Assembly: GCA_000004985.1 (NCBI GenBank)
Contig: GG738861.1
Reading direction: 5' to 3' (one strand)
Length of the DNA: 64,000 bases
Origin: Naegleria gruberi
Taxonomy: Eukaryota
Part shown: positions 1-64,000 of the stretch, in pieces
How the letters are laid out: each line of letters starts with the position of its first letter
How positions within the stretch are numbered: the first letter of the stretch is position 1
Notes under the pieces: model-generated
Databases searched by the model: none
The model's input: the letters and a program-made list of their open reading frames with translations, nothing else
Told to the model about the DNA's origin: nothing
Made by a program: the position numbers and the translations under genes

Positions 1-744
1 GTGGCCGAAGAATTATTGAGGCAACACCATATTTCATCCAACAAACGACAACTACAGTACGGCTCAAACAACAATTATTGGCTGGAAAGAAAGCACCCCT
101 CAAGATTTAAATGAATTTCAAAGCCGAAAAGATGAAAAAAAAAATATTCAACAAATAATCCGTTGTGACTTGCTGATTTTCAGAGTGATTTCACATCATG
201 AAAGCACCAAACTTTCACATCAGCATCTCAACATCATCCGAATAGTAATAACAATCATTGTTTTTTATTAGTGGATTATTATCAGCAAATAGGAATTTAT
301 TTTTAAAGTTGGAAAAATACCAGTTGGTGAACCATCATATGAGCACTCACCAACCATCATCATTATTGTTTTCCATCAATATAATAATAGTATTTGTGGA
401 AATTAATTTTTAGTAATGTAATTTTGGTTGAAGAGCCAAAATTTTCACTAAATCCATCATCACTGCTGAATCTACTGAACAAGTTGGAAAACTGTGAATG
501 TAGTATTGTTCGGAATTGTCAATAGGAGGCAGGAGAACTTTCTCTGATTCTACTACTATTTAAAATAGATAATAAACATCATATTTATTATCAGATTTTC
601 ATCATGTTCTATTGCCCTATCATCATTGCAATAATATAATTAATGAAAGACTTCCAATACGGCCCAAACCATTTGCACCACCCAAACAATCAAGTTTGCG
701 ATTGAAAGATTTTCAAGTTTGCGATTGACTCTTCAACACATAAA

Positions 745-2320
745 GTAAAGTATTCAGATTGATTTTAATTTTACATAATAGTTTTATTACAAACAAGTTT
801 TTGTTGTTTGTTTGGGAGAATTGAATTGTTTCAAAATCAATAGATTTAGAAACACTTTCTGTGGACAATACCTGGACCGGCATCCTCATATTCTTCCTTG
901 GTGATCCACATTTGTTGGAAAGTGGACAATGAAGCCAAGATGGAACCACCAATCCAGACAGAGTACTTTCTTTCAGGTGGAGCAACAACCTTAATCTTCA
1001 TGGAAGCTGGAGCCATAGCAGTCAATTCCTTGGTCATTCTTTCAGCAATACCTTCGAACATAGTAGTACCACCAGACAAGACAACGTTACCGTACAAGTC
1101 CTTTCTGATATCAATATCACATTTACCAATAGAGTTGAAAGTAGTTTCATGAACACCAGCAGCTTCCATACCAATGAAGTTTGGTTGGAACAAAACTTCT
1201 GGACATCTGAATCTTTCATTACCAACAGTGATAACATTACCGTCTGGCAATTCGTATGACTTTTCAACAGATGATGATTCAGCAGCAACCTTCATTTCAG
1301 CTTCGAAATCCAAAGCAATATAACAGAGCTTTTCCTTAATATCTCTGACGATTTCTCTTTCAGCAGTAGTATTGAATGAGTAACCTCTTTCCATCAAAAT
1401 CTTCATCAAGTAATCAGTCAAATCACGGCCAGCCAAATCCAATCTCAAAATGGCGTGTGGCAAAGCATAACCTTCATAAATTGGAACAGTGTGGGAAACA
1501 CCATCACCAGAGTCCAAAACAATACCAGTGGTTCTACCAGAAGCATACAAGGACAAGACAGCTTGAATAGCGACATACATAGCTGGAACTGAGAAGGTTT
1601 CAAACATAATTTGAGTCATCTTTTCTCTGTTTGCCTTTGGATTCAAAGGAGCTTCAGTCAACAAGACTGGGTGTTCTTCTGGAGCAACTCTCAATTCATT
1701 GTAGAAAGTGTGATGCCAGATCTTTTCCATATCGTCCCAATTGGTAACAATACCGTGTTCAATTGGATACTTCAAAGTCAAAATACCTCTCTTTGATTGA
1801 GCTTCATCACCAACATAGGCATCCTTATTACCCATACCAACCATAATGGACTTTTGCTTTGGTCTACCAATAATTGAAGGGAAGACAGCTCTTGGAGCAT
1901 CATCACCAGCAAAACCAGCTTTACACATACCAGAACCGTTATCGACAACGAGGGCTTGAACGTCTTCACAGAATGACATTTTATAGATTATTTGAATGGA
2001 TTTGTTTTTTTTGATTTTTAATTGATGATTTGTGTGTTAAAAAAATATTTAAATGAAAAATTAATGAAAGAATGATTGATGTGATTGATGGCAAGTCAAA
2101 TTGAAGTTTTAAAAAACTATTTTAGAGGTCATTTTTTAAATGTGGAAAGTCAAGTGAAGAAGAACAACTTTACAATATGACTTTTCATTCTTTTCATTCA
2201 ACACATCATCAAAATTACTAGCAATCAACTGTAAAATTTAACACATCAAACATTGCTTTGTCAACTTACTGTAATTTTCAACGTGGAAAAAATTCATCAA
2301 GTTTGAATGAAACCAACTTC
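745..2320. repeat. arm A of a ~1.57-kb inverted duplication (actin CDS plus ~340 bp 5' flank plus ~100 bp 3' flank)
   Basis: The reverse complement of 1980..2315 matches 8160..8477 with small indels (e.g. aatatttttttaacacacaaatcatcaattaaaaatcaaaaaaaaacaaatccattcaaat). The 3' flank, reverse-complemented 760..845, matches 9612..9707. Similarity ends at about 745 and about 2320. Confidence 0.8.
846..1979 (-). CDS. actin (copy A), 377 aa, single exon
   Basis: Full-length ORF with canonical actin motifs ([68 protein letters not shown]-terminus). Stop is TAA. Codons are those of a highly expressed gene (GGT, GCT, AGA, TTG, CCA). Confidence 0.95.
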
Positions 2321-3072
2321 GTCATCATGGAGGAACTAACAGCAACCAGGAATTAATTTATTGTTAGGATTGTGGTCAAGAGACGAAATTAACAAAATTG
2401 TCTCACCCTATATATTCATTGATGCATCAGTGATTCGCATTCTTGTTGTGGTGAGTCCTCTATGGACTTTGATTGGATTGATACTTGGTAATCGGATTCT
2501 CCTTCTTAATACCTCACAAATGGGAATAAGTTTTCTTCTGATTTTCAATTCCCAAGACTAGTATTTATTGTGGTCAGTCTTTTTGGCCTTACACTTGATA
2601 AGTGTGATCTACTGGATTTGGCCAAAATCATCAATAACACTGCCTCGTATCTGCTTGTTGGAATGCCAATTTTTTTAAGTTGGAAGTGCTTGTTGTTATT
2701 AAGAGAGTAATCCAAACAATAATCATTCCTCAATGGTTGTGATATTTTTGATATTTTAGACACAAAGTGGAATTTAATTTGGCTTCAGGTAGGCCTAATT
2801 GCTCTTTTTCCCAACATGAAGATTGTTGGAAACAATACTATGGAGAAAGAATAATAGATTTGGAATTGACCTATTTGGTCCTAATTGCTTGTGGATATTA
2901 TGAGTTTTTTATTGTTTTCTTAAAATTTGAGTTTCACCAATATTTGGATATTTTATTTATTACAAAGCCATACTACGGGGCAAAACATCAATCAACAAGT
3001 GAATGTTCAAGTAATTTCAATAATTGAGCAAAGTTCATCCATCACAATAAATTATTTACAATTCATAAAAAA

Positions 3073-3975
3073 ATGTCTCAAACAACAGTAAAGAATCGTT
3101 GCCCTCACAGAGTTTGGTATCGATTGTATGAATCCGATGATGTAAACTTTACAGGAAAAGACATTGCATCAGGTGAACAGCAAACTGTGGAGGGTGAATT
3201 TAAATCAGTGAAGGGATTCAAGTGGGAGAGAGGAGAGGATGAAGTTTGGGAACCAACTTTTAAAAGTCTATTAGAACCACAAGATGCTTGGAATTATCAC
3301 GTTGATTTGACTTCATTGTTTGGATGTAGACCTGCTAGCTCAATCAAAGTGTTCATGGCATGTTTGGCTGGTCCAGCAGATCCAATGACAAGGAATGACA
3401 TTATTCTCATCGATAAATTACATAAAGAGATTGGTGTACCAAGGGAGAATATTTGGATGTTTTTGGAGAGACAATGTACACCAAATGCAATTTATGAATC
3501 ATTGAAGGTGGCTGCCGAAATTTGTAATGATGAAAATGATATCCTATTTGTTTATTTGGGAGGACATGGAAGCAGAAAACAAAGTGAAGTTTATCAAGAA
3601 AGTGGAAACAAGTTTGAATATAATTTGGGAACTTGGGGAGGATCTACTCCTAGCTCACTTGTTTTGAAAGCAATTCAAAATGTAAAGTGTCCTGTTTTTA
3701 TGGTAGTGGACTCGTGTTATAGTGGCCAAATGATTGATGATGCAAAGAGTTATTTCCTTCATGCACCTCTTGCTCATGAGTTGTATGTTTTAACTTCAAC
3801 TCAGAATGACAAGTCAGCTCAAACTGGCTGGAGACTAATTCAAATGTTGATTGATATCATGATTGAAAGATCAAAGAGTATTACAATTACTCCTACTCTG
3901 ATAGGAAAGACAATTTCAGAAAATTTGAGAACCCCCTATGAAGAACAACGATCTCAATTCCAAATTATTGAATAA
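3073..3975 (+). CDS. caspase-fold (clan CD, C14-like) cysteine peptidase domain protein, 300 aa
   Basis: Putative catalytic dyad ILFVYLGGHGS ... VFMVVDSCYSGQ, with ~48 residues between His and Cys as in caspases and metacaspases. No signal peptide seen. Confidence 0.45.
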   Translation: MSQTTVKNRCPHRVWYRLYESDDVNFTGKDIASGEQQTVEGEFKSVKGFKWERGEDEVWEPTFKSLLEPQDAWNYHVDLTSLFGCRPASSIKVFMACLAGPADPMTRNDIILIDKLHKEIGVPRENIWMFLERQCTPNAIYESLKVAAEICNDENDILFVYLGGHGSRKQSEVYQESGNKFEYNLGTWGGSTPSSLVLKAIQNVKCPVFMVVDSCYSGQMIDDAKSYFLHAPLAHELYVLTSTQNDKSAQTGWRLIQMLIDIMIERSKSITITPTLIGKTISENLRTPYEEQRSQFQIIE

Positions 3976-4366
3976 GTAACTGGCCCACAACAAATCTCCC
4001 AAAATCATATTCGAATGATGAACGAGATCTACAAAATGAGAAATAAACATTAGTCTCCATTATGTCTGTAAACTGTCCCATTCAAGGAAGGGTTCAGAAA
4101 GATATGGAAAATTTGTCAAACAGTCAAACTGCATTATTGCAATGTATTTCAAGCAATTTATTTCATGTTCATTTCTTGAGATATTTGGTAGTAATGTAAA
4201 ATGTGTTTCCAATTATTAAATATCTATGTAACATTATAATTATGAACGAAATCACTTCAGTTAAATTTTGACGATGAAAACAATTCTGAAAATAGCATAA
4301 CTTTAAAAAACATAAATTTTTGCCATCAACTTTTAATGTCCAACCATCAAATCAACATAAAAAAAA

Positions 4367-5116
4367 ATGCAACCCATTCAACCACCAAACAAACAATCAT
4401 CATCAGCAACACCTTCTTTCCTTAATTCTCAGCAACGGAACCAACATGATGAAAAACAACCTGTGAATGATAATGAAGAACAAGATGAACTAAATTTATC
4501 AATTTATGAAGAGGATAATATCAGCACAGATGATGAATGTCATGATAATGGAATTTCCAATTTATCTTTGCATTCCAATCATCAAGAAGATGAAACAGAG
4601 GATGCATCTCCACTTGAGGAATTGAACAAATTCGTCTTCAACATTCATGCTTTCAGAGGTGAATTGTTAATGAATGAGACAAGTAATAATGCCACTATTC
4701 AAGTTTACAAAAATACAAATTATAGCTGTAGAAATTCAAATTTCAAGTTACATGATATTCCCTTGATATTCTTGGATGGTTGTAAAGATAATGTATTTTA
4801 TTGTAAGAAACATTGTGAGAAAGTGTATTCACATTCGAATCTCCATACCACAATTGACAGATTAGGTGGATCCACAACAAGAATTACAGCATTTGGACTT
4901 TCTTTATTGAAGAAGGCAATGGTGCTGATAAACAAGGAATCGAATAGTTTTGATACACTGCTATCTAATCATGCTCAACAGCTGGCTTTGGTTTCGTATA
5001 CAGGATTGATGCTAATGGCTAATAAGAAGAAGAATCAACCTGAATGGGACGAAACTGAATTATCTTCCTTTTACAAGCACAAGTTTATTATTGTATTGAA
5101 GGGAATTACTTTATAA
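4367..5116 (+). CDS. hypothetical acidic protein, 249 aa (Q/N/D/E-rich N-terminus)
   Basis: Long ORF with host-like codon usage. No recognisable domain. Confidence 0.4.
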   Translation: MQPIQPPNKQSSSATPSFLNSQQRNQHDEKQPVNDNEEQDELNLSIYEEDNISTDDECHDNGISNLSLHSNHQEDETEDASPLEELNKFVFNIHAFRGELLMNETSNNATIQVYKNTNYSCRNSNFKLHDIPLIFLDGCKDNVFYCKKHCEKVYSHSNLHTTIDRLGGSTTRITAFGLSLLKKAMVLINKESNSFDTLLSNHAQQLALVSYTGLMLMANKKKNQPEWDETELSSFYKHKFIIVLKGITL

Positions 5117-5153
5117 CTCAAATTGTTGTAATCATAAATTCGAATATTAAAAA

Positions 5154-5513
5154 ATGTCATATCTTCAACTCCCCACAGAGATGCACCACCAGATTCTATC
5201 CTATTTATCACCTTTTTGTGAATTATTCCACAATCAAATTGGTGGAAAACACTTGGATCCATTTATAAAGTTCATTCCGATAATATTGAACTTTCGATTG
5301 ATTCATCCAAATTATTCGAAATTAATTTCAAAATATGTAGATGAATTTTGTTGGAGTTTATTTGGAAATATGATGGATACTTATTCGATAGAACCCAAAG
5401 AAATTGATTTATTGAAAATTAAATTCACCAAAATTGGAATTGTGAAAAGTTTTGGTTCCTTTATTCATCTGATTCGAACAAGAGAAAAACAAATCCGATT
5501 CATCAGAAATTAA
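5154..5513 (+). CDS. F-box motif protein (119 aa ORF; may be the 5' exon of the downstream GTPase)
   Basis: N-terminal LPTEMHHQILSYLSP fits the F-box consensus LPxEIL..IL.yL. No C-terminal substrate-binding domain within the ORF. Confidence 0.45.
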   Translation: MSYLQLPTEMHHQILSYLSPFCELFHNQIGGKHLDPFIKFIPIILNFRLIHPNYSKLISKYVDEFCWSLFGNMMDTYSIEPKEIDLLKIKFTKIGIVKSFGSFIHLIRTREKQIRFIRN

Positions 5514-6180
5514 ACTCTTTCTACTGGGAAGTGTGTACAGTGGCAAAACCTCAATTATTAAGAGATTTGTTTATAATCAGTTCACACAAGGTTATGAATC
5601 ACCTTCCTGTTTTTATGAAGAATTCAAACAAACAATTTCTATAGATCAAAGAGAAGAATCCATACTCTTAATAGATTCATTTGGGATCCTTAGTCGTTTC
5701 CTTCCATTTGAAGAACGTTATTATTGTAAAAAGATTAATTTCAATGTTTTGGTAATTGTTTGCTCAATGACGGAATATGAAAGTTTGCATGATTTGAAAC
5801 AAATATTGAGGAGATTTGTGGATGATAAGGGATTGAATGCTCCTTGTGTTGTGGCCATTAATAAGTGTGATCTTTTTCATCATTGTGTGGTTGATATAAG
5901 GGAGGTTAATGAAATTGTGGAAAATTTTGGATTGACTGATTATAAAATTATGGAGACGAGTGCAAAAACAGGAAAGAATATTGAAGAATTAGTGGAAGAA
6001 TGTGTTAGAAAGTTTAGAGAACGATTGAGAGATGTAAAAAGTGTTGTAGAACAAGTTCTGTTATTGGATCAAGAGGAGAAAGATGACAGAATGAGTATTT
6101 ACAAGATGGTGTTTATACCTCTTTGCTTTCTTTGGAATTTGATACTAAACTCGATTTTTCTCTGGAAGCTTAATGAATAG
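5473..6180 (+). CDS. divergent Ras-superfamily small GTPase
   Basis: G1 KLFLLGSVYSGKTS, G3 LLIDSFG (DxxG), G4 NKCD, G5 ETSAK. The frame is open from 5473 with no ATG before the listed GTG start at 5533, so the true 5' end is probably supplied by splicing. Ends TAG at 6180. Confidence 0.65.
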   Translation, partial: FEQEKNKSDSSEIKLFLLGSVYSGKTSIIKRFVYNQFTQGYESPSCFYEEFKQTISIDQREESILLIDSFGILSRFLPFEERYYCKKINFNVLVIVCSMTEYESLHDLKQILRRFVDDKGLNAPCVVAINKCDLFHHCVVDIREVNEIVENFGLTDYKIMETSAKTGKNIEELVEECVRKFRERLRDVKSVVEQVLLLDQEEKDDRMSIYKMVFIPLCFLWNLILNSIFLWKLNE

Positions 6181-6637
6181 AATCTCACCGACACGGAATT
6201 CACTAGACAAGTTTTCATTATTTTATGAAACAGAAAGGATAACCTTCTTAATGTTTCAAAAGATGCTAATCAAATAATTGGAAATGTTATAATCTATCAA
6301 CATTTCATTCTGTGGATCATCTTCTGAAATTCTGAATTGAATAGCAATGGAGCTTTGTTTAAAAGATAACTTGATAAGATTTGTTAATTAATTATAATTT
6401 ACAATTTTTCATGACTAACGTAATTCTCAACAATAACATACCAATTTGAAATTTGGTAAAACTGCAAATAGAATATTTTATTGGAAAGAAAAATAAAGGA
6501 GTCTAACCTTTGACTATTTTCTCGATGGAATTAGGAGATAAGGTTTTGAAAATTGGCAGATATGTTGATTACATACCAGTCTTCATATTATGAAAAAAAT
6601 TTTAAATTAAATAGTGAAGATAAAGTTAAAAATTAAT

Positions 6638-7092
6638 CTCGAGTGCCGGGAATTGAATTTCCTAATTTGGAAGATGACTTCAACAACCAAATAACAATAA
6701 TAAATTGGGTTATTAAATTAATGTTTATTAAATAGTGACCGTTAGGTCACTGATTGTTAATTAATTATTGATGATGATTTGTTGTTGAACAGATACTAAC
6801 CACCACCGATTGTTGTCATAATATTAAACACAGAGTAATCACCGTGTCGCCAAATTCCTTGATAATTATTCATAACTGTAACTTCTTGATCAAAAGGCAC
6901 TCGAGCAATAAACAATTTGATTTCACACAGCCAAAACTCTCGTTCATACTTTGGGTACCGGGAATGAAATTTCCAAATAAGGAATGACCGATATCATTCA
7001 ACTATTACTAACTCATACTCACACTAACAAAACAAATTGAACCCGGGTCGCCAGAGTGACAGTCTGGAATGCTACCACTATACCACACCCGA
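6638..7092 (-). pseudogene. tRNA-Asp(GUC) gene interrupted in the T-loop: 5' part 7092..7035 (nt 1-60), 3' part 6650..6638 (T-stem CCCGG + acceptor CACTCGA + discriminator G)
   Basis: Reverse complement of 7035..7092 is TCGGGTG TG GTAT AGTGGTA GCAT T CCAGA CTGTCAC TCTGG CGAC CCGGG TTCAATT (anticodon GTC). Reverse complement of 6638..6657 is TTCAATT CCCGG CACTCGA G. The acceptor halves pair 7/7 with one G·U, and the T-stem halves pair 5/5. The two parts are 377 bp apart. Confidence 0.75.
6658..7034. mobile_element. 377-bp non-coding insertion in the tRNA-Asp T-loop, flanked by 7-bp direct repeats AATTGAA (6651..6657 and 7035..7041)
   Basis: Left end TTTCCTAATTTGGAAG and right end ...CAACTATTACTAACTCATACTCACACTAACAAAACAA. 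Both ends are homologous to the ends of the 1,333-bp insertion at 23272..24604. It contains an internal second copy of the junction motif at 6951..6985. Confidence 0.55.
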
Positions 7093-8159
7093 TTTCATAT
7101 TAAGTGATAAATATTATTGAATATATAGACGTATTTTCAACAATTTTAAATAATTCTACCAACACCAATCCTGTGGTGAGATCCAGTTTCAAACCCTTTT
7201 AAAGGCATCCATTGCCCATCAGTAATTATAAACGAGTTGATCTCACAATAGTTCCTCGGACAATATTCCAATTTCCTTCAACACGTATTCTTCTTCCAAT
7301 CTCTCAAGCCTTTCCATAAATTGCAATACAATAATGATTCAGAAGTATGAATAAATTCAATAGTATCACATTTACATATAGTACATTTAGAACATGATCA
7401 GCACAGCCATTAGTTTCCCAAATTCCACTCTCTGAAAATCTTAAAGATTCAGTACTATCAGTCTCGTGTAGAAATTAACAAGAATACTGTGATAATTCAT
7501 TCACTCACAGAATTCAATTCAGTAGGTGAAAAGACAGGAAAGTTAATTTGATCTACCTTAAAATTGGTTTCCATCTTTGTCTAGAATATCACCTTAATTC
7601 ATTGAACAAGGGAATTTTCTAGAATATACATGTTAACTTTGCAAGAGCTTATTTCAAAAGATCAACTCTTGACACAAGTGGAAAATTAATCAACTCAAAT
7701 TAACAATGCTGTTCAATCACTGATGTCAAATATTAAAGGGTTCATCCCTATCCCCAATTACTATTCTCTTAAAATCACATAACTTTATCCAAAATGATTT
7801 CCAGTGTTTTCCCTTCTTCATTCCAGAATTAACTGAAGAAATATCATCCACTCAACTAATCATCTCAATAATACATGTGTTTATCTCAAATTATAATGTA
7901 AATATATCCACAGCACACAATGTTGCAACTTGAATTGATTGGAAGAGTAGAGTCACTTTGGGATGATTAAATTTGTTGTAGCCTCTCCACTAAATGTTAA
8001 ACCAACAACAACAATAATACCATCCAATGATAATCAACAATTGACGGCCCTCCAACTAGAAAGGGACAAGAAATAACGATGTGATATTACTATCAATATG
8101 TATGTGGTGGGAATTGTGTGAGCAGATGCAAGAATATTGTAGATGAAGGTTTTCTATTT

Positions 8160-9710
8160 TTTATCAAACTTGATGAATTTTTTCCATGTTGAAAATTACA
8201 GTAAGTTGTTAATTGCAATGTTTGCTGATTGTTTGCTCGTAATGTTTGATGATGTGTTGAATGAAAATAATGAAAAGTCATATTGTAAAGTTGTTCTTCT
8301 TCACTTGACTTTCCACATTTAAAAAATGACCTCTAAAATAGTTTTTTAAACTTCAATTTGACTTGCCATCAATCACATCAATCATTCTATCATTAATTTT
8401 TCATTTAAATATTTTTTTAACACACAAATCATCAATTAAAAATCAAAAAAAAACAAATCCATTCAAATTCTATAAAAATGTCATTCTGTGAAGACGTTCA
8501 AGCCCTCGTTGTCGATAACGGTTCTGGTATGTGTAAAGCTGGTTTTGCTGGTGATGATGCTCCAAGAGCTGTCTTCCCTTCAATTATTGGTAGACCAAAG
8601 CAAAAGTCCATTATGGTTGGTATGGGTAATAAGGATGCCTATGTTGGTGATGAAGCTCAATCCAAGAGAGGTATTTTAACTTTGAAGTATCCAATTGAAC
8701 ACGGTATTGTTACCAATTGGGATGATATGGAAAAGATCTGGCATCACACTTTCTACAATGAATTGAGAGTTGCTCCAGAAGAACATCCAGTCTTGTTGAC
8801 TGAAGCTCCTTTGAATCCAAAGGCCAATAGAGAAAAGATGACTCAAATTATGTTTGAAACTTTCTCAGTTCCAGCTATGTACGTCGCTATTCAAGCTGTC
8901 TTGTCCTTGTATGCTTCTGGTAGAACTACTGGTATTGTTTTGGACTCTGGTGATGGTGTTTCCCACACTGTTCCTATCTATGAAGGTTATGCTTTGCCAC
9001 ACGCCATCTTGAGATTGGATTTGGCTGGTCGTGATTTGACTGATTATTTGATGAAGATTTTGATGGAAAGAGGTTATTCATTCAATACTACTGCTGAAAG
9101 AGAAATTGTCAGAGATATTAAGGAAAAGCTCTGTTATATTGCTTTGGATTTCGAAGCTGAAATGAAGGTTGCTGCTGAATCATCATCAGTTGAAAAGTCA
9201 TACGAATTGCCAGATGGTAATGTTATCACTGTTGGTAACGAAAGATTCAGATGTCCAGAAGTCTTGTTCCAACCAAACTTCATTGGTATGGAAGCTGCTG
9301 GTGTTCATGAAACTACTTTCAACTCCATTGGTAAATGTGATATTGACATCAGAAAGGACTTGTACGGTAACGTTGTCTTGTCTGGTGGTACTACTATGTT
9401 CGAAGGTATTGCTGAAAGAATGACCAAGGAATTGACTGCTATGGCTCCTGCTTCAATGAAGATTAAGGTTGTTGCTCCACCTGAAAGAAAGTACTCTGTC
9501 TGGATTGGTGGTTCCATCTTGGCTTCATTGTCCACTTTCCAACAAATGTGGATCACAAAGGAAGAATATGAGGATGCCGGTCCAGGTATTGTTCACAGAA
9601 AGTGTTTCTAAATCTATTGATTTTGAAACAATTCAATTCTCCCAAACAAACAACAAAAACTTGTTTGTAATAAAACTATTATGTAAAATTAAAATCAATC
9701 TGAATACTTT
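8160..9710. repeat. arm B of the inverted actin duplication
   Basis: See arm A. The arms are separated by ~5.8 kb carrying 3073..6180 and the repeat-rich 6200..8100 region. Confidence 0.8.
8478..9611 (+). CDS. actin (copy B), protein identical to copy A
   Basis: Same 377-aa translation as 846..1979. Nucleotide sequence differs at a few synonymous sites (alternate-frame shadow ORFs 1034..1288 and 9169..9423 differ at 6 of 84 codons). Confidence 0.95.
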
Positions 9711-10004
9711 TTGTGTTGCGAAAGAGAAATTGAAATCTTTAACAAACTTCGAATAGGTTCAAAGTTATTATAGACAAAACTTGGAAATGAACTAAATTAA
9801 TCTTCCCTTAAATCAAAAAGATTCTCATTTACTCTCAAGCCCTTAAATAGTCATCATCAACATGTTGACTCTCTCTCGAATATTCGTCATCACCAACAGC
9901 ACGGAAGTTTAGGATGACGCACAAAAAGATATTATTCGTAAATAATGTACTTATGAATAAAATATATTTGGATCTATTCAAAAGGATCTAAAATAGAAAA
10001 AAAA

Positions 10005-12138
10005 ATGAGCAAACAAGAATTGCAGGAAACCATTGAAAAATCAACTAGCAAGACTGCTGCTGATGAGAGCAGTTTTGAAGAGGAAGAACATGAGGATATC
10101 ACTGCAGATGAACAAGTATTGCAAGATTTTTACAAGAAGGAAGCTCAGATTAAACAAGCTACTAAACCAAAGGAAGAAAAGCCGGTTGCTGCTTCTACTT
10201 ATGAAGATCAGGGAGAAGGTGCACATATGATTGAAATGCCATTAGATAAAACTAAGCTTTCCAAGACTGATATTAGGTCATTGCACAAAGATGAAGTAAA
10301 ACAAGCTAGAAAGGAATTGGACAAGCTTCCGAAGCCTCAAACTTTCCCAAATCATGCTGAAATTAGTTTCTTTGGTGCTTCAGGTACTGTTACTGGTAGT
10401 AAGCACATGATTACTTATGGATCTTTGAATGCTTTGATTGATTGCGGAATGTATCAAGGTTTGAAGGAACTTAGGTATGTTTTTTAATTCTTTCATTTGT
10501 TTTAATTAGATTAATTATCAAAGAGAGAGAAACTGGAAATTAATTTCATCATCAAAACCTGTTGAAACAATGTGTGATGCCATCATTATTACTCACTCTC
10601 ACTTGGATCACACTGGTTATCTTCCAAGGTATGTTTTTTATACAATGTTTTGATACAAATGAAAATTAAAACTATCAAAAATCATCAATCGGAATGAATA
10701 ATTTAATCTTCAATCATCATAATAATATCAAAATAGAATGGTTGCTCTTGGATTTACTGGACCAATCTACATGACAGAACAAACATTTAATTTGACCAAA
10801 CTAATCTTGTTGGATTCTGCTCGTTTACAAGAAGAAGATGCTCACTATGCCAATCACAAAGAAACTACTAAACATGAGGTTGCCCTTCCACTCTATTCCG
10901 AAGAAGATGTTCTCAACTGTTTCAAGTTGGTGAGAACTGTCAAGTATGGAGAAAAAATTGTTGTTAAAAGTAGATTGGATGAAGACAAATTCAGCTTTAA
11001 ATACTTTAATGCAGGACACTTGTTGGGATCATCGTTTGTTGAAATTACTCTTGACACAAAGGAAAAGATTATCTTTTCAGGAGATTTGGGAACTTTCCAC
11101 ACCTCCACTCCAATGCAACAACAACCTCAATTACCAATGGGAGCTGATTATGTTATTTGTGAAGCTACTTATGGTGGCAAGTCACACATTGATTTTGCAA
11201 CTGGTAGAGCTGCTGAGGATCAAGATTACATTATTGAAACTAAGGTTAAACCAGCGTTGAAACAAGCTGTTGAACATATTGTGGAAAATGATGGTGTAAT
11301 TCTTATTCCAGCTTTTGCCATTGGTCGTTCTCAAACTATTGCTTATCACTTGTTAAAGATGATGAGAGAGAAGGAAATTCCAACACTTCCTGTCCACATG
11401 AACTCTCCAATGTCAGTTGAAGCTCTTGATTTTTATCAACAATATTTATTGGACGAACATCAAAAGGATGCACACGAAATTTTGAGAGATGTCATTTGCC
11501 ATAATAGTGCTAAGGAATCTAAGGAACTTCACAAAAAGCTCAAGGATGGTTATTCTAAATGTGTCATTATCAGTAGTAGTGGTATGATGACAGGTGGTCG
11601 TTGTTTATTCCACTTTGAAGAATTGGCTCCTCATGAAAAGAACGTTCTCTTATTGAGTGGTTTCCAAGCTGAAGGTACAAGAGGTAGAGACTTGCTTAAT
11701 GGTGTCAGAGATATCAAATTATTGGGCAAGACTGTCAATGTTAAATGCCAAGTCATGCAAGTCCAAGGTTTGTCTGCTCACGGTGATACTGATGATGTTA
11801 TTAAATGGATTGAGGCTGCCAAAAATCCAAAACCAAAGATGGTTTTCGTTGTCCACGGAGAACCAACCTCACTCCGTAGTATGGCTAGAGAAATTTGTGT
11901 TGAATTGGATGTTAATGCTCTCGTTCCAAAGAGAGGTACAACATTCCACATGAGAACTGAACTCTCCTTCAGTCACAGTAGAAGAGCTAGTGTTGTTTCA
12001 ACCAATAACAGTTTACAAGATGTCATTTCAAGCAATATGCCTGATATTCCAAAACTTGGAAAGACCAATATGGTTCACGTGATGTATGCTGGTATTATTT
12101 TAATTGCCTTTATTGCCTTCCTTTTAAGATTCTTTTAA
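10005..12138 (+). CDS. bacterial-type β-CASP metallo-β-lactamase-fold RNA-metabolising hydrolase with acidic N-terminal extension and C-terminal TM anchor; 3 exons (10005..10474, ~10524..10628, 10737..12138)
   Basis: FFGASGTVTGSKHMI...LIDCGMYQG and AIIITHSHLDHTGYLP (HxHxDH), split by introns GTATGT...AG (~49 nt) and GTATGT...AAATAG (10629..10736). Also FNAGHLLGSS, YVICEATYGG, LSAHGD and VHGEP β-CASP motifs. C-terminus has hydrophobic helix AGIILIAFIAFLL. Confidence 0.7.
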
Positions 12139-12403
12139 ATTATTTGTAAATATATTTGACTTGTAAATTTCATTTGAATAATAATAAATTAAGTTATCCA
12201 CAACAATAAATAGGATGCTTCTCATTATTCTCTCTGCAGAGAGTTTCATCATCCATTGCACAATTCTTACTTTTTGTTCAACGGTAATGATACAAGTCAC
12301 AATCCACGCACTGATGATGACAAACACAAAAAAATTCCCTCTAACCTAATACAACGTGCTTTCATCACAACAAATAGAGAGGAAATTTTCATCATCAAAT
12401 AAT

Positions 12404-13781
12404 ATGGTCTCTAAATTATCATCAACAAGGAGTCTGTCGTCCTTTGCGATTGTACTCACCATTTTGTTCTCCATACTCGTATTGTGTAGTGCCGCAGATG
12501 AGAAGAAAACAGTTACCAGACAAACAAAAACCAACTCTGTCTATGAAACTCATGATGTTATCGATTTAGTGGTTGAAAAGTTGTGGTCTAAATACAACCC
12601 ATCAGAAACTTATAGTTATAAACAATTACCATTTTGCGATGCTAAAGGATCAACAGATACTTCATTGGGTGAAGAACTTACTGGTAGTGCTGATTCTGTC
12701 ATTTCAAATTATGATATTAGATTTGAAGGTTTGTTATTGCTTGTGTTAATTCAATCCCACTTACTATTAATTCTTTTCAACAATTTACTTTGATTGTATT
12801 ATTTTCTTTCTAATAATAATAATACCTAACAACAATAATACAATAATTAACATTAATAATGATAATGATAATAATAATTGATAATGTAAAATTCTAGTCG
12901 ATGTTCCTGCCGAGACTGAACTTTGCTCCAAGTCATTGAACAAGGAAGATTTGTCACTTTTACGTTCCTCAATCAAGGAAGATTATCTCATGCTCATGTA
13001 TTATGATGGTATTCCAATGATTGTTCACATTGGTTATTATGACACTGTTGAACACAAGTATTATCTTTACAATAGCTACAAATTCTCTTTGACTTACAAT
13101 GGTAATCATGTTATTACTGCTGTTGCTCAACCTTCTTCCAAGGTTGATATTTCTTCCGATGATGTTACTCTCATCAAGTTTAAATATTCAGCTGAATGGC
13201 AACAAACAGCCAAACAATACGTTACACGTGTTAATTACTTTATTGGTATGAACTTTAATAGTGATGAATTGGAAATCCAATGGTTCTCAATTATTAACAG
13301 CTTGATCTTTATCCTTGTTTTGACATCATTCTTGACATTTATCATTATTCGTATGCTCAGAAAGGATTATGATGCTATGGATTTGGTAATACACTATATT
13401 GAACTCCATTATTTGTATTTGAGTATGTGGGGTCAATATGGTCACGTTCCATTCCCAATTGTTTTGATGGTTGTCTTGATTTTGATTGCTGTCACTAGTT
13501 GCATTACCATTTCTCTCATTTATTTGACTCTCTCACAAGAAAACCACAATTGGTGGTGGAGAAGTATCAAGTTTGGTGGTACTAGCAGTATTTTCGTTTT
13601 TGGTTATTCCCTCTATTACTACATTATGGAAAGTGGCATGTCAGGCACTCTCCAAACAACCTTCTTTGTTGGTTACAACTTGGTTATTGCCTTTGCTGTT
13701 TTCTTAATGATGAGTACTGTTGGTTTCCTCTCTAGTTTGACCTTTGTCAAGAATATTTATAGTTCTATTAAGTGTGAATAA
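12404..13781 (+). CDS. TM9SF/nonaspanin-like membrane protein; 2 exons (12404..12728, 12898..13781)
   Basis: Signal peptide MVSKLSS...LVLCSAADE. Signatures YKQLPFC...SLGEELTG, YYDGIPMIVHIGYYD and C-terminal multi-TM region ending FVKNIYSSIKCE. Intron GTTTGT...TCTAG of 169 nt. Shorter than typical TM9SF, so further introns may be unresolved. Confidence 0.55.
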
Positions 13782-14008
13782 ATTTGATAATTTTTGTAAA
13801 ATTCAATTAGTTTTATTCATTAATGAACGGAGCAATCTCTGTTGTTGTCAATTAGGTTGATAAGTTTGACCTTGCTCTCATTGTAAAGGAAAAAAAGATT
13901 TGAAAAAGATTGTGGAATTTCCAACATTCATCAGATAACATTCTCCGTACAACCAACTGGTGTTGATGTTTTAATAATCACACGATAAAAAACCAGCACA
14001 CACACAAG

Positions 14009-16755
14009 ATGACATCACGGGGGATCAGCAAATTGTCATCCTCATCATCGTGCTCTTTCCTTTTATTTGTATTGCTATTATCATTGGCATTACTCTTAAT
14101 TAATTGTCATGCTGTTATCGGAGGTGAGTAAAATTATCATCATTATCATATCTTTACCAAATCTAAATATTGTACATTATCAATGACACAATACAATTTC
14201 ATCATCATAATCTTCTAATAGCCACTTACAAATTCCAGAGTGAATTGAAACAAATTGAAAACGGCAAAATTGTTGGTTTAGCTCAAGTGGAATATTCCTT
14301 TGAGAAATCACAACTTTTAATCAAGACTTCCTATTCATCAGAAGAAGAAGATATCGATGAAGAAGAAGCAGATAATTTATTGAAATATCAACTAGTACAT
14401 TCCAATTCATTATATTTAAATTATACCAAGTCGTTGATTGGTATTGAGGAAACCAATGATGAACCATTGAAGAATTATACACTTCCGATTGTAATTGAAT
14501 TGGGAAATTCAATTGATGGTTCAATAATAGTTGTAAATAATACGAATTATTATGTGAAAATTCCAGATTTGTTCAAGGGAAAATATGCTTTGCAAATTGT
14601 GAATCATTCTCGTGGTGGTGTTGCTTTTGGAATTTTACAAAATACTTGTGGATCTTTATCTCCAATTCAGGATTATTCAATTACTAGTTGGAAATTGTGG
14701 TTTGTTTTGGTAACTGTTTTGGGAATGTTGATTGGTTTGATTTTTGACTTGTACAGACCTTATTTTGTAATTTTTATGGCTCTTGTTTTCTTTTTATTGA
14801 GTGGAGTTTTGACATTGAAGGAGGCATTGAATGGGTTCTCAAATGATGGATTGTTGGCTATTGCATTTCTCTTCCCAGTTGTCCAACCTCTTTCTACCAA
14901 TCCAATTTTGTTGAAATTGTCAAGTATCATGTTTGGAAAACCTTGGCTTACTCCAAGATTATCCTATTTGAGAATGTTTCTCCCAATTGCCATCTTGTCC
15001 TCAATTTTGAACAATACTCCAATTGTTGTCTTGTTTTTACCAATTATTAAGGATTGGTGCAGAGCTAATGGGTTATCTCCTTCCAAGTTTTTAATTCCAT
15101 TGAGTTATTTCACTGTTGCTGGTGGTTTGTGTACATTGATTGGTACTAGTACTAATCTGGTGGTTTCAGGATTGATGGTCAATTATGGATATAGATCCTT
15201 CTCATTCTTTGAATTTATTTATATTGGTGGAATTTTACTCGTGGCTACCTTTATTTACATGATGACATTCGGATATAGTTTATTACCTAATAAGAAGGGT
15301 GGTTTATTCAAGTATGCAACTGAGAGGGCTGAAAATTTCCTTTCCCAATTGACTGTTACGGATCCACAATCTCCTCTCTTGAGAAAGAACAAGACTAAAT
15401 TATTGGAACATTTACATTTACCTAAATTGGAAATTATTGAAGTGATTCGTCCACAAGGTCGTTTTGAAGAAAGCGCCGAATCTTTGGATGATAACATGAC
15501 GGAAAAGATTGTTCCAGTTCCAGATGATTATATTGTTCAGTTGGGAGATAAGATTTTCTTCAAGGGAAGTCCAAAGGATATTATGGCCTTGCACTCAGTT
15601 ACTGGACTTTCTGATAAATTTAAGGATACTAGTATTTTCAAAGTGATTGGTACTGAAGAATTGAGAAAATCTTTGGATGAAACTACAGTCAATTTGGATC
15701 AAAATGAAGTCACTGAGGAAAATGCTCAAGAAGAAGGATCTCAACCGCAAGCAGGTGAAAATTCCCTCACTAGATTCCCAGTTCCAAAGAGTCAATTGAA
15801 ACAAGCTTTAGGTCAAGAAGAATCAGAGCCATCCAATGATCCAGAATATTTTGAAATTGTTGTAGGAACCAGTAATCCATGTTGTGGACAGACCTACAGT
15901 GAATTCTCTCAATTCTATCAAGTTGCATTATTCGCAGTGAGACATCGTGAGTCAATTATCAAATCAACCACTGATGCCAGTGACTTTTCTGAACTCAAAG
16001 TTCAAGTTGGTGATACAGTTCTCGTTTTATGCAAGGCAGATTTCTATGAGAAACATAGAGAAAGTCTCGAATTTTTCAGCATTTCTAGATGTAGTGTCAA
16101 TCCAAAAATCGATCACAGACCATTCATTGTGAAATTTAGAGGAAGAGAGTTTAACTTGTGGTGGTGGGAATATTTAATCTTTCCAATCTTTATGGCCATG
16201 ATTATTGGAGCTAGTGCTGGAATTCCAATGGTCATTTGTGCAATGGTTGCATTTGGATTGATGGTCATTTTGAAATTGCTCTCACCAACCAAAGCTATAG
16301 CCTCTGTCGATTGGGAATTAATCATTCTGGTAGCATGTTCTTTAGGTGTTGGTACTGGTATTAGAAATTCAGGCATTTCTGAAGCATTTTCTGAACTCAT
16401 CAATGCCATGAATATTCCGGATATTATTTTGCCAGCCATCATGTTCTTCATTACTCAAACCATCACTCAGGTCATTACCAATAACAGTGCAGCAGCCACA
16501 ACTCTCCCACTCGCTCTAGCATTGGCTCAATCAAGAAATTTAAACTCTCAAATGTTTGGAATTATTGTTGCTGTTGCCTCCTCCAGTGAATTTGCAACTC
16601 CAATCGGATATCAATGCAATTTAATTATTCAAGGACCTGGTGGATATGGATTTTTGGATTATGTAAAGGTGGGTCTTCCTCTCAATATGATTTACTTTGT
16701 GCTGTGTAGTGTGTTTATTCCATTAATTTGGGGATTGAGAGAACCAAACTTTTAA
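14009..16755 (+). CDS. DASS/CitT-ArsB-superfamily anion permease with central tandem TrkA-C (RCK_C)-like domains; 2 exons (14009..14123, 14222..16755)
   Basis: Exon 1 encodes the signal peptide MTSRGISKL...LLLINCHAVIGG, followed by intron GTGAGT...TAATAG (14124..14221). Two multi-helix permease halves (GTSTNLVVSGL, ANSIGYQCNLIIQGPGGYG) flank a soluble ~330-aa region. Confidence 0.6.
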
Positions 16756-16813
16756 TAAATCCTTAAATAATATCGTTAACAAGTTTGAAATTTAATTAAA
16801 TCTCATATTCTCT

Positions 16814-18001
16814 TTAAGGTTGAAAACAATCGAAAAATCGTTTCTTTCTCTGCAATGCTTCACATCCATATTCCTCATAATCCGCCATAGCAACAGCCAT
16901 TTCTGCGAAGGACTCAAGGGAACCAGCAATACTTCCTCCAATCCATGATGAGTAACGTCTCTCAGGAGCTGCCACCACACTTAATCTCAATGATTTTGGT
17001 ATTAATTGTGCCAAATCATGTCTAATTCTGTCTGCCAGTCCAGGAAGGAGCGAAACTCCTCCCGAAATGATAATATTATTGTAGAGACCGTAGCGAGTGT
17101 CAATGTTTGATGCTTGCATGCTGTCTTGAATAATATCAACAATTCCTGGATATTCAGAATTAATTATTTGAGGATTGAAGAGAATTTCATTACATGTGAA
17201 ATGTTCATGAGATAGATTTAACACTTGACCATCAGGTAGCTCATACTGTTGATGTCCTTCACTAGACATTCGACTATTTTCATATTCTCTATCATAATCC
17301 TCTGCAACACGACCAATTTTCCTAATCATTTGATCCACAATTGACCTATTCCCTTCCAAACAAATTCCATGATTTTCACTCAACATTTTAATCATGTAAT
17401 CTGTAACATTGGCTCCTCCAAAATTAATCCTCCTCGTTGTATTATTATCTACAAATCCCCAATAACATGGCACTATCTGAATCACACCCTCTCCCAAGCA
17501 TAAACTCAGTGCCGTCGTTGTTCCACATGCATAGACAGACATGAGAGGTTGTGGAGAGCAGGCAAACGATCCAAATCCATACTTTTCAAAGAATAATTGC
17601 ATTAAATGATTCTTCTGTGAGGAGGGTTGTAAAATTGAATCAATGAATAGTATTGATCTCGATTCATTGTCTGAAATTTCACATTCAGAATTTTGAGTAT
17701 TTTTTGAGAGAATTTCTTGAAAGGTATAATCAAGTAAAATTTCCATCAAATCCCAATTTTTAATAATTCCATTTCGGATGGGATAGTTTAGATTGAGAAT
17801 TCCTTCTCGTTTAATTGCCTGATCACCAATATAACCTGATTTCATAGTGCAATCACTAATCATGATGGGTGAATATTTAGGTGTTCCGATACAGGAAGGA
17901 AAGACACAGCTGGGTGCATCTTCTCCTGCTATGCCTGCATAGAATGTGCTTGAACCGCAATCTAAAACGAATACTTCTGGCCACTCATCACTGAATGACA
18001 T
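16814..18001 (-). CDS. actin-related protein (divergent actin fold), 395 aa
   Basis: N-terminal VLDCGSSTFYAGIAGEDAPSCVFPS and C-terminal LRLSVVAAPERRYSSWIGGSIAGSLESF are actin-family signatures with insertions. Subfamily is not assignable by eye. Confidence 0.65.
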   Translation of the reverse strand: MSFSDEWPEVFVLDCGSSTFYAGIAGEDAPSCVFPSCIGTPKYSPIMISDCTMKSGYIGDQAIKREGILNLNYPIRNGIIKNWDLMEILLDYTFQEILSKNTQNSECEISDNESRSILFIDSILQPSSQKNHLMQLFFEKYGFGSFACSPQPLMSVYACGTTTALSLCLGEGVIQIVPCYWGFVDNNTTRRINFGGANVTDYMIKMLSENHGICLEGNRSIVDQMIRKIGRVAEDYDREYENSRMSSEGHQQYELPDGQVLNLSHEHFTCNEILFNPQIINSEYPGIVDIIQDSMQASNIDTRYGLYNNIIISGGVSLLPGLADRIRHDLAQLIPKSLRLSVVAAPERRYSSWIGGSIAGSLESFAEMAVAMADYEEYGCEALQRKKRFFDCFQP

Positions 18002-18093
18002 TTTTTTTAAATTATTCTCTTATTGGAGAGATTACAAAAAAGGTATTACAAAATCAAAATATCAATGTGAATAGTTGTGTTGTTAAAATATAT

Positions 18094-19242
18094 TTACAAT
18101 TTTTGATACAAGACTACTTGAACTAATTCCTTTCCATCATTGGCATTGGAAATTTCAATAACCTTAATTAAAGATGAATAGGAATTGAGCCACAACTTGA
18201 CCTTTTCAGTGAGTGAAAGTAAAGAGCTAATTTTTTGACTCTTTGAAGTATATGGAACTGTGAATGCCTTTGAAGCAAAGAAACCAGATGGAAGACTATT
18301 GACGTATTGATAATCGGAATAGGCAGTAATGCTCAATCTAACACCCAATTTACCGACATGTTCTCTCAATTGTTGATCCTTGAATAAATCGAATGAATAC
18401 ATTGGTTGTTGTTGTTGTTCGGTGCCTGTCTTTAAAAAGTCAGCCAAAGTAAAACATGGTGAATAAGCAATAGCAGTCTTTTGGACATCCAAAAGGTTAA
18501 CCTTGGTCTTTTTCACAATAACATAAATAAAAAAGTTGTGCAATGATTTTTGTGGATCAGAATTGACAAGAGCTTCAATTCTCTCAGTGAAGGTGGATAC
18601 CTTATCTAAGGCAGTAATGTGAACCTTCAAGTCAGGTCTATAAGTGGCACTTCCTCCAATTTCATTCTTGTTAATCTTTTGAGAAATATTTGGAATTGTC
18701 TTGTGTTGGATGATCATTTCAAAAGTAATTCTTGAACTGACTTGACCCAATGCAGTTGGATGAACCAATTGGCAATCCAAAAATCCAGAATCAATAGTAT
18801 ATTCATATAAAGTTTGAGGATTTTCAATATTGCCAATTGGATTATACTTTGGTTGGAGATAGGTATTATTTCTAGTGGTTGAATTTGTGGTTGGTGTGGA
18901 GGAAATGGACATGCTATTTACAAGACTACTCAATGAATCATTAACCGTCTCGATAATACCACGGGATGGTGGTGCCTGATTGTTAGTATTATTATTATTA
19001 TCATTGGTCATAATGGTTGATTCAACTAATGGTTGTTGTTGAGAAGGGGATGATCCGACGACAACTGGTGGTAATTGTTGTTGTTGATACATTGGTTGTT
19101 GTGGCTGTTGTTGGTTATATACAGATCCACTCATGGTAGTATCAATGGATGAATACATCAGACCATTACTTTGATCATGATCATCCAACTTGACGTAGTG
19201 TTCAGTGCTTTGTGGAGGCAAGTTATTATTGTTATTGGACAT
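18094..19242 (-). CDS. hypothetical protein with N/Q-rich N-terminus and globular C-terminal half, 382 aa
   Basis: Long ORF with poly-N/poly-Q tracts. The C-terminal half is non-repetitive (possible mu-homology-like β-rich domain; unverified). Confidence 0.45.
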   Translation of the reverse strand: MSNNNNNLPPQSTEHYVKLDDHDQSNGLMYSSIDTTMSGSVYNQQQPQQPMYQQQQLPPVVVGSSPSQQQPLVESTIMTNDNNNNTNNQAPPSRGIIETVNDSLSSLVNSMSISSTPTTNSTTRNNTYLQPKYNPIGNIENPQTLYEYTIDSGFLDCQLVHPTALGQVSSRITFEMIIQHKTIPNISQKINKNEIGGSATYRPDLKVHITALDKVSTFTERIEALVNSDPQKSLHNFFIYVIVKKTKVNLLDVQKTAIAYSPCFTLADFLKTGTEQQQQPMYSFDLFKDQQLREHVGKLGVRLSITAYSDYQYVNSLPSGFFASKAFTVPYTSKSQKISSLLSLTEKVKLWLNSYSSLIKVIEISNANDGKELVQVVLYQKL

Positions 19243-20233
19243 TGAGCGGGAAAGATTTTGAGATATTTTTTAAGAGTTTTGATTTTGAATAGAGATTGGA
19301 AAAGGCTCAAAATAAAGTTTGCTTGAATTTGAAGGGAATTGGAAAGAAGATAAGGATGGAAGGTTTTGTTAAGTGAAAAGGAAGAGGAATCCAAAATGAT
19401 GATAATTGCAAATATGGATTAAGGGTGTTTGACACGTGTAAATTACATATTTTAATATTTCTTAATGATGATGATGAACATTATTGAATTTTTGTGAAAC
19501 TTTCTGATGAATTAAAATTCCTTCAAGCGTATGTATGGACAATGTATTAGAATACCACATCTCTGTAATGTGATTGGAATTGTACAATGAAACAATCAAT
19601 CTATGGAATATTCCAAACCCTACCCAGAATCCTTAATCGTCATACTGTTATTCTAACTGTATTCAGTTTATATAACTACTGGATAGGAAGACTTAATCCT
19701 AACAAACTCAAAGACCTTTATATCTCTCAATGAGCGTGCAACTTGACGATATTGATGGATGTAAAAATCGATTGATAATCAAAAATACTACAGAAATTTC
19801 CTAACTGTGTGCATTCTCACCTGTTGAAAGAGATAAAACAGTGACCTCTGCTTTATATAATTGTTATAAACATCTGTGCCGATCAATCTCTCTTGATGAT
19901 TTTAAGGATAATTCACAGGATTGATGTATAGCAGCACAATATTAGCAGAGTTTACAAAAGTATTAGTGTGAAAGGAATATTCTCCATAGCCACTGTTGTT
20001 GATAATTTCTTCAAATAGTGGTTTTTTGGCCAAAATAAAACATCTTTATATTCTTCTCAAATTATAGATTCATCCAAAAAAGTCAAAAAGACGAAAACGC
20101 GATTTTATTTGGTATCCAAAACTCATTTTTAGGCAATTTTATACTGTACTATATTTGAAAGACTCGCTATGCACTTTGTGTTCTCTCTCCAAACACATAC
20201 AAAGGCTACCCATGAAAAAAAAGCCTAAACATC

Positions 20234-21748
20234 ATGTTGGCGGCAAATTATCAAAACAACAATAGCAAGCTGAACATTTCGAAGGCTTCGTTTTCGTCTT
20301 GTGAACCAAACAAGGAAGAAGTAAGCAGCATGCTTGAACAACAACAGCAACAACAACAATCATTGAATGATTCATTGGGTGTTCTCTTGTTTCATTCCTC
20401 ATCATCAACAGCACCTCCTCCTCATACAAACAATAATTCTTCTTCACCATCCACTCCAACAAGGAGACAACCATCTGCAAGAAAACAACAACAAATTACT
20501 GAATATGAAGATGACATTGTATTCGGAAAGGCTTTGGAAGTGTTGGATCTCAAACAAGGAGTTAACAAGTCAATTGTATCATCTGCTTCTGGTTCTGTTC
20601 ATTCACCTTTTAGTGTTGTTCAACAACAACAACAGAATAAGGAATGTTTTGGAGTAAATACAAGTTCTCAATTGAATGGTGGTGGTGATCCATCAAGGAG
20701 GGCAGAGTTTAATTCACCACTTCCTTCACTCTCTCCAAAGCCATTTACTAAATTAACGAGTCAGCTCTCTTCGTCATCATCCAATTCGTCATCTTCGAAT
20801 GGATCAGAAGAGACGTTATCTTCCAATTCGAATGAGGATGGAAACTGTCTGTATGGCAGTCCAAAGAAACCAAAGACACCCACCAAAAAGACATTTGCAA
20901 CCTATGATGGTTATTTGACATCTCAATCTTTCAATTCTTGCAATTCTTCAATGAATTCAATTAGTACGGGTGGTAGCAGAATTTATGATCCATCAACTTC
21001 ACCATCCATTGTTGAAAGGAGAAGGAGTAGAACACTTGCCTCGTGTGATGCCTATCAAAAGACAATAGATGACTATCTCCATATTCAATGTATTGAGAAT
21101 TATATTCCAACCATTACTAATAATTCAACGAAATGTATACAGGTCACTTTGAAAATTGATTCCTACATTAAGGGATTCGAGAGTGAGGTACTGACTGATT
21201 GTCATCCATTAGAGCACGAATGTGTTTCTCCAACATTAAGCAAGACAAAGAAGAAGGAAAAGCCACAATTTGCGAGTGTGGTTGTTTACAAAAAGAATTG
21301 TAAAAATAAGAAACATTTAGAAACAATGTTCAAGACTATGATTCTTCCACCCAACTCTACCATCAATCTTACTCCAAACAGTTGTCAAGATACAATGTCT
21401 TTGACTGACGACTGTCATAGCCCAGACTGTGTAAAGAATGTAAAAAAGCACTATAGTTACGAGATTATATCCAAAGGATTTGTCAAGGGAAATTCGAGCC
21501 CTTCCCAATCAGATTTATTTATTCCATCACCATCTAGCAATACATACGAACAAGCAGATGGCATGATGACTAGTAGCTCTTCAGAGAGCTCGTCCACCTC
21601 CTCACCAACACAATCATTCTTTGGCAGTAGCCATTCCCTGAATAGAAACCTCTCTGTAAATGAAGAAACAAGACAATGCACCACACCACCTCCAGGTTGG
21701 AATCTAGAAAGATTGAAATTCCTGTCAATAGCAGACCACGTCGATTGA
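20234..21748 (+). CDS. hypothetical S/N/Q-rich low-complexity protein, 504 aa
   Basis: Long ORF from an ATG, (CAA)n tracts, ends TGA. It may be joined to 21676..22782 by an unrecognised intron or frameshift. Confidence 0.4.
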   Translation: MLAANYQNNNSKLNISKASFSSCEPNKEEVSSMLEQQQQQQQSLNDSLGVLLFHSSSSTAPPPHTNNNSSSPSTPTRRQPSARKQQQITEYEDDIVFGKALEVLDLKQGVNKSIVSSASGSVHSPFSVVQQQQQNKECFGVNTSSQLNGGGDPSRRAEFNSPLPSLSPKPFTKLTSQLSSSSSNSSSSNGSEETLSSNSNEDGNCLYGSPKKPKTPTKKTFATYDGYLTSQSFNSCNSSMNSISTGGSRIYDPSTSPSIVERRRSRTLASCDAYQKTIDDYLHIQCIENYIPTITNNSTKCIQVTLKIDSYIKGFESEVLTDCHPLEHECVSPTLSKTKKKEKPQFASVVVYKKNCKNKKHLETMFKTMILPPNSTINLTPNSCQDTMSLTDDCHSPDCVKNVKKHYSYEIISKGFVKGNSSPSQSDLFIPSPSSNTYEQADGMMTSSSSESSSTSSPTQSFFGSSHSLNRNLSVNEETRQCTTPPPGWNLERLKFLSIADHVD

Positions 21749-22782
21749 CCATTGGAAGTGTTCATTATGCTGGAGAGCCTTACATACCACCTGTCATTCA
21801 TCAAATTATTCTCACCATGAAGCAACGAAGAAATATCAGAGACTTGATTAATATCATTGATAACAATATTAGAAATGATTCATTCTCAATAGAAGGTGAT
21901 TGGAGACAACGATTGGATTTTCTAATCTATTCTCCAGACTCCTTCGTGTTGATTAGAGATCAAGAATTTTTACACATGATTGGAGAAGAATTTGTTGGTT
22001 TTAGCTGTTTCACTTATGCTGCCAAGAAGAGAAGAATTGACATTCTGAAAATGCTCTGTAAGGCACAACCAAGCAAGGTATATGAAAATATTCTCCTTGA
22101 TATTGAGCAATTAGAAAAGATTATAGAACTGAAAGACAATGATGTGATTAAAATCTTGATCACTGCCCTCCAGTTCCACATTGAAAATGAAAGAAATCAA
22201 AATCTCAAATTGGAAGAAGAGGGTCAAAAGAAGAAGAAACCATCCCTTTCAATCTTATTGAAAAGACCACATCACCACCACGAAGATGATGGTATTGAAA
22301 CTGAGGCATTCATTAGAAAATATGTTGCCAGAAATTTCATTTTCATTGACAATTTGAACGCAGTGAAGGTTATTTTGGAAATGAATTTAGTCACAGTCCA
22401 AATGGCAGCAAAAATTGCTGCAACCATGTCCAAGGTTAACACTTTAAGATTCCTTCTCTCTAGAGAATACATCAAGCCATGTGATTACTTTGAGGGAGGT
22501 AATGTACTCCACTGGAGCGTTCTCAATAGAGCTTCAGATGTCATACAACTAGTTTGTGGAATGAGAGCTACCAAGAAGGGCCACCGTGTTAATGTGAAAC
22601 GAGGTAGCTCCAGTCGACTTCAACCATTCAATGGCATGACAGCATTCGAAATTGCCAAGACAGTCTATGATCAAAACAAATTGTCGGATGAGGAAAAACT
22701 GATTTATGAACATTTACAACCAACCAAAGCAGAGCTTATTAAGGGTGTTGTAGAAATTGTTGTACATAAAGTTATTCATTAA
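21676..22782 (+). CDS. hypothetical protein with ankyrin-like repeats
   Basis: FSCFTYAAKKRRIDILKMLCKA and GNVLHWSVLNRASDVIQLVCGM resemble ANK repeats. Overlaps the previous ORF in another frame. Confidence 0.35.
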   Translation: MHHTTSRLESRKIEIPVNSRPRRLTIGSVHYAGEPYIPPVIHQIILTMKQRRNIRDLINIIDNNIRNDSFSIEGDWRQRLDFLIYSPDSFVLIRDQEFLHMIGEEFVGFSCFTYAAKKRRIDILKMLCKAQPSKVYENILLDIEQLEKIIELKDNDVIKILITALQFHIENERNQNLKLEEEGQKKKKPSLSILLKRPHHHHEDDGIETEAFIRKYVARNFIFIDNLNAVKVILEMNLVTVQMAAKIAATMSKVNTLRFLLSREYIKPCDYFEGGNVLHWSVLNRASDVIQLVCGMRATKKGHRVNVKRGSSSRLQPFNGMTAFEIAKTVYDQNKLSDEEKLIYEHLQPTKAELIKGVVEIVVHKVIH

Positions 22783-23271
22783 TTTATTGTCAATTTAACT
22801 CCAACATGTCCATATTCGCAATTCAAAATTCAAATGAGGTGAATGTGAGCCAAATTGGGGTAACAATTAATATTCATCTTTTTTGATCATTACTTAACTA
22901 TATTTGTACATAATAACCTGGGTTTAGAACTATGAGAATTGCGGAAGAGGTCCTCTTCATTGCTTGTACGATTATGTACAGTAATTGAGTTTGGGTACTG
23001 TCTTGTCCTTAATTAATTGATAAATTTTGCAAACAAATAAAATCGAATTCCAATTCTATTCTGGGTAGCCAAACTCACGCTGCATTACCCCAACTCTAAT
23101 ACTAATTGGTTTAAAAAAAATTAAAAATGACCCATTCTCAAAAAGAATTGGGATTAGAGGTAGTAATATTTGGATGGAAGATAGTAATTAATGTCTGGTT
23201 TTAGTGATAATCAAACAAAATGTAAAAGGAGGCTAAGAAAAGTAACTGGTTTGCGTCGACCGGGAATTGAA

Positions 23272-24604
23272 ATTTCCTTTTTTGGAATTCATTTAACTTT
23301 TAATTTTATGATGAAATTATGAATTATTTATTTTAATATTATTCATGATGTGAAACATCATGTTGAATTCTGTTCATTATTTTTAATTCATGATGTGAAA
23401 CATCATGTTGAATTATTAACAAATGTTGTTCTTCAATTTTTCATTGAATGTTGTTCTTTCAATGAATGTTGGAATAAGTGTCCAGTATATGATAGAATTG
23501 TTAATACAAGTAAGTTTTCTATTATTTTATATTTATTAATTGACTCACGGGTAATGGAATTTCCTTTTTTGTAAATCATCATGATTGATGATGATTGATG
23601 ATGATTAAATAATAATAATTTATTATTTTATAGATGATGGTACAATTAGATTTGTTAGTACATATCCTAATTGTATTTTAAAGAAAGAAAATTCACCAAC
23701 TAAAATTGAAGATATTATTCGTGAATATGAAGATGTAAAAGTTGTTTTAAATGAATTAGGTAAATCAACAACAAAAATTTATTCATCAGATACAACAAAA
23801 CATATGAATTTCCTAAAAGTTTTATTTATTTATGTAATGGTAATATTAAATATGATCAATCATTAAATATATCACAAGGAATTTATACAATTAAAATTCA
23901 AGATGATGAACATGATCACAAATATTATTATTTATTCGGAAGAGGTTTATTATTTCTATCAATTACATTACAAATGATTCCAACATTTAGTTTAAACAAG
24001 TATTATTATGAAATTGTATTGAATGATTTAAGTAACACATATTTTGATAAGAATGAAATTATTCAATATAAAATTGAAATTTTGCCATCAAATATTATTC
24101 AACAATATTCTAAACGAAAGTTTCTTGTTAGAAAAGATAGTCAAAAGAACTCAAGATTTATTACATATCAACCTGACGCTCAATCACCATCAAAGAAAAC
24201 AAAGAAGAATAACATTATTGAAAGTGATATTGAAGATTTCGATTGCAATATTAAAGATATTGATGATTGGGTATAGGGAAACGGAATTTCCTAATTGGGA
24301 ATGTCATCACACAATAAATTAAATTTATTATTTATTCATTGATGTTCACAAACTGTGAATTAACACATTACATGATGAAACAATTCAAACATTTACTCAA
24401 ACTTTAAACATTAACCATCGGGTAACGGATTTTAATACATGTACTAGTATGTTTATTAATTGGTCGACGCACATAAATTTAAATAAACAAAATTAACAAG
24501 ATTTTAAACAAAATCCTACATAGAGTTGGAGAACGGGAAATGAAATTCCCAAATTGAAATTGAGAAACAACTATTCATTTCACAATAATTCATACTATCA
24601 AAAT
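23272..24604. mobile_element. 1,333-bp insertion in the tRNA-Gly T-loop, flanked by 7-bp direct repeats AATTGAA (23265..23271 and 24605..24611); carries ORFs
   Basis: Left end ATTTCCTTTTTTGGAATTC and right end ...CAACTATTCATTTCACAATAATTCATACTATCAAAATG are homologous to the ends of the 377-bp insertion at 6658..7034. It contains internal junction-motif copies at 23541..23575, 24272..24300 and 24528..24560, and a 45-bp tandem duplication at 23341..23414. Confidence 0.55.
23608..24279 (+). CDS. insertion-internal ORFs (frame 23608..23848 overlapping frame 23764..24279), hypothetical protein with AT3-biased codons
   Basis: Two overlapping open frames (~80 and ~171 codons) that could be joined by one short intron or a frameshift. 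Leu is almost all TTA and Lys AAA, unlike host genes (TTG/AAG). There is a possible 3' splice site TTATTTTATAG at 23622..23633. No transposase or integrase motif is recognisable. Confidence 0.3.
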
Positions 24605-24969
24605 GAATTGAACCCGGGTCACGGCGATGGCAACGCCGTATTCTACCACTAAACCATCGACGCTTCTTGTTAAGATATTAAGGTTCCTTAATTTAATATA
24701 AGGAATATCCAAAATGCTTAAAGTACAACACAACAAGAATTGAGTATTCGTTTGAACATGCTGTAAAATATTTCAAATTATGCTAAGATCATTTGATGTA
24801 TTTAATGCCATAGGGCATTGAGAGCCATCATTTGAAGATTCAAATAGTATGTTCTTGATTTTATCTGATAAAGCACAAGAATAACATTTCATCCACTAAA
24901 TTTTATAAATGTTGACTGTGTTACATAATAGTATTTAATTATTATTGAAATGAGGATAACAATAAATTA

Positions 24970-26682
24970 TTAGAAACCATCTCTCATTACATAATACTTT
25001 GAAGATGAAGAGTCCATCATGGCAATTGAAGGATTATTAATATGAGCTGCCTGTCTCTTCATTCTCCACTTTGAAACAAGTACAAAAACAATGGTAATGA
25101 CAGCTGCCAACAATAAACCACCAAACACAACTCCAATTGACACATAAAGCCATGTGAAATCTCTTTTTTCAGAGATTATATTTCCATCATTACTACTTGG
25201 ACTTCCAATAGTTGGATTACTGTAAGAGGGAGAAATAGGCATCATGAAAGCTGACACGTCAATATAATTAATGGCATTCTGATTTGCAAATAATTGAAAG
25301 TATGCTGTACGAGCCAATGTTTCATTATTGGAAATTGTAATACTTTTCATAGTTTTTGAAATTTCTACAACATTCTCATAATTTTGACTATTTGGAGTTT
25401 CAGATTTGAATGATTGATAGATTGTAAAGGTGGATGCATCCTTTCCAAATATTCTTGGAATTTTCAAAATAACTTGTTGACCAGCAGGTAAGGAAATTTG
25501 ATATAAATGTGAAATTCCATTAGAAATTGGTTCCAAATAGAGTTTTGAATTGTTTCTCAATGTAACTCCATGGGCAGTGTCCTCTCTCTCGTGATGTGGA
25601 GGTGGTGGAGTATTGTCAATGACACCACAAATTGTGACAAGTCTGCCAGAAATCACACTACTTGTCAGTTCACAAGTTTGTTCATTACAAACTAATTTTT
25701 GATCAGGTATCCAATAATCATTGACCCAAGTTGCAATACTCAAGGTATCTTCTTTGATATTAAATGACTTTCCATTTGTGGCATTGTAAAATGTGAAATT
25801 TGAATTGAAAGAAAAGACAACATTAAAAAAGCTTGGATCTGATGTGTTGGTTTTTGTTGAAAATAAATAGAGTGGTACATAATCATCATAATCCAACTTA
25901 ATTTTTGAATATTCCCCTTGCCTATTTTGTAAATTAACCGAATATGGAAAGTTAAAAATATCTTTAAATTCCATTTTTAGATTTTCATCCATTGGCGAAT
26001 ATTGTTGACGAAAATTCAAACTTCTCTTAAACTCAATCGTGTAAGGAACATCAAAATCAGCTCTAACATTCTCAAATGTCTTTCCCACCAATCCAAACAT
26101 GAGTGTCTTATTATTTCCAATATAATCTCTTTCCAAATTTAGAACAGTAAATGTAAATTCATTTCCTTTTTGAGAAAGAGCTTTAACTGGCACCACCGTT
26201 TGACTATCCTTAAATACGACACATCTATAACTTTTTGGATCCGTGTCCATCACATCCGTTCCTACAATTGCCATTGTAATATCAAGTGTTGGAATAGTTG
26301 CCATTTCTGGTATAAAACTTTTCGATAAATCCAATTGAAAAACATTGTAAATATTCATGGTATCATATGGTAGAAAGGGTAAATTTGAAACAACTCGTGG
26401 GAAGGAATTTGACACCAACTCGAGATTGTTAATTTTTGCCATTCCGCTCATGTTTGTAAATTTCACAATCATACTCGAGTCAACGCCAATTCCTGTTAAT
26501 GTAAATGAAGTAAATGATGTTTTTCTGATGGTAAAATATTCATCGAATGAGAAACCACAAACGGCGGACGCGAGAAGTGTCAAAATGAGAAGGTGTTTGA
26601 GTAGTGACATTTTTTTAAATAACATTAAAAGGGGTTTCATAAAATCTTTGTAAAGCCAATAAGAAGGTTTAATTGGCAACAA
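24970..26682 (-). CDS. hypothetical type I membrane glycoprotein (signal peptide, large ectodomain, one C-terminal TM, short basic tail)
   Basis: Probable start MSLLKHLLILTLLASAVCG at ~26610. The C-terminal TM is GLLLAAVITIVFVLV followed by SKWRMKRQ. Ectodomain has many N-x-S/T sites. Confidence 0.5.
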   Translation of the reverse strand: MLPIKPSYWLYKDFMKPLLMLFKKMSLLKHLLILTLLASAVCGFSFDEYFTIRKTSFTSFTLTGIGVDSSMIVKFTNMSGMAKINNLELVSNSFPRVVSNLPFLPYDTMNIYNVFQLDLSKSFIPEMATIPTLDITMAIVGTDVMDTDPKSYRCVVFKDSQTVVPVKALSQKGNEFTFTVLNLERDYIGNNKTLMFGLVGKTFENVRADFDVPYTIEFKRSLNFRQQYSPMDENLKMEFKDIFNFPYSVNLQNRQGEYSKIKLDYDDYVPLYLFSTKTNTSDPSFFNVVFSFNSNFTFYNATNGKSFNIKEDTLSIATWVNDYWIPDQKLVCNEQTCELTSSVISGRLVTICGVIDNTPPPPHHEREDTAHGVTLRNNSKLYLEPISNGISHLYQISLPAGQQVILKIPRIFGKDASTFTIYQSFKSETPNSQNYENVVEISKTMKSITISNNETLARTAYFQLFANQNAINYIDVSAFMMPISPSYSNPTIGSPSSNDGNIISEKRDFTWLYVSIGVVFGGLLLAAVITIVFVLVSKWRMKRQAAHINNPSIAMMDSSSSKYYVMRDGF

Positions 26683-26691
26683 GATCGATAA

Positions 26692-29491
26692 TTGGAAATG
26701 TTACACGGAGTTTCGGCTAGAATAGTTTCGGTGAAACACGCAAAAAAAATGAAAAGAAACAGTTCACCCACATGGCTCACAGCAGCATGCTTGTTGATTT
26801 TCTCATTGTTTGGCAGCTTCTGTTTAGTTTCTGCCACAGCAGTGAACGAAGGAATCTTTAAAAGCGAAACTAATATTCAGTTTCTTTCAGAATATTTTCA
26901 TGTGGAAACTAAACTTGCAGCAACAGGTAGAAGAAATGGCATGTATAATTTATTTACACAAAATGAGAAGAGAAGAGATATGAATAGGTTTCTTCATGAA
27001 TCTAATCCATTTCTTTTGAATGAACCTTTACTTTCGTCTACTTTAAATCATCAACGAAATATTCAACAAGAAGACGAAACTCAATTTTTCAGTGTCTTGT
27101 TGAAAGTGAAAGATATCCAAAAGTTTAAAAAGGAAAACACTAACTTGAATATCCAACCAATGGCCAAAAATGTAATTTCCACAAGAATGGACATGGATTC
27201 AATTCAATCCTTATTAGGAAAAGATTACATTGAATGGATTGGACAAATTGACCCAATTTTCAAGTTTGATATTCAAGATTTCATGGAAAATAAGCAAGAA
27301 ACAGTTGAATTGTTAATTCAGTTTGCAAGTGGCATTTCTAATGAAATGAAACGAATGATGGAAATATTCGAAACTCAATTTGGCGTTTCACTTTTAAGAA
27401 TTGAAAAGCAAAATCTCATGTTATTGACAGTGCCTAGAAGATATGCCCTCGGAGTTTCGTATGAAATTTCCAAAGATTCTTCAGTAATTTGGATCGAACC
27501 AAAACAAGAAATTTCACTCACCAACAAATTTTCCAAAAGTATCATTGATGATGGAAGTGAGAGAATTCAAGAACGTGTGAATTTTGGTGGATTGACAGGT
27601 GAAGGTGAAACAGTAACAGTGGTCGATGGATCTTTTGATGTCACTTCATGTTTCTTTGCTGATCCAAATGTTCCTGTCACTCAATTTAAAACCTACAAGG
27701 AAGGAATGAAGTTGACTTCACAACAAGTCAATTCACACAGAAAAATCAAAGCTTACTATGCATTTGTAGATAATAGAACAAGAGATAGTGATCATGGTTC
27801 ACATGTGGCTGGAAGTGTTGCAGGAAATTCCATTTATAGTAATAGTATTGGTGATACGTTAGTTTCTGATTATAATGGAATAGCTCCAGATTCAAAAATG
27901 GTATTTATTCAACTTGGATGTACATCACCAGTATGTATTTCAGAAAATGGTGAGAAATTTACTTCAAGTCCTGGTTCACTTTTTCCACCTTCTGATCCAT
28001 ATAATTTCTTTTCCTTCTCCAAGGAGATTGCCAATAGTAGAGTGCAAACGAATAGTTGGGGAGGAGGTAGTTCCTATAATTATTATGCCTCCTCTACGGA
28101 TGAGTACATTTTTAATAATAAGGATATGGTTACCTTGTTTGCAGCTGGTAATTCTGGAAGAAGTGGTTTTAAAACTATTGGAGGTCAAGCGCACGCCAAG
28201 AATGTTATCACTGTTGGAGCTAGTCATAATTCCTTTGGAGCACGTACAGTTCAGTATGCCAACTTGACATCCTCAACAAATTCAGTTGTGAGAGAGTATA
28301 TTGTGGCAGTTTTACAATGTTCTCCATATTCTACCAAGTACATTAATCAATGTACATATTTCAATGATTTGAACAATATTGTGGATGCATGTGATGAGAG
28401 TGGATATTGTGCTAAAGGAACTATGTCCGTTTCGACTGGATCTTGTGGATGTGCCATTGGAGGAGTTGGACAATTGTATTGTGGAAGATGTGTCTATCCG
28501 AGTCTTGCTGTTAAGGATATTCAACCTGATTCAGTGACCTCTTTCAGTAGTAGAGGACCAACTATGGATGGAAGAATTAAGCCAGATATTATGGCTCCAG
28601 GTGATCAAATTATTAGTGTGAGATCTTATCCGACTCTGGATGATGTTGGAACTCAATGTTCTCAAAGAAAAAACCTAATTGACCATGTTACTGCTAAACG
28701 GGGAACAAGCATGGCAACACCAACTTTAGGTAAGTTTAATTCACCATTCATATTTACATTATTCTATGATTTGTAAAGCTGGCTTGACTGCGATCGTTAG
28801 ACAATATTTCAGAGATGGATACTATGTGGATGGTGTGAAGAATGCAAAGATTGCATTTAATCCATCAGCATCACTTGTAAAAGCTACAATGATTAATTCT
28901 GCTGTTGATTTGGCATCTCTTTCTGAGGATACTCAATTTTTGGAAAAGCTAGCACCAAGAAATTGGAATTCCACTCGTTATCAAGGATTTGGTAAAGTTC
29001 AAATTGATAATGTGTTCCAATTTGGTAAAAGTGAAAGAAAATTGTGGATTGGAAGAACTGAAAACATTCAAAACATTGCACAATTATCAAATGTTGAGAC
29101 TGAATTTGGTGATCCAGTTCTTTCAAGTGTCGAGGATGAACATGTTTATTACATTGCTCCTACTAATGCTAATTTGCCAATGAAGAATGTTAAAATTACA
29201 CTAGTCTGGTCAGATTACCCTTCAAATCCTCTTAGTCGTCTCAATATTGTCAATAATCTTGACTTGGAGGTGAATGTTTTTAGAGATGTGATTTTTGGAA
29301 ATTCTCAATTGTATGGTCTTTCACAAGATAACATGGCCAGGGATACTTTGAATAATGTTGAACAAGTTTGGCTCGATAGTACTGATCACGGAGTGGTAAT
29401 TAGAGTTTATGCAGAGTATTTGTTTGTTCCACAAAGTTATTCACTCGTAGTTTCTGGAGATAATGTTTCCATGCACTTACTGAAAGAGTAA
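26692..29491 (+). CDS. subtilisin-like serine protease (S8); 2 exons (~26749..28729, 28779..29491)
   Basis: Signal peptide MKRNSSPTWLTAACLLIFSLFGSFCLVSA. Catalytic motifs VTVVDGSFD (Asp), DHGSHVAGSVAG (His), FAAGNSG (Asn) and GTSMATPTLAG (Ser), the last reconstituted across a 49-nt GTAAGT...AAAG intron at 28730..28778. Confidence 0.85.
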
Positions 29492-29540
29492 CTTGTAATT
29501 ATATCAATACACCATTTTGAACATTTAATCTAGATGAGTC

Positions 29541-31049
29541 TTATATAATTCTCTTTTTATTGAGCAATACATCTTCAGATGATTCAGTTCTTCCTCTCTT
29601 CAGGCTGCTGTTGCTGCAATGAGATTGGAGGAAGGTATCAAAACTGCTAATGGAAGGCAAAATTTGTTGTGAGGAGGAATGATATTGTACAGGGGAGGTT
29701 GTTGGCTTTTCATCAAAGAAGGTTGAAATATTTGGAAGAGATTGATGAGCTGATTGTGATCCAACATGGTGGCAGCAATTGGATGCTGAATGTTTTTGCT
29801 GAGAATAAGCCAAACCAGAAGAACCTGTAGGTTGTTGAGCTGGATAATATTGAACTTCACACTTTGCTTGATAGGAATAAGTATTTGCCAAATGATTCTG
29901 TTGAACTGTTTGATTGTAAGCTTGGAAAGCTCCCTTTGGTTGTGACTTATTCTTTGGACTTCCCATTAGAGTGGAATTTTGTTGCACATTGAATGAAATA
30001 TTGCTTGCTGTGGATGGGCTTGATAGGCTACATATGGAGCCATTATTCGGAGACAAGCATGCTGGATTCTTCTCGACGTTTCCTGTAATCTTGACAATTT
30101 TGTTTGGTTTCTTGTTTGGCTTATTGGTAGCCAATGGTGATGATTGCTGCTGCTGACCAACACAATTCGAATTATCCACAATGACCATTGAATTGCTGTG
30201 TGGCTGTGGTGTTGATCTGAACTTTTTCCTTTGTTGTGGTGGATAGCAGGTTAGTGGTGGACAACCCGTCTCAATAACAGAACACAACTGTTCAAAGTGA
30301 GAAGTAACTGTATTGAATTGGGTAACCTTCTTGGCATTGGTTTTTGGCCACCTGGACACACCCAATACATTCAAACGTTCCTTCAAATCCCTCCATGAAA
30401 CCTTCAGAGCAGTACAAGCATCTTGTCTCGTCAAGTGGTAATGTCTAGATATTTCCTCGAGTGTGAGTGAGGCAGCAATGTTTCTATAGCTCTCAGATGG
30501 ACATGGTCTCTTATACTTTTCCTTTGTGAGGCCATTGATATTGGTTGGACTTGGAGAGGAATCATCTGAGGAGGAGTTTGTGCAATACACTGTTTGATTG
30601 TAAGAATTAATTGTATTGTTATTGTTATTATTTTGAGTAGTATTAGTATTAATATTGGAAGTTGTTCTTGATGGAGAGGAGGTTGATTGTGAGTGATTAT
30701 TGTTATTATTATTATTATTATTGTTAACCATCTTTGTATGAATGACCATAGGACGAGCCTTAGTCGATGATGAATTAAAGTAATTATTATGAAGTGTATG
30801 AAAGGAAGCTTGAACTGAAGGTGTATTATTATTCACAACAACAGAATTAGTAGAAGGAGCCAACACTCCTTCAGCAGATTCAGAGCAGCACTGATTAGAA
30901 GAATTTACAGGACATGTAGAGTCATGGGAGGATGGTTGCTTAGTAGTATTGGTCTGTATTGGAATGACGGTATATTCTGGTCGATGAGAATGGTATTGCT
31001 GATTATAATTGTGGGCGAAGTGCAGCTGTTGTTGTGGATTGTTATTCAT
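29541..31049 (-). CDS. RWP-RK domain putative transcription factor with long poly-N/poly-Q/S tracts, 502 aa
   Basis: ASLTLEEISRHYHLTRQDACTALKVSWRDLKERLNVLGVSRWPKT matches the RWP-RK domain consensus. Poly-N runs come from AAT repeats at 30600..30740. Confidence 0.55.
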   Translation of the reverse strand: MNNNPQQQLHFAHNYNQQYHSHRPEYTVIPIQTNTTKQPSSHDSTCPVNSSNQCCSESAEGVLAPSTNSVVVNNNTPSVQASFHTLHNNYFNSSSTKARPMVIHTKMVNNNNNNNNNNHSQSTSSPSRTTSNINTNTTQNNNNNNTINSYNQTVYCTNSSSDDSSPSPTNINGLTKEKYKRPCPSESYRNIAASLTLEEISRHYHLTRQDACTALKVSWRDLKERLNVLGVSRWPKTNAKKVTQFNTVTSHFEQLCSVIETGCPPLTCYPPQQRKKFRSTPQPHSNSMVIVDNSNCVGQQQQSSPLATNKPNKKPNKIVKITGNVEKNPACLSPNNGSICSLSSPSTASNISFNVQQNSTLMGSPKNKSQPKGAFQAYNQTVQQNHLANTYSYQAKCEVQYYPAQQPTGSSGLAYSQQKHSASNCCHHVGSQSAHQSLPNISTFFDEKPTTSPVQYHSSSQQILPSISSFDTFLQSHCSNSSLKRGRTESSEDVLLNKKRII

Positions 31050-32165
31050 CTTGTATTGATGATGAGTATTATTAGGTTTATAATAATTATTGATTGGATG
31101 ATTGGATGGATGGTATTACTTATTAATTGAATAGGATCTTCTTAATAGTAGTTATATTCAAGCTGCTTATTGATCAGAGAATATCGAAATAATTAAGGTA
31201 GAGTTATCAATACAGAGAAGGTTCTATATATAATGTATCTTCTTCTTCTTGTTGTGTTGTGGTTGTTTTTTGTTGTGCGTGAGAGTACTTTACTTTATAG
31301 AGTGATGGGTAAACACAACAAAAGCAAAAACAAGCAGCCTTATTCAGATAAACAAGCAATGGTCTCTGCACTTAATAAATATCATCACCGCACCCGCCCT
31401 TTTTTGGGAACACACACACCACAAATACAAACACCCAAGGGAAAGCAAACATTTGCACAAGAAAGCAAAAGGAAAACAGTTTGAAAAACAAGGCAGCAGA
31501 AATAAGGGTAAAATAAAGTGGTTGGTTTTTGTTGATAAATATTACATGGATCGGATGATTAACAAATTTGAGAATGCAAACACATTTTGAGGAATATGTT
31601 ATTGAATACAAGATTCGATCAAGTCACCACTTGTATTGCCTTGATTTGATTTGGTTTTTTATTAAGGAATAATAATCAAATTTGTTGAAGAGAAGAATCG
31701 ATTCTTGAATAATCAAATAATGTTGGTTAGAATGCTCTTCTAGTAATGAGATTTGAAAGATTTCACATTAAAGAACTGACAGAATAAAGACAAGTATGTA
31801 TCGAATCATCCTCAAAAGCGTCTTTCCCACCATTAATAGTAAACAACCAACATTTACAATTGATAAACTTATTCGCCTTTAATGCTTTCTGAATATGGAA
31901 CACGTACAAGCTTTACATTAATACCCAAAATACGATTCACAAATATGAGAAAGTAATCCATTTTTGAACAATAGATACCTTAATATATAATTTGAATAAC
32001 AATGTTTTTGTCCCGCCTCAGTTTCCTAACTTCACACATCCAATACGAACAATAGTTGCGTTCAAGGAAATATAATGAAAGCTTTGAAAGTTAAAAAAAG
32101 CAGTGGTAAATCAAAAAATCATTACATGAGCTAATTACCATGAAGGTTAAAATTAAAATACTAAT

Positions 32166-32238
32166 CGCCCACCGTGGGGGTCGAACCCACGACCACAAGG
32201 TTAAGAGCCTTGCGCTCTACCGACTGAGCTAGACGGGC
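32166..32238 (-). tRNA. tRNA-Lys(CUU), 73 nt, intact
   Basis: Reverse complement is GCCCGTC TA GCTC AGTCGGT AGAGC G CAAGG CTCTTAA CCTTG TGGTC GTGGG TTCGACC CCCAC GGTGGGC G. Cloverleaf with anticodon CTT and conserved GTTCGA T-loop. Confidence 0.9.
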
Positions 32239-32394
32239 TACATGTTCATCATTTTGTATTCTTAAAATAAAATAATAATCAATCTTGATGATTAATATGA
32301 TTATTAGTCTTCAAACACGAATATCAAAATAATGTGTTTCTAGACAATAATGATTATTGTCTAGAAATTTATTCTTGAAATTGCACTTAAAAAA

Positions 32395-34355
32395 ATGAAC
32401 AAACGACATCTAGCTGTAGAAATTCTAAACGATCAGTTCGGAGACATTATTGGCAAGGTTGGTTCTGTTCTTTTAGAACAAGGACCTCAGACCATGACGG
32501 ATTTGATTCAAAATACATCATTGCAATTTCCTCAAGTCAGAAATGCTCTCCTTGTTTTAATTCAACACAACATGTGTGTCTATTTTGACAAGAATATATA
32601 TCAACAAAAATTAGAACATGGATCAAAGAATGCGGAAGAGGAAGATGACATGAAAACACAAACAGAAAAATTGAGAGAACAAGAGGAAAGGAGAGAAAAG
32701 TGGAAGCATAAAGGTGGAGGTAATGATACAGCACCAGTCACTGTACCTATTGAGGAAGAAGAATCGGAACAAATTAAAGCAGAAAAACAAAAACAATTCG
32801 AAAGACAAAGCAAAATTATTTATTATCAAGTAATCATTGAAAATATTATTATGAGGTTGAAGAGTGCCAAGTTATTATATACCATTAGGACAAGTTATGG
32901 TATTGATGCAGAAGAATTGTTGCACATTCTCTTACAACACGGCAGATTGACAATGAAGGAATTAATTCAAAAAGCTTTGGAAAATATTACACAAACAGGT
33001 AGGTTTTACCCAAATATTTTGAGTGTATTGAATACTGTTATTGTTTATTTAATCTATTATTATTGTTAATTAATATTACTTTTAAACTCGGAATAACCCA
33101 CTCTCAATTTTATTAATTTTTATTATTATTATATTATTATTATCATAATAATAATATTTAAAAAGATTATACATTTGCCACTGAAAGTAAAAAGACATCC
33201 TTCATCACTGCCTTCCAAAAGATGGTCAAGGACAGATTTATCAAGAGAGTTCAGCCATATGTTTCATCCATTCAACTTCAAGAACAAAAGAAAAATGCAA
33301 AGGAAGGAGGATCAAACTCTACAACAGATTTACTTCAAAAGTACTCCAAACAAAACAAGGAATCTAAAAAGAAATCGGACAAGTCAAAGAAGAGAAAGAC
33401 AATTGAAGATGAAGATGGCAGCTCTCAATATGAACCTGAAAAGAAAAAGAAGAAGGGAACAAGTTCAGAAATTTCACCACTCGAATTTGACACTGAAGAA
33501 TTTGATTCAATTGATGAAGATGAAATTCATATTGATGCTGAAAATATTTTGTGGACTACCAATTACTCACAATTTATCAGAACTTTCAGAAATGAATCCA
33601 TCATTAAATATGTTGAAACCAAGATGGGAGAACAATTTGCATCCATTGTTAAAGCTGCCTTTGATGAAACTGCACCATATCAAAGATCTAAGAATGATCC
33701 AATGTCAACACCACTCAAATTTGAAAAATTATATGATAGAATATCAGAAACTGAGGAAATTGGTAGAAAGGTATTGGAAAATAACTTGAGTTTCCTCTGT
33801 AATCCAGAATTGGATATTTTGAGAGCTATGGGTAAGGACACTTATTTCATTAATTTGAAAGGTGTTGCCGATAAACTCAAAAAGCAAGAAACTGAAGTCA
33901 TCATTTCACAAAAATACAGTGTGATTGGATGTAGATTATTCAGATTATTGCTTGAAAAGAAGTATTTGGAACAGACTCATATTGCCGAATGTGCACTTTT
34001 ACCACCTTGTGAAGCTAGAACTCTATTGATGAACATGTTGAGAGGCTCCATCCTTCATTTACAAGAAGTACCTAAGAGTAAGGATCGTAGCGCTCAACAA
34101 ACCTTCTTCCTGTGGAGTGTCAAGTTGGAACAAGTTTATGAAAAGATTATCGATGACATGTACAAATCTGTAAGAAATTTGAGAATTAGATTAAAGAAAG
34201 AACAACAACATATAATTGAATCAGGCATTCTCGAAAGCACCTATTTGAGTGAAGAACAAGAAGAACAAATCAGACGATTGAAAAACATTGAAGACAGATT
34301 AGAAGCCTCTCTCATCAAACTAGTTGACCTCATTACTTTATTCGAAGATTTTTAA
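32395..34355 (+). CDS. RNA polymerase III subunit RPC82/RPC3-like; 2 exons (32395..32998, 33166..34355)
   Basis: N-terminal winged-helix region FGDIIGKVGSVLLEQGPQTMTDLIQNTSL...VRNALLVLIQHNM and LLQHGRLTMKELIQKALENI resemble Rpc82. Intron GTAGGT...AAAAAG of 167 nt keeps the frame into 33166. Confidence 0.55.
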
Positions 34356-34525
34356 ACTTATAAAAAACATTTTCACCTGAGTACACCTGTGTGCTTGATA
34401 GAACAGATTTCTATAACTCAATAATAACTATTGACTCCAATTATTCTGAGAAATGATCATTAACCACCTCTGTACAACAAATCTGTTGTTGCTTCAAAAG
34501 ATTAAATGTTGAAAGTGAATTTTTC

Positions 34526-37233
34526 TTGAGTTCAAAAAAAATGAGAAAACACGGAGGCAACAATAAGAAGCCTTCAAACAACAACAATAAGAAGGGAGGA
34601 AATAACCCTGCTGGTAATCAAAAAGGTGGAGCCGGAAAGAAGTTTGGTGGCGCTGGAAAGAAGGCACCAAACCAACAAAAAAGAAAGGCAGAAGAAATTG
34701 TCAAGGATGATGATGTTCACTTGAGTGATTTGGATGAAGCCGATTTTGAATTTGCTGAAAGAATGAGTAGTCTTGCTGATTTGAAAGAGTAAGTTTTATA
34801 TATTTATTGATTGTTCTTATGGAATATTATTACAGGTCCGACTTTGATAAGAAGAAAAAGAAGAAACAAAAATTCAACAAACCAGATCCTTCGGAAATGA
34901 TTTCTGATGATGAAAAGGAACCAACAGTATCCGAAGATGAGGATGATTTGAAAGTAAAACAATTAGAAGAAACCTACTCTAAAGGAAGACTCTCAAAGAT
35001 TATGGAAAAGACTGAAAAAGTTTTGGAAGAAAATGAAAAGGAAGAATCACAAAAGAAGGTCAAATTAAAGCTTCCAATTAAGGGTGAGGATGGTACCATT
35101 AAAAAACAACTTCAAGTTATCCAAGAAAAGGAGGAAAAGAAGAAAGTTTTGACAAAGCAAGCAAAGAAGGATAAAAAGGAACAACAAAAGAGAAATGAGG
35201 AACAAGAAGAGGATGATATGGAGGATGAAATTGATGAAGAGGAAGTGTTTGATTCACTGAATACTAAAATTGAGGAGGAAACAGACGAAACCAAAAAGGA
35301 AAGAGAAGCCAAAAAGCAAGAAAAGATTAGACTTCAACAAATTTTGGAAGATCCTATTTTGAGAGAAAACAGAAGACAAAAATTAAGAACTGAAATTGGT
35401 GCATTGGCTTCCTCCATTTTAGAATTGCCAGATGTTAATGTGAGTATAGTTGATCATTATTGAAATATTTAACCATTTATCAAGTTAATCAAAATTTCTA
35501 GAATTTATGACTTGTGTATGGATGGAGATGTTTTTGTGAAAAAGATTGCAGTTCTCTCCATGTGTGCTCTTTTCAAGGATTTACTTCCTGATTACAAGAT
35601 TAACTTGGAAGTTGCTGCTGAAGGTACTCGTTTCTCAAAGGAAGTTAAGACAAGAAGAAACTTTGAAAGTAATATTTTGAAACACTATCAAAAATATGTA
35701 CTCTATGTAGAGAAACATGCCAAGACTCCTTCCTCTAAAATTCAATTGATTTGTGCCAAGAGTTTGTGTGAACTTTTGGTTAATAGACCATACTTTAACT
35801 TTACCAATGATATTATTAGAATTATTGTTCCACAATTGAACTCTAAGGTTGACAAAGTGAGAGAACTTGTTGCTCAAAGCATTTCTGAACTCTTTGCCAA
35901 CGATCCAACTAAGGGTGCAACCAGTTTAGATATTGTTGAGGAAATTGCTGCCGTAATTGTAAGGAAAAAGTATGAAGTTTCTCCAACCATGTTCGATGTT
36001 TTCTTGTCCCTCAAGTTAAAGACCATTTTGAAAGACAAGGTTTTACCTGAAAATATTGTGAATAGAAAGAAGAATAAGAGAAATAAGAAGAAGGCTAAGG
36101 ATCTTTCAGATGGTGAAGAATTGAGAAGAGATTTGAAGGAAGCTGAAGGTGCATCAAACTCTGAACAAAAGAAGAATCAAACTGATATTTTGAGAAATAT
36201 CATTGTTTGTTATGTCAGAGTTCTCAAACAACAACCTGAATCACCAATCGTTTTCAGTGCTTTGGCAGGTTTGGCCAAGTTCTCCCACTTGATGAATGTT
36301 GATATATTGTACTCTCTCTTGGATTATATGAAGGCCTTGTTGGAATCTGCTGATAATATCAATGAATTGGTTGCCTCACATTTAGATGAAAATGAATCAA
36401 AGGCTTTCAAACCAATTGAATTACCAATCAGAACTGTTTTACAAACCCTCATCACTACTGCCAGACTTTTGACAGGTATTGGTAGTGCCATCGATATTGA
36501 TCCAAAGGAATTCTATACTCAACTCTACAATGCCATTGATAGAGTTATTTCATTACCATATGAAGAAACCAACCTTAGATTGCTTTTGGACGCTCTTGTG
36601 TTGCTCTTATTGAAGCCAGCCAAATTGCCAATTACCAGAGTTGCTGCCTTTATCAAAAAGTTATGTTGCTACTGTTTCACCACATCCATCCATATTACAT
36701 TGGCCTTCTTGGAAATTATTAAGGAACTCTTCATAAAATATCCAAATGCCAAGCAAATGCTCAGTGGAGAAGAAAGTGGTATTGGTAACTATTCATTCGA
36801 TGAAACTGTTCCAGACAGCACAACTCCATTCTCTAGTCCATTGTTCGAATTGGGTCAAATTCAAACTCACTACCACCCACAACTCAAATACAGTTTAGAT
36901 GGTATCAGAAGTGTTTTGGGTCTCGTAACCAAATTCCAACAAACCAAAGCCAGAGACGAATTCAAACTCTTATCATGTGATGAATATCAAAATATTTTAA
37001 CAGAGTTCGATCCACAAAACGTCAAATTCAAACCACCAGTGCAAGCTCCAACCTCACATCCACTCCAAGAAAAATTAGAAAGACTCAGCGAAAAGAAGAA
37101 TAATCCAGAATTTAACAAGAAGAAGAAGCAAAAACTCCAAGAAAAGCAAATCTACGTTTCTCCATCACTTCTTCACATGAGATCAACTTTTGCCCTTGAT
37201 TGTCTCTCTAAATCATCGACATTACGTTTGTAA
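34526..37233 (+). CDS. NOC3-like nucleolar complex protein; 3 exons (34526..34788, 34836..35439, 35485..37233)
   Basis: K/E-rich N-terminus, then VLSMCALFKDLLPDYKINLE... and a long helical CBF-like region. Introns of 47 nt (GTAAGT...ACAG) and 45 nt (GTGAGT...CAAG) restore a single frame across the three listed ORFs. Confidence 0.5.
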
Positions 37234-37504
37234 AAAAGATTGTAAATAAATATCGACTTTTTCAACTTTCCAATACTAAAACCCAACAGGTTGGCACCTT
37301 ATCAGTCAACTAGCCTCAGACAAACAAAGTGGAGAAAATCAAAAAGACAAAAGACTACAGCACCACAGGTTCCCAAGTTGTCTCCAACCTCAGTACTGAT
37401 GTGGCTCGACGATGCTTAACTTCTCAAATCGGACGGGATGAGGTGCATTCATCGTGATATGGCCGTAGCCATTCATAACCCTAAAACAATGAATGTAAAG
37501 AATA

Positions 37505-40500
37505 TTGAAAATCTTAATACTGAATTATTGGAGGTCGACACAAATACCAAATCAGACAGTTGTAGTATTATGGAACAACAAAAACAACACAGATTCAATA
37601 TCGATAATATTATCATTTCATCCTTTGTCTTACAAGAATCAAGAAAATTACAATTTATTAATAAAATTAAAAAAAATGCAAAACAACAACAACTCATCAA
37701 ATCCACAACAAAAAGTTTATCTTCCCTCTGAGGAGATGACGTACATACACAGACACTTTAGAGAAGATTCCTTTTTGAAAATGTTTGTGGACAATTTCAA
37801 GCCTTCGGAAGCCTTTTCCTTTGATGTATCAAGCTATTTGAAAAAGAAATTAAAAGAAGAGGAAGATGATCAGTCGACAAATTCAAAATCAACATCATTA
37901 GAATCGGAAATATTAAAACTTTCTGAAGGTGTTTCTGCGATTGATAATCAAATTTTCAAGATTTTTGAAAAGCAAAGTTCACAGTTGGATGAAGAAGAAT
38001 CGGAATTTAAAACTTTTTTGTTTAAATCATTGGGTGATGAATTGACACAACATGATGAGTTGGCAGATATGAGTTTGGTCAATCAGTATCAAAAAGTCAT
38101 GTCTGGAAAGGGATTTTATAAGAGTATATTTGAAATTCAAAATTTAGAGGAAGATTTAAATTCCATCAAGAAGAGTGTTGATTTATTACAAACTTCAGTC
38201 AATAGGTTTGTGTTTATTTCTATTCATTAACATGATAGAGATTTATAATTATTTTGCAAATAATATGTGGTGTGAAATATGATTTTATTCGATTATTAAA
38301 TAACATTATTATTGGAAAATTTAAAGATTACAATCAAGTTTGGGAGCAAGTGCCACTAATTTGACCTCCCGACACAAACAACTTGAAAACATGTTCGAAA
38401 CACTTGAATTGATGAAGAAAGTTTATTCCTTCCTCTCAATGATCTCCAAATTAAAGAAGAGTTATAATGGATATAATTCTGATCAAACTAATTTATTTGC
38501 CACGTCACAATATATTTTCGAATTGGAACAAGTTGTAAAATCACGAGAATTGGAGAATATTACAATTGTAGATAAGGAAATTCCATATATTCAAAATATT
38601 TCAACCGAAGTGAAGAATGAAGCCATCAAGGCAATGAAGGAAGGCATGAAGAACAAACAACAATCAACAGTAGCTACTGCCCTACAAGTTTTTTTCAATT
38701 TTAACATTCTCTCAGAGATGATCAATGACACTGTTACACACCAAATCAATGCTGCAACAAATGCTGTAAAATCTGTATTTTCACAAAAACCAACCAAATC
38801 AACAGAGAGTACTTTCAAGACTCAATTCCTCGTCTCTCTCAAGAGCTTGTTTTCTGATATGGAAACTCTCTACCAACAAATTTATCACTTGGATTTGGTT
38901 GTAAAGAAGAAGAGGGATACATTGTCACAGAGGGATTTTTCTGCCATTCTCATTGAAAAGGGTAACGAAAACTTTTTGGAATTATTTTGGAATAATGTTC
39001 AAAAGTCAATTTCACTCTCAATGAAAAAGGTGATCGATAATCAATTCCTTAAGGACATTTTTGTGATTGAATATCCACAAATTAAGACCATGATGAAGGA
39101 ATTTTTCAATTCTCTCGTTCAGCAATTACCAACACAGGAGTCAAGGTTAGTTTTTTTTCTTTTTTTAATTAAATTATTATTAATCATTTTCACATCATAA
39201 TAATAATAACAATACATTAATGATAAAATAATAATATAGAAATCAATCTTGGATTATTACCATGTTGGATCCATTCGAAGTTCAATATTTATACTCATCC
39301 CTGAATAGACTTGTAGAAAAGACAAAACTAGTCTTTGGTAAGGTATCTCCTCCAAAACCAAAGGAAACAACATTCAAAGGTCTGACCACAACTGATATCA
39401 GACAAATCACTTCTCTCATGTTACAGGAATTGAATAATGTTAAATCTGATGAAAAGCTCTTCTTTGAAATTGGAAAGAATATTGCCAAGACCATTCAACT
39501 CTTTTGTAATAATATTGAAGAGCTCATAATTACTGATTCCTCTTCAAGAGATATCGATTTGCTCTCAGTTCTCGAGGGAAGTATTGGAAGATCCACCACT
39601 CCCTCCCAACTCTTCAATGCAAATCTATTCAATTCCACTTATTTCATGCTGACAAACACTACCAAATCAATCAAGACTCTATCGAATCTTCCAGCATTTA
39701 CAGCACTTGAGAAAATGTTAGAAATTTCTCTGAAAAAATTGGATGAAATTGGAAAGCAAATTACTGGGCCAATCTTTGACACAATCAGCAGACAACTTTT
39801 AACCATCCTATTGAATATGCATCTCTCTGAGGAGGAAATGAGAATCAAACAGCAACAATTGGAAATGAGTCGTATGAATGAGATTGGTGTCGAGTACAAT
39901 ACCAATACTCTATTCGTATGTCAATTCTTCTATTGCCTCAAACATGCCAAGAGAGTTTACTTTCAAATGTTCGATCAACAAACTGCCTCTGTGAGTGGAA
40001 ATATGTTCATTCCCCTCATTGAAAAACTGTATATTTACATTACCATTGAGATTACCCTCAAGACCATAACACTCTCGAGAACATTCCCACTCGAAGAGAG
40101 AGAAATTCACTTCCTAACTCTTCTCAATGATGCCAAGCAACTTCAAGCAATGATTGCTGACTTTTTGTCTGATGATAGTAATCATCAAACCAAAGGTCAC
40201 TTGCTGTTCAAAACCTTTTTAAAGATTATCTTTGTGAATGACTTTTCAATTATCGACAAGCAGTTGGCAATTAATGAAGCTTCTCATGCCATCCTAGTTT
40301 CTCATCTCTTAATGACCAAGATTGAGAATGTAGATTGGATTATTCCTCCTCACGAACATACCAAGACCTCACTGAGAGAGTACAGTAAGTGGTGGATTGA
40401 AAATATGCAAAATTCGAAAGAAGGTGTCATTCTAGATAATCTTAGCAAGTGTATTGCTGAAATGAAAAAGAAGGATACTGAATCTGCCTCCAAAGTCATT

Positions 40501-40584
40501 CCAATTATTGAGAATATTTTGAGTAAGAATTATTCCAGTGGTGCCAGTAATAATACTAATGGTGAAGATAATCTCAAACAATAA
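37505..40584 (+). CDS. large coiled-coil/helical protein, possible vesicle-tethering (COG-like) complex subunit; 3 exons (37505 or 37676..38205, 38339..39145, 39240..40584)
   Basis: The three consecutive ORFs are joined in frame by introns GTTTGT...CAAG (38206..38338) and GTTAGT...ATAG (39146..39239). The N-terminal F..EDSFLKMFVDNF motif resembles COG-type subunits weakly. Assignment is tentative. Confidence 0.4.
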
Positions 40585-40832
40585 ATTCAATTTTTGTGCG
40601 TTTCTCAAGTTCAATTACTAAACTTCATATGAATTACAAAGACAACAATTTAAGAATGTTTTTTTATGTTTTTTATTGTTATTGTGTGATGATCGAAAGT
40701 CATGATGATATTAATCCTGTTGTTGTTGTTTTTAGAGTGTTGTTCATTTACGGAACACACAATAATATTACTACTACAAATATCCATCATCATTCCCATT
40801 AAATTATATTTTCTATTTGATTGTTATTCAAA

Positions 40833-41189
40833 TTAATTCATCAATGGTCTTCTTCTGACAACTCTGACGAGACTCTTATTAGCAGATGGATCAATGATTT
40901 TAGCGTTAATCATTTCTTCTCTATTTTCCTTGTATCCTTTCAAACGTAAAAAAGAGTTAGCTTGAGTAATCCACAAACCACCAAAGAGAGAAACACTTGA
41001 AGCAACCAAAGCGGCAGACATTCTACCTGGTCCTCCTCTAGCATATCCAAAAATACCAGATCCAAGAGTCCACAAACCAACATATCCCAATTCCTTTGGT
41101 CTTGTATTTTGCATAATTTGTGGATAGGATGGTGCTTCGCTAATCACTGGATAGCACAAGTGTTCCTTTGTTTCAATGATACCCTCCAT
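40833..41189 (-). CDS. TMEM14-like (UPF0136) small membrane protein, 118 aa
   Basis: Gly-rich helices GLWTLGSGIFGYARGGPGRMSAALVASSVSLFGG fit the TMEM14 pattern. Confidence 0.35.
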   Translation of the reverse strand: MEGIIETKEHLCYPVISEAPSYPQIMQNTRPKELGYVGLWTLGSGIFGYARGGPGRMSAALVASSVSLFGGLWITQANSFLRLKGYKENREEMINAKIIDPSANKSLVRVVRRRPLMN

Positions 41190-41616
41190 TGTTACTAACT
41201 AAGTATTTTTTTCAATTTAATATTTTTTAAAAATATTTCAAAAAAATTAAATATTTGTGATGGTGATGATGATAAGTGTTTTCTAGAAAACAATGAATTG
41301 AAGAAGGAAGTTAGATAGGAAGAGTAAGGTACATTTGAATGGTCAGATGCCAATACTTATTCGAGCCTTCCGAAGATAGAACTTTTATCCGTTAAAAATG
41401 TTCATCAATTAATTATGATGGAAAATTAAATTCTAATTTTTTGAAATGGTAGTCTATCCAATTCTATGAATTTAAATAAGATATTATTAATAACCTTCCA
41501 TCATCATCCATATTCCAACAAGTTTCTTACATTCGGACCGGAGAAGAAAACGGAGATGTTACCTAAAAGAAAATTAAAAAAAAATCAAATTATTTTTTCG
41601 AAATAACAATAAAAAA

Positions 41617-41880
41617 ATGGCTTGCAACAAATCAATTTGGATGGGCTGTTGCGGTTGTTGTGCCGTATACTCCCTAGTCAGCATGCTTATATTAGTATAT
41701 TTGGGTGTCCTCATCATTGCTGAGGCTTATCCTTTCTCTGAAGGTGTTAACGATCACGTGCATAAAACCAGAGTCCAAAAGGCTCAAGGTTTCTTCATTG
41801 CTGCCGGCATGTATTTGTTCTTTGTTTTGTTAGGAATTGGTGTTACGCTTGGACTCTACTTTAAGAAGAAGAGAGAATAA
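41617..41880 (+). CDS. hypothetical small two-TM protein with N-terminal Cys cluster, 87 aa
   Basis: ORF with CCGCC and two hydrophobic helices. No homology recognised. Confidence 0.3.
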   Translation: MACNKSIWMGCCGCCAVYSLVSMLILVYLGVLIIAEAYPFSEGVNDHVHKTRVQKAQGFFIAAGMYLFFVLLGIGVTLGLYFKKKRE

Positions 41881-42451
41881 GTTTGCGGATCATATAAATA
41901 TATAATTAATTTAATTCATCAGTACTGCTCAGAGTGTTTTAATAACAATATTTGGATAATTATTTGAGGAGGATAATAATTTATGGAATTCTCTTTGGAA
42001 ACCAATACTTTTCAAGGACCTATCCTCTGAAATATTATCCGAGAGGCTATCATTATGATCTTCAAATAATTATTCAAATCGTTTCATCTCTTTACAAAAA
42101 ACCTATTCTTAAATCGTTTTCAATTCTTATTACAAAATAATTAACTGTAGTTCCAATCAAATTGATATCATCTCCAAAAATCAAAACAACAGCTCCCCAC
42201 CACCAGTACTCAACCAAGCACAAACTCTAGCAATTACAGGTGAGGAGAATTATCGAGTCCTATTGCTGGTTCGTTCATTTTCCACTCCACCACATGAGTT
42301 TCAAAAGAATCTTCGGCCTTTTTATCAACACTGTAAAAAAACGCAAAACAACTTGCAACTTTGCTAATTGATATAACGATCAAGTTCTTCTTGAAATTGT
42401 TTTTCATCATCATTACTATCATTATCATTATCAGCATCATCATTTAAAAAG

Positions 42452-43912
42452 ATGACAAATACTAATTCCTATGTAATTGGTGTTGATCATGTTAGATTTC
42501 ATGTGGATAATGCTCTTCAAACAGCAGCCTATTATATTTCAAATCTTGGATTTGTTCCGATGGCTTATGAAGGATTGGAAACAGGTAATAAGGATTTTTG
42601 TACACATGTAATTCGACAAAATGATATTGTCTTGGCCTTTACTTCTCCTCTTCATAAGGCTCCTTGTGTATTACAGACCAATGTTCAACTTCATCCATAC
42701 TTGTTCACCACATTGAAACACTTTGAACAAACAAAAACAATTGAATACAAGGATGAAGATCCTATTAGAAAATTCTATAAATCATTGGAAGCTCATGGAA
42801 GTAATCATGCTCATGATATGGCCTTGTTAGTGAGTGATGTTGAAAAGGCCTATGAACAAGCTTGCAAACATCCAAAAACAAAAGCACTCACACCACCAAC
42901 TAGATTATATTTGGATGAGGATAAGAGTAGATTTATTGAATTTGCTTGTATTGCAACACAATTCGGAGAGGATGCTTGGATTCACACATTAATTAATAGA
43001 GATCATCAAGGAAGTGATATTGGTCAGGTTTTCCTTCCAGGATTCAGACAGAGAAAATTAAATCCAGACCAAGAAGTTCCACCTCAACATTTGGAATATG
43101 TTGATCATTTTGCTATTGCTATTCATAAAGGAACTCTCATTGAGGGAATACAGTGGTATTCCGAAGCATTGGGCTTTGAAAGATTCTACAATAATGATGA
43201 TGAAGAGGATCAGAAGGGTATTCAAATTGAGAGCTCGGAGAAGGATTTGGGTGGATTAACTACAATGGTAGTTGCTCCTTCATTAATTTCATCATTGAAT
43301 AGACATATTGAATTACACGAGCTCAACAAGCAATCTACTAAGGAAATGAATGAGAGTGAAATACATCACAGAAGAGAATTGATTGCCTCCAAGGTCATGA
43401 AGAAAATGATCAAGTTTGTACTGATTGAACCTGTCAATACCAAACAATCAAAGAGTCAAATTCAAGAATTTTTGGATTATAATGATGGACCAGGTATTGC
43501 TCACTTGGCTGTTCATACAGAAGATATTATCAATGCAGTTTCTAAATCTAGAAAGGCAGGTGTTGATTATATCACAGTTCCACCAACCTATTACACAAAT
43601 TGGAGGGAAAAGAAGGAATTGTACGATATGGTCAATGAGGATTGGACTCTATTGGAAAAGAATGCAATTTTGGTGGATGGTGTTGTCTTTTCTAAGGAAG
43701 ATGATGAATCATTACAGGAAAATCATGGATTCAGATATCTCTTACAAACTTTCACTAAACCAATTGAGGATAGACCAACATTTTACTTTGAAATTATTTC
43801 ACGTCGTGGTAATAGCGGATTTGGTAAGGGAAATATTAAAGCCCTCTTTGATGCTATTGAGAGGCTTCAAATTGAGAGAGGAAATTTATTTATTGAAGAG
43901 GATAAACAATAG
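42452..43912 (+). CDS. 4-hydroxyphenylpyruvate dioxygenase (HPPD), 486 aa with insertions
   Basis: N-terminal GVDHVRFHVDNALQTAAYY...GLETGN and C-terminal NSGFGKGNIKALFDAIERLQ match HPPD vicinal-oxygen-chelate signatures. Stop is TAG. Confidence 0.75.
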   Translation: MTNTNSYVIGVDHVRFHVDNALQTAAYYISNLGFVPMAYEGLETGNKDFCTHVIRQNDIVLAFTSPLHKAPCVLQTNVQLHPYLFTTLKHFEQTKTIEYKDEDPIRKFYKSLEAHGSNHAHDMALLVSDVEKAYEQACKHPKTKALTPPTRLYLDEDKSRFIEFACIATQFGEDAWIHTLINRDHQGSDIGQVFLPGFRQRKLNPDQEVPPQHLEYVDHFAIAIHKGTLIEGIQWYSEALGFERFYNNDDEEDQKGIQIESSEKDLGGLTTMVVAPSLISSLNRHIELHELNKQSTKEMNESEIHHRRELIASKVMKKMIKFVLIEPVNTKQSKSQIQEFLDYNDGPGIAHLAVHTEDIINAVSKSRKAGVDYITVPPTYYTNWREKKELYDMVNEDWTLLEKNAILVDGVVFSKEDDESLQENHGFRYLLQTFTKPIEDRPTFYFEIISRRGNSGFGKGNIKALFDAIERLQIERGNLFIEEDKQ

Positions 43913-44907
43913 ATTATCTGGAATGGCAACTTGGATTTTTTTAATAGAAAATAAACAATGATACTAAACTAAACTATTCAGTTTTATATTAAGATTTGGG
44001 ATTCAATTACAATAATTTCAAAAACAGAGGTACAGTTGATGAATTTTCAGGAAATATCATCCACTGACCAATAAAGTGTTGATTTGAAATCAATTAACAT
44101 GTTTCTCCAAGTTGCTGGAATCTGATGAGGCAATTGAATTGGTTGCAGATGTTCAGGGAAAGGGAGATGTCATGTTGGAGCCGTTGTTGAAGCAGGTGCT
44201 GTCATTTTAGCATTGTGTGTTGCTGTGTGGGATGAAAAAAAGAAAAAGCCAAATAGAACGTTTTAAATTCATAAGCCTCAGCAAAACCATTGCTAAATCT
44301 CACATGAGAATTAAACTTGTGTATTTTGAATCTAATTATTGAGTTGAAGTTTAAACTTTCGAACATTTACTTGTTTCAAATCAATTAAAAAACAGTTGAA
44401 AAGATAACAACCTGTCATTACGTTAAAAAAAATGAATCAAACAGAACTCTTGGTCTTGATTATTTTCAGTTTATTCTTCCCTCCACTTTGTAAGTTTTTC
44501 ATGAATAACCCGAAGTTTAGTTTCACCTAACTCCAATATAAATTCACTAGCTGTGGCAGTTGTAAGTAACAAAACATGACACCAAACATTTGACATTTCA
44601 CAACAATATTATTCGGATGATGATAATTATTGAATATCCAACATGAAAATAATTTAGAAAAAAAGAATGCACTTGCATTTGTACTTGAACATTCTCCTGA
44701 CAATTTTAGGTTGGATTCCAGGAGTTATTCATGCTTTTTTAGTATTGTTCGATGTTTTCAATTAAAACAACTTAAAGATAGATTATCAAACTATCTATTT
44801 GGAGGAACTATTAAATATTTGATAGTTCAACTATATTATTAATTCACAATTTCTTTGATTTCACACAGAATATCACAAAATAATATTCAATCTTGTTATG
44901 AAACAAT

Positions 44908-46392
44908 TTATCGTTCTTTATTCAAAGTAGAGTTGAGAGCAATTTCTTGTGAAAGTGTAATGTCTTTTCTTTCAGGAATTGCAAATGAAATGTTGGATAA
45001 ATTAGCTCCAGCCAATTCATGCTTTTTTCTAATTCTTAATTTGGTTGAGTGGAGAAATTGTAACTTTTTCCAAACTTCTGTTCTTATCGATTTGAAAAAT
45101 TCCAAAGGTTTACGATATTGAACAATATCAGCAAATGGTAAAACACATTCTTGTTGTTTCCAAATTGTAATATCATCATCAAAAATTACAGTTTCAAAAC
45201 AGTCAATATCAAACTTTTTCAAATCTTTCAATCCTAGTGGTTTTGGAATACTTTCATGAGGAGTCATATCTTCTCTTGATTTAAGCATCTTTTTCAATGC
45301 AATTGTATCATCTACATCAATATATTTGATTAAATGTTCCTTGTTTGGATCTAGAATTTTACAAACTTCTCTTGCATATTCAAATATACTATTTGTAAAA
45401 ATGTATACTTGAAAAACTGTACAACACCATGAAAGTAATTGTTGTGTACCTGGTCTCACATAACAAACATATTTAGAACCAAGAACTGAAAATTCATATT
45501 CTGATGGATTTGAAATTACTTCATTAGGATTCATAACTCTTGTTCTAATTAGAGTTTCATCAAGATCAAGAGCCATTACAAATTTTGGAACTATTATACA
45601 AGTTAATTTGGAATCAAATTCAAAATCATCAAGTAAATAACCTTCTAAACTACATGGTGTATCAGAATATGATTTATCATTAATATGATCGAATACTAAA
45701 ATTTGATGTGTATGATTTGGTATTGGAACTATGGCAATTTCTGATTTTCTAACCAACATTCCTTTTAAATAACATAAAATATACCTAGATTGTTCATCCT
45801 TTCCAGAAATTTCAAATTGTGGAATATAATCATGAAATAAATTAGTTTTTAAATCCTTATATAATGATAAACTTTCATCTGAAATAAAATCCTTAATTTC
45901 CAAGTAAATGTCATTATTATTAAGTTTGACATCACTCTTTAAATGTGGATTTGATATAATATTTACAATTTGTTCTTCCATTTTGTGACTCTTATCTCCA
46001 TTATTCTTTAATGTAAATGTAACATTGGCAAATAGACCTTTTGTTGCTTTAAAATTACAATTAAATTTCCTAGTTCTCTTCTTTTGAGTAGTTGTATTAG
46101 AAGTTTGTTTTGAAATAAGTGGAGGTGAAACACTGAATTTAAGTGGATTCAATTTAGTTTTCTTTGGTGGTGTTTGTGTTTTATCTTCAAGATCCCATAA
46201 AGAACTCTCATCAGGAGTTGCAGGTGACAATTCATCAGCAGATAAATCATCAATCAGTGTTGGATCATCAATTTGTGATGAAGTACTTTCATAATCAAAA
46301 GCATCATCAAGTTTTCTCTTTCCTGTGAATGCTGTTGTTGTTGCCATTATAAATGGTCTGTCTCTCTCGTAGTCAATTGTTACTATATTCAA
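44908..46392 (-). CDS. FCP1-homology (NIF/CTD-phosphatase-like, HAD) domain protein, 494 aa
   Basis: ALDLDETLIRT (DxDxT motif), then YVCYVRPGTQQLL and IFTNSIFEYA typical of SCP/FCP1 phosphatases. N-terminal half acidic and unstructured. Confidence 0.65.
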   Translation of the reverse strand: MNIVTIDYERDRPFIMATTTAFTGKRKLDDAFDYESTSSQIDDPTLIDDLSADELSPATPDESSLWDLEDKTQTPPKKTKLNPLKFSVSPPLISKQTSNTTTQKKRTRKFNCNFKATKGLFANVTFTLKNNGDKSHKMEEQIVNIISNPHLKSDVKLNNNDIYLEIKDFISDESLSLYKDLKTNLFHDYIPQFEISGKDEQSRYILCYLKGMLVRKSEIAIVPIPNHTHQILVFDHINDKSYSDTPCSLEGYLLDDFEFDSKLTCIIVPKFVMALDLDETLIRTRVMNPNEVISNPSEYEFSVLGSKYVCYVRPGTQQLLSWCCTVFQVYIFTNSIFEYAREVCKILDPNKEHLIKYIDVDDTIALKKMLKSREDMTPHESIPKPLGLKDLKKFDIDCFETVIFDDDITIWKQQECVLPFADIVQYRKPLEFFKSIRTEVWKKLQFLHSTKLRIRKKHELAGANLSNISFAIPERKDITLSQEIALNSTLNKER

Positions 46393-46826
46393 GTCTATAT
46401 TTAGAGTTGAAACTCTTTGTTCGCTAAAGAAAATATTCCAAAAATGCGGTTGTAGTTGTTGAGCGCAATTTATTGTTGCGTCGAGTTGTGTTGTTTTTTT
46501 TAACGATGAATTTTGTTTGTGTGTTGCGTGATTTAGCGTTGGAACTTGCTTTGCTTCCTCTGTATGTTGGAATTTGGACTTCCAGTAAAAACCAGAATCG
46601 ACTTCTTTTTCCCGAACAAGTCTGAAAAAACAAAAATATTTTTGGCGCGCTTATGGATGGTATTACCATCATAATATTGGATTGCAAAGATGTTCTTCAA
46701 AGGATTCTTCGGGTATGATGATATCAAATAAATTGAATATTGAATAGTAATTGGATTTATCTTGTTCAATTTACATAAGGCAATGTGTTTTTATAGTTTA
46801 CAAAAAATTAATACTTTACAATGCAA

Positions 46827-48209
46827 CTATTGCAGATCGTGTCGACATACAGGGCATGTATGCTTTCTTTCAAACCATTTTCCAATACACTCACTATGAA
46901 AGAAATGTTCACAAGGTAATGTTGTCGACCACTGTCCTCTACAAACATCGGTCTGACATATTGGACATTCCTCTCCTTCTATGAGTCTTGAGGTTGGCAA
47001 TTTATTCCAAATTTCTCTCTTCAGTGGCACGACAACATCCTCAAATGCTTCAAGGTTATGTTCATATGAATCAAAGTTATCTTGTCGTGGTTCTTCGTGT
47101 TGATTGGTGAAGGGTTGGAGAATGAGTTGATTTGCATGATGATGGTTTTGATGATGGTGTTGGAGAGGAAACAAGTTATGGTGATGATTGAGTGGTGGTG
47201 GATTGGCATCTTCAAGGAAGAGCTCTTCCTGTAATTTTCTGGCATATTCCTCATCGTCATGAATAGAATGATTCAAATTTTGTCGTTCTTGTACAATGGG
47301 TAATTTTGGTTGTCTTGATTGAGGAGGCAGTCTTGGTTGTCTTGTAACACTTTGTTGTACTGGAATATAGAGTTGTTGCTCTATTGGTGTTTGATTTACA
47401 AGAGCTGGTCTAAATACATTTCTTTGATTTTGTAAAACTTGATTAAATTGATCTCTATTTCCATACTCTAATGGATCGATTTCTCTGGAAATTTCTTGTT
47501 TTTTCTCAGTCTTCTTTTTGATTGGAACTACTCTTGGAGGAGAATTTTCCAAATATGTATCCTGTTTTAGTAAAACTGATTTTGATGCCAAATTGAGATT
47601 ATTTCTTTTTTCTGGAGTAGTAGTAGTATTAGAAAATAATGAAGTTGGTCTTATTGGATCTGTTGAGGAATATACCGAAACTGATTCACTACCTGGTTGT
47701 GTCGGTGGTCTATAAACAAATTTTTGTTGTGGACTAATTTGTGTCTGTGGCTGTGGCTGTGTCTGTTGTCCAAAAAGAAATTGTTGTGGTGGTTGGACAG
47801 TAGCATCTCTAATCACCTCTTTCTGTTTCTTACTCCTCTCCTTCAACTTTTTATTTTCATTACTCAATCGAGCATTCTCCTCTTGGAGTGTCTGAATTTC
47901 TCTTCTCAATCTCTCAATTTCTAACTGTTTTTCCTCTTTAATCAAACGAATTTCTCTTCATTGAAGTTACAATAAATTATTATTATCATTATTAAATGTT
48001 TATTATAAAATCACTCAAAAGTTAACTTACTCATCCCTTTCACTCAGATCAAATATTAATTGTTGGCATACGATGCAATCAATTCCATCGAGTGGATTGA
48101 ATTGTTGTTGTTGTTGTTGATCATTCCGAGGTTGTTGATGACGATTAAATTGATGAAACATTTTTTTGTGTTTTTTGTGTCTTGGAATTGGTGATTTTTT
48201 TATTCCCAA
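46827..48209 (-). CDS. RING-H2 zinc-finger protein (putative E3 ligase) with coiled-coil; 2 exons (48209..48031, 47955..46827)
   Basis: C-terminal ECPICQTDVCRGQWSTTLPCEHFFHSECIGKWFERKHTCPVCRHDLQ is a RING-H2. The upstream ORF joins in frame through a 75-nt GTAAGT...GAAG intron at 47956..48030. Confidence 0.6.
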
Positions 48210-48633
48210 GCCAAAAATAGGTTGGGAATTCTCAACAAGGGAATTTTAGCAAACAAAACAATAACATTATATATTGGTCACAAATTACAGCTAAATCATC
48301 CTTTTGAGGAACTGTGATGGATCTTTGAGGTAGTGGCTTTACAACCTCCATTCCCAAAAACTCATTAGAAATACTTTTTGGTATAGTGATTGTAAACTTG
48401 GCACAACAAGTTGTGAAAAGCTTCAGAAGTATTCCAACTTTCAACTATTGAAAATAATTGTTTGAATTTTCTCTATGGAGTGTGTACTTTCAAAATTTCA
48501 ATTAATATTGATGAGGGTGGACAAACGCGCTGAAGCAAATCGCTTATTAGCACAATTTCTGAATGCGGTCAAACTTTCGAATAAATTCTGAGGATCTAAG
48601 AGTGGGAATTTTTCAATTCAAAACACAAAAGAA

Positions 48634-49441
48634 AATGAGTAAAAAGTATAACATTGGTATTATTGGTGCAGGTAATATTGGATCTGCATTGGCCAAACAT
48701 TTGGTTGCTTTGGGTCATTCAGTTGTTATTGCAAATTCTCGTGGTCCTCAAACTTTGATCGAAGTTGAAAAGGAAACAGGAGCAAAGGCAGTTCAAATCT
48801 CTGAAACAATCAAAGACATTGTCATTGTAACCATTCCATTCAAAAATATTGAACAATTACCTAAAGATTTATTTAGAAATGCTCCAAAAGATTTGGTCAT
48901 TATTGATACTAATAATTATTATCCAGGATTTAGAGATGCTCCAATTGAATCGTTGGATAAACTTGAATTAACTCATAGTGAATGGGTTTCCAAAACAATT
49001 GGAAGATCAGTTGTTAAGGTTTTTAACAATATTTCAACCTACAGTTTGAAATTCAAGCCAACTCAAGATAAAAAACACAGAGTGGCTCTTCCAATTGCAG
49101 GAGATGATGAAAAGGCTAAGGCAATTGTCTTTGATTTGGTTGACCAAATTGGTTTTGATCCAGTTGATGCAGGTTCTTTGAAAGATTCTTGGAGACAACA
49201 TCCAGGAACTCCTTCCTATGGTTGTGACTATGGCAAGGAAGAATTGCAAGAAAAATTGAAACAAGCTGATCAATCTCTCTCACTTAAAAAACTTCAACAA
49301 GCTTTCGTTCTCTATGGACAAGCAGTTGAACAGTTCAATAAGGAGAAGGGAAAGGAGTGGACAATGGTAGAATATCTCTTACAAGGAGGAGAAGAGTTCA
49401 ATGATAAGTTTGTTGATATTCAACGTTCACTTTATCAATAA
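48634..49441 (+). CDS. NADP-dependent oxidoreductase of the coenzyme-F420-dependent/STEAP-N-terminal (COG2085-like) Rossmann family
   Basis: MSKKYNIGIIGAGNIGSALAKHLVALGHSVVIANSRGP dinucleotide-binding motif, ~270 aa. Listed ORF starts upstream at 48563 with a non-ATG codon. Confidence 0.55.
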
Positions 49442-49455
49442 ATATTCTATACGTG

Positions 49456-52062
49456 TTAGTGATACCAACATAAATTATCAATTCGTTGTTGCTTTTTACA
49501 CTTTTGCAAGTATATATAATTGAGAGAAATTCCAAGGCGAACCAACACACTTGGTGAAGCATAGTCATACATTGATTTTTGGTAGAGGACGTGTCGAATA
49601 CTTGATATGAGGTCAATATCATTTTTCAATTCATCTGAGGCATATTTAAGAGCTATAGGACAGATATCAAGTACTTTCTTGAAGAATTCACGATTTCCTT
49701 TGAGTCTTTCAGAAATAAATTGTAAATTTTGGAATTTTTCCTCAGCTGTAAGGAGTGACAATACGAAGTCTCCATCATCTCTGAAATGGGGTGGAACATG
49801 TTCGAGTACTTGGTTTGTTATTTCATTAGATCCAATAATTACGCTCTCCGTAATCTGATTTGCATCTAAATACTCTATGATGGGTATTAATCTACAAATA
49901 CCTTCCAAAAATGAAATATCTTGTTTAAGATTTTCTGGAAATTGAGTAAAATCAAGCATGTAACAGTCTCGTGTTTGGTAAATCAGATATATGGCGTTTG
50001 AAACATCATACTCAAAGACATGTATCCATTGTTGAGTTAAACTTGGAGGAAATTTGAATTCACAAGTTTGTACATTGGTTTCCTCTTCATGATAAGAATA
50101 CACCATTGAGAGAATTGGATAGGTAAATATGTCCTCAACATGGAAGTTCATTCGCTTCACTTCTTGCATGACAAATTCTCTATCCATTAACAACTGAGCA
50201 CCAGCAAAGTATAACGGCTCTCTTGTAATGTTACTTGTTTCAGACATGGTTTGGTAAATATCCAATTGTTCTTCCTTATTTTCTATAAGATGATAGTCAA
50301 ATATCTTGTGAGGAGCTTGGTTACATTCTATTAAAAGCTTCTTTACAAGTTTTGTATTTGCTCTCAATCGTGGGGATGCATAACGAAAGAGGTCAACTTC
50401 ACCATACTTGACAACTTTCTCAATAAACTCTTCATTGTCTCTTAAAGATTGAGGGAAAATTTGCAAGATTTTGCTCTTGGATTTGAGAGGGAGAGTTCTA
50501 TATAGTGCTGGTATGCAACCACTTGCTATTTGGAAATCCAATCTCACAGCCTCTGAGAAGTGTGGATAAATCTCTGCTTTCTGTTCGATGCAATGTCTAC
50601 ACAGTTCAAGACTATTTCTAATACATTCTGGTGCATGTTTGATATTCAAGTCTAAAACGAAAAATTTACGATAAAGTGAAATGTCAGATCTGATTTCTTC
50701 TCCAAATAAATCAAATATGTCGTTGTAGGGAGTCAACATTGAATCTGCAACTTCCTTTGAGTTTCTAATTTTGTCAGAGGCAAATCGTATTGCATTCTCA
50801 GCCCCATAAACTTTCGAATGAATTGCAATATTTACCACTTCAATGTTATTTCGAATATCTTCAGAAGCAAAGGCAAGGGCCTCAGGGAATTTGTCAACAA
50901 TTTGTGAAACCAGTTCTATATCATTCTTCCAATGATGAGGCATTAGTTGTAATAAACACCCTTCAATAGAGAGCATTTGTTTCAAAGTGTCAGTACTCAA
51001 TTTTTCGTAATGTTCTATTGGTACTACTGTTGGTGATATCAAATTGGCATCCACAAGTTTTTTCCAAAATTCAAAATCGAAAGCATCACAATATTTGAAA
51101 AGTTGAACTTGTAGACCATATCTCTTGATCCAATCAAACATGAAATCACAATCTTGGGTGAGAGTAGAATTCATTAGAAATTCCAATGATCCACATTCCA
51201 ATATAAATTCAGGATCATTACGCCAACCAAAAGGTACAATCTTCATAAATTGTGAAGTACCTTTCCCACTCTTCAATGCCTCAATAACGAATGCCTGTTC
51301 TGGCCATGTCTTTCTCAAAAAGAAAATAACCTTTGGATTAGATCTAATGGCCTCCAACACTATCTCTCTATAACTTGTAATACTTTTGCAAGTTGACTTA
51401 ATTCCATACTGATATGCTAACCAAGCTTCAGAATGTAGTGGAATAAAATTGATCAGCCTATTCGGATTCTTAAACAAACTAATCAGTCCTTGCTGTGGCT
51501 TATTAGAGAAATCACACTTGTACAATACATCTTTCAGTTTTGGATCTTTCTTCAAGCTCTCAATATTTAAAGTCATATTGATAACATCCAAGTCACCTCT
51601 CAACCTCTCTGAAGCATATCGAAAGGCACTCTGGTGATGTTTTACACATTCCATCACAAATTCCTTATCATCCTTCAATTCCTCACTCGCAAATTTCATC
51701 AACAATCCTCTCTCCTTCACAACAGCTAACATATGAAACCTATCATTTGGAAATGGAATTGGATTCTGTTTAATGTACTTGATCACATAGGTCCAATCAT
51801 TCCGATGCAAACTAACAAGTTGATACAAGTATTCATAATTTTGCAGAGTATTCATTCGGGTTGTATGGTACCTATTTTTCAGACCGTTTAAACATTTTAA
51901 TGAAAAAGATTGATCATTGCCATCATCGTCATCATTATCGGCACCATTCGATGATGAATAATGATGAAAGATACCATCTATGAGAATTATTTTGGTGCTC
52001 ATTTTTTTTTTGATTTTAAAACATTGAAATTCTTTATTGGGAATTTGTTTCCTTATTGGCAT
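49456..52062 (-). CDS. DUF4116-type repeat protein, 868 aa
   Basis: Repeated ~25-aa units FASEELKDDKEFVMECVKHH..AFRYASERLRGDLDV, FASEDIRNNIEVVNIAI, YASPRLRANTKLVKKLL and FISERLKGNREFFKKVL match the DUF4116 repeat consensus. Confidence 0.5.
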   Translation of the reverse strand: MPIRKQIPNKEFQCFKIKKKMSTKIILIDGIFHHYSSSNGADNDDDDGNDQSFSLKCLNGLKNRYHTTRMNTLQNYEYLYQLVSLHRNDWTYVIKYIKQNPIPFPNDRFHMLAVVKERGLLMKFASEELKDDKEFVMECVKHHQSAFRYASERLRGDLDVINMTLNIESLKKDPKLKDVLYKCDFSNKPQQGLISLFKNPNRLINFIPLHSEAWLAYQYGIKSTCKSITSYREIVLEAIRSNPKVIFFLRKTWPEQAFVIEALKSGKGTSQFMKIVPFGWRNDPEFILECGSLEFLMNSTLTQDCDFMFDWIKRYGLQVQLFKYCDAFDFEFWKKLVDANLISPTVVPIEHYEKLSTDTLKQMLSIEGCLLQLMPHHWKNDIELVSQIVDKFPEALAFASEDIRNNIEVVNIAIHSKVYGAENAIRFASDKIRNSKEVADSMLTPYNDIFDLFGEEIRSDISLYRKFFVLDLNIKHAPECIRNSLELCRHCIEQKAEIYPHFSEAVRLDFQIASGCIPALYRTLPLKSKSKILQIFPQSLRDNEEFIEKVVKYGEVDLFRYASPRLRANTKLVKKLLIECNQAPHKIFDYHLIENKEEQLDIYQTMSETSNITREPLYFAGAQLLMDREFVMQEVKRMNFHVEDIFTYPILSMVYSYHEEETNVQTCEFKFPPSLTQQWIHVFEYDVSNAIYLIYQTRDCYMLDFTQFPENLKQDISFLEGICRLIPIIEYLDANQITESVIIGSNEITNQVLEHVPPHFRDDGDFVLSLLTAEEKFQNLQFISERLKGNREFFKKVLDICPIALKYASDELKNDIDLISSIRHVLYQKSMYDYASPSVLVRLGISLNYIYLQKCKKQQRIDNLCWYH

Positions 52063-52296
52063 ACCAATTAGGATAAAAGGGAAAAGAAGTAATTAAGGTT
52101 TGAAGTTCTATAGTACTTGATGTTTACAAAAATCAATCAATTCCCTTGCTGGAATGTCTTGAGGATATTTCGATGAGAAATCTTGCAATTCAAAAACAGC
52201 CTCCTTGAACTGAGATCCACCAATCAAATCAACGGCCTTATTATACTGAATCCATTTTCCTTTCTTTTCCTTTGCTTCCAATTCGTACATCCATTC

Positions 52297-54673
52297 TTAA
52301 TGTGTGTGATATTTGTCCATAAAGTCAATTTCAAAAAAAACAATTGAAACAACCAACTTACCATCCATTGCCACATCATTTCTCTCTCCAATTTCATAAA
52401 CTGCAACATTATCCTTTCCAAACTTATCATATGAAATCCCAAACACAAAATTATTCTTATCAAAGGTGGCTAGCTCTGCATTTGCAATGAATCGATTCTG
52501 ATATTGCTTTTCAATTTCATCTCTCACACGTTTGGTGACCAGTATCGACACTTCATATCTTGAGGCCAAATCTGCCATACACTGAATATTTCCATTGATT
52601 GGTCCCATTATTGTGAAGGATTTGTAGTTTTTGGTACCAACATTTCCAGTCATGGATTTTTGGCTATCAATGGTGGTACTGAAAATAATGGTTCTGTTGC
52701 TCCATCGTTTCTTTAACTCTTCTGATTTCTTGATAAGAGTTTCGGCTGTTGAGAGGGCTTTCGAAATGTGTGAGGGACAATCTGAGGCTGAATTCCAAGA
52801 CATTGTAATGAATCCATTTTCAAAATTGCCGATTTGTCCCTTTGAAGTTTTGGTTGTTTGTTCCAATAGGGTGAAAACTTCAGACGAAATTTGAATGATT
52901 TCATTCGAATTTAGGTTTTCACACAGGTGAAACTTGAATCCAAGTATTGAAATATCTCTACATTCCAATCCAAGATCGAATTTTGAAATAGATTGAGTAT
53001 TCTTCAAGCTCATCATTGATTCTTCGGTTTTGGAAACTTGCCTTGAAGGTCTTGAACTTTTGGACATGAAGGAGGTTCGAGAGGCCAGTTCAGCATTTGA
53101 AGATTGTTGGTCATCATTGTGTTTTTCATTGGTTGGCAGGTTTTCTACACCCTTCTTATCTAATTCCTGTAAGAGATGAGGTGGAAGGAAAGCTCTGTAT
53201 AGTCTGAGTCTTTCCACTAAAAAGACGAAACTTGTTTGAATTGTAGAAACTTCAGAAAAGAATGAATTCTTAACATGAATAGAATCCAGATCCATATTCG
53301 CAACTGAAGCAAACATGACCACCAAATCATAGAATGGTTTGATTATCCTAACTGAGAATACAGCTCCAGAAATTCCTCCAATTGAAACAATGAAAACACT
53401 CAACAATAAAGCAACCACAATTGCAATTATCATTTGTCCAAGATAGAACCATTGAGGCACTGCCAAGATAAGCGTCCAATCCAAGTCTTGAGCAGTACAA
53501 ACTCTTACCAAGCTCACATAATTGGAATCCAATGGAAATGAAGCCATTTCATTACACGGAATACTAGTCAACTTGCCATATTTGTCATAGATACTATTGG
53601 ACACTTGCTTAATAGTTGGTTCTCCAAATTGACTACCTTTGTATCTATTATATTTGTATTGATTAATCTTTTCAAATACAGGAATATCAGGAAAGCTCGC
53701 TGCGAACTTTGTATTAGATTCCAAACTATTCCAACTTACTTGCAATAATATATTCAGTAGAAGTTTCCAACACAAATGCAACAGATCCAGTCAAATGTAC
53801 AATTGCCTCCTTCAAATAGGTAGAAAACGATTCCACACTCAAATCATACATAAACCAAGAGGCCAACTGTGTAGGATCTGTTGCATTTGGCACACTCGTC
53901 ACAATGGTCATGAAAACAATCGAATAACTGATATAACTTGGCACAAATGATGTTTTCCCCACTCGTGCACTTGCCCACTCAATTCCACTCAATCCATATC
54001 TCCTATCAATCTCATCTGGCTCACTATTTCTCACACAATATTCATTCTTGGCAAAGTCGTTACATTTCCATAGATAGGTTTCGTTTCTCGGATTGATTCC
54101 ATCCCACATGGAGAAGAAGAAAGTCTCCTCACCAACATAAATGCCAACACTATTCCTCTCGATATCTCCCATGTACATGGTCACTGCTACATCTGGTCTC
54201 AATTCTGATTCCAATTTGTATAATTGATAGGTCCAGTCAGAGACCAAATCGAAATTCCTAATGTCAAAGTTTCGTCTCATTAAATGGTTGACAGTTTGAG
54301 CCATTTGAACAATTTCATCGAGTGTTGTAAAAATGTGGGTCTGTAATTTTGTAAATTCGTGGTCTCTGTTTTGAGCAGTCAATTGGGAGAGACTCACTCC
54401 AAATGAGCTAGCCCATACAATGGTAATGATGGCAACAGAAACGAGAATGACAGTGCTGAGCATGAGGATGAGGCAAAATCTTACTGAACGATAGAAACCA
54501 TTTTTTTGTTGTTGGTGACTAGTTTCGTCCAGCAGAAATTGTTCTTGGTCTTCCTCTTGATGGGTCGAGTCCTTATCATTGGTTTTGTACTTTGAGGAAG
54601 AAATGGGAGCGACTCTTGTCATTTTGTTTTTTTTTTGAATTTTGTTATCTCCAGTTGTAGCGAATAAAGACAT
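52297..54673 (-). CDS. receptor-type class III nucleotidyl cyclase-like protein (N-terminal TM sensor region plus C-terminal cyclase-homology domain); 2+ exons (54673..53740, 53699..52297)
   Basis: A 40-nt GTAAGT...CGCAG intron (53700..53739) joins the two ORFs. The C-terminal region RDISILGFKF...GQIGNFENGFITM...IIFSTTIDSQKSMTGNVGTKNYKSFTIMGPINGNIQCMADLASRYEVSILVTKRV follows the class III cyclase fold pattern. The second metal-binding Asp appears replaced (GN instead of GD). Confidence 0.45.
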
Positions 54674-54933
54674 TAGTCAAGAAACATCACTCAATTAAAA
54701 TCAAGTTGACTTGTTGAGATTGGCATTTCTGGATGTCCATCATCATGTATAATTGTCTCCACCATACAATCTCTCAGCTATGAACATTCAAATATGTCAT
54801 TATTTCGATTACAAATCACAAATACGAATGTGATCTTGAGAAGGGTATTTTTTAATATTAAACATTTGCTTGTTTTATTTCTAAGCTAGCTATTTATTCG
54901 AATTGGAAAATAATTTTATATTCTAAATAAGAA

Positions 54934-56018
54934 TTACAAGGCAGGTTTGCCTGCCCATACATCCTTTCCAAATCCGCATTCATTATGTCCTCTTAGAATC
55001 CAGAAATATCCATCCAATCCCCAAGCTATCACAATAATGAACACTCACATGATGATAAACTCCCGACTTGTATGAGAACAGATCACGATAGACAGCAATG
55101 GCTACTTGCACAGAACCATGAGTTTTGATTTCAGTCATAATCTCAACCATGTTTTCTAATTTCTTAGCAGCTGCTGCTTTGTAAAATTTGGAAGTTTGTC
55201 CTGGAACTGTGCATTTGGAAGGACAATGGCCAACTGTACCATTTCCAGATGAATATGGAACACAAGAATCAGTTGGAATACCTACAGAGACGAGGAATTG
55301 CCATGCAGCATGTAAAGTACCTCCTTAATATTTTTGATTTTTACAGTTATTGGAATTTTGTAAAGAATATTGTAAAATATTTTTCAAACGTACCATTACA
55401 AGCATTATTTTGAGCACTACATTCAAGCATGTATTCAGGTGATAGCATTACTTGAACGCTACCATTGGAATAAACACAAAATCTATCAGAGAGTACAGCA
55501 CTTGCCTGATATAATATTAATTTTCAATGAAATTCACACAAAACTTACAGAAACTATTTGAAATTATCAATTTCAGAGTGAATTAAACTTACATGCCCAA
55601 CAACTACCACATTGTTCTTGATTTCTGATTGGGGTAATGCAATGTGGCCATTCTTTTCTAGCATCAAATTGTTCTGGTAAATTTCTCACTTTGGTCAACT
55701 CTGCCCTGACATTAAATTTACTACGAGTTGGTTCAGTAAAATTATGAACACCCAAATACTACAAGATTACATCCCACTCTATTAGAAAATTAAATAAAAT
55801 TAAATACCAACCTTTCTAAAATCGGATAATTTCATATTATCAAAGTGTGGATAAGAAGTTGCTCTCCAACCAACTCCAACTTGTGAATTTACTTGTTCAA
55901 CAAGTGCTCTGGTTTGGATCGGTTTATTCCAGAAATCTTTCTCTTCGGCGAAAAGAAATGTGACAGCCAAGAGAAGCAAGCAGATAACAAGGAAACTATT
56001 GTAGACGAAACCGTTCAT
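54934..56018 (-). CDS. cathepsin B-like papain-family cysteine protease; at least 5 exons with 39-70-nt introns (approximately 56018..55812, 55758..55593, micro-exon 55553..55549, 55505..55394, 55323..~55055, then terminal segment to 54934)
   Basis: Signal peptide [21 protein letters not shown]. Propeptide and mature start YLGVHNF...[14 protein letters not shown]...QCGSCWA. The next exon [38 protein letters not shown] and C-terminal [22 protein letters not shown] match cathepsin B. The region that should hold the His box is not recoverable in one frame. Confidence 0.65.
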
Positions 56019-57080
56019 TTTTTTTATCATATATGTGGTGGAAATGGAGAGATAGAGAGATGTAACATATCCATCGTGATAACTAATTATTTCTATGATA
56101 ATTCGAATAACAAAGCCAGGAATTGAAATAGAGTTCTTATCCTTGCACGTGATAACCATTCAATTATATACGAATAGTTTACAATAATCAAACTAATGGA
56201 CAATGATAAAAAAGATAGAAGGTTGTGTAAAACTTCCTGTGAACCAGCACACCTCTTCGATCTACTTTTCAATTCTTCAAGTCAATCAACAAATTTAACA
56301 CCTATTCCACAGATTAAAAACAAGTTGGTGTTGCTCTTTATCATAATGAAACCATTGGATAATATGAAGGAAAGGAAGAAGAAGAAGAATTTGTGTTTGT
56401 GACAAGGTTGGCAGCAACCCAATTCTGGGTTATCTTGTCAATGAAAGCAGTAAATATCCAATTATTTATGGAATAATAGCTGCCAACTGTCTATTATATG
56501 GATATTTCAAATTTTAAAGTTAAATATTCTGTAGATTTCTCATTCTTAAAGACATTTATGGAAAAACTTTGTCTTTCACCTCATAATTATCTTTCAGGAA
56601 CATTACACACTTCTTACTGAATGCCAATTCGATAGCTCACATTGGAGGTGCCTTATTTGGACTCTTATCAGCCTTCTCTTTGAAACAATGGGATAGAATT
56701 AAGGTTAGGAGAGTTGAGATGAAAACTCGATCAGGTTATGAAGTGTGTGAACGCAGAAACTTTAGAACGGAGGGTAGGTCAGTGGGAATTAGTTGGAATT
56801 CGTCTGCTTGTAATGGAGAAGGGAAAGCTTGTGGAAGGAGAAATTTATTAAACCAAGACTATCTATGCAAGAAGGGAAGAAACCAAGAAGGAGTAAACAT
56901 TAGTTTATTATAAAGGATAATACTAAATGTTGTCAACTTGACATGAGATTCTAATAAAAGAAGTGTCAGTGACTAGATGGTATTTTCGTCATCCTTTCAT
57001 GGATCGATTCACTGCCAACAGGAATCAAAAAGAAACTAACGGTCAACAGCAAAAAACCATTCGAAACAAAACTAAAAAAA

Positions 57081-58009
57081 ATGTTTTCAGAACTTTCGTC
57101 CGTAGGCAATATTGTCTCCAACAAAATGCACAAAAAGCAACCATCCTTCAAAGAGATTCTCTACTCATCCACAAGTCCTCTCTTCGATCAGGATGGTGAA
57201 GAAATTCGAAAGCTATTCGACAAGTTTATCAACTCAACCGAGGTGAAGCAATTTAAGAGTTTTTTGGAGAGAAATAAAAAGATTGGTGAAATCCAAGGTC
57301 AGTCCCACTCTCTCAAGTTTCTAAAACAAGTAAATTTGGAGAATTGCTTGTTGACAAGAAGAAACTGTAGAGAAAAGTTTAGTTTCGGCTTGATTGGTGA
57401 AAATTGTAGGGAGGGAAATCTTTTCCTGACGAGAATGAGTGGTAGCTTTGATGATGCAGTGAGGTTCGATAATCCTGTACAAGTGTCTATGAAATATATG
57501 GATATGCAGACTAATCTTTCATTTGTGTAAGTTGTTTCAATATTGGAAAGGTTTCTAATAATTACTTTTACAGAGATTTATCAATTCAGGCACCATGGAA
57601 TGACAAACTATCCCTCCTACACTCTCAATATTCATCATTGAACCTCCAGAATCATCATGGTATTGCTCTCCTTCTCATAGATACAGTTCACTTCAATCAA
57701 ACATTCATTCTTCAACAATTACAAGCCATCACACGTGATTTCCACACCACCACTCAATCCAAATCATCGATCATCCTCCTAGGAATCAACACTAAACAGA
57801 GACATGACATTCTCACTCAAACTATTCCACTCACTGGAAAGGAATCTCAAATTCCACTTTCTAGAGAACAAGGTGAAAAACTTGCAGAGAAAATTGGATG
57901 TTTCACCTATTTGGAAGCAGATATTGAATCAAAAGATGGATTGGAACACTTGAAACAATTGCTTTTCAAAACTTTTTTTATAATTGAGGAATTAAACAAA
58001 ACTCACTAA
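57081..58009 (+). CDS. P-loop-less paralogue of the 5473..6180 GTPase (pseudo-GTPase-like); 2 exons (57081..57526, 57574..58009)
   Basis: A 47-nt GTAAGT...TTTTACAG intron joins the ORFs. It aligns to the GTPase (GIALLLIDTVHF~ESILLIDSFGIL; IILLGINTKQRHD~VVAINKCDLFHH; YLEADIESKDGLEHL~IMETSAKTGKNIEEL), but G1 is KFSFGLIGENCREGN with no GK[ST]. Confidence 0.45.
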
Positions 58010-58068
58010 CAAAATTTTTATGTGATTTGTGTGGGATTTATCTCAATATCACTTGGATTTACAAAATT

Positions 58069-59547
58069 TTAATGTTTTCCATTGGAAACTGGTGGAGGAG
58101 TGGCAGCTTTCTTTGGATGCTTTCTCTTTTTGGTAACGTGATGACGTTTCTTATTGACCTTCTTTGGTTTCTTATGATTCTTTGGTTTACTCTTTTCATT
58201 GTAAGTATCAAAATTGTCTTCCTTAACTGAAGAACAAACTCTCTTTCTCTTGGCACAGACAGTCTTTTGAGCAAAATGTTGACACTTGGCCTTACCACCT
58301 CCAAATGCAAACTTGACACAAACTTGTTGACCTTCACTCTTCTTGACACATTTCTTGACATGTCTTTGCTTGACACATCTCTTTGGAAGATTTTCATGTT
58401 GTGTACAGAATGAAACTGTCTTGTAAGAGGCACAGTATGGAACTTGTTTCTTCTTTAAACAACATCTAATCTTCTTGAATTGATCACATTGCTTTTCCTT
58501 AGTCCATCTAACACAATACTTGACACGTTTTTGTTTCTTACATTTTGGAGGAAGATAAGTATCAGCTGGAATGTAACCATCAGTCTTTGGAGCTGGTTGA
58601 GCACAGAATTGAGTATATCCAGTCTATTTTTGAGAAATTATTGTAATTTGAAAAATTGTAAATCAAAAACTTACCTTCTTACAGAACTTGACATTTTCAT
58701 ACTTTTCACAAGTCAATTTCTTTGAGAATTCATCACAAATCTTGTGACATTCTTGGTGACAAACCTTTCTGAATACCTTTGGTGGTGCATATGGATCAAC
58801 TTGCTTTCCCTTAGTTGGCTTGGTTGACTTGGCATTATGTGGAACATACAAATCAGATTGCTTAACTTCTTCCCACTTGCATTTCTTTTCACATTTCTTA
58901 CCAAATTTACTACAATATCTATCAGTCTTATAATGAACACATCTCTTCTTGTAATTACATTCCAATTTTGGAATATAAGAGTACAAATCACATCTGGCAT
59001 ATGGATCTGGTTTCTTTTGTTGAGGAGTATAATTATCTAAACAGATATCACGATGAGCCCATTCTAAACATTTACCATTTTCTCCATTGTGGACACAACT
59101 CTTCTTGAATTCTTCCTTTTCACAGACAGTCAAGTAGTGTTTCTTGGCACATTCTTGTCTGGTTCCGTGGGCAATACAGATGGTGGATGGACCTTCGTAT
59201 TTGTCACAATAGGTTTCACGTTTATATTCTAAACATTTGCCCTTGCCGATTGTCTTGTGTTGGATACACTTTTTGGTGGCTCCTTCCCAATTGTAATCGG
59301 TACATTTGCCCTTGATAGATGAATATTTGATACACTTGTTGTAACAGTATTTATCACCTTGTTTCTTGTAGGAATCGGTTGGTTTCTTATTCTTGTGGAT
59401 TTTCTTAATAACCTTTGGAGGAACTACAGGTGGTGCTGGATGAGGAGCTGTTGCTGGTGTTGCTGCAGTTGGATTTGAAAGAACAAGAGCTGCACAAACA
59501 CTCAACAATAGAATACAAGCTATACTAATGGTTTGGATTAGTTTCAT
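58069..59547 (-). CDS. secreted Lys/Cys-rich repeat protein; 2 exons (59547..58675, 58623..58069)
   Basis: Signal peptide MKLIQTISIACILLLSVCAA, Pro-rich linker, then ~440 aa of repeated C-x3-K / KxxC motifs (for example KCIQHKTIGKGKCLEYKRETYCDKY) with very high Lys content. The 51-nt GTAAGT...AAATAG intron at 58624..58674 keeps the frame. Confidence 0.55.
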
Positions 59548-59776
59548 ATTTTTTAATGATGGAATTGAATTGTTGCTGTTGGAGGCATATTAATGGTTTT
59601 GTGAATGCATGTCACATGTTTATTCTTTTTTGGGATGATACATTCTCTTGATAATACTCCTAAAAAGTAACGAAAATTAATAAAGTGCATTTTGGAATCA
59701 TTCCAAATATTGAAGGATCGGTTGATTCAATTTAGGATCATGATTGGATATTTACAAGCTGTGTGCTAAAGAGTTT

Positions 59777-61006
59777 TCAGTGATTTACGATAAATCGTGC
59801 TAACCTGTTATCCTCAATAACTCTTTCCGAGGAACTCATTAGTAATAAGGAAGGATCAAAAGAGAGGTTGACATTAGTGACGAGAGTATCCTTGTTTGAT
59901 TCCTTTTCCAAATGTCCTTCCAAAAGAGTGTCTAAAATATGGATTGGATGTGAATGTTCATAGTCCAGTTCATTTCTGTGCAGGAATAACCTATCAAGGA
60001 CGTCTCTATTGAAGATTGTTCCATAAATTGAAACGTCCCTAGATGGATCAACTTCTGAATATATTCAAAATGAAATTAAACTATTAGAAATGTTTGAAAA
60101 CATACCTTGAGGCATTTCAATTGGTTGTCTAGTAAATGATGTATTAACACTAGTACAAATAGATGTAGTTGCCAGTTGATTTTCATCTTCATAATCTTCC
60201 TTAACCTTCTTTTGAGATGGTGTTTTCTTTGTTCCTGGAGGTCTTCCTCTCTTCTTCCTTGGAAGGTCTTCATTCTTTTTAGAGTTTGGAGTTTCAATTT
60301 GTTGTGTGAATTTTGAAGGTGTGACAATACGATCATCCTCTCTCAAAGGTTTTGTTTGTCTCTTCACTGGAGTTGTTACAGTGGCATGAGATGAAGAGGC
60401 TGTAGCACCACTTGCTGATGAAGAAGCCACTTGAGGGTTTGTTGATTTGTGTAGAGATCTAAGTTTTGTCTTTTTTGGTTTGGATTCATCCTCTCTTACT
60501 GTTTTGATAGGAATTGGAATAAGCATTGAAGAAGGAGGTTTTGGAGCATCGTGATGATGACTAACAATTACAGAAGGAATGGAAGAGGAAGGCTTACTTT
60601 GAGCAGCTCCGCTACTGAAAATTTGAAGTGATGTAGAAGTGCCTGTAGAATTGCTTCCAAAATCCATGAGAGGAGGTGGAGGAGGTTGTTGTGGTTGTTG
60701 AAGATTACAATTGCCATTCATCATGACACTATTATTCATATTCTCTGGTGAGGTAAAGAAGGAAGCAAATTCAATAAAAACCTTAGCATCTTCATCAATG
60801 ATTTTAGGCTTTTCCAATAATGAAGATGAATTTAACACCTCCATAGAAGATGATCTAACAATACTACCACTACTACTTTCACCAATAGCACTGCTCTTCT
60901 TATGAGTGGAACCATCCTCCTCATCAAGCCTTAATTCCCTCCTCGATTCATCCTCGCTATCAGAACTCTCATAATTGTGCAAACTTTCCCGCTCGACTTG
61001 TTTCAT
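59777..61006 (-). CDS. AT-hook-containing S/P-rich nuclear protein; 2 exons (61006..60106, 60054..59777)
   Basis: KKRGRPPGTKKTP (AT-hook) lies in a Ser-rich low-complexity body. A 51-nt GTATGT...TTCAG intron adds a structured C-terminal exon (...IYGTIFNRDVLDRLFLHRNELDYEHSHP...). Confidence 0.45.
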
Positions 61007-61161
61007 TTTTTTATTGTTGAATATTTAATAGTAGACTTTCATCTTGAAGGCTAACAATTTTCATCTTCATCAAGTGTGTAAATTTTTCAATAGGAACAGA
61101 ATTAATTACCCTATTTATCATCATCCAGCATTATCACATGAATTTAAAATTGGATTAAAAA

Positions 61162-63522
61162 ATGAAAAAACTTGTCCGATGCATTCATCATCATTATAAA
61201 ATAATTAGTAATAGTGGTGGTGTTGATGGCATTGTTCCAATTACATGTATTAGTAATCAATTAGTGGGAGGCTATAGTACAAGTCATGTGGCTCTTTTGT
61301 TGAGGAATTTAAATTCTCGAATAATTAATGTTAGGAATTTTAGTTCTAATTCAATTGTCGTTGTTGCTGCAGAGGATTCACAATTATTAGTAAATAATAA
61401 TAAGAATAATATTATCGGAACGGAGAAGGTATTACACGATCAAAATTTGACTGCTAAGAATGATTTGTTTAATTTCATTCCGAATATGAAAACCAAAAAG
61501 GAAAAACCAAGAGCAACCATTTCTCGATCTGCTGATGATTATTTACTCGTAATGCAATCAATACTTTCTATAAAAAATCAATCGGAGGAAAAGATTGATA
61601 GATCTAAACATGCCATTCCTTCTTCACTGATCTTTTTAATTGATGGAACCAAGTATAAAGTGAGATGGTGGTTGAGTATGTTAACATCATTTGGAGAACT
61701 GGAAAATAGAGAGATTATGGAATTATTGTCAGATGTATTGTTGAATAGATTATTTGTTTATCCTGAAAAACGAAATGAAGTATTGGCTAAATGGTATGGC
61801 ATAACGAATATGGAACAAGCAGAAACAATGAATTTAGAAAATATCCACGATACTGAAATAGATAATGGAAAGAGTGAAATTATTTCACTTTCAGATATTG
61901 TCAAGTTTTACAAATCATTCCAAGTGTATGGCTCTGAAGAGGTGGAGAAGAATTTCGTTACAGAACTGAGAATGGTTTGTAAATCTCAGCTCATTGCAAA
62001 TTATTGTAATCTCAAAGATTTGGAAATGATTAGACAAGTTTTTCAATCTGTTAGAGAAGAGGAAGGAGAACCTTCAATTCAAATCTATAATCAAATGATG
62101 TCAGCCCTTGCTAATCTCTCCTCCAATGCAACTGAAGATGCCAAATCCATCATCCAAGAAATTGAAAGTCTCTACTCTGAAATTGAATCACCAAGTACTC
62201 AATGTATTCACACCATGTTACATACCTATGCAAAGTTTGGCATGTATGTCCAAATGGAAGAATTGGCCAAAAAATTAGAAGATAAGAACTCTTATACCTA
62301 CTCCATTCTGTTATATGGATATACTGTTGGTAAACGATTTTCAAAAGCTTTAGAAGTGTACAGTACTATAGCCGAGCCAAGACCAGAACATATTCGTTTG
62401 GTTGTTTCTCTCCTCTTAGAAGTTGGACTGGATATTCAAGGTGAGAGACTTATTCAATCCCTACCAGAATCCGTTCACAAATTGAGATTGACTAATGAAT
62501 TGATGGATCTCTACACTAAATCTGGTGATTTTGAATCAGTCATTAGGTTGTTCCATTCACTGAATGAACCAGATTGTTACAGTCTTGGAATTGTAATGAA
62601 TGCATATGTGAGGCAGAATAATGTGGAAACATCCCTCAATTTATTTCAAAAGTATTGTGTAGAGGGAAATATTGCACCAAATAGTATTATTTATAATTTA
62701 TTATTGCATGGAATTGCACTTCAAGGAGATTTTGAAAAACTGGAAAAATTCTTTCATCAAATTCCAAAGGCACTCGTTGACTGTAAAACCATTGTAACAA
62801 TGTTATCAGCGTATCAGAAGAAGAGAGATTATAGAAAAACTGAACAAATTTATAGAAACTATGCTGCCATTCTCAAAGATTCAATGTATGCCACTACTCT
62901 CATGATCAAGTGCTATGCCTCTCTGGGGAAGATTCACAAAGCAGAACAACTTTACGAGTCAGTTAAAAAGCCAGATCTAGTGTTGTGTAATATCATGTTG
63001 GACTCGTATGCCAAGATTGGTGACATGACAAAGGCATATAATTTATTTTTAGGAATGTACAAGAGAGACATAGTTTCCTATAATACTATTTTGAAAGGAT
63101 ATTCTGTAAAAGGAGCTCTGCATAATGCAGAAGTAATTTTCAATAGAATTGATGATCCTGATTCTCAATCCTATCTCATCATGTTAAACACTTATGCTGA
63201 ACATGGTAGCACAGAGAATGTAGAAACCTTTTTCAAAACGATACCAAAGAAATTCAAGAATTCATACATTTATACATGTATGATGAAAATTTATTCCAAG
63301 CTTAATAAGGTGGAAAGAGTGAAATTTTATTATGGACTTGTTGGAGCCAATAATTTCCATGCTGATCACTTAATGTTGAATACATTTTTAAAGAATGAGG
63401 ATTTTGAATCAATGAGACAATTAGAAAGTAAGATGAGAGAAAAATACACCAAGTATGATGTTCATTCTAGGGCAATTTTTGATTTATACAAACAAGTACC
63501 AGGTTTTAAATTTAAACAATAA
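61162..63522 (+). CDS. pentatricopeptide-repeat (PPR) protein, probably organellar RNA-binding, 786 aa
   Basis: Repeated ~35-aa helical units of the PPR type (YNQMMSALAN..., YSILLYGYTVGKRFSKALEVY, YSLGIVMNAYVRQNNVETSLNLF, IYNLLLHGIALQGDFEK, YNTILKGYSVKGALHNAEVIF). Confidence 0.6.
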   Translation: MKKLVRCIHHHYKIISNSGGVDGIVPITCISNQLVGGYSTSHVALLLRNLNSRIINVRNFSSNSIVVVAAEDSQLLVNNNKNNIIGTEKVLHDQNLTAKNDLFNFIPNMKTKKEKPRATISRSADDYLLVMQSILSIKNQSEEKIDRSKHAIPSSLIFLIDGTKYKVRWWLSMLTSFGELENREIMELLSDVLLNRLFVYPEKRNEVLAKWYGITNMEQAETMNLENIHDTEIDNGKSEIISLSDIVKFYKSFQVYGSEEVEKNFVTELRMVCKSQLIANYCNLKDLEMIRQVFQSVREEEGEPSIQIYNQMMSALANLSSNATEDAKSIIQEIESLYSEIESPSTQCIHTMLHTYAKFGMYVQMEELAKKLEDKNSYTYSILLYGYTVGKRFSKALEVYSTIAEPRPEHIRLVVSLLLEVGLDIQGERLIQSLPESVHKLRLTNELMDLYTKSGDFESVIRLFHSLNEPDCYSLGIVMNAYVRQNNVETSLNLFQKYCVEGNIAPNSIIYNLLLHGIALQGDFEKLEKFFHQIPKALVDCKTIVTMLSAYQKKRDYRKTEQIYRNYAAILKDSMYATTLMIKCYASLGKIHKAEQLYESVKKPDLVLCNIMLDSYAKIGDMTKAYNLFLGMYKRDIVSYNTILKGYSVKGALHNAEVIFNRIDDPDSQSYLIMLNTYAEHGSTENVETFFKTIPKKFKNSYIYTCMMKIYSKLNKVERVKFYYGLVGANNFHADHLMLNTFLKNEDFESMRQLESKMREKYTKYDVHSRAIFDLYKQVPGFKFKQ

Positions 63523-63545
63523 TTAAATAATGAACTGAGATTAAA

Positions 63546-64000
63546 CTAATTTATTATAACATCAGGAAGTCCGTAACAAACTGTTGCTGATCCAATAAGG
63601 GAAGGTAATTTACATGTTTCTCTTGCCTCAGTAAGAACTTCACAAATTGATTGGTTTTGATTATTGACAAGCCACTTCTCTAACATGTACTCTGTGAGTC
63701 TATCAATGTCCTTATCTGTTACATCCCAAAGATTAGCAATAACAAATGGTGAACCAGCCAACAAGAAACTCAAAATGGTGCCATTTGGTTCATAATTACC
63801 ATACTCTTTCAATCTTCCACTACTACATCCCATCAATAGTATTGGACAACATTTCAATAGTCTCCTTATCTTGTGTGGATTGTAGTATCTTTCTCCAGTT
63901 CCGTGGCCTATATAAATCATCAAATCACTATCAGATAATACTTGATAGAGGGTATCCTCAGAGGGAGGTGCATTTCCAATAATACCTTTCCAATTAGTGT
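63546..64000 (-). CDS. separase (peptidase C50) C-terminal catalytic region, partial; continues beyond the window end
   Basis: MMIYIGHGTGERYY (His box) and CCPILLMGCSSGRL (Cys box), followed by SPFVIANLWDVTDKDIDRLT typical of separase. The frame is open to position 64000. Confidence 0.55.
   Translation of the reverse strand, partial: TNWKGIIGNAPPSEDTLYQVLSDSDLMIYIGHGTGERYYNPHKIRRLLKCCPILLMGCSSGRLKEYGNYEPNGTILSFLLAGSPFVIANLWDVTDKDIDRLTEYMLEKWLVNNQNQSICEVLTEARETCKLPSLIGSATVCYGLPDVIIN

Follow-up and report, generated by a model that had tools for sequence, protein, structure and literature searches.

Discordant coding and flanking histories in a head-to-head actin gene pair of Naegleria gruberi

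A 64-kb stretch of the Naegleria gruberi genome, referred to here as the window, carries two actin genes in inverted orientation. An earlier note on this DNA attributed their likeness either to a recent duplication or to ongoing gene conversion under strong purifying selection, and pointed out that inverted repeats of this size can mediate inversion of the segment between them. The question raised by this locus is which of these histories the two genes record, and whether coding sequence and flanks record the same one.

The inverted duplication and its spacer

The two genes, copy A and copy B, lie in an inverted repeat with core arms at 747-2306 (1560 nt, actin on the minus strand) and 8164-9710 (1547 nt, actin on the plus strand), where the earlier note had placed an inverted actin duplication. 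Alignment of the arms covers 1543 positions with 34 substitutions and 21 gap nucleotides, giving 97.8% identity over aligned positions, within the 97-98% claimed, and 96.5% when gaps are counted. No other repeat of 60 nt or longer was found in the 64-kb window, so that chance can be excluded as the origin of the pair. The genes are arranged head-to-head with both promoters pointing to the spacer, and the arms include 327 nt (copy A) or 314 nt (copy B) of 5' flank and 99 nt each of 3' flank, close to the ~340 bp of promoter and ~100 bp of 3' flank first estimated. The features of the locus are as follows.

692..746, minus strand: outer edge of the left arm in degraded form, past the actin 3' flank, with a local direct repeat inside (caagtttgcgattga, two copies)
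747..845, minus strand: 3' flank in the left arm and putative 3' UTR of copy A, 99 nt, 0 differences from 9612-9710
846..1979, minus strand: actin copy A, 377 aa, intron-less (ORF; tblastn 100% to copy B)
1980..2306, minus strand: left arm 5' flank of copy A (5' UTR and promoter), divided into 1980-2213 (proximal) and 2214-2306 (distal)
2307..8163, no strand: unique spacer, 5,857 nt, with dissimilar borders
3073-3975, plus strand: C14-like ORF in the spacer (Pfam C14/C13, E=0.001, with 19.2 bits where the cut-off is 21.4)
4367-5116, plus strand: ORF in the spacer
5154-5513, plus strand: F-box-like ORF, sub-threshold (E=0.011)
5533-6180, plus strand: Ras-family GTPase ORF, a solid match (E=4e-18)
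6639..7092, minus strand: tRNA-Asp(GTC), T-loop interrupted by ~377 nt, with a TTCAATT duplication flanking the insert
8164..8477, plus strand: right arm 5' flank (promoter and 5' UTR) of copy B, aligning to 2306-1980
8478..9611, plus strand: actin copy B, 377 aa, intron-less (ORF)
9612..9710, plus strand: 3' flank in the right arm and putative 3' UTR of copy B, identical to 845-747
9711..9749, plus strand: outer edge of the right arm in degraded form, similar to 692-746

Different unique DNA borders each arm on both sides, and reverse-complementary copies alike beyond chance, each with its own unique flanks, constitute an inverted segmental duplication. The inner borders of the spacer bear no similarity to each other. 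At the outer edge identity drops stepwise at 9710/747, from 117 identical nucleotides to a degraded yet significant homology that reaches outward to ~692/9749; the gapped similarity of 692-746 to 9711-9749 scores 35, against a mean of 15.9 and a maximum of 31 in shuffles (0/2000).

The intervening segment had been described as 5.8 kb long, which fits the 5,857 nt measured, but its coordinates had been given as 3073..8100, and the true spacer is 2307-8163. Its contents were described correctly in part: the GTPase of a proposed F-box/GTPase unit is a Ras-family member beyond doubt, while the F-box match and that of the proposed caspase-fold peptidase to C14/C13 both lie below threshold. The stretch 6180-8090 is ORF-free and contains the tRNA-Asp insertion locus, which holds up as a tRNA gene split in its T-loop; the native locus goes undetected by ARAGORN and Rfam, and deleting 7034..6651 restores a clean ARAGORN cloverleaf. 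For positions 1-12000 Rfam gave only sub-threshold mir-3533 matches inside both actin coding sequences (33 bits, with a gathering score of 104) and a weak match to Giardia U6, all dismissed as noise. Two related sequences, a 95%-identical beta-CASP ortholog (L014) that starts at window position 10279 and a 59%-identical C14-like homolog (L016), do not extend to the arms and say nothing about the arrangement.

Coding sequences and flanks with different histories

Copies A and B translate to identical proteins of 377 aa each because all 26 differences between their coding sequences are synonymous third-position changes (dN = 0), just as had been claimed. The protein matches four N. gruberi actin accessions exactly (EFC36529/37355/38601/45736), with Pfam PF00022 on record for the identical product; it is 99% identical to the actins of N. 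fowleri and N. lovaniensis over 99% of its length, with a figure of 98% for N. fowleri Actin-1 (ACT1_NAEFO). By full-length domain and near-identity the two copies are conventional actins of the Naegleria Actin-1 group.

The silent differences tell another story. Synonymous divergence between A and B amounts to pS = 26/243 = 0.107 (10.7%; dS 0.115), and the proximal 5' and 3' flanks together differ at 2/332 positions, or 0.6%. Flanks are thus ~18 times less diverged than synonymous sites (Fisher p=1.2e-8), and at the flank rate ~1.5 synonymous differences would have been expected where 26 are observed. Uniform divergence over coding sequence and flanks, which the earlier note had named as the pattern that would speak against conversion, is absent, and the non-uniformity runs opposite to naive expectation, the flanks being the less diverged part. 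The most diverged part of the arms is their centre, the middle of the coding sequence; the distal 5' edge is also more diverged, but by few events. With the flanks so much less diverged, a recent duplication followed by neutral drift does not by itself account for the coding differences: the actin coding sequence has a history unlike that of its own flanks.

A metagenome contig (k=127) from a related strain, L015, allows the same comparison between strains. It is orthologous, spans the inner part of one arm, and reproduces the left arm/spacer junction independently; its actin coding sequence is limited to the first 151 nt. Within these, it differs from the window at 9 positions (6%; eight third positions and M48L), and at all nine sites A equals B. 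The actin 5' flank differs between the window strain and L015 by 1.5-1.7%, and neighbouring DNA by 0.8-2.0%, so that on this comparison the flank is not slow-evolving but differs between strains as much as its surroundings. The coding excess, 6% against 0.8-2% around it, is significant (Fisher p=0.0008). Discordant histories of coding sequence and flanks, the mark of interlocus gene conversion, are therefore found both between the arms and between strains. Exact scans of metagenome contigs with invariant promoter motifs gave 0 matches.

The actin gene family of N. gruberi is very large. The genomes of N. gruberi and N. fowleri each encode more than 20 actins (PMC7594500), and the number of Actin-1 genes runs from 4 in N. 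lovaniensis to 64 in N. gruberi (PMC9928731). We located genes for identical actin in eight places in the N. fowleri assembly and three in that of N. lovaniensis, with at least four gene models in N. gruberi. The N. fowleri copies at four distinct loci are 0-3 nt apart, and N. lovaniensis loci 1 and 2 are 3 nt apart; orthologous loci of the two species, paired by flank synteny, are 47-49 nt apart. Upstream of the coding sequence, paralog homology in both species stops after ~50 nt, and downstream of it after 10-35 nt. Concerted evolution of actin is directly shown in these two species, and since paralogs within a species are far more alike than orthologs between species, gene conversion is active in the family. 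The window's proteins and flanks found no syntenic match among all the actin loci fetched from N. fowleri and N. lovaniensis, and in N. fowleri the ortholog of the beta-CASP gene next to the pair has no actin adjoining it.

A third full-length gene was the sole return of an exact-protein look-up, as a short Logan contig from run SRR3922091 (L001). It encodes the identical protein despite 35/40 synonymous differences from A/B, and its UTRs align to theirs only with several indels. For coding sequence the ratio of the A-B distance to the distance from A to this gene is ~0.7, and the flanks are 99% identical between A and B and barely alignable between A and the third gene. Tract analysis took in A, B and this one other full-length paralog. 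Neither a run test nor a GENECONV-style inspection of the sites variable among them revealed a significant tract; sites at which one or another copy is the odd one out are interleaved (~14 runs against 13 expected). The strong purifying selection claimed for the pair is well founded, with dN of 0 between A and B, the same protein in the third gene at 35-40 synonymous differences, and 99% identity to N. fowleri actin.

The locus is a genuine head-to-head duplication of a complete actin transcription unit, comprising promoter, intron-less coding sequence and 3' UTR. We consider it probable that its history is reticulate, with conversion limited to the coding sequence involving other actin paralogs, and with flanks that are either young or homogenised arm-to-arm. 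Both copies presumably contribute to the major cytoplasmic actin supply, and purifying selection holds their proteins identical. The coding sequence would exchange sequence with dispersed actin paralogs by gene conversion, confined there because the homology between dispersed copies ends within ~50 nt of it. Such conversion would import synonymous variants and leave the A and B coding sequences more different than their flanks, which may be shared in near-identical form by these two copies only. The near-identity of the flanks could come from a young duplication, from conversion between the arms, or from the two together. The differences between the A and B coding sequences seem better explained by import from other paralogs, a reading that the related-strain contig supports; which way conversion ran and from which donors, and whether the arms also convert each other, is a matter of inference from these patterns.

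Alternative readings

The alternative that survives best is an old inverted duplication homogenised by palindrome-type conversion between its own arms, with no input from other paralogs. Recent tracts would then cover the 5' flank with the first 185 nt of coding sequence, and the 3' end with the 3' flank, leaving the middle of the coding sequence with its old divergence. The placement of the differences fits: all fall in coding nucleotides 186-1116, with zero over 8390-8662 and over 9594-9710, and the first 61 codons are free of them (P=0.008, for an observation made post hoc). An older unit homogenised in its interior would likewise be suggested by the degradation at the outer edge and by the higher divergence at the distal 5' edge. 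It should be considered, however, that a homology block undergoing conversion is normally more homogeneous at its centre than at its margins, and that arm-to-arm exchange leaves unexplained why in the related strain a coding sequence 6% different is joined to a promoter 1.7% different, at sites where A and B agree. The distal edge is also a poor witness. Copies A and B differ by two substitutions and a few 1-nt indels in the proximal 5' flank and by six substitutions and larger indels in the distal part, and the latter (8% substitutions) was entertained as old divergence; polarising the flank differences with L015 reduced it to few indel or complex events in a star-like pattern, with L015 not grouping with A against B distally. 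A star-like pattern is compatible both with a young duplication and with homogenisation between the arms. We regard this account as improbable.

A different suggestion concerns function, namely that recombination between the arms repeatedly inverts the 5.9-kb spacer as a flip-flop and that the arrangement is maintained for that purpose. Arms of 1.5 kb with 98% identity are ample substrate, and it is plausible from the sequence that the pair could support homologous inversion of the spacer; inversion by recombination within the arms leaves every local junction as before. Assembly contigs of N. fowleri also join upstream (U) and downstream (D) flanks of different actin copies, as U4+D3, U2+D4 and U3+D2, with the switch sitting within the block of actin homology. 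The three joins form a closed set, as would be expected from two inversions between actin copies in inverted orientation, and the reads behind the assembly (N50 11.7 kb) are far longer than the 1.2-kb repeat, although the pattern is one of assembly contigs throughout. Against a functional role, inversion would alter no promoter-gene relationship: the own promoter of each actin lies inside its arm, so no switch is apparent. Nor does the spacer encode a recombinase, its ORFs matching only C14/C13 (weakly), F-box (weakly) and Ras. Lacking a recombinase and having actin promoters that are independent of orientation, the locus is not a recombinase-driven invertible switch, and a flip-flop maintained for its function is improbable.

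A broader and tentative idea is that dispersed near-identical actins are the main recombination substrates reshaping Naegleria chromosomes, with inverted pairs, the window pair included, repeatedly inverting and creating structural heterozygosity while the same exchanges homogenise the family. If so, N. fowleri ATCC 30894 would carry two nested inversions of ~23 kb and ~107 kb with breakpoints in actin genes. We hold this to be possible, though on the unlikely side.

Simple recent duplication followed by point mutation, with no conversion and with the synonymous differences as neutral drift, would account for 97.8% identity, identical proteins and changes that are all synonymous. It fails on the ~18-fold gap between 10.7% synonymous and 0.6% flank divergence (p=1e-8), and constraint on the flank cannot rescue it since between strains the flank changes as fast as the background; concerted evolution demonstrated in the family weighs against it as well. 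This reading is strongly disfavoured and very unlikely. Of the two histories first proposed, conversion finds support in the family, where paralogs are far more alike than orthologs, and drift since a recent duplication does not suffice for the coding differences. Finally, an assembly artefact, in which mis-joined or collapsed reads of a gene highly multi-copy in N. gruberi created the second copy or the flank near-identity in a fragmented Sanger draft (1977 contigs / 784 scaffolds, PMC6831594), is exceedingly unlikely given the consistent pattern formed by 34 substitutions and by several indels, unique DNA that differs on both sides, an independent metagenome contig with the same left arm/spacer junction, and four gene models for the exact protein in the public annotation.

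Significance and comparison with known systems

The actin pair offers a clean natural case in which the coding sequence and flanks of one gene have different genealogies. Synonymous divergence is here uninformative on the age of the duplication, and dating Naegleria duplicates by dS calls for corresponding caution. Should the N. fowleri contig pattern be real, actin genes would be breakpoints of structural variation in the genome of a human pathogen, and if actin breakpoints hold true, assembly, synteny and strain-typing work would be affected.

Many genes for one actin are also described from other amoebae. A statement in PMC7594500, citing Joseph et al. 2008, credits Dictyostelium discoideum, an amoeba whose many genes for one conventional actin are dispersed, with 17 genes for identical actin, and the same source reads many identical actins in amoebae as a sign of importance for the amoeboid lifestyle; Dictyostelium is an unrelated lineage, and the likeness to Naegleria is that of the cited statement. 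Closer to hand, Lai et al. 1988 (PMC2115128) describe for the flagellar alpha-tubulin of N. gruberi about eight 'exceptionally similar' segments that are non-identical, non-tandem and intron-less. Three alpha-tubulin genes sequenced there encode an identical protein, the same multigene style as actin in a different gene (PMC2115128).

Within the Naegleria Actin-1 family the window pair is typical in being intron-less and among many genes for one identical protein, and copies of the family often alternate in orientation on one contig, as here. It departs from the sister species in what was duplicated. There, homology between copies usually covers the coding sequence and ~50 nt to either side, with coding sequences near-identical (0-3 nt), whereas in the window two copies of an entire transcription unit lie 5.9 kb from each other, with near-identical flanks and 26 synonymous differences.

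Large inverted repeats homogenised arm-to-arm are well known, for example the palindromes of the human Y chromosome and the inverted repeats of plastids, and the shaping of inverted duplicates by gene conversion is textbook material. The actin arms share with the classic palindromes their inverted arrangement, a unique spacer, near-identical interior sequence, a stepped edge and the capacity for inversion of the spacer; they differ in being tiny (1.5 kb) and in being least alike at their centre, the coding sequence. The pair is an ordinary member of a large sequence-swapping family, and a tidy example of a known process rather than a new one.

Structure and divergence of the actin pair

A repeat search of positions 1-12000 returned one inverted repeat, split by small indels into collinear pieces, and this actin repeat is the sole repeat of at least 60 nt across the entire 64-kb window. 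The core limits of its arms were set by one local and one global alignment.

747-2306, left arm, 1560 nt, actin on the minus strand
846-1979, minus strand, actin copy A, intron-less ORF of 377 aa
2307-8163, unique spacer between the arms, 5,857 nt
8164-9710, right arm, 1547 nt, actin on the plus strand
8478-9611, plus strand, actin copy B, intron-less ORF of 377 aa

Aligned over 1543 positions, the arms differ by 34 substitutions (97.8% identity, gaps not counted) and by 21 gap nt, and they reach beyond the CDS by 327 nt (A) or 314 nt (B) upstream and 99 nt downstream. The genes lie head-to-head with their promoters pointing into the spacer; their translations are identical to each other and to an N. 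gruberi actin recorded under four accessions. Repeat search, alignments and translations thus bear out an earlier note, made from the sequence alone, which had described an inverted duplication with two protein-identical actin genes; the segment it saw bracketed between them is present, with its coordinates needing a small correction to 2307-8163. At the inner ends similarity stops cleanly at 2306/8164. At the outer end 117 identical nt are followed by an abrupt step to degraded, gapped but significant homology (9711-9749 versus 692-746: score 35, shuffle maximum 31, with 0 of 2000 shuffles reaching the score).

The two CDSs differ at 26 sites, every one a synonymous third-position change (19 transitions and 7 transversions) within CDS nt 186-1116; the earlier note had likewise seen only synonymous differences. 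Over 243 synonymous sites this gives pS of 0.107 and dS of 0.115. The proximal 5' flank (233 nt) has 2 substitutions and the 3' flank (99 nt) has none, so that non-coding flanks differ at 2/332 (0.6%) versus 10.7% of synonymous sites (Fisher p = 1.2e-8). Divergence between the arms is therefore strongly non-uniform, in the reverse sense to conversion keeping genes alike while flanks drift. The interpretation in the earlier note is partly borne out: purifying selection and gene conversion are supported, but it is the CDS and not the flanks that is the more diverged part. Rfam matches to mir-3533 within both actin CDSs (1089-1172 and 9285-9368) are far below threshold, at 32-33 bits versus a gathering score of 104; a microRNA reading was dropped, and the matches were taken as noise from the actin coding sequence itself.

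An orthologous locus and a third actin gene

A metagenome contig (L015, ENA ERZ929261), located because it encodes a protein 99% identical to the C14-like one of the spacer, aligns to window positions 1829-5492. The alignment extends from the first 151 nt of the left actin CDS through the arm 5' flank into the same unique DNA of the spacer and on to the genes that follow. The contig is an orthologous locus from a related strain and reproduces the left arm/spacer junction in independent data.

Divergence of the related-strain contig L015 from the window, by region
Arm 5' flank: 1.5-1.7%
Unique non-coding DNA: 0.8%
C14-like CDS: 1.3%
Next intergenic region, ORF249 and 5117-5492: 1.8-2.0%
Actin CDS, first 151 nt: 9/151 = 6.0%

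The arm flank evolves at the background rate, and therefore constraint does not account for its near-identity between the arms. The much higher divergence of the actin CDS than of the flank means that the CDS has a genealogy different from that of its attached promoter. The nine actin differences comprise eight third positions and one Met-to-Leu change (Fisher p = 0.0008), and at 9/9 of these sites A and B agree. The Met48 to Leu change (L015 1-151) falls in the DNase-I-binding loop region of an actin joined to an A-type promoter, so the actin that the related strain has at this locus differs in protein sequence from that of the window. Polarised with L015, the proximal flank is star-like, with 3 A-specific, 5 B-specific and 1 L015-specific changes.

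A third gene, L001 (from Logan run SRR3922091), points the same way. Its protein is identical, its CDS has 35 synonymous differences from A and 40 from B, and its UTRs can be aligned to those of the pair only with several indels. In the CDS the A-B distance is ~0.7 of that between A and L001; in the flanks A and B are 99% identical while A and L001 are barely alignable. A run test on the variable sites of these three sequences was not significant.

Spacer contents and neighbouring genes

The earlier note had placed a caspase-fold peptidase, an F-box/GTPase unit and a tRNA-Asp insertion in the spacer. The GTPase is clear, a 215-aa ORF of the Ras family, but the other two protein assignments rest below Pfam thresholds: a 119-aa ORF has a sub-threshold F-box match, and a 300-aa ORF has sub-threshold matches to both Peptidase_C14 and C13. 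This C14-like protein belongs to a small family of 23 detectable homologs, none from N. fowleri and nearly all unnamed environmental sequences, plus one Verrucomicrobia and one Hyaloraphidium protein; just one homolog carries a precomputed Pfam domain (C13).

3073-3975, plus strand, C14-like ORF
6639-7092, minus strand, split tRNA-Asp(GTC), T-loop broken by ~377 nt bounded by duplicated TTCAATT
10005-12138, plus strand, beta-CASP/metallo-beta-lactamase gene adjoining the right arm
16844-18001, minus strand, divergent actin-family gene, 386 aa

ARAGORN and Rfam detected no tRNA in the native spacer sequence. On the minus strand a tRNA-Asp(GTC) begins at 7092 and runs as far as the T-loop at 7035, and its 3' end lies at 6650 to 6639; in silico removal of the intervening 384 nt (377 nt plus the second TTCAATT) restores a clean cloverleaf. 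The tRNA-Asp insertion locus of the earlier note is therefore a genuine, disrupted tRNA gene, though peripheral to the actin pair. Within the insert lies a second, degenerate copy of the insert 3' end plus tRNA 3' end (6973 to 6948); no further copy of the tRNA head was found elsewhere in the window. The insert could be a mobile element, a tRNA-derived repeat or a partial duplication. The surrounding 1.9 kb (6180-8090) has no ORF of at least 50 aa on either strand, amid gene-dense DNA.

Beyond Naegleria and Willaertia, the named matches of the beta-CASP gene are all bacterial (Acidobacteriota and others, 35-40% identity); among its best 120 matches, many of them nameless, there are no other named eukaryotes. 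A possible reading is that Heterolobosea have an RNase J-like gene of bacterial type. The divergent actin-family gene, 7 kb from the pair, is 36% identical to conventional actin (Pfam Actin E=3e-85) and probably belongs to the many actin-like/Arp genes that N. gruberi has.

Exchange and possible rearrangement among Naegleria actins

The closest protein relatives of the pair's actin include those of N. fowleri and N. lovaniensis. In N. fowleri ATCC 30894 an identical actin protein is encoded at eight places, four of them on one contig at ~432 kb (+), 483 kb (-), 591 kb (+) and 616 kb (-); in N. lovaniensis the actin is encoded at three. By flank similarity two loci are orthologous between these species, one flanked by ARPC4/Sec8 and one by abhydrolase/PARP/IF3. 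Their CDSs are 1 nt apart within N. fowleri and 3 nt within N. lovaniensis, versus 47-49 nt between species, a hallmark of concerted evolution. In these species the similarity of one copy to another is mostly lost ~50 nt before the CDS and 10-35 nt past it, and because of this, exchange with dispersed paralogs can affect the coding region only. Upstream of copies 1 and 2 the shared unit is longer in both species, ~1.34 kb (98% identity) in N. fowleri (L005/L006) and ~0.7 kb (97%) in N. lovaniensis (L012/L013), and it carries a 99-100-aa ORF of unassigned function; other copies share just ~50 nt upstream.

Recombination inside the arms, which the earlier note saw as a possible route to inversion, would leave every local junction unaltered. 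A lead comes from actin-bearing contigs of N. fowleri (L002-L010: GCA_008403515.1 contigs VFQX01000044/80/75/50/46; ENA ERZ2098899). With upstream (U) and downstream (D) flanks numbered by copy, U2-D2, U3-D3 and U4-D4 occur on the main contig, and U4-D3, U2-D4 and U3-D2 on three smaller ones of 45-65 kb. Their flanks are 99.1-99.8% identical to the main contig, real SNPs included, and in 3/3 rearranged joins the switch falls within the actin homology block (CDS +/- 50 nt). One further small contig, the fourth, runs collinear with copy 1. Taken together, the three rearranged joins are a closed set that, as read from contigs and not reads, matches exactly the outcome of two successive actin-mediated inversions on an alternative haplotype. 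The first would lie between copies 2 and 3, head-to-head and ~107 kb apart; the copy that this produces would then recombine with copy 4 in the second (~23 kb). L010, a short contig of a different assembly, joins a U1/2-type flank to D3 and could be the intermediate of these inversions. The N. fowleri assembly was built with Canu from ONT reads of N50 11.7 kb (PMC6831594); reads so much longer than a repeat of 1.2 kb speak against trivial chimeras. In the literature searched we found no account of gene conversion among Naegleria actin genes, nor of rearrangements bounded by them, although this does not prove absence.

The window pair is a whole actin transcription unit duplicated head-to-head, with its protein held invariant by purifying selection. 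We propose that the CDS would trade sequence with the wider actin family. Synonymous variants imported in this way would explain why CDSs, both A versus B and at orthologous loci across strains, diverge more than their flanks; the near-identical flanks may reflect a young duplication, arm-to-arm conversion, or both. The analysis turned up no outgroup carrying both arms, and in N. fowleri no actin lies next to the ortholog of the neighbouring beta-CASP gene, which argues against an ancient origin of the pair within the genus.

The pair is real and ordinary, one more member of the known multi-copy kind of amoeba actin. N. gruberi and N. fowleri are reported to have >20 actins each, with 78 actins plus Arps in N. 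gruberi, and Dictyostelium to have 17 genes for one identical actin (PMC7594500). A pangenome study counted from 4 (N. lovaniensis) to 64 (N. gruberi) Actin-1 genes and called the reason unclear (PMC9928731). The alpha-tubulin family of N. gruberi is a further such set, with 'exceptionally similar' non-tandem genes whose three sequenced members all encode an identical protein (PMC2115128).

Follow-up and report, generated by a model that had tools for sequence, protein, structure and literature searches.

Among described mobile elements, the DNA transposons of the Dada superfamily come closest to the structures reported here. Dada elements occupy fixed sites inside tRNA or snRNA genes, are flanked by 6–7 bp duplications and lack terminal inverted repeats (Kojima & Jurka 2013, PMC3706591); Dada-tL_DR, for example, duplicates GCGTTCA (PMC3706591). 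Autonomous members carry a gene for a DDE transposase that has zinc fingers and a DxxH motif; shorter, non-autonomous derivatives produced by internal deletion share the same site, and mismatched tRNA fragments flank some of the copies. No Naegleria family is listed in the 2013 Dada survey (PMC3706591), and the literature we searched holds no report of T-loop insertions or of Dada in Naegleria.

We analysed a 64,000-nucleotide stretch of Naegleria gruberi NEG-M DNA (contig GG738861.1; hereafter the window), in which a single tRNA-Asp(GUC) gene lies in two minus-strand parts 377 bp apart. The initial annotation had described this arrangement, and its coordinates and sequences are as claimed; the interruption sits in the T-loop and is thus, as was also proposed, not a canonical 37/38 intron. 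The locus comprises the following features.

7035..7092, minus strand: 5′ part of tRNA-Asp(GUC), nt 1-58, with the acceptor 5′ strand, D arm, anticodon arm, variable loop, T-stem 5′ strand and the whole T-loop
7035..7041, minus strand: left copy of the T-loop heptamer TTCAATT
6658..7034, minus strand: Asp insert, 377 bp, 32% G+C
6638..6657, minus strand: 3′ part of tRNA-Asp, with the right copy of TTCAATT (6657..6651), the T-stem 3′ strand CCCGG, the acceptor 3′ strand CACTCGA and the discriminator G
6628..6632, minus strand: T5 Pol III terminator of the original tRNA-Asp gene, 3′ of the 3′ part

The 5′ part (7092..7035, minus strand) reads TCGGGTG T GGTATAGTGGTAGCAT T CCAGA CTGTCAC TCTGG CGAC CCGGG TTCAATT. 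Inspection of the base pairs formed between the two halves confirms the complementarity first reported: the acceptor stem is paired at 7/7 positions, with one wobble (G4·U69), and the T-stem at 5/5. TTCAATT is present on both sides of the insert, as a direct repeat at the junctions. When 6658..7034 is deleted, ARAGORN recovers a 71-nt tRNA-Asp(gtc), the native sequence giving no call; ARAGORN is, however, permissive here, also calling a construct with a broken T-arm and a truncated Gly gene, and the directly inspected base pairs are therefore the better evidence. The pairing-constrained pattern TTCAATTYYYGGYRYYYGR, which encodes the heptamer plus any sequence pairing with the T-stem and acceptor 5′ strands, has a single match in the 64 kb (6639-6657, minus strand) and none in 100 shuffles; the complementarity is thus better than expected by chance, and a chance origin of the 3′ part is ruled out. 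The 5′ part has a possible alternative partner 66 bp on, a degenerate 3′ part at 6968..6951, and the product of joining these two is also called as tRNA-Asp.

No second copy of the 377-bp insert is present elsewhere in the 64-kb window. Its ORFs are short and have no Pfam match, and an Rfam search of 6300-7400 gave nothing above noise, ruling out a group I intron or other known RNA. Within the insert, we distinguish the following.

7029..7032, minus strand: TTTT run, probably a Pol III terminator, at insert positions +3..+6 and likewise present in the insert of the tRNA-Gly gene (below)
6969..7034, minus strand: a 66-bp miniature copy (unit X), in which the element 5′ end (TGTTTTGTTAGTGTGAGTATGA...) is fused to a 3′-end-type motif, TTCC-N6-GGAAAT
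6951..6968, minus strand: internal degenerate tRNA 3′ part, TTCATT CCCGG TACCCAA, with 6/7 pairs to the 5′ acceptor strand
6896..6906, minus strand: GCTCGAGTGCC, 11 nt, the exact inverse complement of tRNA-Asp positions 64-73 plus C74
6842..6852, minus strand: TGGCGACACGG, which weakly matches the variable-loop/T-stem 5′ strand, specifically that of Asp (10/11, p=0.076)
6735..6750, minus strand: perfect hairpin, GTGACC-TAAC-GGTCAC
6658..6701, minus strand: conserved element 3′ end, terminating in TTCCAAATTAGGAAA and resembling three element 3′ ends at the Gly locus

In order, the insert consists of the 66-bp miniature copy, the decayed 3′ tRNA part, a spacer, the 11-nt complement with the weak 5′-half-like sequence, and a copy of ~175 bp. 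The earlier description of a 377-bp insertion with one target-site duplication is correct in placing the heptamer at both ends, but the insert is composite rather than one simple element and, because of this, the left and right heptamers may owe their origin to separate events or to a composite element. We also rejected a miniature inverted-repeat element with the 10-nt inverted repeat (6905..6638) at its ends, as the repeat differs between loci, is tRNA-derived and has no flanking duplication.

Some 17 kb away, the window contains a second tRNA gene that is cut at the identical T-loop position. An ARAGORN call of tRNA-Gly(GCC) at 24593-24664 is actually a gene split by 1334 bp, with the following parts.

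24606..24663, minus strand: 5′ part of tRNA-Gly(GCC), nt 1-58, with TTCAATT at its end
23272..24605, minus strand: Gly insert, 1334 bp, its 5′ end homologous to the Asp insert
24550..24526, 24291..24267 and 23564..23538, minus strand: three internal 3′-end/pseudo-3′-part modules of the Gly insert
24472..24462, minus strand: 11-mer GTGCGTCGACC in the Gly insert, complementary to the tRNA-Gly 3′ end plus C74
23252..23271, minus strand: 3′ part of tRNA-Gly, TTCAATT CCCGG TCGACGC A

TTCAATT is again found at both junctions, where the repeat actually reads 8 nt (TTCAATTC). The joined Gly halves are identical at 71/71 positions to an intact, single-heptamer tRNA-Gly from a relative, present on contig L004, the one useful contig from a pattern scan of metagenomes; a DNA pattern scan of prokaryotic genomes gave no match, and two matches in a viral collection were dismissed as chance. 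The Gly insert contains an ORF (EFC45740) which, among 1.84 billion representatives, matches only itself and one 44-aa fragment, and which is mostly absent from a related strain; it is unlikely to be a transposase or a conserved gene. Elsewhere in the window, an assignment of the third 377-aa ORF (33222-34355) as actin was ruled out.

The T-arm GACCCGGG-TTCAATT-CCCGG is common to tRNA-Asp(GUC) and tRNA-Gly(GCC), and the T-arm of the intact tRNA-Lys gene in the window is different. Over their first ~100 nt, the Asp and Gly inserts are homologous (72%, E=7e-7), unit X being homologous to the opening ~85 nt of the Gly insert, and their last ~40 nt are 78-89% identical. The conserved element 5′ end is YRTTTTGWTAGT..TATGA and the conserved 3′ end TTCC-N6-GGAAA[T]; all six occurrences of the 3′-end motif in the 64 kb lie at the Asp and Gly loci. 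When, for each of three units, the first 40 nt were compared with the reverse-complemented final 40 nt, no terminal inverted repeats emerged (score 6 versus a shuffle null of 5.6), all three units lying at the shuffle mean.

Interruption of two tRNA genes at the same T-loop nucleotide, with homologous insert ends and the same heptamer on both sides, upholds the original proposal of a site-specific insertion, and points to a mobile family homing to that tRNA sequence. The reading that we prefer, at a probability of about 0.5, is that the Asp gene was cut by a small, non-coding, non-autonomous N. gruberi element, of a family that targets the T-loop of tRNAs sharing this T-arm. By analogy with Dada, an enzyme encoded elsewhere in the genome would recognise the tRNA T-arm; the two strands would be cut 7 nt apart, flanking the T-loop heptamer, the element ends would be joined, and gap repair would produce the second copy of TTCAATT. 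The composite Asp insert, with its two element copies (66 bp and ~175 bp) around decayed tRNA-Asp-like pieces, would then have arisen either from two tandem tRNA-Asp copies that were each hit, or from two neighbouring copies that later moved together.

The likeness to Dada lies in the use of one fixed site in multicopy small-RNA genes, which for Dada include those of tRNA-Asp, Gly and Leu (PMC3706591; PMC8869645), in a duplication of 6-7 bp (here 7 bp, for which we infer a fill-in origin), and in the lack of terminal inverted repeats in either. Dada elements bear short inverted repeats that match their own target, and the Naegleria inserts hold an 11-nt inverted copy of their cognate target. 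The repeat of Dada is sub-terminal, however, whereas the Naegleria complement sits 129-134 nt inside the insert, a position that counts against our preferred reading, with the target copy 3 nt from the heptamer; no second arm of such a target-matching inverted repeat was found inside the elements. Further differences are that Dada has not been reported from Naegleria or Heterolobosea, that the element ends have no sequence similarity to Dada ends, and that the Naegleria elements are tiny (66 to ~175 bp) and contain pseudo-3′ tRNA parts; querying the 64 kb by tblastn with three Dada transposases revealed no transposase there (best E=0.42). The family may act like Dada DNA transposons, membership of Dada itself being unproven.

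The insertion would split the B box, and transcription by Pol III would be expected to stop at the TTTT run, 3-6 nt inside the insert. Termination of Naegleria Pol III at such runs is presumed; of the Pol III genes inspected, 6/6 terminate in T4-T5 within 15 nt. As a T4 run lies 3 nt into each insert, read-through is unlikely and the Asp copy is, on sequence grounds, probably dead, in keeping with the suggestion that this gene copy is inactivated; two further T4 runs lie inside the Asp insert. The split copy would then yield no tRNA-Asp, with intact paralogues supplying the cell. A Pol III stop in the insert would give short RNAs ending ...GGGUUCAAUUUGUUUU.

The internal pseudo-3′ parts, and the combination of intact outer with decayed inner halves, are not what simple cut-and-paste transposition would be expected to leave. 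With regard to the proposed 7-bp target-site duplication, the repeat itself is real, but the staggered cut is unproven, and 7 bp of identity suits the core of a recombinase equally well. Integrase-type recombination, in which a circular element with an attP-like site (..AGGAAA-TTCAATT-..) recombines with the tRNA T-arm across the heptamer as crossover core, is an alternative that we consider unlikely. The modules of GGAAAT, T-loop-like and CCCGG-like sequence would then be additional att-type sites remaining from repeated integration or from rearrangement. In its favour, the 7-nt identical core lies inside the T-stem inverted repeat (CCGGG / CCCGG) and six att-like modules follow the plan TTCC-N6-GGAA-N6/7-TTCC. 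Recombinase-encoding elements are known to integrate into tRNA genes in archaea and bacteria, a process put forward as one way in which tRNAs become disrupted (PMC3293823).

A related strain, with flanking DNA diverged by 2-5%, has the same Gly 5′ junction, but its Gly locus contains a further, inverted copy of one 3′-end module and lacks ~600 bp between modules, rearrangements of the type expected from a recombinase acting on such sites. No empty Asp allele was found, the related-strain contigs (L002 and L003) ending short or diverging at 6144. Since the Gly 5′ junction is shared by this diverged strain, mobility of the family is deduced and was not observed. Bacterial and archaeal integrase islands (pNOB8-type; Caldiarchaeum model, PMC3293823) resemble the Naegleria loci in using a tRNA arm as attachment site with a short identical core, in their scattered tRNA fragments and in a structure that varies between close strains; they differ in that here the genome is eukaryotic and nuclear, the tRNA is unrestored at the left junction and the element measures only hundreds of bp. 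Classical tRNA integrases, moreover, rebuild the gene by means of an element-borne 3′ part that directly follows the core, whereas at both loci 66 bp of element lies between the 5′ part and the pseudo-3′ part. No recombinase gene is present in the inserts or among the window ORFs scanned, and the reconstructed attP arms, AGGAAA and TGTTTT, are only weakly symmetric by inspection. As regards tyrosine-recombinase elements and Cryptons, a short identical core does occur at both junctions, with the T-stem of the target providing inverted arms; symmetry of the reconstructed element site is weak, and no tyrosine recombinase was found in the inserts or the neighbouring ORFs scanned.

Each insert contains an exact 11-mer that is the complement of cognate-tRNA positions 64-74, at 129 nt from the 5′ junction in one and 134 nt in the other, and these bear on a further alternative. 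A 10-nt target-cognate match was reached by 10/5000 and 3/5000 shuffles of the two inserts, and the extra G matching C74 in both 11-mers is unexplained by the genomic flank of either gene. These features could reflect a retroelement for which the cognate tRNA served as primer or as the route of recombination, the 11-mer being a primer-binding site and the purine run leading up to the right junction a polypurine tract, with integration into the primer-tRNA gene occurring via hybrid cDNA and homology; integration of hybrid cDNA through homology is a feature of Neurospora mitochondrial retroplasmids. Such an origin appears improbable to us. It would account for cognate matches at two different tRNA loci that extend to C74, which is not genome-encoded, and for the purine-rich element 3′ ends, AGGAAA and AAAAAAGGAAA. 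However, the C74 argument amounts to one nucleotide at each of two loci, the complement ends at 11 nt with no proper TGG, the Gly 11-mer carries a C>T change in the related strain, and there is no reverse transcriptase. Long terminal repeats are likewise lacking, with only ~30 nt common to the insert's first 129 nt and its final portion; an LTR or terminal-repeat-in-miniature structure was ruled out, there being no terminal direct repeats beyond that length.

Site-specific non-LTR retrotransposons (R2 and similar; PMC3706591) are comparable in that they strictly target one conserved position of a multicopy RNA gene, keep a conserved 3′ end and give rise to short non-autonomous derivatives. They differ from the Naegleria elements, which lack both a tail of poly(A) or simple repeats and a reverse transcriptase, and in which the 5′ end is conserved rather than variably truncated.

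The two heptamers can also be drawn as a bulge-helix-bulge, a structure absent from the initial annotation, in which the outer helix is the T-stem, the 3-nt bulges are TTC and the 4-bp central helix is AATT/AATT; duplication of the heptamer builds this motif because AATT is self-complementary. Conceivably, then, the disrupted tRNAs are functional, containing a very long non-canonical intron or trans-joined halves, with a splicing endonuclease cutting the motif and ligation restoring the T-loop, although we regard this as improbable. The motif can be drawn at both loci, and for Asp the enforced structure (-18.4 kcal/mol) is close to the minimum free energy (-18.6 kcal/mol); the outer halves are intact and the inner tRNA-like pieces decayed. 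The Gly 5′ half plus junction is identical at 81/81 positions in the related strain, with 6 substitutions plus indels in ~300 nt of flank, but 0/81 changes is only weakly unlikely at the rate of the flank. Archaeal introns occur at 53/54, 56/57 and 59/60, and T-arm introns in nucleomorphs and Cyanidioschyzon (PMC4090602). Bulge-helix-bulge introns and 'intron transposition' in archaea, nucleomorphs and Cyanidioschyzon merolae (PMC4090602) share with the Naegleria loci a T-loop interruption, joined halves that form a perfect cloverleaf, a junction motif that can be drawn and related intervening sequences in different tRNAs.

Set against a functional role, the motif is an automatic product of duplicating TTCAATT and is therefore not evidence of selection; it is also relaxed, the second bulge lying opposite 3 unpaired nt (a 3x3 internal loop), and at the Gly locus it costs 3.2 kcal/mol (-17.4 versus a minimum of -20.6). 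At 377 and 1334 nt, the inserts are 3-10x longer than any of the eukaryotic tRNA introns cited, which range from 6 to 133 nt (PMC4090602), and they contain terminator-like T runs: T4 at +3..+6 of both, more T4 in Asp and, by reading, many T-runs in Gly.

The tandem tRNA-like fragments inside the insert could, finally, suggest that no mobile element was involved, and that local tandem duplication, unequal exchange and tRNA decay left the heptamer repeat as a by-product. In favour of this, the flank upstream of the 5′ part is weakly similar to sequence 3′ of the 3′ part (E=0.05). We consider such an origin very improbable indeed, given that two different tRNA genes 17 kb apart have one and the same non-tRNA sequence inserted at an identical position, and that intact outer and heavily decayed inner halves are unlike the outcome of a single duplication followed by neutral decay.

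A target-specific mobile element remains our preferred reading. A more speculative extension is that the family is tRNA-specific by virtue of its 11-nt complement, acting as a retargetable guide or primer, and that insertion builds a disrupted tRNA that can be spliced or joined in trans; we think this a long shot but, if true, it would provide a living example of non-canonical introns and of split and permuted tRNAs arising from mobile DNA. Two of the three tRNA loci in the window are disrupted and one of these is reported as intact by ARAGORN, so that tRNA gene counts for Naegleria may be inflated or distorted. The structure also bears on how tRNA genes gain non-canonical introns or become split, since a 7-nt duplication of a partly palindromic loop gives the endonuclease geometry for free. 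If confirmed genome-wide, the family would give the heteroloboseans their first described T-loop-specific mobile element, and would enlarge the still short list of DNA-level elements with targets inside tRNA genes, on which Dada is the sole superfamily described in the literature examined.

The tRNA-Asp(GUC) gene of the Naegleria gruberi NEG-M window is split within its T-loop, as the initial annotation had claimed, into two minus-strand parts separated by a 377-bp insert (6658..7034; the Asp insert).

7092..7035, minus strand: tRNA-Asp(GUC) 5′ part, nt 1-58, read from the sequence
6657..6638, minus strand: tRNA-Asp 3′ part TTCAATT-CCCGG-CACTCGA-G, read from the sequence

The 5′ part comprises the acceptor strand TCGGGTG, the D arm, the anticodon arm CCAGA-CTGTCAC-TCTGG, the variable segment CGAC, the T-stem strand CCGGG and the T-loop TTCAATT. 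Across the two halves the acceptor stem pairs at 7/7 positions, including one G4·U69 wobble, and the T-stem at 5/5; a T5 run lies 3′ of the 3′ part, at 6632..6628. ARAGORN called no tRNA in the native split sequence and, once 6658..7034 had been deleted as the initial annotation proposed, a 71-nt tRNA-Asp(gtc). The program is permissive here, accepting also a broken-T-arm construct and a truncated tRNA-Gly gene, and the base pairs rather than program calls were therefore taken as evidence for the split gene. A pattern of the heptamer TTCAATT followed by any sequence able to pair with the 5′ strands of the T-stem and acceptor stem matched once in 64 kb, at the tRNA-Asp 3′ part, and in 0/100 shuffles; the pairing is thus better than chance, and the split tRNA-Asp is confirmed as real.

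A second gene, tRNA-Gly(GCC), is interrupted at the same T-loop position by a 1334-bp insert (23272..24605, minus strand; the Gly insert), again with TTCAATT at both junctions.

24663..24606, minus strand: tRNA-Gly(GCC) 5′ part, ending ...GACCCGGG-TTCAATT and followed by non-tRNA sequence CATTTTGATAGTATGAA...
23271..23252, minus strand: tRNA-Gly 3′ part TTCAATT-CCCGG-TCGACGC-A, 1334 bp from the 5′ part

The joined halves are identical at 71/71 positions to an uninterrupted, single-heptamer tRNA-Gly(GCC) at 207-277 of L004, a JGI metagenome contig whose source organism is Naegleria-like. The T-arm GACCCGGGTTCAATTCCCGG is common to tRNA-Asp and tRNA-Gly; the tRNA-Lys in the window is intact and its T-arm differs. 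An intact 'tRNA-Gly(gcc)' called by ARAGORN at 24593-24664 (minus strand) was rejected as false, its last 13 nt being insert and not T-stem or acceptor; the Rfam tRNA model did not list it at gathering score.

The two inserts are akin, the first ~100 nt matching at 72% (E=7e-7) and the last ~40 nt at 78-89%, with a shared start NNTTTTG.TAGT...TATGA and a shared end TTCC-N6-GGAAA(T). Both lack terminal inverted repeats and any match elsewhere in the window, and their ORFs gave no Pfam hit. A shared foreign sequence at one and the same nucleotide of two different tRNA genes, with an unoccupied target copy also present, is characteristic of a target-specific mobile element, which on these alignments the inserts probably are. 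The earlier suggestion of a site-specific insertion was substantially right, and is strengthened by the second, independent locus and the intact target counterpart.

The inserts might instead be functional introns spliced in cis. The self-complementarity of AATT would let the two heptamers pair as a bulge-helix-bulge, in which the outer helix is the T-stem, each strand has a TTC bulge and the central helix is a 4-bp AATT/AATT; cuts in both bulges followed by ligation are predicted to restore a perfect T-loop. For Asp the motif is practically level in energy with the minimum free energy fold (-18.4 vs -18.6 kcal/mol); for Gly it costs 3.2 kcal/mol relative to that fold. In the best Asp fold with the core enforced, its second bulge lies opposite three unpaired nucleotides. 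Precedents are introns at 53/54, 56/57 and 59/60 in archaea and T-arm introns of nucleomorphs and of Cyanidioschyzon (PMC4090602). However, the motif arises automatically from duplicating TTCAATT, both inserts carry TTTT at +3..+6 and further T runs beyond, all six of the inspected Pol III genes finish at a T4-T5 run within 15 nt, and lengths of 377 and 1334 nt are far above the 6-133 nt given for tRNA introns of eukaryotes (PMC4090602). On account of the terminator-like T runs, the length and the automatic motif, a functional intron is possible but unlikely.

Within the mobile-element reading, the Dada superfamily is the nearest known kind. Its members occupy a constant position within tRNA, snRNA or 5S genes, generate duplications of 6-7 bp and lack terminal inverted repeats; they leave internally deleted, non-autonomous copies at that position, and some members have mismatched tRNA fragments on the two sides (PMC3706591, PMC8869645). 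The element at the Asp and Gly loci likewise has a fixed position inside tRNA genes, a 7-nt repeat at its junctions and no terminal inverted repeats; in the features tested it works like Dada, of which it is a candidate member. Against membership, no Dada-like transposase was found in the 64-kb window, the published host list is without Naegleria (PMC3706591), and the target-matching repeat lies at a position that does not suit Dada. Integrase-type recombination as the source of the inserts is rather unlikely.

The build of the Asp insert is not the simple one initially described; the real structure is composite and more complex.

7034..6969, minus strand: 66-bp unit, element 5′ end fused directly to element 3′ end; first part of the insert
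6968..6951, minus strand: degenerate tRNA 3′ part (pseudo-3′ part) TTCATT-CCCGG-TACCCAA; second part of the insert
following 6968..6951, minus strand: spacer of ~45 nt with a T4 run
6906..6896, minus strand: 11-mer GCTCGAGTGCC
6852..6842, minus strand: TGGCGACACGG, weak Asp-specific match to variable loop and T-stem (p=0.076)
between 6852..6842 and the final ~175 bp, minus strand: stretch weakly like the element 5′ end
right end of the insert, minus strand: final ~175 bp, finishing in the conserved element 3′ end

The similarity of the Asp pseudo-3′ part to the true right junction extends far past the tRNA sequence (score 31 vs 18 +/- 2.6 in shuffles); with the 5′ acceptor strand it pairs at 6/7 positions, G4-C69 replacing G·U. 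The first ~320 bp of the Gly insert repeat this order of parts, and two further modules of element 3′ end plus pseudo-3′ part lie beyond. The simplest readings of the 377 bp are that two tandem tRNA copies were each hit, or that two neighbouring element copies later moved as a composite carrying the intervening tRNA pieces. On L004 an intact tRNA-Ile(AAU) (47-119) and the intact tRNA-Gly(GCC) (207-277) lie on the same strand 87 bp apart; this lineage therefore does have closely spaced tandem tRNA genes, a point relevant to the tandem-copy reading. Neither reading explains why the inner tRNA pieces are largely unrecognisable when the outer halves are intact (for Gly, 78/78 positions match the intact gene). 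The Asp insert also contains a perfect 6-bp hairpin, GTGACC-TAAC-GGTCAC (6735-6750, minus strand), from which come weak Rfam matches, no better than chance, to bacterial sRNAs that contain terminators.

ENA metagenome ERZ929261 includes a strain that matches the window at 95-98% identity. Its orthologous contig L007 has the same Gly 5′ junction and ends inside the element; the tRNA-Gly half and first 23 nt of insert are 81/81 identical, whereas the ~300 nt of flank differ by 6 substitutions and several indels. The Gly insertion is therefore older than the strain split, and no presence/absence polymorphism was seen at this junction between the two strains. A second contig, L009, covers part of the Gly interior, with few aligned positions differing over 24377..24180 (judged from the alignment). 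Directly after the Gly 11-mer it has an extra inverted copy (388-494, ~107 nt, 79% identical) of the module of element 3′ end plus pseudo-3′ part, and it lacks ~600 bp holding most of the ORF EFC45740 ('predicted protein'; 23974-24276, plus strand), which the Gly insert contains in the opposite orientation. Among 1.84 billion representatives EFC45740 had no homologues except itself and one 44-aa fragment. From these comparisons the interior is structurally unstable, and the ORF is probably not a conserved gene.

The split tRNA-Asp sits in a unique ~5.9-kb segment between the arms of a ~1.6-kb, 98% identical inverted duplication (747-2306 vs 8164-9710), each with an actin gene; the two genes differ at 26 nt and encode identical 377-aa proteins. 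Near this locus the related strain's contig L003 parts from the window at position 6144, shortly before a Ras-family ORF (5533-6180) ends; the 305 bp after the divergence point (L003 632-936) have no match in the window, and one reading frame there seems helix-turn-helix-like by eye, with no Pfam hit. Window proteins with exact GenBank entries are EFC45734, EFC45735, EFC45736 (actin), EFC45740 and EFC45850-45853; the scaffold is 507 kb, window G+C is ~33%, and published repeat content for the genome is ~5% (PMC6125883). A 5S rRNA gene (37352-37470, minus strand; Rfam 105 bits) is dispersed among protein-coding genes. ORFs 10005-10487 and 10738-12138 (plus strand) resemble, by eye, two parts of one metallo-beta-lactamase-fold gene, the ~250-bp gap presumably being an intron; the translation of 10738-12138 is absent as such from the protein collection.

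Each insert contains an 11-nt exact inverse complement of its own tRNA's positions 64-73 plus C74, a nucleotide absent from the genomic flank of both genes. The 5′ junction is 129 nt away from this 11-mer in the Asp insert and 134 nt away in the Gly insert, and complements of at least 10 nt arose in 10/5000 and 3/5000 shuffles; the Gly copy has one C>T change in the ERZ929261 strain. A decayed 5′ acceptor strand would account for 7/11 positions but not for the other 4 at each locus. Dada elements carry short inverted repeats matching their own target gene (PMC3706591); those are sub-terminal, unlike the repeat 129/134 nt inside these inserts. Alternatives for the 11-mer are fold-back repair and a role as primer-binding site; that the inserts are a tRNA-primed retroelement is quite improbable. 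Should the 11-mer turn out to serve in targeting or priming, or the tRNA halves prove to be joined in vivo, the importance of the finding would in either case rise sharply.

Follow-up and report, generated by a model that had tools for sequence, protein, structure and literature searches.

A relic tRNA junction inside the insert that splits a tRNA-Asp gene of Naegleria gruberi, and its likely carriage within a composite mobile element

Why should an insert that breaks a tRNA gene contain, close to one of its ends, what looks like the break of a second tRNA gene? The question is raised by a tRNA-Asp(GTC) gene on the minus strand that is broken in its T-loop by an insert of 377 bp (positions 6658–7034 of the window, by which we mean the whole 64-kb stretch of DNA that was analysed). 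An earlier note on this DNA had described, inside the insert, a second segment resembling a tRNA 3′ end and joined to an element end, and had proposed that it recorded either successive insertions or recombination between elements sitting in different tRNA genes, with 3′ halves of other tRNAs left behind. Our results point to a different history. The segment at 6950–6984 is the relic of a junction, in which an element end is joined to a tRNA 3′ half with T-loop-, T-stem- and acceptor-like parts. A second hit on this tRNA gene is probably not its source, and it is plausible that the relic goes back ultimately to some earlier event of insertion or capture.

The window is nuclear DNA of N. gruberi with a GC content of ~33%, and an actin (846–1979) and a further protein (3073–3975) encoded in it match N. 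gruberi entries exactly (EFC36529, NAEGRDRAFT_66093). The 6-kb segment that holds the split tRNA-Asp gene is bracketed by an inverted duplication of ~1.5 kb (747–2306 and 8164–9710, 98–99% identity), within which lie two identical genes for a 377-amino-acid actin (846–1979 on the minus strand and 8478–9611 on the plus strand). Searches of the window with ARAGORN and Rfam found an intact tRNA-Lys(CTT) gene (32166–32238) and a dispersed 5S rRNA gene. These two belong to a Pol III–related cluster at 32166–37470, which comprises the tRNA-Lys gene, the gene for the RNA polymerase III subunit RPC82 (33222–34355) and the 5S rRNA gene (37352–37470). The T-arm of the intact tRNA-Lys differs from the T-arm of tRNA-Asp and tRNA-Gly, the window's other two tRNA genes, both of which are broken at an identical position in the T-loop.

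At the tRNA-Asp locus the insert lies between two copies of TTCAATT (a 7-bp direct repeat that reads AATTGAA on the plus strand), and the outer pieces, when rejoined, give a canonical 71-nt tRNA-Asp(GTC) according to ARAGORN. The coordinates of this and the second split gene are collected in Table 1. Read in tRNA sense, the true right junction runs TTCAATT CCCGG CACTCGA G (6657→6638), and the unit that abuts its T-loop repeat, U2, ends in a TTCC-N6-GGAA hairpin motif. The middle of the insert, within U2, also contains a perfect 7-bp hairpin (AGTGACC GTTA GGTCACT, 6733–6752) that is present in both the minimum-free-energy (MFE) and the centroid folds.

Table 1. Positions in the window of the parts of the two split tRNA genes and of the sequences inserted in them.
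Feature	Position	Strand	Details
3′ part of split tRNA-Asp(GTC)	6638–6657	−	6638–6650, T-stem 3′ strand, acceptor 3′ strand and discriminator (CCCGGCACTCGAG in tRNA sense); 6651–6657, TTCAATT copy
Unit U2, 292 nt	6658–6949	−	AGTATGAAC ... TTCCAAATTAGGAAA in tRNA sense
Inverted 10-mer, Asp locus	6896–6905	+	GGCACTCGAG; CTCGAGTGCC in tRNA sense (6905→6896); 122 nt from the 5′ junction
Relic tRNA 3′ half	6950–6969	−	In tRNA sense TTTCATT (T-loop, 1-nt deletion), CCCGG (T-stem 3′ strand), TACCCAA (acceptor-like), A
Unit U1, 65 bp	6970–7034	−	5′ end of insert TGTTTTGTTAGTGTGAGTATGAG...; internal copy of the hairpin end motif TTCCTTATTTGGAAA
5′ part of split tRNA-Asp(GTC)	7035–7092	−	Ends ...CCCGGG TTCAATT; second TTCAATT copy at 7035–7041
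3′ part of split tRNA-Gly(GCC)	23252–23271	−	Includes TTCAATT copy at 23265–23271
Composite insert in tRNA-Gly	23272–24605	−	Four units, each ending TTCC-N6-GGAA
Units of the Gly insert	U4 23272–23539; U3 23560–24266; U2′ 24287–24525; U1′ 24546–24605	−	
20-nt relic 3′ halves between the Gly-insert units	23540–23559; 24267–24286; 24526–24545	−	
Inverted 10-mer, Gly locus	24462–24471	+	GGTCGACGCA; TGCGTCGACC in tRNA sense (24471→24462); 129 nt from the 5′ junction
M module of the Gly insert	24472–24605	−	U1′, relic 3′ half and 56 nt; homologous to 6906–7034
5′ part of split tRNA-Gly(GCC)	24606–24663	−	Ends with TTCAATT

The second junction inside the Asp insert is real in all of its pieces. On the plus strand it reads T, TTGGGTA, CCGGG and AATGAAA over 6950–6969 and continues with TTTCCAAATAAGGAA at 6970–6984, which gives the acceptor-like 7-mer, the CCGGG, the T-loop-like 7-mer and the hairpin end motif (TTTCC-N6-GGAA) of the earlier description, and the last stretch of the insert (65 bp) does bear both end motifs. 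The likeness survived a scored alignment, in which 6955–6984 was 80% identical to 6643–6672 over 30 nt, and a profile of the internal module also matched the junctions at 6638–6672 (E = 0.013) and 24267–24306 (E = 0.042). A claimed resemblance of the adjoining sequence (CGTTCATACT on the plus strand, ~6941–6950) to the right end of the element held only in part: TCATACT (AGTATGA in tRNA sense) is present there, but as a mere 7- to 8-mer it is not significant on its own. Across the 64 kb, a mismatch-tolerant search with the junction motif returned many scattered weak matches, and the six sites that combine acceptor-like, T-stem and hairpin context occur only in the two split tRNA genes, all in one orientation. 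In a metagenome scan for the true junction (CGGGAATTGAA-N0-1-TTTCC), all 120 hits were unrelated, most of them in GC-rich bacterial contexts without an upstream tRNA acceptor.

The second split gene encodes tRNA-Gly(GCC), likewise on the minus strand, and its T-arm is identical to that of tRNA-Asp. The interruption matches that of tRNA-Asp in T-loop position and in orientation and consists of an insert of ~1334 bp with TTCAATT at both borders (where the common stretch is 8 bp), and the rejoined halves of the gene fold as a canonical tRNA. ARAGORN instead calls a full-length tRNA-Gly at 24593–24664, which we reject as a chimera: the call uses the first 16 nt of the element, with weak pairing, as T-stem and acceptor 3′ strands, the Rfam tRNA model rejects it, and the real 3′ part of the gene lies 1.3 kb off. 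Every unit of the Gly insert ends in TTCC-N6-GGAAA, after which come 7 nt that resemble a T-loop, 5 nt that resemble a T-stem and 8 nt that resemble an acceptor. In tRNA sense, the first two of these junctions read TTTCATT TCCCG TTCTCCAA and TTCCGTT TCCCT ATACCCAA, and the last two read TTCCATT ACCCG TGAGTCAA and, at the true outer border, TTCAATT CCCGG TCGACGCA. The hairpin ends form two subfamilies, one made up of the Asp insert and U2′ (~45 nt at the hairpin end of U2, 75% identical to 24277–24322) and the other of U3 and U4 (~80 nt at 71%). The three extra units of the Gly insert start with relic 3′ halves and are without U1, and they require either a further composite history or elements whose 5′ end mimics the right flank of the target.

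Some other features of the inserts stand apart from the junctions. Both inserts open, right after the T-loop repeat, with a run of four T residues (TGTTTTG at 7028–7034 and CATTTTG at 24598–24604, in tRNA sense), and Pol III transcripts from the split tRNA promoters should therefore end after ~65 nt, giving 5′ tRNA fragments. In U3, an open frame of ~215 amino acids with one frameshift runs opposite to the tRNA (23630–24276, plus strand), which is unusually long for DNA of 30% GC, and the frame ends at a stop codon within the 24267–24286 relic 3′ half. This pseudo-ORF had no homologue among 5.8 billion proteins and may be a captured or element-specific gene fragment. U4 holds a segment of ~28 nt, TTCATGATGTGAAACATCATGTTGAATT, twice as a direct repeat (23340–23420), with the palindrome CATGATG...CATCATG in each copy.

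Was the inner junction made at the tRNA-Asp locus, or was it carried there? A comparison of the two inserts bears directly on this point. We refer to U1, the relic 3′ half and the 44–56 nt of spacer next to it as the M module. In Smith-Waterman alignments, the M module of the Asp insert (6906–7034) scored 29 with that of the Gly insert (null 11.6 ± 1.9; 0 of 2000 shuffles), and the relic with its downstream spacer scored 16 by itself (null 8.1 ± 1.4; 2 of 2000 shuffles). The similarity of U1 alone between the two loci was not significant (279 of 2000 shuffles), and the middle parts of the Asp and Gly elements gave no alignment. In addition, the internal junctions at 6950–6969 and 24526–24545 have in common a derived T-loop, TTTCATT, that differs from TTCAATT by a 1-nt deletion. 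Because the homologous blocks stand in the same order and the derived T-loop is common to both, the internal junction should be older than both insertions and have been carried inside the element, which argues against the successive insertions at this locus that had been suggested and equally against a scar of recombination formed here. The T-loop copies themselves agree with this order of events: all four outer repeats are identical, and all four internal copies differ from them while the outer tRNA halves look intact, which suggests that the inner junctions are older than the disruption of these genes.

From which tRNA, then, did the relic come? Its T-stem strand, CCCGG, is that of both tRNA-Asp and tRNA-Gly. 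The earlier note had stated that the segment does not match tRNA-Asp, which is correct insofar as the 7-nt acceptor strand is not identical (TACCCAA as against CACTCGA); the T-stem, however, is identical, the acceptor differs by transitions only, and TACCCAA pairs with the 5′ strand of tRNA-Asp (TCGGGTG) at six of seven positions (chance P ~0.013), compared with two of seven for tRNA-Gly and two of seven for tRNA-Lys, the other tRNA genes of the window. The relics at the Gly locus form 5/7, 6/7 and 4/7 pairs with the tRNA-Asp 5′ strand, and tRNA-Asp is again the best fit. In both M modules, moreover, a TTTT run follows 14–15 nt past the relic, like the Pol III terminator in a real tRNA trailer. 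Judged by these sequence matches, the relic is best read as a decayed Asp-type 3′ half that belongs to the element lineage and not as the half of a foreign tRNA left here. The proposal that recombination had left behind the 3′ halves of other tRNAs thus loses ground on two counts, the best fit to tRNA-Asp among the window's three tRNA genes and the occurrence of the TACCCAA relic type at tRNA-Gly as well.

A different kind of tRNA-matching sequence lies at the exact point where the homology between the Asp and Gly M modules stops. Each insert has there a 10-mer that is a perfect inverted copy of positions 64–73 of its own host tRNA (the last 2 nt of the T-stem, the acceptor 3′ strand and the discriminator), and the copy ends at the discriminator. 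When the 10-mer was compared with the 13-nt 3′ half, none of 1000 shuffles reached 10 nt at either locus; when both strands of the entire tRNA were taken for the comparison, 2% and 3.9% did. Chance is nonetheless very unlikely, because the same tRNA positions, orientation and offset recur at both loci. Inverted copies of the following 3′ half were sought in every unit and found only in U2 and U2′, and only against the true outer 3′ end. All seven positions that discriminate between the strands (−1, 4, 8 and 9 at Asp; −1, 8 and 9 at Gly) match the reverse complement of the 3′ strand, which favours a complement of that strand over the 5′ strand and indicates that the 10-mer is not a decayed 5′ half. 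We also considered whether the sequence after the 10-mer was a decayed 5′ part of a host-type tRNA (TGGCGACACGG at Asp; CCGTTACCCG..GGTT-AAT at Gly) and rejected this reading, as its scores of 17 fell within the shuffle null (median 15–17). In the MFE fold the Asp 10-mer pairs with 6638–6647, and the fold of the RNA from 6950 to 6636 has a closing helix of 10 bp beside a GGAA/UUCC hairpin formed by element end and T-loop, with a z-score of −3.05. The M modules are only ~60% identical between the loci and yet each 10-mer is perfect to its own host, which implies either that the 10-mer is templated anew when the element inserts or that selection maintains it in lineages specific to one tRNA.

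We propose, at a probability of roughly 55%, that 6950–7034 is an internal fossil junction of a composite, non-autonomous mobile element that inserts in one orientation into N. gruberi T-loops with the T-arm CCGGG-TTCAATT-CCCGG and duplicates TTCAATT. The copies are non-autonomous, range from 65 to ~700 bp, and have a conserved hairpin-like end that adjoins the tRNA 3′ part. In the history that we envisage, a short ancestral element resembling U1 would have sat in an Asp-type tRNA gene, and its hairpin end (TTCC-N6-GGAAA) would then have been bypassed or read through, or the ancestor would have been mobilised together with a second, downstream copy. The mobile unit would thereby have gained the old right junction, consisting of the T-loop, the tRNA 3′ half and a trailer of ~45–56 nt with a T-run. 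This enlarged unit may later have entered the present tRNA-Asp gene, and a diverged relative the tRNA-Gly gene. Both the capture step and the chemistry of movement are what we infer from the observed junctions. Statements about the family are based on n = 2 loci (tRNA-Asp and tRNA-Gly) in one window. The capture model leaves the host-specific inverted 10-mer unexplained. One conceivable account, to which we attach a small chance, is that the 10-mer is a specificity element adapted to or templated by each tRNA, which pairs with positions 64–73 of the host gene or of a read-through transcript and either guides the element to its cognate gene or, with the GGAA/UUCC hairpin, builds a minihelix at an RNA end. 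In the latter variant the minihelix, tRNA-like in its acceptor and T parts, would sit at the 3′ terminus of the RNA made from the element, where it would define the end of that RNA and prime copying.

To our knowledge, few eukaryotic mobile elements insert inside tRNA genes with strict site specificity, and Dada is the only superfamily described as doing so. Dada transposases are distinguished by a DDE plus DxxH signature and by CCCC and CCHC zinc fingers. Dada transposons insert inside tRNA, U1, U6 and 5S genes, produce 6–7-bp duplications and have no inverted termini (Kojima & Jurka 2013, PMC3706591; Kojima 2022, PMC8869645), and single Dada families target Val, Gly-GCC and Asp-GTC tRNA genes (PMC3706591; PMC8869645). 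The N. gruberi inserts resemble them in using a fixed site inside a multicopy small RNA gene (here the same T-loop position and orientation in tRNA-Asp and tRNA-Gly), in the size of the target duplication (the 7-bp TTCAATT at all borders of both inserts), in lacking terminal inverted repeats (neither terminus, TGTTTTGTTAG... at 5′ or ...TTCCAAATTAGGAAA at 3′, is related to the inverse of the other), in that one family occupies several tRNA types with a common target, and in having short element sequences that repeat a motif of the target gene. They differ in size, with copies of 65–1334 bp as opposed to the 4.7–11 kb of Dada, and internal relic tRNA 3′ halves are undescribed for Dada. The target-motif copies of Dada, furthermore, are sub-terminal repeats equidistant from the duplication, and none such is found here, where the sole copy of target sequence is the inverted 10-mer, 122–129 nt inside the 5′ end, whose partner lies 3 nt from the duplication, with no second arm near the other end.

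A search of the window with six Dada-type proteins (tblastn) gave no hit, and no transposase, reverse transcriptase or integrase/recombinase domain was found in the 20 ORFs scanned, 19 of which came from the window's 27 ORFs of at least 250 amino acids. A profile of three Dada transposases from the supplement of the published description retrieved proteins from Perkinsus and fish and one labelled bacterial but none from Naegleria, in a word-indexed search that may miss a divergent homologue. Since no transposase was found, membership in Dada is unproven. The element is probably of the tRNA-interrupting, target-specific transposon kind, with Dada as its nearest relation. The most likely means of movement would be a Dada-type DDE transposase acting by cut and paste, since no other known superfamily enters tRNA genes internally while making duplications of 6–7 bp and lacking inverted termini. 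In the searchable literature, we found no description of tRNA-interrupting elements in Naegleria or other heteroloboseans.

Other known systems share single features with the inserts. Prokaryotic integrative elements that target tRNA genes (tyrosine recombinases with attP/attB) are alike in the symmetric tRNA-arm target, the identical short core at both junctions and the element-borne sequence resembling a tRNA 3′ half; they are unlike in that insertion here leaves the tRNA broken, no integrase turned up in the scanned ORFs, the host is eukaryotic, and the 3′ half borne by the element is degenerate and 65 bp from the 5′ part of the tRNA. A tyrosine-recombinase element or Crypton would call for a recombinase gene, one core at either junction and an att site on the element that matches the target. 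The 7-bp core does recur unchanged at either junction, within a 5-7-5 palindromic target; the scanned ORFs yielded no recombinase gene, and the arms of the inferred circle junction (GGAAA/TGTTT) are unlike the T-stem arms. Flank capture, as in L1 3′ transduction, end bypass by Helitron or IS91 and composite transposons, likewise yields an old element end and a former flank inside a longer mobile unit, but the ends here have neither Helitron (TC...CTRR) nor LINE (A-tail) signatures; with a tRNA gene as target, the flank taken in is a tRNA 3′ half. The retrotransposons that target tRNA genes in Dictyostelium (TRE5/TRE3, DGLT-A) and yeast (Ty3) similarly use these genes as safe havens in a gene-dense genome, but they insert up- or downstream of the tRNA gene without interrupting it, whereas here the T-loop is the target.

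Several identifications were tried and set aside. A non-LTR retroposon or SINE does not fit a 3′ end formed by a hairpin motif ending in GGAAA, a fixed 7-bp duplication and a window whose scanned ORFs gave no reverse transcriptase, though activity in trans is conceivable. A Helitron was rejected on the lack of TC...CTRR and the presence of a duplication, and an LTR with primer-binding site (PBS) on the lack of TGG for CCA and of a second LTR. Simple tandem insertion would leave separators of 7 nt, and those observed are 20 nt. Known tRNA introns and split tRNA genes break at 37/38 or at a bulge-helix-bulge without flanking repeats, and here the break lies between T-loop positions 60 and 61, with a 7-bp direct repeat and lengths of 377 to ~1334 bp.

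Five rival accounts of the tRNA-like segment within the insert were weighed. Mobility through RNA, which we hold to be unlikely but a serious rival nonetheless, would make the units retroposed RNAs of tRNA sense whose 3′ ends were set by tRNA 3′ processing of a read-through transcript, with the T-loop and 3′ half dragged along and the units concatenated by template jumping or 3′ transduction. It would explain why each relic is exactly 20 nt from T-loop to discriminator-equivalent base with the next unit directly abutting, why the 3′ hairpin is conserved among units whose lengths and 5′ parts vary, and why the inverted 10-mer stops exactly at the discriminator, an RNA-processing landmark, and the predicted fold sets a 10-bp acceptor-like helix beside the GGAA/UUCC hairpin. 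Nevertheless, the inserts have no A-tail or simple-repeat tail, the flanking repeat is fixed at 7 bp, no reverse transcriptase turned up in the scanned ORFs of the window, and the T4 run with which the element opens at its 5′ side would halt Pol III transcription from the tRNA promoter. Also unlikely is local nesting, by which the 65-bp U1 independently entered a T-loop regenerated by an earlier, longer element with a 5′ end mimicking the 3′ half, the same having happened independently at tRNA-Gly. U1 does have both end motifs and T-loop-like 7-mers on each side, each of U2, U2′, U3 and U4 starts with a T-stem- and acceptor-like stretch by which the T-arm and B box would be restored after insertion, and tandem insertions are known for Dada (whose hosts include the protist Perkinsus; PMC3706591; PMC8869645). 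However, the two internal junctions agree in their 1-nt T-loop deletion, and the sequences to either side of them are significantly homologous, an outcome that one does not expect of independent hits; the inner 7-mers are unlike the outer repeats even though the host halves seem unmutated.

Ectopic recombination or one-ended transposition between elements in different tRNA genes, which would have left the 3′ half of a foreign tRNA, has a documented parallel in Dada-tL_DR, an element with a GCGTTCA duplication in tRNA-Leu and chimeric tRNA flanks (PMC3706591), and the acceptor strand of the relic is indeed not identical to that of tRNA-Asp. We regard it as quite improbable here, since the outer halves at each locus match perfectly as one tRNA, so that the locus itself is not chimeric, and since, as described above, tRNA-Asp is the best fit to a relic type that tRNA-Gly also contains. 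It is very doubtful that the inserts are functional intervening sequences of split tRNA genes in which the inner tRNA-like pieces act in processing. The intact look of the outer halves beside diverged inner sequence, the perfect complementarity of the 10-mer to the local 3′ end at both loci and the z-score of −3.05 would suit such a role, but borders with a 7-bp direct repeat bear the signature of transposition, the lengths differ about fourfold, the Gly 10-mer lies 1.2 kb from its partner, the insert matched no RNA family in Rfam at either gathering or permissive thresholds, and we know of no tRNA splicing at T-loop position 60/61 in Heterolobosea. Finally, chance resemblance in AT-rich DNA can be given hardly any weight: AGTATGA and TTCC..GGAA do arise randomly, and a 15-mer search with three mismatches gave 21 hits where 9 were expected, but the shuffle tests of the 10-mer and the M module oppose it, as does the confinement of the full junction motif to two split tRNA genes in a single orientation.

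A fossil junction carried within a composite element, the reading that we prefer, would show how tRNA-interrupting elements can grow by taking in the adjacent half of a tRNA. For annotation the inserts are a warning, since tRNA finders may call chimeric genes here and miss the split ones. If the tentative reading of the inverted 10-mer is true, this would be a eukaryotic mobile element with a programmable relation to its target, defined by base pairing; and host-matched 10-mers, should they prove to be the rule, would suggest that base pairing takes part in choosing the target or in forming the end of the RNA, which would be relevant to research on targeted integration.

Follow-up and report, generated by a model that had tools for sequence, protein, structure and literature searches.

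A candidate horizontally acquired β-CASP ribonuclease gene of bacterial type with a predicted membrane anchor in Naegleria gruberi

Results

Gene structure and locus

In the window (the whole 64,000-nucleotide stretch of N. gruberi contig GG738861.1 that was analysed), the plus strand from 10005 to 12138 carries a gene with three exons and a product of 658 aa (Table 1), flanked by an actin gene upstream and a TM9SF/EMP70 gene downstream. The product is identical at 658 of 658 residues to XP_002678481.1 of N. gruberi NEG-M, which is annotated as "beta-lactamase family exonuclease", and the gene is thus already in GenBank and not new. Exon 1 encodes an acidic disordered region, a conserved N-terminal helix module and the first metallo-β-lactamase (MBL) strands including motif 1 (D146), and exon 3 encodes the remaining MBL domain, the β-CASP domain, the RMMBL domain, a linker and a transmembrane tail. 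The length of exon 2 is the same in N. fowleri and in the sequences L005 and L006. An open frame with the family-typical LKELRERNW junction was obtained from one splice combination only, which is the model given here. An alternative acceptor of intron 1 at 10529 (656 aa) was rejected, as it would delete the family-conserved ER of LRERNW and conflicts with the annotated protein. The preliminary description of this DNA had placed two introns in the gene, one of them directly after the HxHxDH box; the number was right, but intron 2 lies six codons past the box (...HLDHTGYLPR). An exact look-up of the 658-aa product for a spliced transcript returned no record, and Rfam and promoter/terminator scans of the locus gave nothing above background.

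Table 1. Positions of the exons, introns and encoded regions in the window
Feature	Position	Strand	Remarks
Exon 1	10005..10474	+	Codons 1-156 and two bases of codon 157; splice model, identity with XP_002678481.1
Acidic N-terminal region, poorly conserved, predicted disordered	10005..10244	+	aa 1-80; pI 4.4; pLDDT 30-66
Amoeba-specific N-terminal module	10245..10358	+	aa 81-118, DKTKLSKxDIxxLHKDEVKQ..KEL.K.PKP..FPNHAE; pLDDT 92-96
Catalytic core	10359..11961	+	aa 119-600, split by the two introns; Pfam, motif mapping, pLDDT >90
Intron 1	10475..10523	+	49 nt, GTATGT...AG, phase 2, in the Arg codon of LKELR|ERNW, 16% GC
Exon 2	10524..10628	+	105 nt; motif 2 HxHxDH (H181-H186) at 10594-10611
Intron 2	10629..10736	+	108 nt, GTATGT...AG, phase 2, in the Arg codon of GYLPR|MVALGF, 19% GC
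Exon 3	10737..12138	+	Includes the TAA stop
Linker, basic, serine-rich, predicted disordered	11962..12069	+	aa 601-636; joins core to transmembrane helix; not in bacterial homologues
C-terminal transmembrane helix and three-residue tail (tail anchor)	12070..12135	+	aa 637-658, MVHVMYAGIILIAFIAFLL-RFF

The gene is also present in independent assemblies, i.e. those of N. gruberi, N. fowleri (orthologue of 79% identity) and Willaertia, and in two other Naegleria contigs. When the intron positions were checked in these relatives, both were identical in the four Naegleria sequences (N. gruberi, N. fowleri and the two further contigs), and both introns were missing from the Willaertia gene. The base composition at third codon positions (GC3 = 0.30) falls within that of the neighbouring genes (0.27-0.36), compared with values of up to 0.94 in bacterial homologues. 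The core evolves under purifying selection (dN/dS 0.07-0.10), and the C-terminal extension shows dN/dS of 0.02-0.19 within Naegleria. Conserved spliceosomal introns, host-like GC3, eukaryotic neighbours and purifying selection together bear out the earlier statement that this is a resident nuclear gene.

Catalytic core

Pfam assigned three domains to the core, namely Beta-Casp (E-value 2.6e-28; 99.4 bits, cut-off 27.7), RMMBL (3.4e-15; 56.2 bits, cut-off 21.6) and Lactamase_B_6 (6.7e-13). All seven catalytic motifs are present in the 658-aa protein: MBL motifs 1-4 (D146; H181, H183, D185 and H186; H286; D308), whose residues are invariant or nearly so across 120 homologues, and β-CASP motifs A (E334), B (H540, with S538) and C (H565). 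Judged from its sequence, the protein is a complete β-CASP metallo-β-lactamase of the RNA-specific subgroup, because it has the RMMBL segment and a His, not Val, at motif C, where H565 aligns with H400 of Thermus thermophilus TTHA0252. It should be active as a 5'-to-3' exo- and/or endoribonuclease like TTHA0252, since the seven motifs are intact, motif C is His, RMMBL is present and the Ser/His pair mutated in TTHA0252 structures is conserved. Relative to bacterial proteins, the amoebal proteins carry small inserts in the core (SSSK, SRLDEDK and ~15 residues after motif A).

N-terminal and C-terminal additions

The core is extended in the amoebae by 118-250 residues at the N-terminus and ~58 at the C-terminus. 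The preliminary description had noted an acidic N-terminal extension and a C-terminal hydrophobic tail, and both were recovered in the spliced protein. The equivalents of residues 1-80 are likewise acidic in N. fowleri (pI 4.6) and Willaertia (pI 4.75), and their length and sequence differ between the three species. The module that follows is kept in N. gruberi, N. fowleri and Willaertia and is missing from bacterial homologues, and its helix 87-106 is predicted by the structural model to pack on the catalytic domain. A bacterial origin of this module was considered and rejected, the tblastn matches reaching residues 59-110 being run-ons into non-homologous upstream sequence.

At the other end, residues 637-655 are the only strongly hydrophobic segment (Kyte-Doolittle 2.5) and stop three residues before the C-terminus; the only Kyte-Doolittle window >1.6 covers residues 633-658, and AlphaFold places a predicted helix at 634-657. 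For the transmembrane segment GRAVY is 2.5-3.4, and the tail carries a charge of +1. Among the 281 homologues compared, a C-terminal transmembrane segment was found in 5/5 amoebal sequences and in 0/276 others. The acidic extension, the 40-residue helix and the transmembrane tail are conserved features that only the amoebae show.

Closest relatives

The best bacterial matches scored ~368 bits at 40-45% identity, and thousands of stand-alone β-CASP proteins were matched. Lower scores were obtained for TTHA0252 (175 bits), for Integrator 11 and archaeal CPSF1 (~146 bits) and for CPSF73 orthologues (85-123 bits). In a sequence search of the PDB, TTHA0252 was the best structure (1.6e-50), followed by Integrator 11 and archaeal CPSF (~1e-41) and CPSF73/CPSF3 orthologues (1e-34 to 4e-23). 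A fold comparison against the PDB confirmed the fold, with the β-CASP RNase families all at E ~1e-31 to 1e-37 and not separable from one another. The assertion that the protein is not of the CPSF73/Integrator type agrees with these sequence scores (85-146 bits versus ~368 bits for the bacterial family). Its assignment to a TTHA0252-type signature needs to be narrowed: the bacterial stand-alone lineage is correct, but TTHA0252 is not a near relative (29.5% identity, compared with 40-45% for others).

Close relatives beyond bacteria were found only in Naegleria and Willaertia among the ~15 billion proteins searched, an absence from other eukaryotes that is as sampled by the databases, so that other heteroloboseans or protists could carry the gene. 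When 50%-identity representatives were searched exhaustively, no cluster other than the amoebal one exceeded 44% identity. A eukaryotic source was also sought in 30 clusters (best representatives, with all unusual lengths included), among which only the N. gruberi cluster was found; the other clusters looked up were bacterial or metagenomic, the long ones being LOG/SLOG or other fusions. A giant virus was considered as vector and rejected, as the one matching GVMAG contig showed 32% identity and was no closer than bacteria. No conserved operon context of bacterial homologues was seen in two genomes, and PADLOC defence-system models gave no matches.

Phylogeny

A neighbour-joining tree with Kimura distances was constructed from 193 sequences and 445 columns with two outgroups. 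The amoebal sequences formed one clade (200/200 bootstraps), and this clade fell within a bacterial grouping to which TTHA0252 and human CPSF3 do not belong (171/200), in line with the proposed bacterial affinity when bacterial and eukaryotic β-CASP families are compared. The distance to human CPSF3 was 1.85, compared with 0.97-1.27 to bacterial members. Support for any sister group of the amoebal clade was at most 15/200; the tree favours no single phylum as the donor. Homologues from Alphaproteobacteria (33-38% identity) were not more similar to the amoebal protein than homologues from Acidobacteriota, Chloroflexota or Bdellovibrionota.

Comparison with known systems

The bacterial stand-alone β-CASP RNases (COG1236; Acidobacteriota, Bdellovibrionota, Chloroflexota and Pseudomonadota) are colinear with the amoebal proteins over the ~480-residue core at 40-45% identity, and share with them all motifs, the LRxRNW motif and a helical insertion (DSARLQEEDAxYANRK..H.PALPLY). 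Unlike the amoebal proteins, the bacterial members are 450-470 aa long without additions, or carry a C-terminal LOG/SLOG domain, and they have neither introns nor a C-terminal transmembrane helix. The core-only architecture (~430-470 aa) of the bacterial stand-alone family is therefore not that of the amoebal proteins.

TTHA0252 (PDB 2DKF, 3IEK and others) has the same MBL, β-CASP and RMMBL core, and its catalytic or mutated residues H61, S378, H380 and H400 correspond to H183, S538, H540 and H565 here. However, it is soluble and without extensions, and the helical insertion common to the amoebal proteins and their bacterial relatives (DSARLQEEDAxYANxK...HxxALPLY) is largely missing in it. TTHA0252 was shown experimentally to be a 5'-3' exo-RNase affecting mRNA levels (PMC4229858).

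CPSF73 (CPSF3/Ysh1) and Integrator subunit 11 resemble the amoebal protein in fold and catalytic motifs, and as RNA endo/exonucleases they belong to the activity class predicted for it from sequence. In contrast to the amoebal protein, which continues after residue 600 with a linker and a transmembrane helix, they are subunits of nuclear complexes with a C-terminal heterodimerisation domain; they show only 20-24% identity to it and fall in a different clade. Among the NCBIfam models, the protein best matched that of Cas14, the β-CASP nuclease of type VII CRISPR-Cas (309 bits); Cas14 was also matched by sequence in the PDB at 6e-50, and structural alignment gave the highest identity with it (29-30%). 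However, the NF045584 score is far below its cut-off of 800, the C-terminal region of Cas14 is missing, and the amoebal gene lies on a eukaryotic chromosome with no CRISPR context. RNase J was represented neither by a model among the NCBIfam matches nor by a chain in the PDB search at E<=1e-3. For archaeal aCPSF1, TIGR03675 scored 252.5 bits compared with a cut-off of 580, and Pfam detected no KH domain.

Discussion

Using the gene model, domain searches and phylogeny together, we consider it probable, at about 0.7, that a bacterial stand-alone (COG1236, TTHA0252-like) RNase gene was horizontally acquired, modified and membrane-tethered in Naegleria. The sequence comparisons are best explained by horizontal transfer from a bacterium, because only Naegleria and Willaertia carry the gene among the ~15 billion proteins searched, and the features expected of such a transfer were found: the gene is patchily distributed in eukaryotes, its product groups inside prokaryotic homologues, and it is integrated into the host genome. 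The common ancestor of Naegleria and Willaertia (Vahlkampfiidae, Heterolobosea) would have taken the gene from a bacterium, and its base composition would then have shifted to that of the host. Two spliceosomal introns would have entered the gene at AG|A sites on the Naegleria side, with Willaertia keeping the intronless state. Gain of both introns is the simplest reading, because the ancestral bacterial state is intronless and Willaertia lacks both, although both could instead have been lost in Willaertia. The core would have gained the acidic disordered N-terminus and the ~40-residue helix packing on the catalytic domain, as well as the basic linker and the very hydrophobic single transmembrane helix three residues from the C-terminus.

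With respect to location, the protein would enter its membrane after translation, as tail-anchored proteins do, and its nuclease domain would stay on the cytosolic side at the membrane surface. This topology is suggested because no signal or transit sequence is present and the sole membrane segment is at the extreme C-terminus, which is the sequence pattern of tail-anchored proteins. The endoplasmic reticulum (ER) or endomembranes would be the most likely site, as suggested by the transmembrane GRAVY and the tail charge, although the rules that separate ER from mitochondrial outer membrane tail anchors are derived from yeast and mammals and may not hold in Heterolobosea; RNAs near that membrane would be cleaved or degraded. 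Membrane-tethered, cytosol-facing RNases are found elsewhere, for example bacterial RNase Y and, on the mitochondrial outer membrane, animal PNLDC1 and MitoPLD/Zucchini. In these the nuclease is held by a single terminal transmembrane helix as here, but their catalytic folds are unrelated to that of the amoebal enzyme, and the likeness is a functional analogy only.

Among the other possibilities for its function and location, the preliminary description had suggested an organellar RNase; such an enzyme might be imported into mitochondria or another organelle and act on the transcripts there. Several organellar RNases of eukaryotes have prokaryotic ancestry, which together with the bacterial type of this RNase speaks for that view, and the hydrophobic helix at the C-terminus could serve as an inner-membrane anchor. 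However, when targeting features were checked on the spliced protein, the N-terminus proved to be acidic in all three species (pI 4.4-4.75). It is also variable and predicted to be disordered, whereas a presequence would be basic and amphipathic, just the reverse, and a hydrophobic N-terminal signal was missing. In addition, a transmembrane helix three residues before the stop is the classical layout of a tail anchor, and the biogenesis of tail-anchored proteins leaves the N-terminal domain in the cytosol. We infer that the enzyme is cytosol-facing and membrane-tethered and not inside an organelle, and we hold import to be unlikely. It is quite unlikely that the enzyme degrades DNA in place of RNA and acts in DNA repair or processing like the exonucleases of the SNM1/Artemis or ligase-associated types. 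DNA nucleases do exist among β-CASP enzymes, and the database name "exonuclease" might hint at this role, but the NCBIfam model of the ligase-associated DNA damage response exonuclease matched weakly (31.8 bits, far under the cut-off of 325 bits), and the PDB search at E<=1e-3 gave no SNM1 or Artemis chain. The RMMBL "RNA specificity" domain well above its cut-off, a motif C His like that of the RNA-specific members and the RNA-degrading activity of TTHA0252, the nearest characterised relative, all argue for an RNase.

The origin of the gene could also be explained in other ways. One is inheritance of the gene, vertical or endosymbiotic, since an early time: the last eukaryotic common ancestor already had it or the ancestor of mitochondria brought it in, and nearly all eukaryotes except vahlkampfiid amoebae then lost it. 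In our estimate this is very unlikely. The family does occur in Alphaproteobacteria, including a Rickettsiales genome bin, and the weak sister-group support would allow an alphaproteobacterial donor; yet the alphaproteobacterial homologues are no closer than those of other phyla, two very large searches recovered only Naegleria and Willaertia above bacterial similarity, very many independent losses would be required, and the intronless Willaertia gene fits a comparatively recent prokaryotic arrival. Of the horizontal or endosymbiotic transfer that had been suggested, the horizontal part gains from the restricted distribution and the endosymbiotic part finds no support in these comparisons. It is extremely improbable that the gene is a eukaryotic paralogue of CPSF73/Integrator 11 that has diverged, or that it reached the assembly as bacterial contamination. 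The fold search cannot tell the β-CASP RNase families apart, which would permit the former, but the sequence scores are 2.5-4 times below those to the bacterial family, human CPSF3 is the more distant in the tree, and the C-terminal domain of those types is missing. Contamination is excluded by the introns, the host-like composition, the flanking eukaryotic genes and the recurrence in independent assemblies.

A more far-reaching proposal, which we regard as doubtful, is that acquisition from bacteria produced a domesticated tail-anchored RNase on the cytosolic face of the ER or an organelle, for membrane-localised RNA decay or surveillance without counterpart in other eukaryotes. If so, its targets might include membrane-bound mRNAs, or foreign RNA of ingested or intracellular microbes. 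The orthologue in the pathogen N. fowleri and the drug-targetable nature of β-CASP active sites give the gene some practical interest, and to our knowledge there is no human orthologue. Under the same proposal, the N. fowleri active site would be of a bacterial type that humans lack, and inhibitors resembling the benzoxaboroles, which act on CPSF3 (PMC5343452, PMC12970967), could be tried on it.

Conclusion

In conclusion, we describe a gene of N. gruberi that probably derives from a bacterial RNase and encodes a putative membrane-tethered enzyme. Our literature search found no paper that links Naegleria with β-CASP enzymes or cites these accessions. Naegleria is well known to have received genes horizontally and databases already contain this one, so current concepts are unchanged; the gene is one tidy example of such transfer and no new type of system. 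Nevertheless, with this gene the COG1236/TTHA0252-like RNase lineage of bacteria, which is distinct from the universal CPSF73 and Integrator 11 enzymes, would reach into a eukaryote. It may also serve as a clean and datable case of the remodelling of a bacterial gene after transfer into a eukaryote, in which an N-terminal helix and a tail anchor would re-address a soluble bacterial enzyme to a membrane surface.

Gene model and locus

The beta-CASP gene lies in AT-rich eukaryotic DNA (34% GC over the window) between an actin gene and a TM9SF/EMP70-type gene, where two open reading frames can be joined through two GTATGT...AG introns in one frame only, with the exon/intron set listed in the table. 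An alternative acceptor of intron 1 at 10529 was rejected, because it would cost the conserved LRERNW motif two residues. The 658-residue product is identical (658/658) to XP_002678481.1 / EFC45737.1 / UniProt D2VB55, and therefore the window is from N. gruberi and the gene model is already public and annotated in GenBank; a literature search found no publication on this Naegleria protein. The upstream actin gene belongs to an inverted duplication, the arms of which (about 1.47 kb, 98-99% identical, about 6 kb apart) each carry an identical 377-aa actin gene; some 295 bp separate the end of the right arm from the downstream beta-CASP start codon. The same window also contains an ORF for a divergent actin-like or actin-related protein.

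Features of the beta-CASP locus, in window coordinates
Feature	Position	Strand	Remark
Inverted duplication, left arm	747-2213
Actin gene, left arm	846-1979	-	377 aa
Inverted duplication, right arm	8245-9710
Actin gene, right arm	8478-9611	+	upstream neighbour
First ORF	10005-10487	+
Exon 1	10005-10474	+	splice model
Intron 1	10475-10523	+	GTATGT...AG
Exon 2	10524-10628	+	splice model
Intron 2	10629-10736	+	GTATGT...AG
Exon 3	10737-12138	+	splice model
Second ORF	10738-12138	+
TM9SF/EMP70-type gene	from about 12396	+	downstream neighbour
Actin-like ORF	16814-18001	-	395 aa

Catalytic core and its lineage

The product matches the Pfam metallo-beta-lactamase, Beta-Casp (99 bits) and RMMBL "RNA specificity" (56 bits) models, all well over their cut-offs, and retains all seven family motifs (D146; H181, H183, D185, H186; H286; D308; E334; H540; H565), with S538 and H540 aligned to S378 and H380, the residues mutated in the TTHA0252 crystal structures. 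An AlphaFold model built from a 120-sequence alignment (mean pLDDT 85, and >90 across most of residues 81-600) matched every solved beta-CASP RNase at E = 1e-31 to 1e-37, so that the fold alone does not separate the subfamilies.

For the lineage assignment, sequence similarity is decisive. The best matches were stand-alone bacterial proteins of 450-470 aa from Acidobacteriota, Bdellovibrionota and others (up to 368 bits, E=1e-104, 40-45% identity over the core), followed by TTHA0252 (175 bits, 29.5% identity), type VII Cas14 (173 bits), Integrator 11 and archaeal CPSF1 (about 146 bits) and CPSF73/CPSF3 orthologues (85-123 bits). No RNase J or SNM1/Artemis chain was found among the PDB sequence matches at E<=1e-3, and the protein scored far below the NCBIfam equivalog thresholds of Cas14, aCPSF1 and the ligase-associated exonuclease. 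The protein is neither CPSF73 nor Integrator 11, and it is not RNase J, aCPSF1 or Cas14 either. A helical insertion (DSARLQEEDAxYANxK...HxxALPLY) is common to the amoebal proteins and their bacterial relatives and is mostly missing in TTHA0252. Human CPSF3 scored slightly higher against TTHA0252 (183 bits) than the Naegleria protein did, and the latter scored much lower, at about 87 bits, against human CPSF73. TTHA0252 therefore occupies a rather central position in the family and evolves slowly, and the name "TTHA0252-type" fits this bacterial clade only loosely.

When 1.84 billion representatives clustered at 50% identity were scanned exhaustively with HMMER, the amoebal cluster alone exceeded 44% identity, the other clusters in the top 150 lying at 32-44%. 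When 30 of the top clusters were looked up, including every one of unusual length, the sources were bacterial genomes or metagenomes, the only eukaryotic one being the N. gruberi cluster itself; absence from other eukaryotes depends on database sampling. Scanning GTDB at one genome per species gave >600 bacterial loci at 33-40% identity in many phyla, including Tepidiforma, Blastocatellia, Pseudomonas, Legionella waltersii, a Rickettsiales bin and Anaeromyxobacter.

In the long proteins among these clusters, the core is fused to LOG/SLOG or other domains. Several bacterial proteins among the nearest relatives (P0121, P0128, P0137, P0138, P0140, P0148, P0156, P0157, P0255) carry a C-terminal LOG/SLOG domain (PF03641 / PF18306, TIGR00730-type, nucleotide-binding), a hint that part of the bacterial family may be regulated by nucleotides or act in conflicts; no match to PADLOC models was obtained. 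For another bacterial homologue, P0125, the annotation gives a transketolase fusion. A giant-virus metagenomic bin (L087, IMG/VR GVMAG-S-404869-41, match 3001-4329) holds a homologue of 32% identity that is no nearer to Naegleria than the bacterial ones and could be bin contamination.

In a neighbour-joining tree (Kimura distances, 193 sequences, 445 trimmed core columns, 200 bootstraps), the five amoebal sequences were monophyletic in 200/200 replicates and fell within a bacterial clade excluding TTHA0252 and human CPSF3, the only two outgroups, in 171/200; no bacterial sister group was supported (best 15/200). The CPSF3 sequence was confirmed against PDB 6V4X at 1093 bits. The protein does not group within CPSF73, Integrator or RNase J and is bacterial-type, as the preliminary description had proposed.

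Residency and history

Orthologues are present in N. fowleri (579-kb contig, 79% identity), Willaertia magna (69%), a Logan-assembled Naegleria contig (L005, 95%) and a metagenomic Naegleria-like contig (L006, 81%). The downstream order EMP70 then CitMHS is kept between the window (8000-17000) and L005; the neighbours differ in N. fowleri (FAD-binding, CS-domain, FAM210, LYR, GST) and on L006 (PP4R3). Both introns, claimed earlier as the mark of a resident nuclear gene, occupy identical codon positions in all four Naegleria sequences, in phase 2 inside Arg codons and flanking a 105-nt exon 2, with varying lengths and sequences; the Willaertia gene is one unbroken 2364-nt ORF. The GC3 of the gene (0.30) is like that of neighbouring genes (0.27-0.36; GC-rich bacterial homologues, 0.85-0.94), and pairwise core dN/dS is 0.07-0.10. 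These data therefore rule out contamination and place the gene under purifying selection.

The history is read most economically as one transfer from a bacterium to a eukaryote before Naegleria and Willaertia diverged, followed by gain of both introns on the Naegleria side. That Willaertia lost the two introns is possible but less simple, because the ancestral gene was intronless.

Amoebal additions, activity and location

By descent, the protein is a beta-CASP RNase of the bacterial COG1236/TTHA0252-like lineage, but it departs from the core-only architecture of that lineage. Aligned with bacterial homologues, its catalytic core has small inserts and both ends are extended. The N-terminal region is variable (58-209 residues), predicted disordered and, as described earlier, acidic in all three species (pI 4.4-4.75). 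It is accompanied by a module that is conserved over about 40 residues (DKTKLSKxDIxxLHKDEVKQ..KEL.K.PKP..FPNHAE), with a predicted helix (87-106, pLDDT 92-96) packed on the catalytic domain; the module has no bacterial counterpart, and tblastn matches seemingly extending into the module in bacteria were artefacts. The C-terminal extension (about 58 residues; dN/dS within Naegleria 0.02-0.19) consists of a linker that is basic and rich in serine and of a strongly hydrophobic helix (GRAVY 2.5-3.4), after which just three or four residues remain: RFF in Naegleria and KLFL in Willaertia. This tail, already noticed in the preliminary description, is the sole membrane-type segment and is present in 5/5 amoebal sequences and 0/276 other homologues.

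TTHA0252 is a demonstrated 5'-3' exoribonuclease and probably also an endonuclease, and its deletion alters mRNA abundance (PMC4229858). The amoebal protein retains every motif, with His at motif C, and has an RMMBL segment; these features support the same predicted chemistry for it.

As to location, the sole terminal transmembrane helix of tail-anchored proteins is still in the ribosome when translation ends, and is inserted post-translationally. Since the helix here lies three residues before the stop, the predicted anchor would be inserted in this way, leaving the nuclease domain in the cytosol. The N-terminus, being acidic and non-amphipathic, argues against a mitochondrial presequence and against a signal peptide. 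The proposed "organellar RNase" is thus better described as an RNase predicted to be tethered to an organelle on its cytosolic face. By rules from yeast and mammals, the high hydrophobicity of the helix and the tail charge of +1 point weakly to the endoplasmic reticulum or endomembranes as the target.

Naegleria is already known to have received genes by horizontal transfer, and this gene is a neat, well-polarised example of remodelling after transfer.

Follow-up and report, generated by a model that had tools for sequence, protein, structure and literature searches.

Related inserts interrupt two tRNA genes of Naegleria gruberi at the same T-loop position and may belong to one site-specific mobile DNA family

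Here we report that a tRNA-Gly(GCC) gene and a tRNA-Asp(GTC) gene, both located in a single 64-kb stretch of Naegleria gruberi DNA (hereafter the window), are split at one and the same T-loop nucleotide by inserts of 1,334 bp and 377 bp with homologous ends. The explanation that accounts best for these loci, and to which we give about an even chance of being correct, is that the inserts are non-autonomous members of one site-specific mobile DNA family that hits tRNA T-loops within the T arm CCGGG-TTCAATT-CCCGG. DNA elements rarely insert into eukaryotic genes in a sequence-specific manner, and the literature searched yielded no report of the T-loop as a eukaryotic transposon target and no paper linking Naegleria to tRNA-targeting elements or to Dada. 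A heterolobosean family hitting the T-loop (B-box) would extend such insertion to a new target and a new lineage, and would also offer a candidate enzyme whose natural recognition site is 17 bp long.

Results

The interrupted tRNA genes

Coordinates are those of the window, and the tRNA genes, inserts and insert modules described below all lie on the minus strand. The DNA is that of N. gruberi NEG-M and belongs to a 507-kb scaffold that carries NAEGRDRAFT_79278, which together with a Ras-like ORF at 5533-6180 neighbours the interrupted loci. The 5′ part of the tRNA-Gly(GCC) gene (nt 1-60; 24663..24606; GCGTCGA...GACCCGGGTTCAATT) closes with the T-loop heptamer TTCAATT (24612..24606), and a second copy of the heptamer (23271..23265) opens the nt 54-73 stretch (23271..23252, TTCAATTCCCGGTCGACGCA), which includes the 3′ part of the gene (nt 61-73, CCCGGTCGACGCA) and is followed 10 nt downstream by a T4 terminator. 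Nucleotides 1-60 and 54-73 are kept apart by 1,334 bp between the heptamers, one more than the 1,333 bp given in the earlier note, whose layout of the split gene stands although its coordinates for the 5′ part, 24662..24605, were one base off. Rejoined with one heptamer, the halves make a 71-nt tRNA-Gly(GCC) according to ARAGORN, with perfect anticodon and T stems and with seven of seven acceptor pairs, in agreement with the perfect complementarity of the acceptor halves that had been claimed. Willaertia magna possesses two uninterrupted tRNA-Gly(GCC) genes that are nearly identical to the reconstructed N. gruberi gene, match it in the acceptor, D arm and T stem, and have only one T-loop, and on sequence these intact genes provide an empty-site comparator for the interrupted locus. 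Used alone, ARAGORN calls a spurious “complete” 72-nt tRNA-Gly at 24593..24664 by drawing on insert bases, a stretch that reaches 21 bits with the Rfam tRNA model, under the threshold of 29; interrupted genes distort tRNA gene counts when a gene finder reports a broken gene as complete in this way.

The tRNA-Asp(GTC) locus (7092..6638) consists of a 5′ part ending in TTCAATT (nt 1-60; 7092..7035), the 377-bp insert (7034..6658), the right TTCAATT copy (6657..6651) and the 3′ part (6650..6638; CCCGGCACTCGAG); heptamer and 3′ part together span 6657..6638 and are followed by a T5 terminator. Like that of tRNA-Gly, the reconstructed gene is perfect (ARAGORN). At both loci a complete 7-nt T-loop (nt 54-60) flanks the insert on either side, and the reconstructed site in both tRNAs is a 7-nt core between CCGGG and CCCGG. 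That insertion position, heptamer and orientation are identical at tRNA-Gly and tRNA-Asp, as had been proposed, is borne out by both junction sequences. The accompanying proposal of a 7-bp duplication holds insofar as the repeat is present at both loci, but such a repeat looks no different from the crossover core used by a site-specific recombinase. Two genes in the 64-kb window carry the T arm CCGGG-TTCAATT-CCCGG and both are interrupted, while the single further tRNA gene, Lys-CTT, is uninterrupted and differs in its T arm. The proposed target specificity for the T-loop draws on these two loci and on one contig without flanks, described below.

Homology between the inserts and a third copy

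On the plus strand, the insert ends beside the 3′ parts are TTTCCTAATTTGGAA and ATTTCCTTTTTTGGAA, and those beside the 5′ parts are CAACTATT..CATACT..CAAAA. In shuffling tests the left 61-66 bp and the right 124-184 bp of the inserts are homologous (p<0.002 on either side), which confirms the homologous termini of the earlier note, and the sub-regions that we term u0, M and R each gave p<0.002 when Gly was compared with Asp. Over its first ~320 bp and again at its end, the Gly insert is homologous to the Asp insert, in colinear order; it comprises this ~320-bp homologue followed by ~1 kb of other sequence with two extra right-end modules. When the 1-kb part from B to D was aligned with the Asp insert, significance was confined to the end module, where two alignments scored above all shuffles. 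Rather than a longer form of the 377-bp copy, the 1,334-bp insert is a composite. No further copy of insert sequence or end module was found in the 64-kb window, and scans of viral, metagenome and GTDB collections with junction patterns returned only GC-rich or tRNA-free chance matches. The two junctions conform to the patterns GGGTTCAATT-YRTTTTGWTAG and TTCC-N6-GGAAAT-(T)TCAATTCCCGG. Among contigs of relatives (L002, L003 and L015), none extends to a tRNA locus.

A third copy, without flanks, is present on contig L014 of an unrelated metagenome assembly and is 88-89% identical to the Gly-type insert. It has lost the ORF described below, contains inverted duplications and indels of hundreds of bp, reads CCCGT-TACCTAA at site C, and differs by a single change in V1, from C to T, after which a G-U pair is still possible. 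Judged by its sequence, a copy with such large indels and a lost ORF is the picture of neutral, protein-independent DNA. The tRNA-Gly and tRNA-Asp halves are free of decay, yet the 12% divergence of the L014 copy suggests that the Gly-type composite is old.

Anatomy of the inserts

The Gly composite (23272..24605) has a G+C content of 23%, against 34% for the window. On the tRNA-sense strand there are 14 runs of four or more T in the Gly insert and three in the Asp insert. Genuine tRNA terminators in the 64-kb window are T4-T5, and in both inserts a T4 run, a Pol III terminator, follows the T-loop by 3 nt; the interrupted host genes are therefore most likely dead. This T4 run falls in unit u0 of the Gly insert (61 bp; 24545..24605; left end CATTTTGATAGTATGAATTATT..., right end TTTGGGAAT), which is homologous to u0 of the Asp insert (7034..6969; p<0.002). 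Directly after the 5′ part, the left junction reads CATTTTG in Gly and TGTTTTG in Asp, and the first 3′-half-like sequence appears 61-66 bp past the junction, the Gly copy of which does not pair (3/7).

Module M occurs at six sites, all within the two loci and in a single orientation, and a profile search found none elsewhere (E<0.1). Site A (24515..24575; GGGAAT-TTCATTT-CCCGT-TCTCCAA, with a T4 run 14 nt on) mimics the right junction and has an Asp-like acceptor strand; site B (24256..24316; GGAAAT-TCCGTTT-CCCTA-TACCCAA) aligns with the genuine Asp right junction; site C lies at 23529..23589 (GGAAAT-TCCATTA-CCCGT-GAGTCAA) and site E, in the Asp insert, at 6999..6940 (GGAAAT-TTCATT-CCCGG-TACCCAA). 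Internal complements of the pseudo-3′ halves at A, B, C and E were not found; the genuine 3′ halves alone have them. The right arm R of the Gly insert (124 bp; 24286..24409), which ends TTCC-CAATTA-GGAAAT, is homologous both to R of the Asp insert (6841..6658; p<0.002) and to the right part of unit U3 (p=0.005). U3 (23272..23545) ends TTCC-AAAAAA-GGAAAT and includes two tandem hairpins, CATGATGTGAAACATCATG, at 23344-23362 and 23389-23407. Each module of the composite ends with TTCC-N6-GGAAAT, a T-loop-like heptamer, CCCGG and an Asp-like acceptor strand. The insert termini themselves are ...GGAAAT and ...GGAAA, with terminal inverted repeats of at most 4 nt; a subterminal inverted repeat connects 23300-23328 in U3 with the left end at 24584-24612 (76% complementary over 29 nt), and the comparison of u0 with the reverse complement of R also supports subterminal inverted repeats.

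Two further segments of each insert match the tRNA gene in which it resides. Gly V1 (TGCGTCGACC; 24462..24471) is the exact reverse complement of tRNA-Gly nt 64-73 (GGTCGACGCA), and Gly V2 (CCGTTACCCGATGGTTAAT; 24410..24428) is a sense copy of nt ~40-59 (CCGTGACCCGGGTTCAAT) that differs from the host tRNA by one substitution and two indels. Asp V1 (CTCGAGTGCC; 6905..6896) is likewise the reverse complement of tRNA-Asp nt 64-73, and Asp V2 (TGGCGACACGG; 6852..6842) copies nt 40-50; both Asp segments end 3 nt before the T-loop. V1 starts at about the same offset from the left junction in the two inserts (134 nt in Gly, 129 nt in Asp), and its match, which takes in the discriminator and G64-G65, is 10/10 to the complement of nt 64-73 as opposed to 7/10 (Gly) and 6/10 (Asp) to the 5′ acceptor strand. 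No standard model accounts for host-matching 10-mers at one offset in both inserts. For V1-V2 (z +0.5 to +1.3), as for the entire Asp precursor (z -1.7), the RNA folds are no stabler than those of shuffled sequences, and the V1-V2 interval shows no significant resemblance to u0 (p 0.2-0.9). V1 was also considered as a PBS-like segment and rejected, as TGG, the complement of CCA, is missing and ATG and TTG are present instead.

The insert ORF and the search for an enzyme

The only ORF of the Gly insert is a degraded orphan of ~218 codons on the plus strand (23621..24276), with one frameshift near 23780-23830; the annotated gene NAEGRDRAFT_66102 corresponds to its last 100 codons (23974..24276). 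After correction of the frameshift, a word-indexed protein search returned no match, and a full HMMER scan of 1.8 billion representatives recovered nothing beyond the ORF itself and a single 44-aa fragment. No paralogues were found, and the AlphaFold model has a pLDDT of 31, its fold not being confident. A GIY-YIG-like “GIY...YLFG” string in the ORF is unsupported, because comparison with Pfam and PHROGs at E<=10 produced no meaningful match and assigned no family. Neither insert, nor the 64-kb window as a whole, yielded a transposase, integrase or reverse transcriptase, including a DDE transposase of the kind that defines Dada (DxxH, zinc fingers), and the inserts match no intron or ribozyme in Rfam.

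Discussion

If the inserts are mobile elements of one family, a trans-acting enzyme encoded elsewhere would cut each strand at one edge of the T-loop, 7 bp from the cut in the other strand, and join the element in, by analogy with the staggered cutting of Dada and hAT-type DDE transposases. Such an enzyme would presumably read the T-loop and the 3′ T-stem, a sequence that the element repeats internally as module M. Alternative or one-ended transposition yields composite products of this type for the DDE class of enzymes, and the composite layout, with one left end and several right ends that each precede a T-loop-like heptamer and an Asp-like 3′ half, could have arisen from repeated hits at one site together with the co-mobilisation of flanking tRNA pieces of former hosts. 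The Asp-like 3′ halves within the Gly locus would then be the trace of a move from tRNA-Asp to tRNA-Gly. With ~924 tDNAs in N. gruberi (PMC2888827), the target is therefore multicopy.

Several observations sit uneasily with a mobile family. No enzyme was found in the inserts or elsewhere in the 64-kb window, and mobility is read from two flanked loci. Furthermore, the right-end modules precede 3′-half-like sequence and not a new left end, an order that simple nested insertion would not predict. The weakest step concerns V1 and V2, which would most simply be carried-along remnants of the 5′ half of a same-species tRNA; a carried-along 5′ half poorly explains either the complementarity of V1 to nt 64-73 or its constant offset. 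That V1 and V2 are instead working guide-like segments, placed around a variable stem region and each matching one flank of the element's own target over 10-11 nt, the flanks being read by opposite-strand pairing and a protein reading the 13-bp core GGG-TTCAATT-CCC, seems to us very unlikely; it would imply a tRNA-directed eukaryotic analogue of guide-programmed recombination or transposition, or pairing for the expression of a split tRNA. Were V1 and V2 always to match their host, they would point to pairing-based target choice.

Other origins for the inserts need to be weighed against a transposon-like family. In an element moved by a tyrosine-type recombinase, which we consider unlikely, the T-loop would serve as the crossover core and the T-stem strands as the inverted core-binding arms of attB, and the M modules (GGAAAT-TTCATTT-CCCGG-TACCCAA) would be attP-like or fossil att sites gathered into arrays by repeated integration. 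The repeat coincides exactly with the 7-nt loop, which a perfect 5-bp inverted repeat encloses, although this is equally expected for a target-site duplication; the M modules combine a T-loop-like heptamer with a tRNA-like 3′ half in the manner of the attP of tRNA-integrating elements, and the insert units are arranged head to tail. However, the inserts and the window contain no detectable recombinase gene, the putative attP left arm GGAAAT is not an inverted copy of the right arm, and the subterminal inverted repeats suit a transposon better. The gene is also left unrestored at the left junction, because CATTTTG or TGTTTTG follows the 5′ half where an element-borne 3′ half would be required. 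A SINE-like Pol III retroelement that inserts by target-primed reverse transcription is a quite unlikely source: its transcript would run to the host terminator, and each new copy would bear the 3′ half of the previous host, ~14 nt and T4. Sites A and E do have TTTT ~14 nt past the pseudo-3′ end, like genuine tRNA trailers, but no T4 trailer follows sites B and C; the border of V1 at the mature tRNA end (nt 73) is what would be expected of an RNA-derived copy, but the inserts lack a tail that is A-rich or made of simple repeats, both loci show the identical duplication of exactly 7 bp, the T4 run at the start of the element would halt Pol III, and no reverse transcriptase was seen in the 64-kb window.

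Two further explanations dispense with a mobile element. One ancient insertion could have spread among tRNA genes through ectopic gene conversion or unequal crossing-over at the 15 nt and 12 nt of T-arm identity common to tRNA-Asp and tRNA-Gly, the loci being decayed tandem interrupted genes in which an intact 5′ half and decayed 3′ half are followed by a spacer, a decayed 5′ half and an intact 3′ half. The order within the inserts (3′-half-like sequence, T4 trailer, ~30-40 nt of spacer, acceptor-like 7-mer, ~34-45 nt, copy of nt 40-60) is indeed that expected between two tandem genes, and in the Gly insert the distance from acceptor to nt 40 is 34 nt, compared with 32 nt in the real gene. We nevertheless find this history distinctly improbable: conversion would copy the V1 and V2 of the donor, yet both segments match the recipient; decay would have to be non-uniform, with perfect outer halves and inner halves unrecognisable save for V1 and V2; and Asp-like inner 3′ halves sit in the Gly locus. 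It is extremely unlikely, in our assessment, that the loci are functional split or intron-containing tRNA genes, with removal at the RNA level or joining in trans and V1 pairing with the 3′ half. Neither half bears a disabling change, V1 is able to pair with nt 64-73 over 10 bp at both loci, the C to T change in the L014 V1 would keep the pair, and both window genes with the shared T arm are interrupted. Against this, a transcript would meet T4 within 3 nt and 14 or three such runs overall, where real genes end at T4-T5; Rfam offers no intron or ribozyme; the folds are no stabler than shuffles; indels of hundreds of bp set the L014 copy apart; and the insert lacks the terminal G of a group I intron. 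A group I intron as such was rejected on the missing terminal G and the lack of an Rfam match.

Comparison with known systems

Returning to a non-autonomous mobile family, the closest comparisons are with elements that share some of its features. Prokaryotic tyrosine integrases use the tRNA T-loop as attB, with the loop between symmetric stem strands, and the elements that they integrate resemble the Naegleria inserts in the repeat of a 7-nt loop with a symmetric stem, in cargo that is 3′-half-like and in fixed orientation; the Naegleria inserts differ in residing in a eukaryotic nucleus, in having no integrase and in leaving the gene unrestored at the left junction. Alternative transposition of hAT elements (Ac/Ds) makes composite insertions and macrotransposons, which likewise have several ends in direct order with old flank pieces, and inverted duplications such as those of the L014 copy, but neither a hAT-type 8-bp duplication nor terminal inverted repeats nor a transposase was seen in the Naegleria inserts.

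Among disrupted tRNA genes, Nanoarchaeum has split ones and Cyanidioschyzon has permuted or multi-intron ones (PMC4390854, PMC3728597). A break in a loop is common to these and to the Naegleria loci, and the order of 3′-half-like sequence, spacer and 5′-half-like sequence within the inserts resembles a permuted gene; by contrast, the inner halves in Naegleria are non-functional and the inserts are long, AT-rich and rich in Pol III terminators. A non-exhaustive search of the inserts found no bulge-helix-bulge motif or structural signal.

Dada elements, which the earlier note had offered as the closest precedent, are for the present inserts an analogy and not a family placement, because neither insert encodes a transposase. 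The inserts differ from the precedent in that no DDE transposase is known for them, and in the published tRNA sites of Dada, which are nt 8-13 (the A-box region) and the anticodon region, the T-loop not being among them (PMC8869645). The precedent holds on the duplication and, for the two flanked copies, on the fixed site. Dada inserts at one fixed site of a multicopy small-RNA gene, with a target-site duplication of 6-7 bp, no terminal inverted repeats, short subterminal inverted repeats and target-like internal sequence (PMC3706591); its subterminal repeats recur in the target gene, flanks may be carried along, and one-ended events occur (PMC3706591, PMC8869645). The Naegleria inserts, with TTCAATT on both sides at both loci, terminal inverted repeats of no more than 4 nt and subterminal ones present, also occupy a fixed site in multicopy Pol III genes, and the targets of fish Dada include tRNA-Gly-GCC and tRNA-Asp-GTC. 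Target-gene sequence inside the element has its counterpart in the M modules, V1 and V2, albeit at distances that do not match. The likeness would extend to non-autonomous derivatives at one site, to flanks that are sometimes carried along, and to one-ended events.

Two tRNA genes interrupted in the T-loop

The tRNA-Gly(GCC) gene (the Gly locus, minus strand) is present as nt 1-60, ending in TTCAATT, at 24663..24606, and resumes on the same strand at 23271..23252 with a second TTCAATT followed by CCCGGTCGACGCA. The two heptamers lie 1,334 bp apart, and removal of the insert together with one heptamer yields a 71-nt tRNA in which every stem is perfect. The duplicated TTCAATT coincides exactly with the 7-nt T-loop (nt 54-60). 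The layout and repeat described in the earlier note are thus real, its left coordinate and insert length each being one off, and its claim that tRNA-Asp(GTC) is interrupted in the same way was borne out: the Asp locus (7092..6638, minus strand) has the same build, with a 377-bp insert and the T-loop heptamer.

The best available "empty site" comparator is a pair of tRNA-Gly(GCC) genes in a 22-kb locus of Willaertia magna (7634-7704 and 13560-13631), which are uninterrupted, have a single T-loop each and share the acceptor stem, D arm and T stem of the N. gruberi Gly locus. The T-loops of the pair differ (TTCTATT, TTCGATT), and the two genes, together with a 5S rRNA gene (6350-6468), lie in the neighbourhood of the orthologue of the beta-CASP gene of the window. 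By taking in 13 insert bases, ARAGORN reports a complete tRNA-Gly of 72 nt at the interrupted gene (24593-24664), and the Rfam score for this interval is 21 bits, under the threshold of 29; published N. gruberi tDNA counts may include broken genes of this kind.

The window is nuclear DNA of N. gruberi NEG-M, with 34% G+C and many genes per kb. An ORF adjoining the Gly locus (24970..26682, minus strand) shows 100% identity to NAEGRDRAFT_79278, which lies on a 507-kb scaffold; for a second ORF the identity is 80% to a protein of N. fowleri and 68% to one of Willaertia. The window also contains three actin genes, a dispersed 5S rRNA gene (37352-37470, minus strand) and one intact tRNA-Lys(CTT) (32166-32238, minus strand; T arm GTGGG-TTCGACC-CCCAC), which lies ∼160 bp from an ORF (32395-33069, plus strand) with an RNA polymerase III RPC82 helix-turn-helix domain. 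A 1.56-kb inverted duplication (747-2306 / 8164-9710, 96.5% identity) flanks the tRNA-Asp locus on both sides and carries a 377-aa actin gene in each arm, the third actin gene being at 33222-34355; Rfam "mir-3533" matches within the actin ORFs (1089-1172 and 9285-9368) are far under threshold and apparently false positives.

Composite organisation of the inserts

The entire Asp locus aligns colinearly with Gly 24677..24251. Shuffling tests support homology of the left-end unit u0 (the left 61-66 bp), of the adjoining block resembling a T-loop and 3′ half, and of the right arm R (p<0.002 each), upholding the proposal of homologous insert ends, with weaker support for the spacer (p = 0.02). No further insert-like sequence was found in the window. 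The inserts lack terminal inverted repeats; the Gly left end (24612-24584) has an inverted partner near the right end (23328-23300), and in Asp u0 matches part of R in inverted orientation.

A ∼55-nt end module, M, occurs at four sites in the Gly locus (A-D) and two in the Asp locus (E and F), always in tRNA-sense orientation, and a profile search across the 64 kb returned these six sites and no others. Each reads ..GTCAT-TTCC-N6-GGAAAT, then a T-loop-like heptamer, CCCGG and a 7-mer; the actual right junctions are those at D and F. The 7-mers of A (TCTCCAA), B (TACCCAA), C (GAGTCAA) and E (TACCCAA), together with that of site C in a third copy described below (TACCTAA), belong to a single family; its consensus, TACCCAA, would need two transitions to pair ideally with the Asp 5′ acceptor strand. 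From the recurrence of M, the Gly insert therefore has the order u0-A-[V1, V2, R]-B-[∼730 bp with an ORF]-C-[U3]-D, where V1 and V2 are segments matching the host tRNA and U3 is the last unit; the Asp insert is u0-E-[V1, V2, R]-F. M excepted, the ∼1 kb between B and D shares no significant similarity with the Asp insert; the right part of U3 is homologous to R (p = 0.005). The Asp-like 3′ halves inside the Gly locus suggest that element DNA moved from an Asp gene to a Gly gene, taking flanking tRNA sequence along.

Two identical 19-nt hairpin-forming repeats, CATGATGTGAAACATCATG, lie 45 bp apart within U3 (23344-23362 / 23389-23407) and have a weak, sub-threshold Rfam match. A 12-nt direct repeat, TCACTATTTAAT, occurs in the Asp right arm (6727-6738) and 20 nt downstream of the tRNA-Asp 3′ end (6606-6617), with borderline significance (about 0.03 expected by chance).

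Segments matching the host tRNA

In each insert, V1 is 10 nt long and matches nt 64-73 of the interrupted tRNA (two bases of the T-stem, the 3′ strand of the acceptor and the discriminator) as an exact reverse complement: TGCGTCGACC in Gly (24471..24462, minus strand, offset 134 from the left junction) and CTCGAGTGCC in Asp (6905..6896, minus strand, offset 129). Each has G or C at seven positions in AT-rich DNA; by our estimate from base composition, the second V1 would fall by chance no more than 10 nt from the same offset with a probability of about 2.5e-6. The fit to the 3′-strand complement is 10/10, against 7/10 (Gly) and 6/10 (Asp) for a copy of the 5′ strand; Asp V1 has A where the 5′ strand carries G opposite U69. 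In both inserts V2, a sense copy of nt ∼40-50 of the same tRNA, follows 32-43 nt past V1 (Asp TGGCGACACGG; Gly CCGTTACCCG, then a T-loop-like GGTTAAT), and sub-region shuffling tests found no homology between the inserts in the intervening stretch. No comparable internal complements were found for the pseudo-3′ halves of M (sites A, B, C and E).

The economical reading is that V1 and V2 are the ends of a carried 5′ half of the same tRNA species, lying between two element copies; the host match at both loci could then be chance, about one in four, because only two or so tRNA species are eligible. This reading does not account for the 3′-strand fit with discriminator, the near-identical offsets or the complete loss of similarity between V1 and V2. 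That the segments were instead kept because they pair with the target flanks seems very improbable to us.

A third copy, coding capacity and transcription

A single protein relative of the insert ORF led to a 559-bp contig in an ENA metagenome assembly, without tRNA flanks, which matches the Gly-type insert at 88-89% identity over a stretch running from the spacer into U3 and taking in V1, V2, R and sites B and C. It differs in having an inverted duplication of R and B directly after V1, producing an imperfect ∼300-bp palindrome (69% over 307 nt; positions 67-355, contig minus strand), in the deletion of most of the ORF, and in its V1, TGTGTCGACC. At the level of sequence, this copy shows that the composite occurs in another Naegleria genome and evolves by large indels, and that the insert ORF is dispensable.

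The sole sizeable insert ORF lies on the opposite strand (23621..24276) and requires one frameshift. Its final 100 codons are the annotated orphan NAEGRDRAFT_66102 (XP_002678484, 100 aa; 23974-24276, plus strand), entirely within the Gly insert and probably not a real gene. Neither Pfam nor PHROGs yielded a family for the ORF, its predicted structure is not confident (pLDDT 31), and 1.8 billion representative proteins include only one other relative, a fragment. The word-indexed protein search missed this ORF despite the identical 100-aa N. gruberi protein in the same collection, so that negatives from this search are weak evidence. Rfam found no introns, ribozymes or other families in either insert, and the predicted folds do not exceed shuffled sequences in stability.

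On the tRNA-sense strand a T4 run starts 3 nt past the T-loop at both loci, the Gly insert contains 14 stretches of at least four T, and real tRNA genes in the window have T4-T5 terminators. Transcription by Pol III would thus be expected to end after about 64 nt, and the interrupted host genes are most likely inactive.

Nature of the elements and comparison with Dada

The anatomy of the inserts is most likely that of non-autonomous, site-specific mobile DNA, given the fixed site and orientation, clean 7-bp repeat, shared ends, subterminal inverted repeats, target-like internal sequence, absence of coding capacity, low G+C and multicopy target (∼924 tDNAs); the non-autonomous character proposed for the 377-bp copy is consistent with this. 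A functional split tRNA gene would be in keeping with the flawless state of both tRNA halves, but the terminators and the indel-rich evolution make it unlikely. Spread through gene conversion alone, to which we attach little probability, would not account for the match of V1 and V2 to the recipient.

Two further mechanisms were considered. A tyrosine recombinase might use the T-loop as crossover core and the T-stem as arms, with M as an attP-like site, although the gene is not restored at the left junction, and we consider this possibility unlikely. Were the element a Pol III retroelement with 3′ transduction, the T4-ended trailers following sites A and E would be accounted for, but the invariant 7-bp repeat and the T4 at the element start would not; this reading appears improbable.

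Among described systems the closest to the Naegleria T-loop inserts is Dada, a superfamily of DNA transposons that target small-RNA genes. The likeness suggested in the earlier note holds to that extent, but membership cannot be claimed because the defining transposase was not found in the inserts or the 64-kb window; furthermore, published Dada tRNA sites are at nt 8-13 and the anticodon region, whereas the Naegleria inserts occupy the T-loop. Dada elements have 6-7 bp duplications, lack TIRs, carry subterminal repeats also present in the target gene, take flanks along, undergo one-ended events and form target-specific families, and some fish Dada families target both tRNA-Gly-GCC and tRNA-Asp-GTC.
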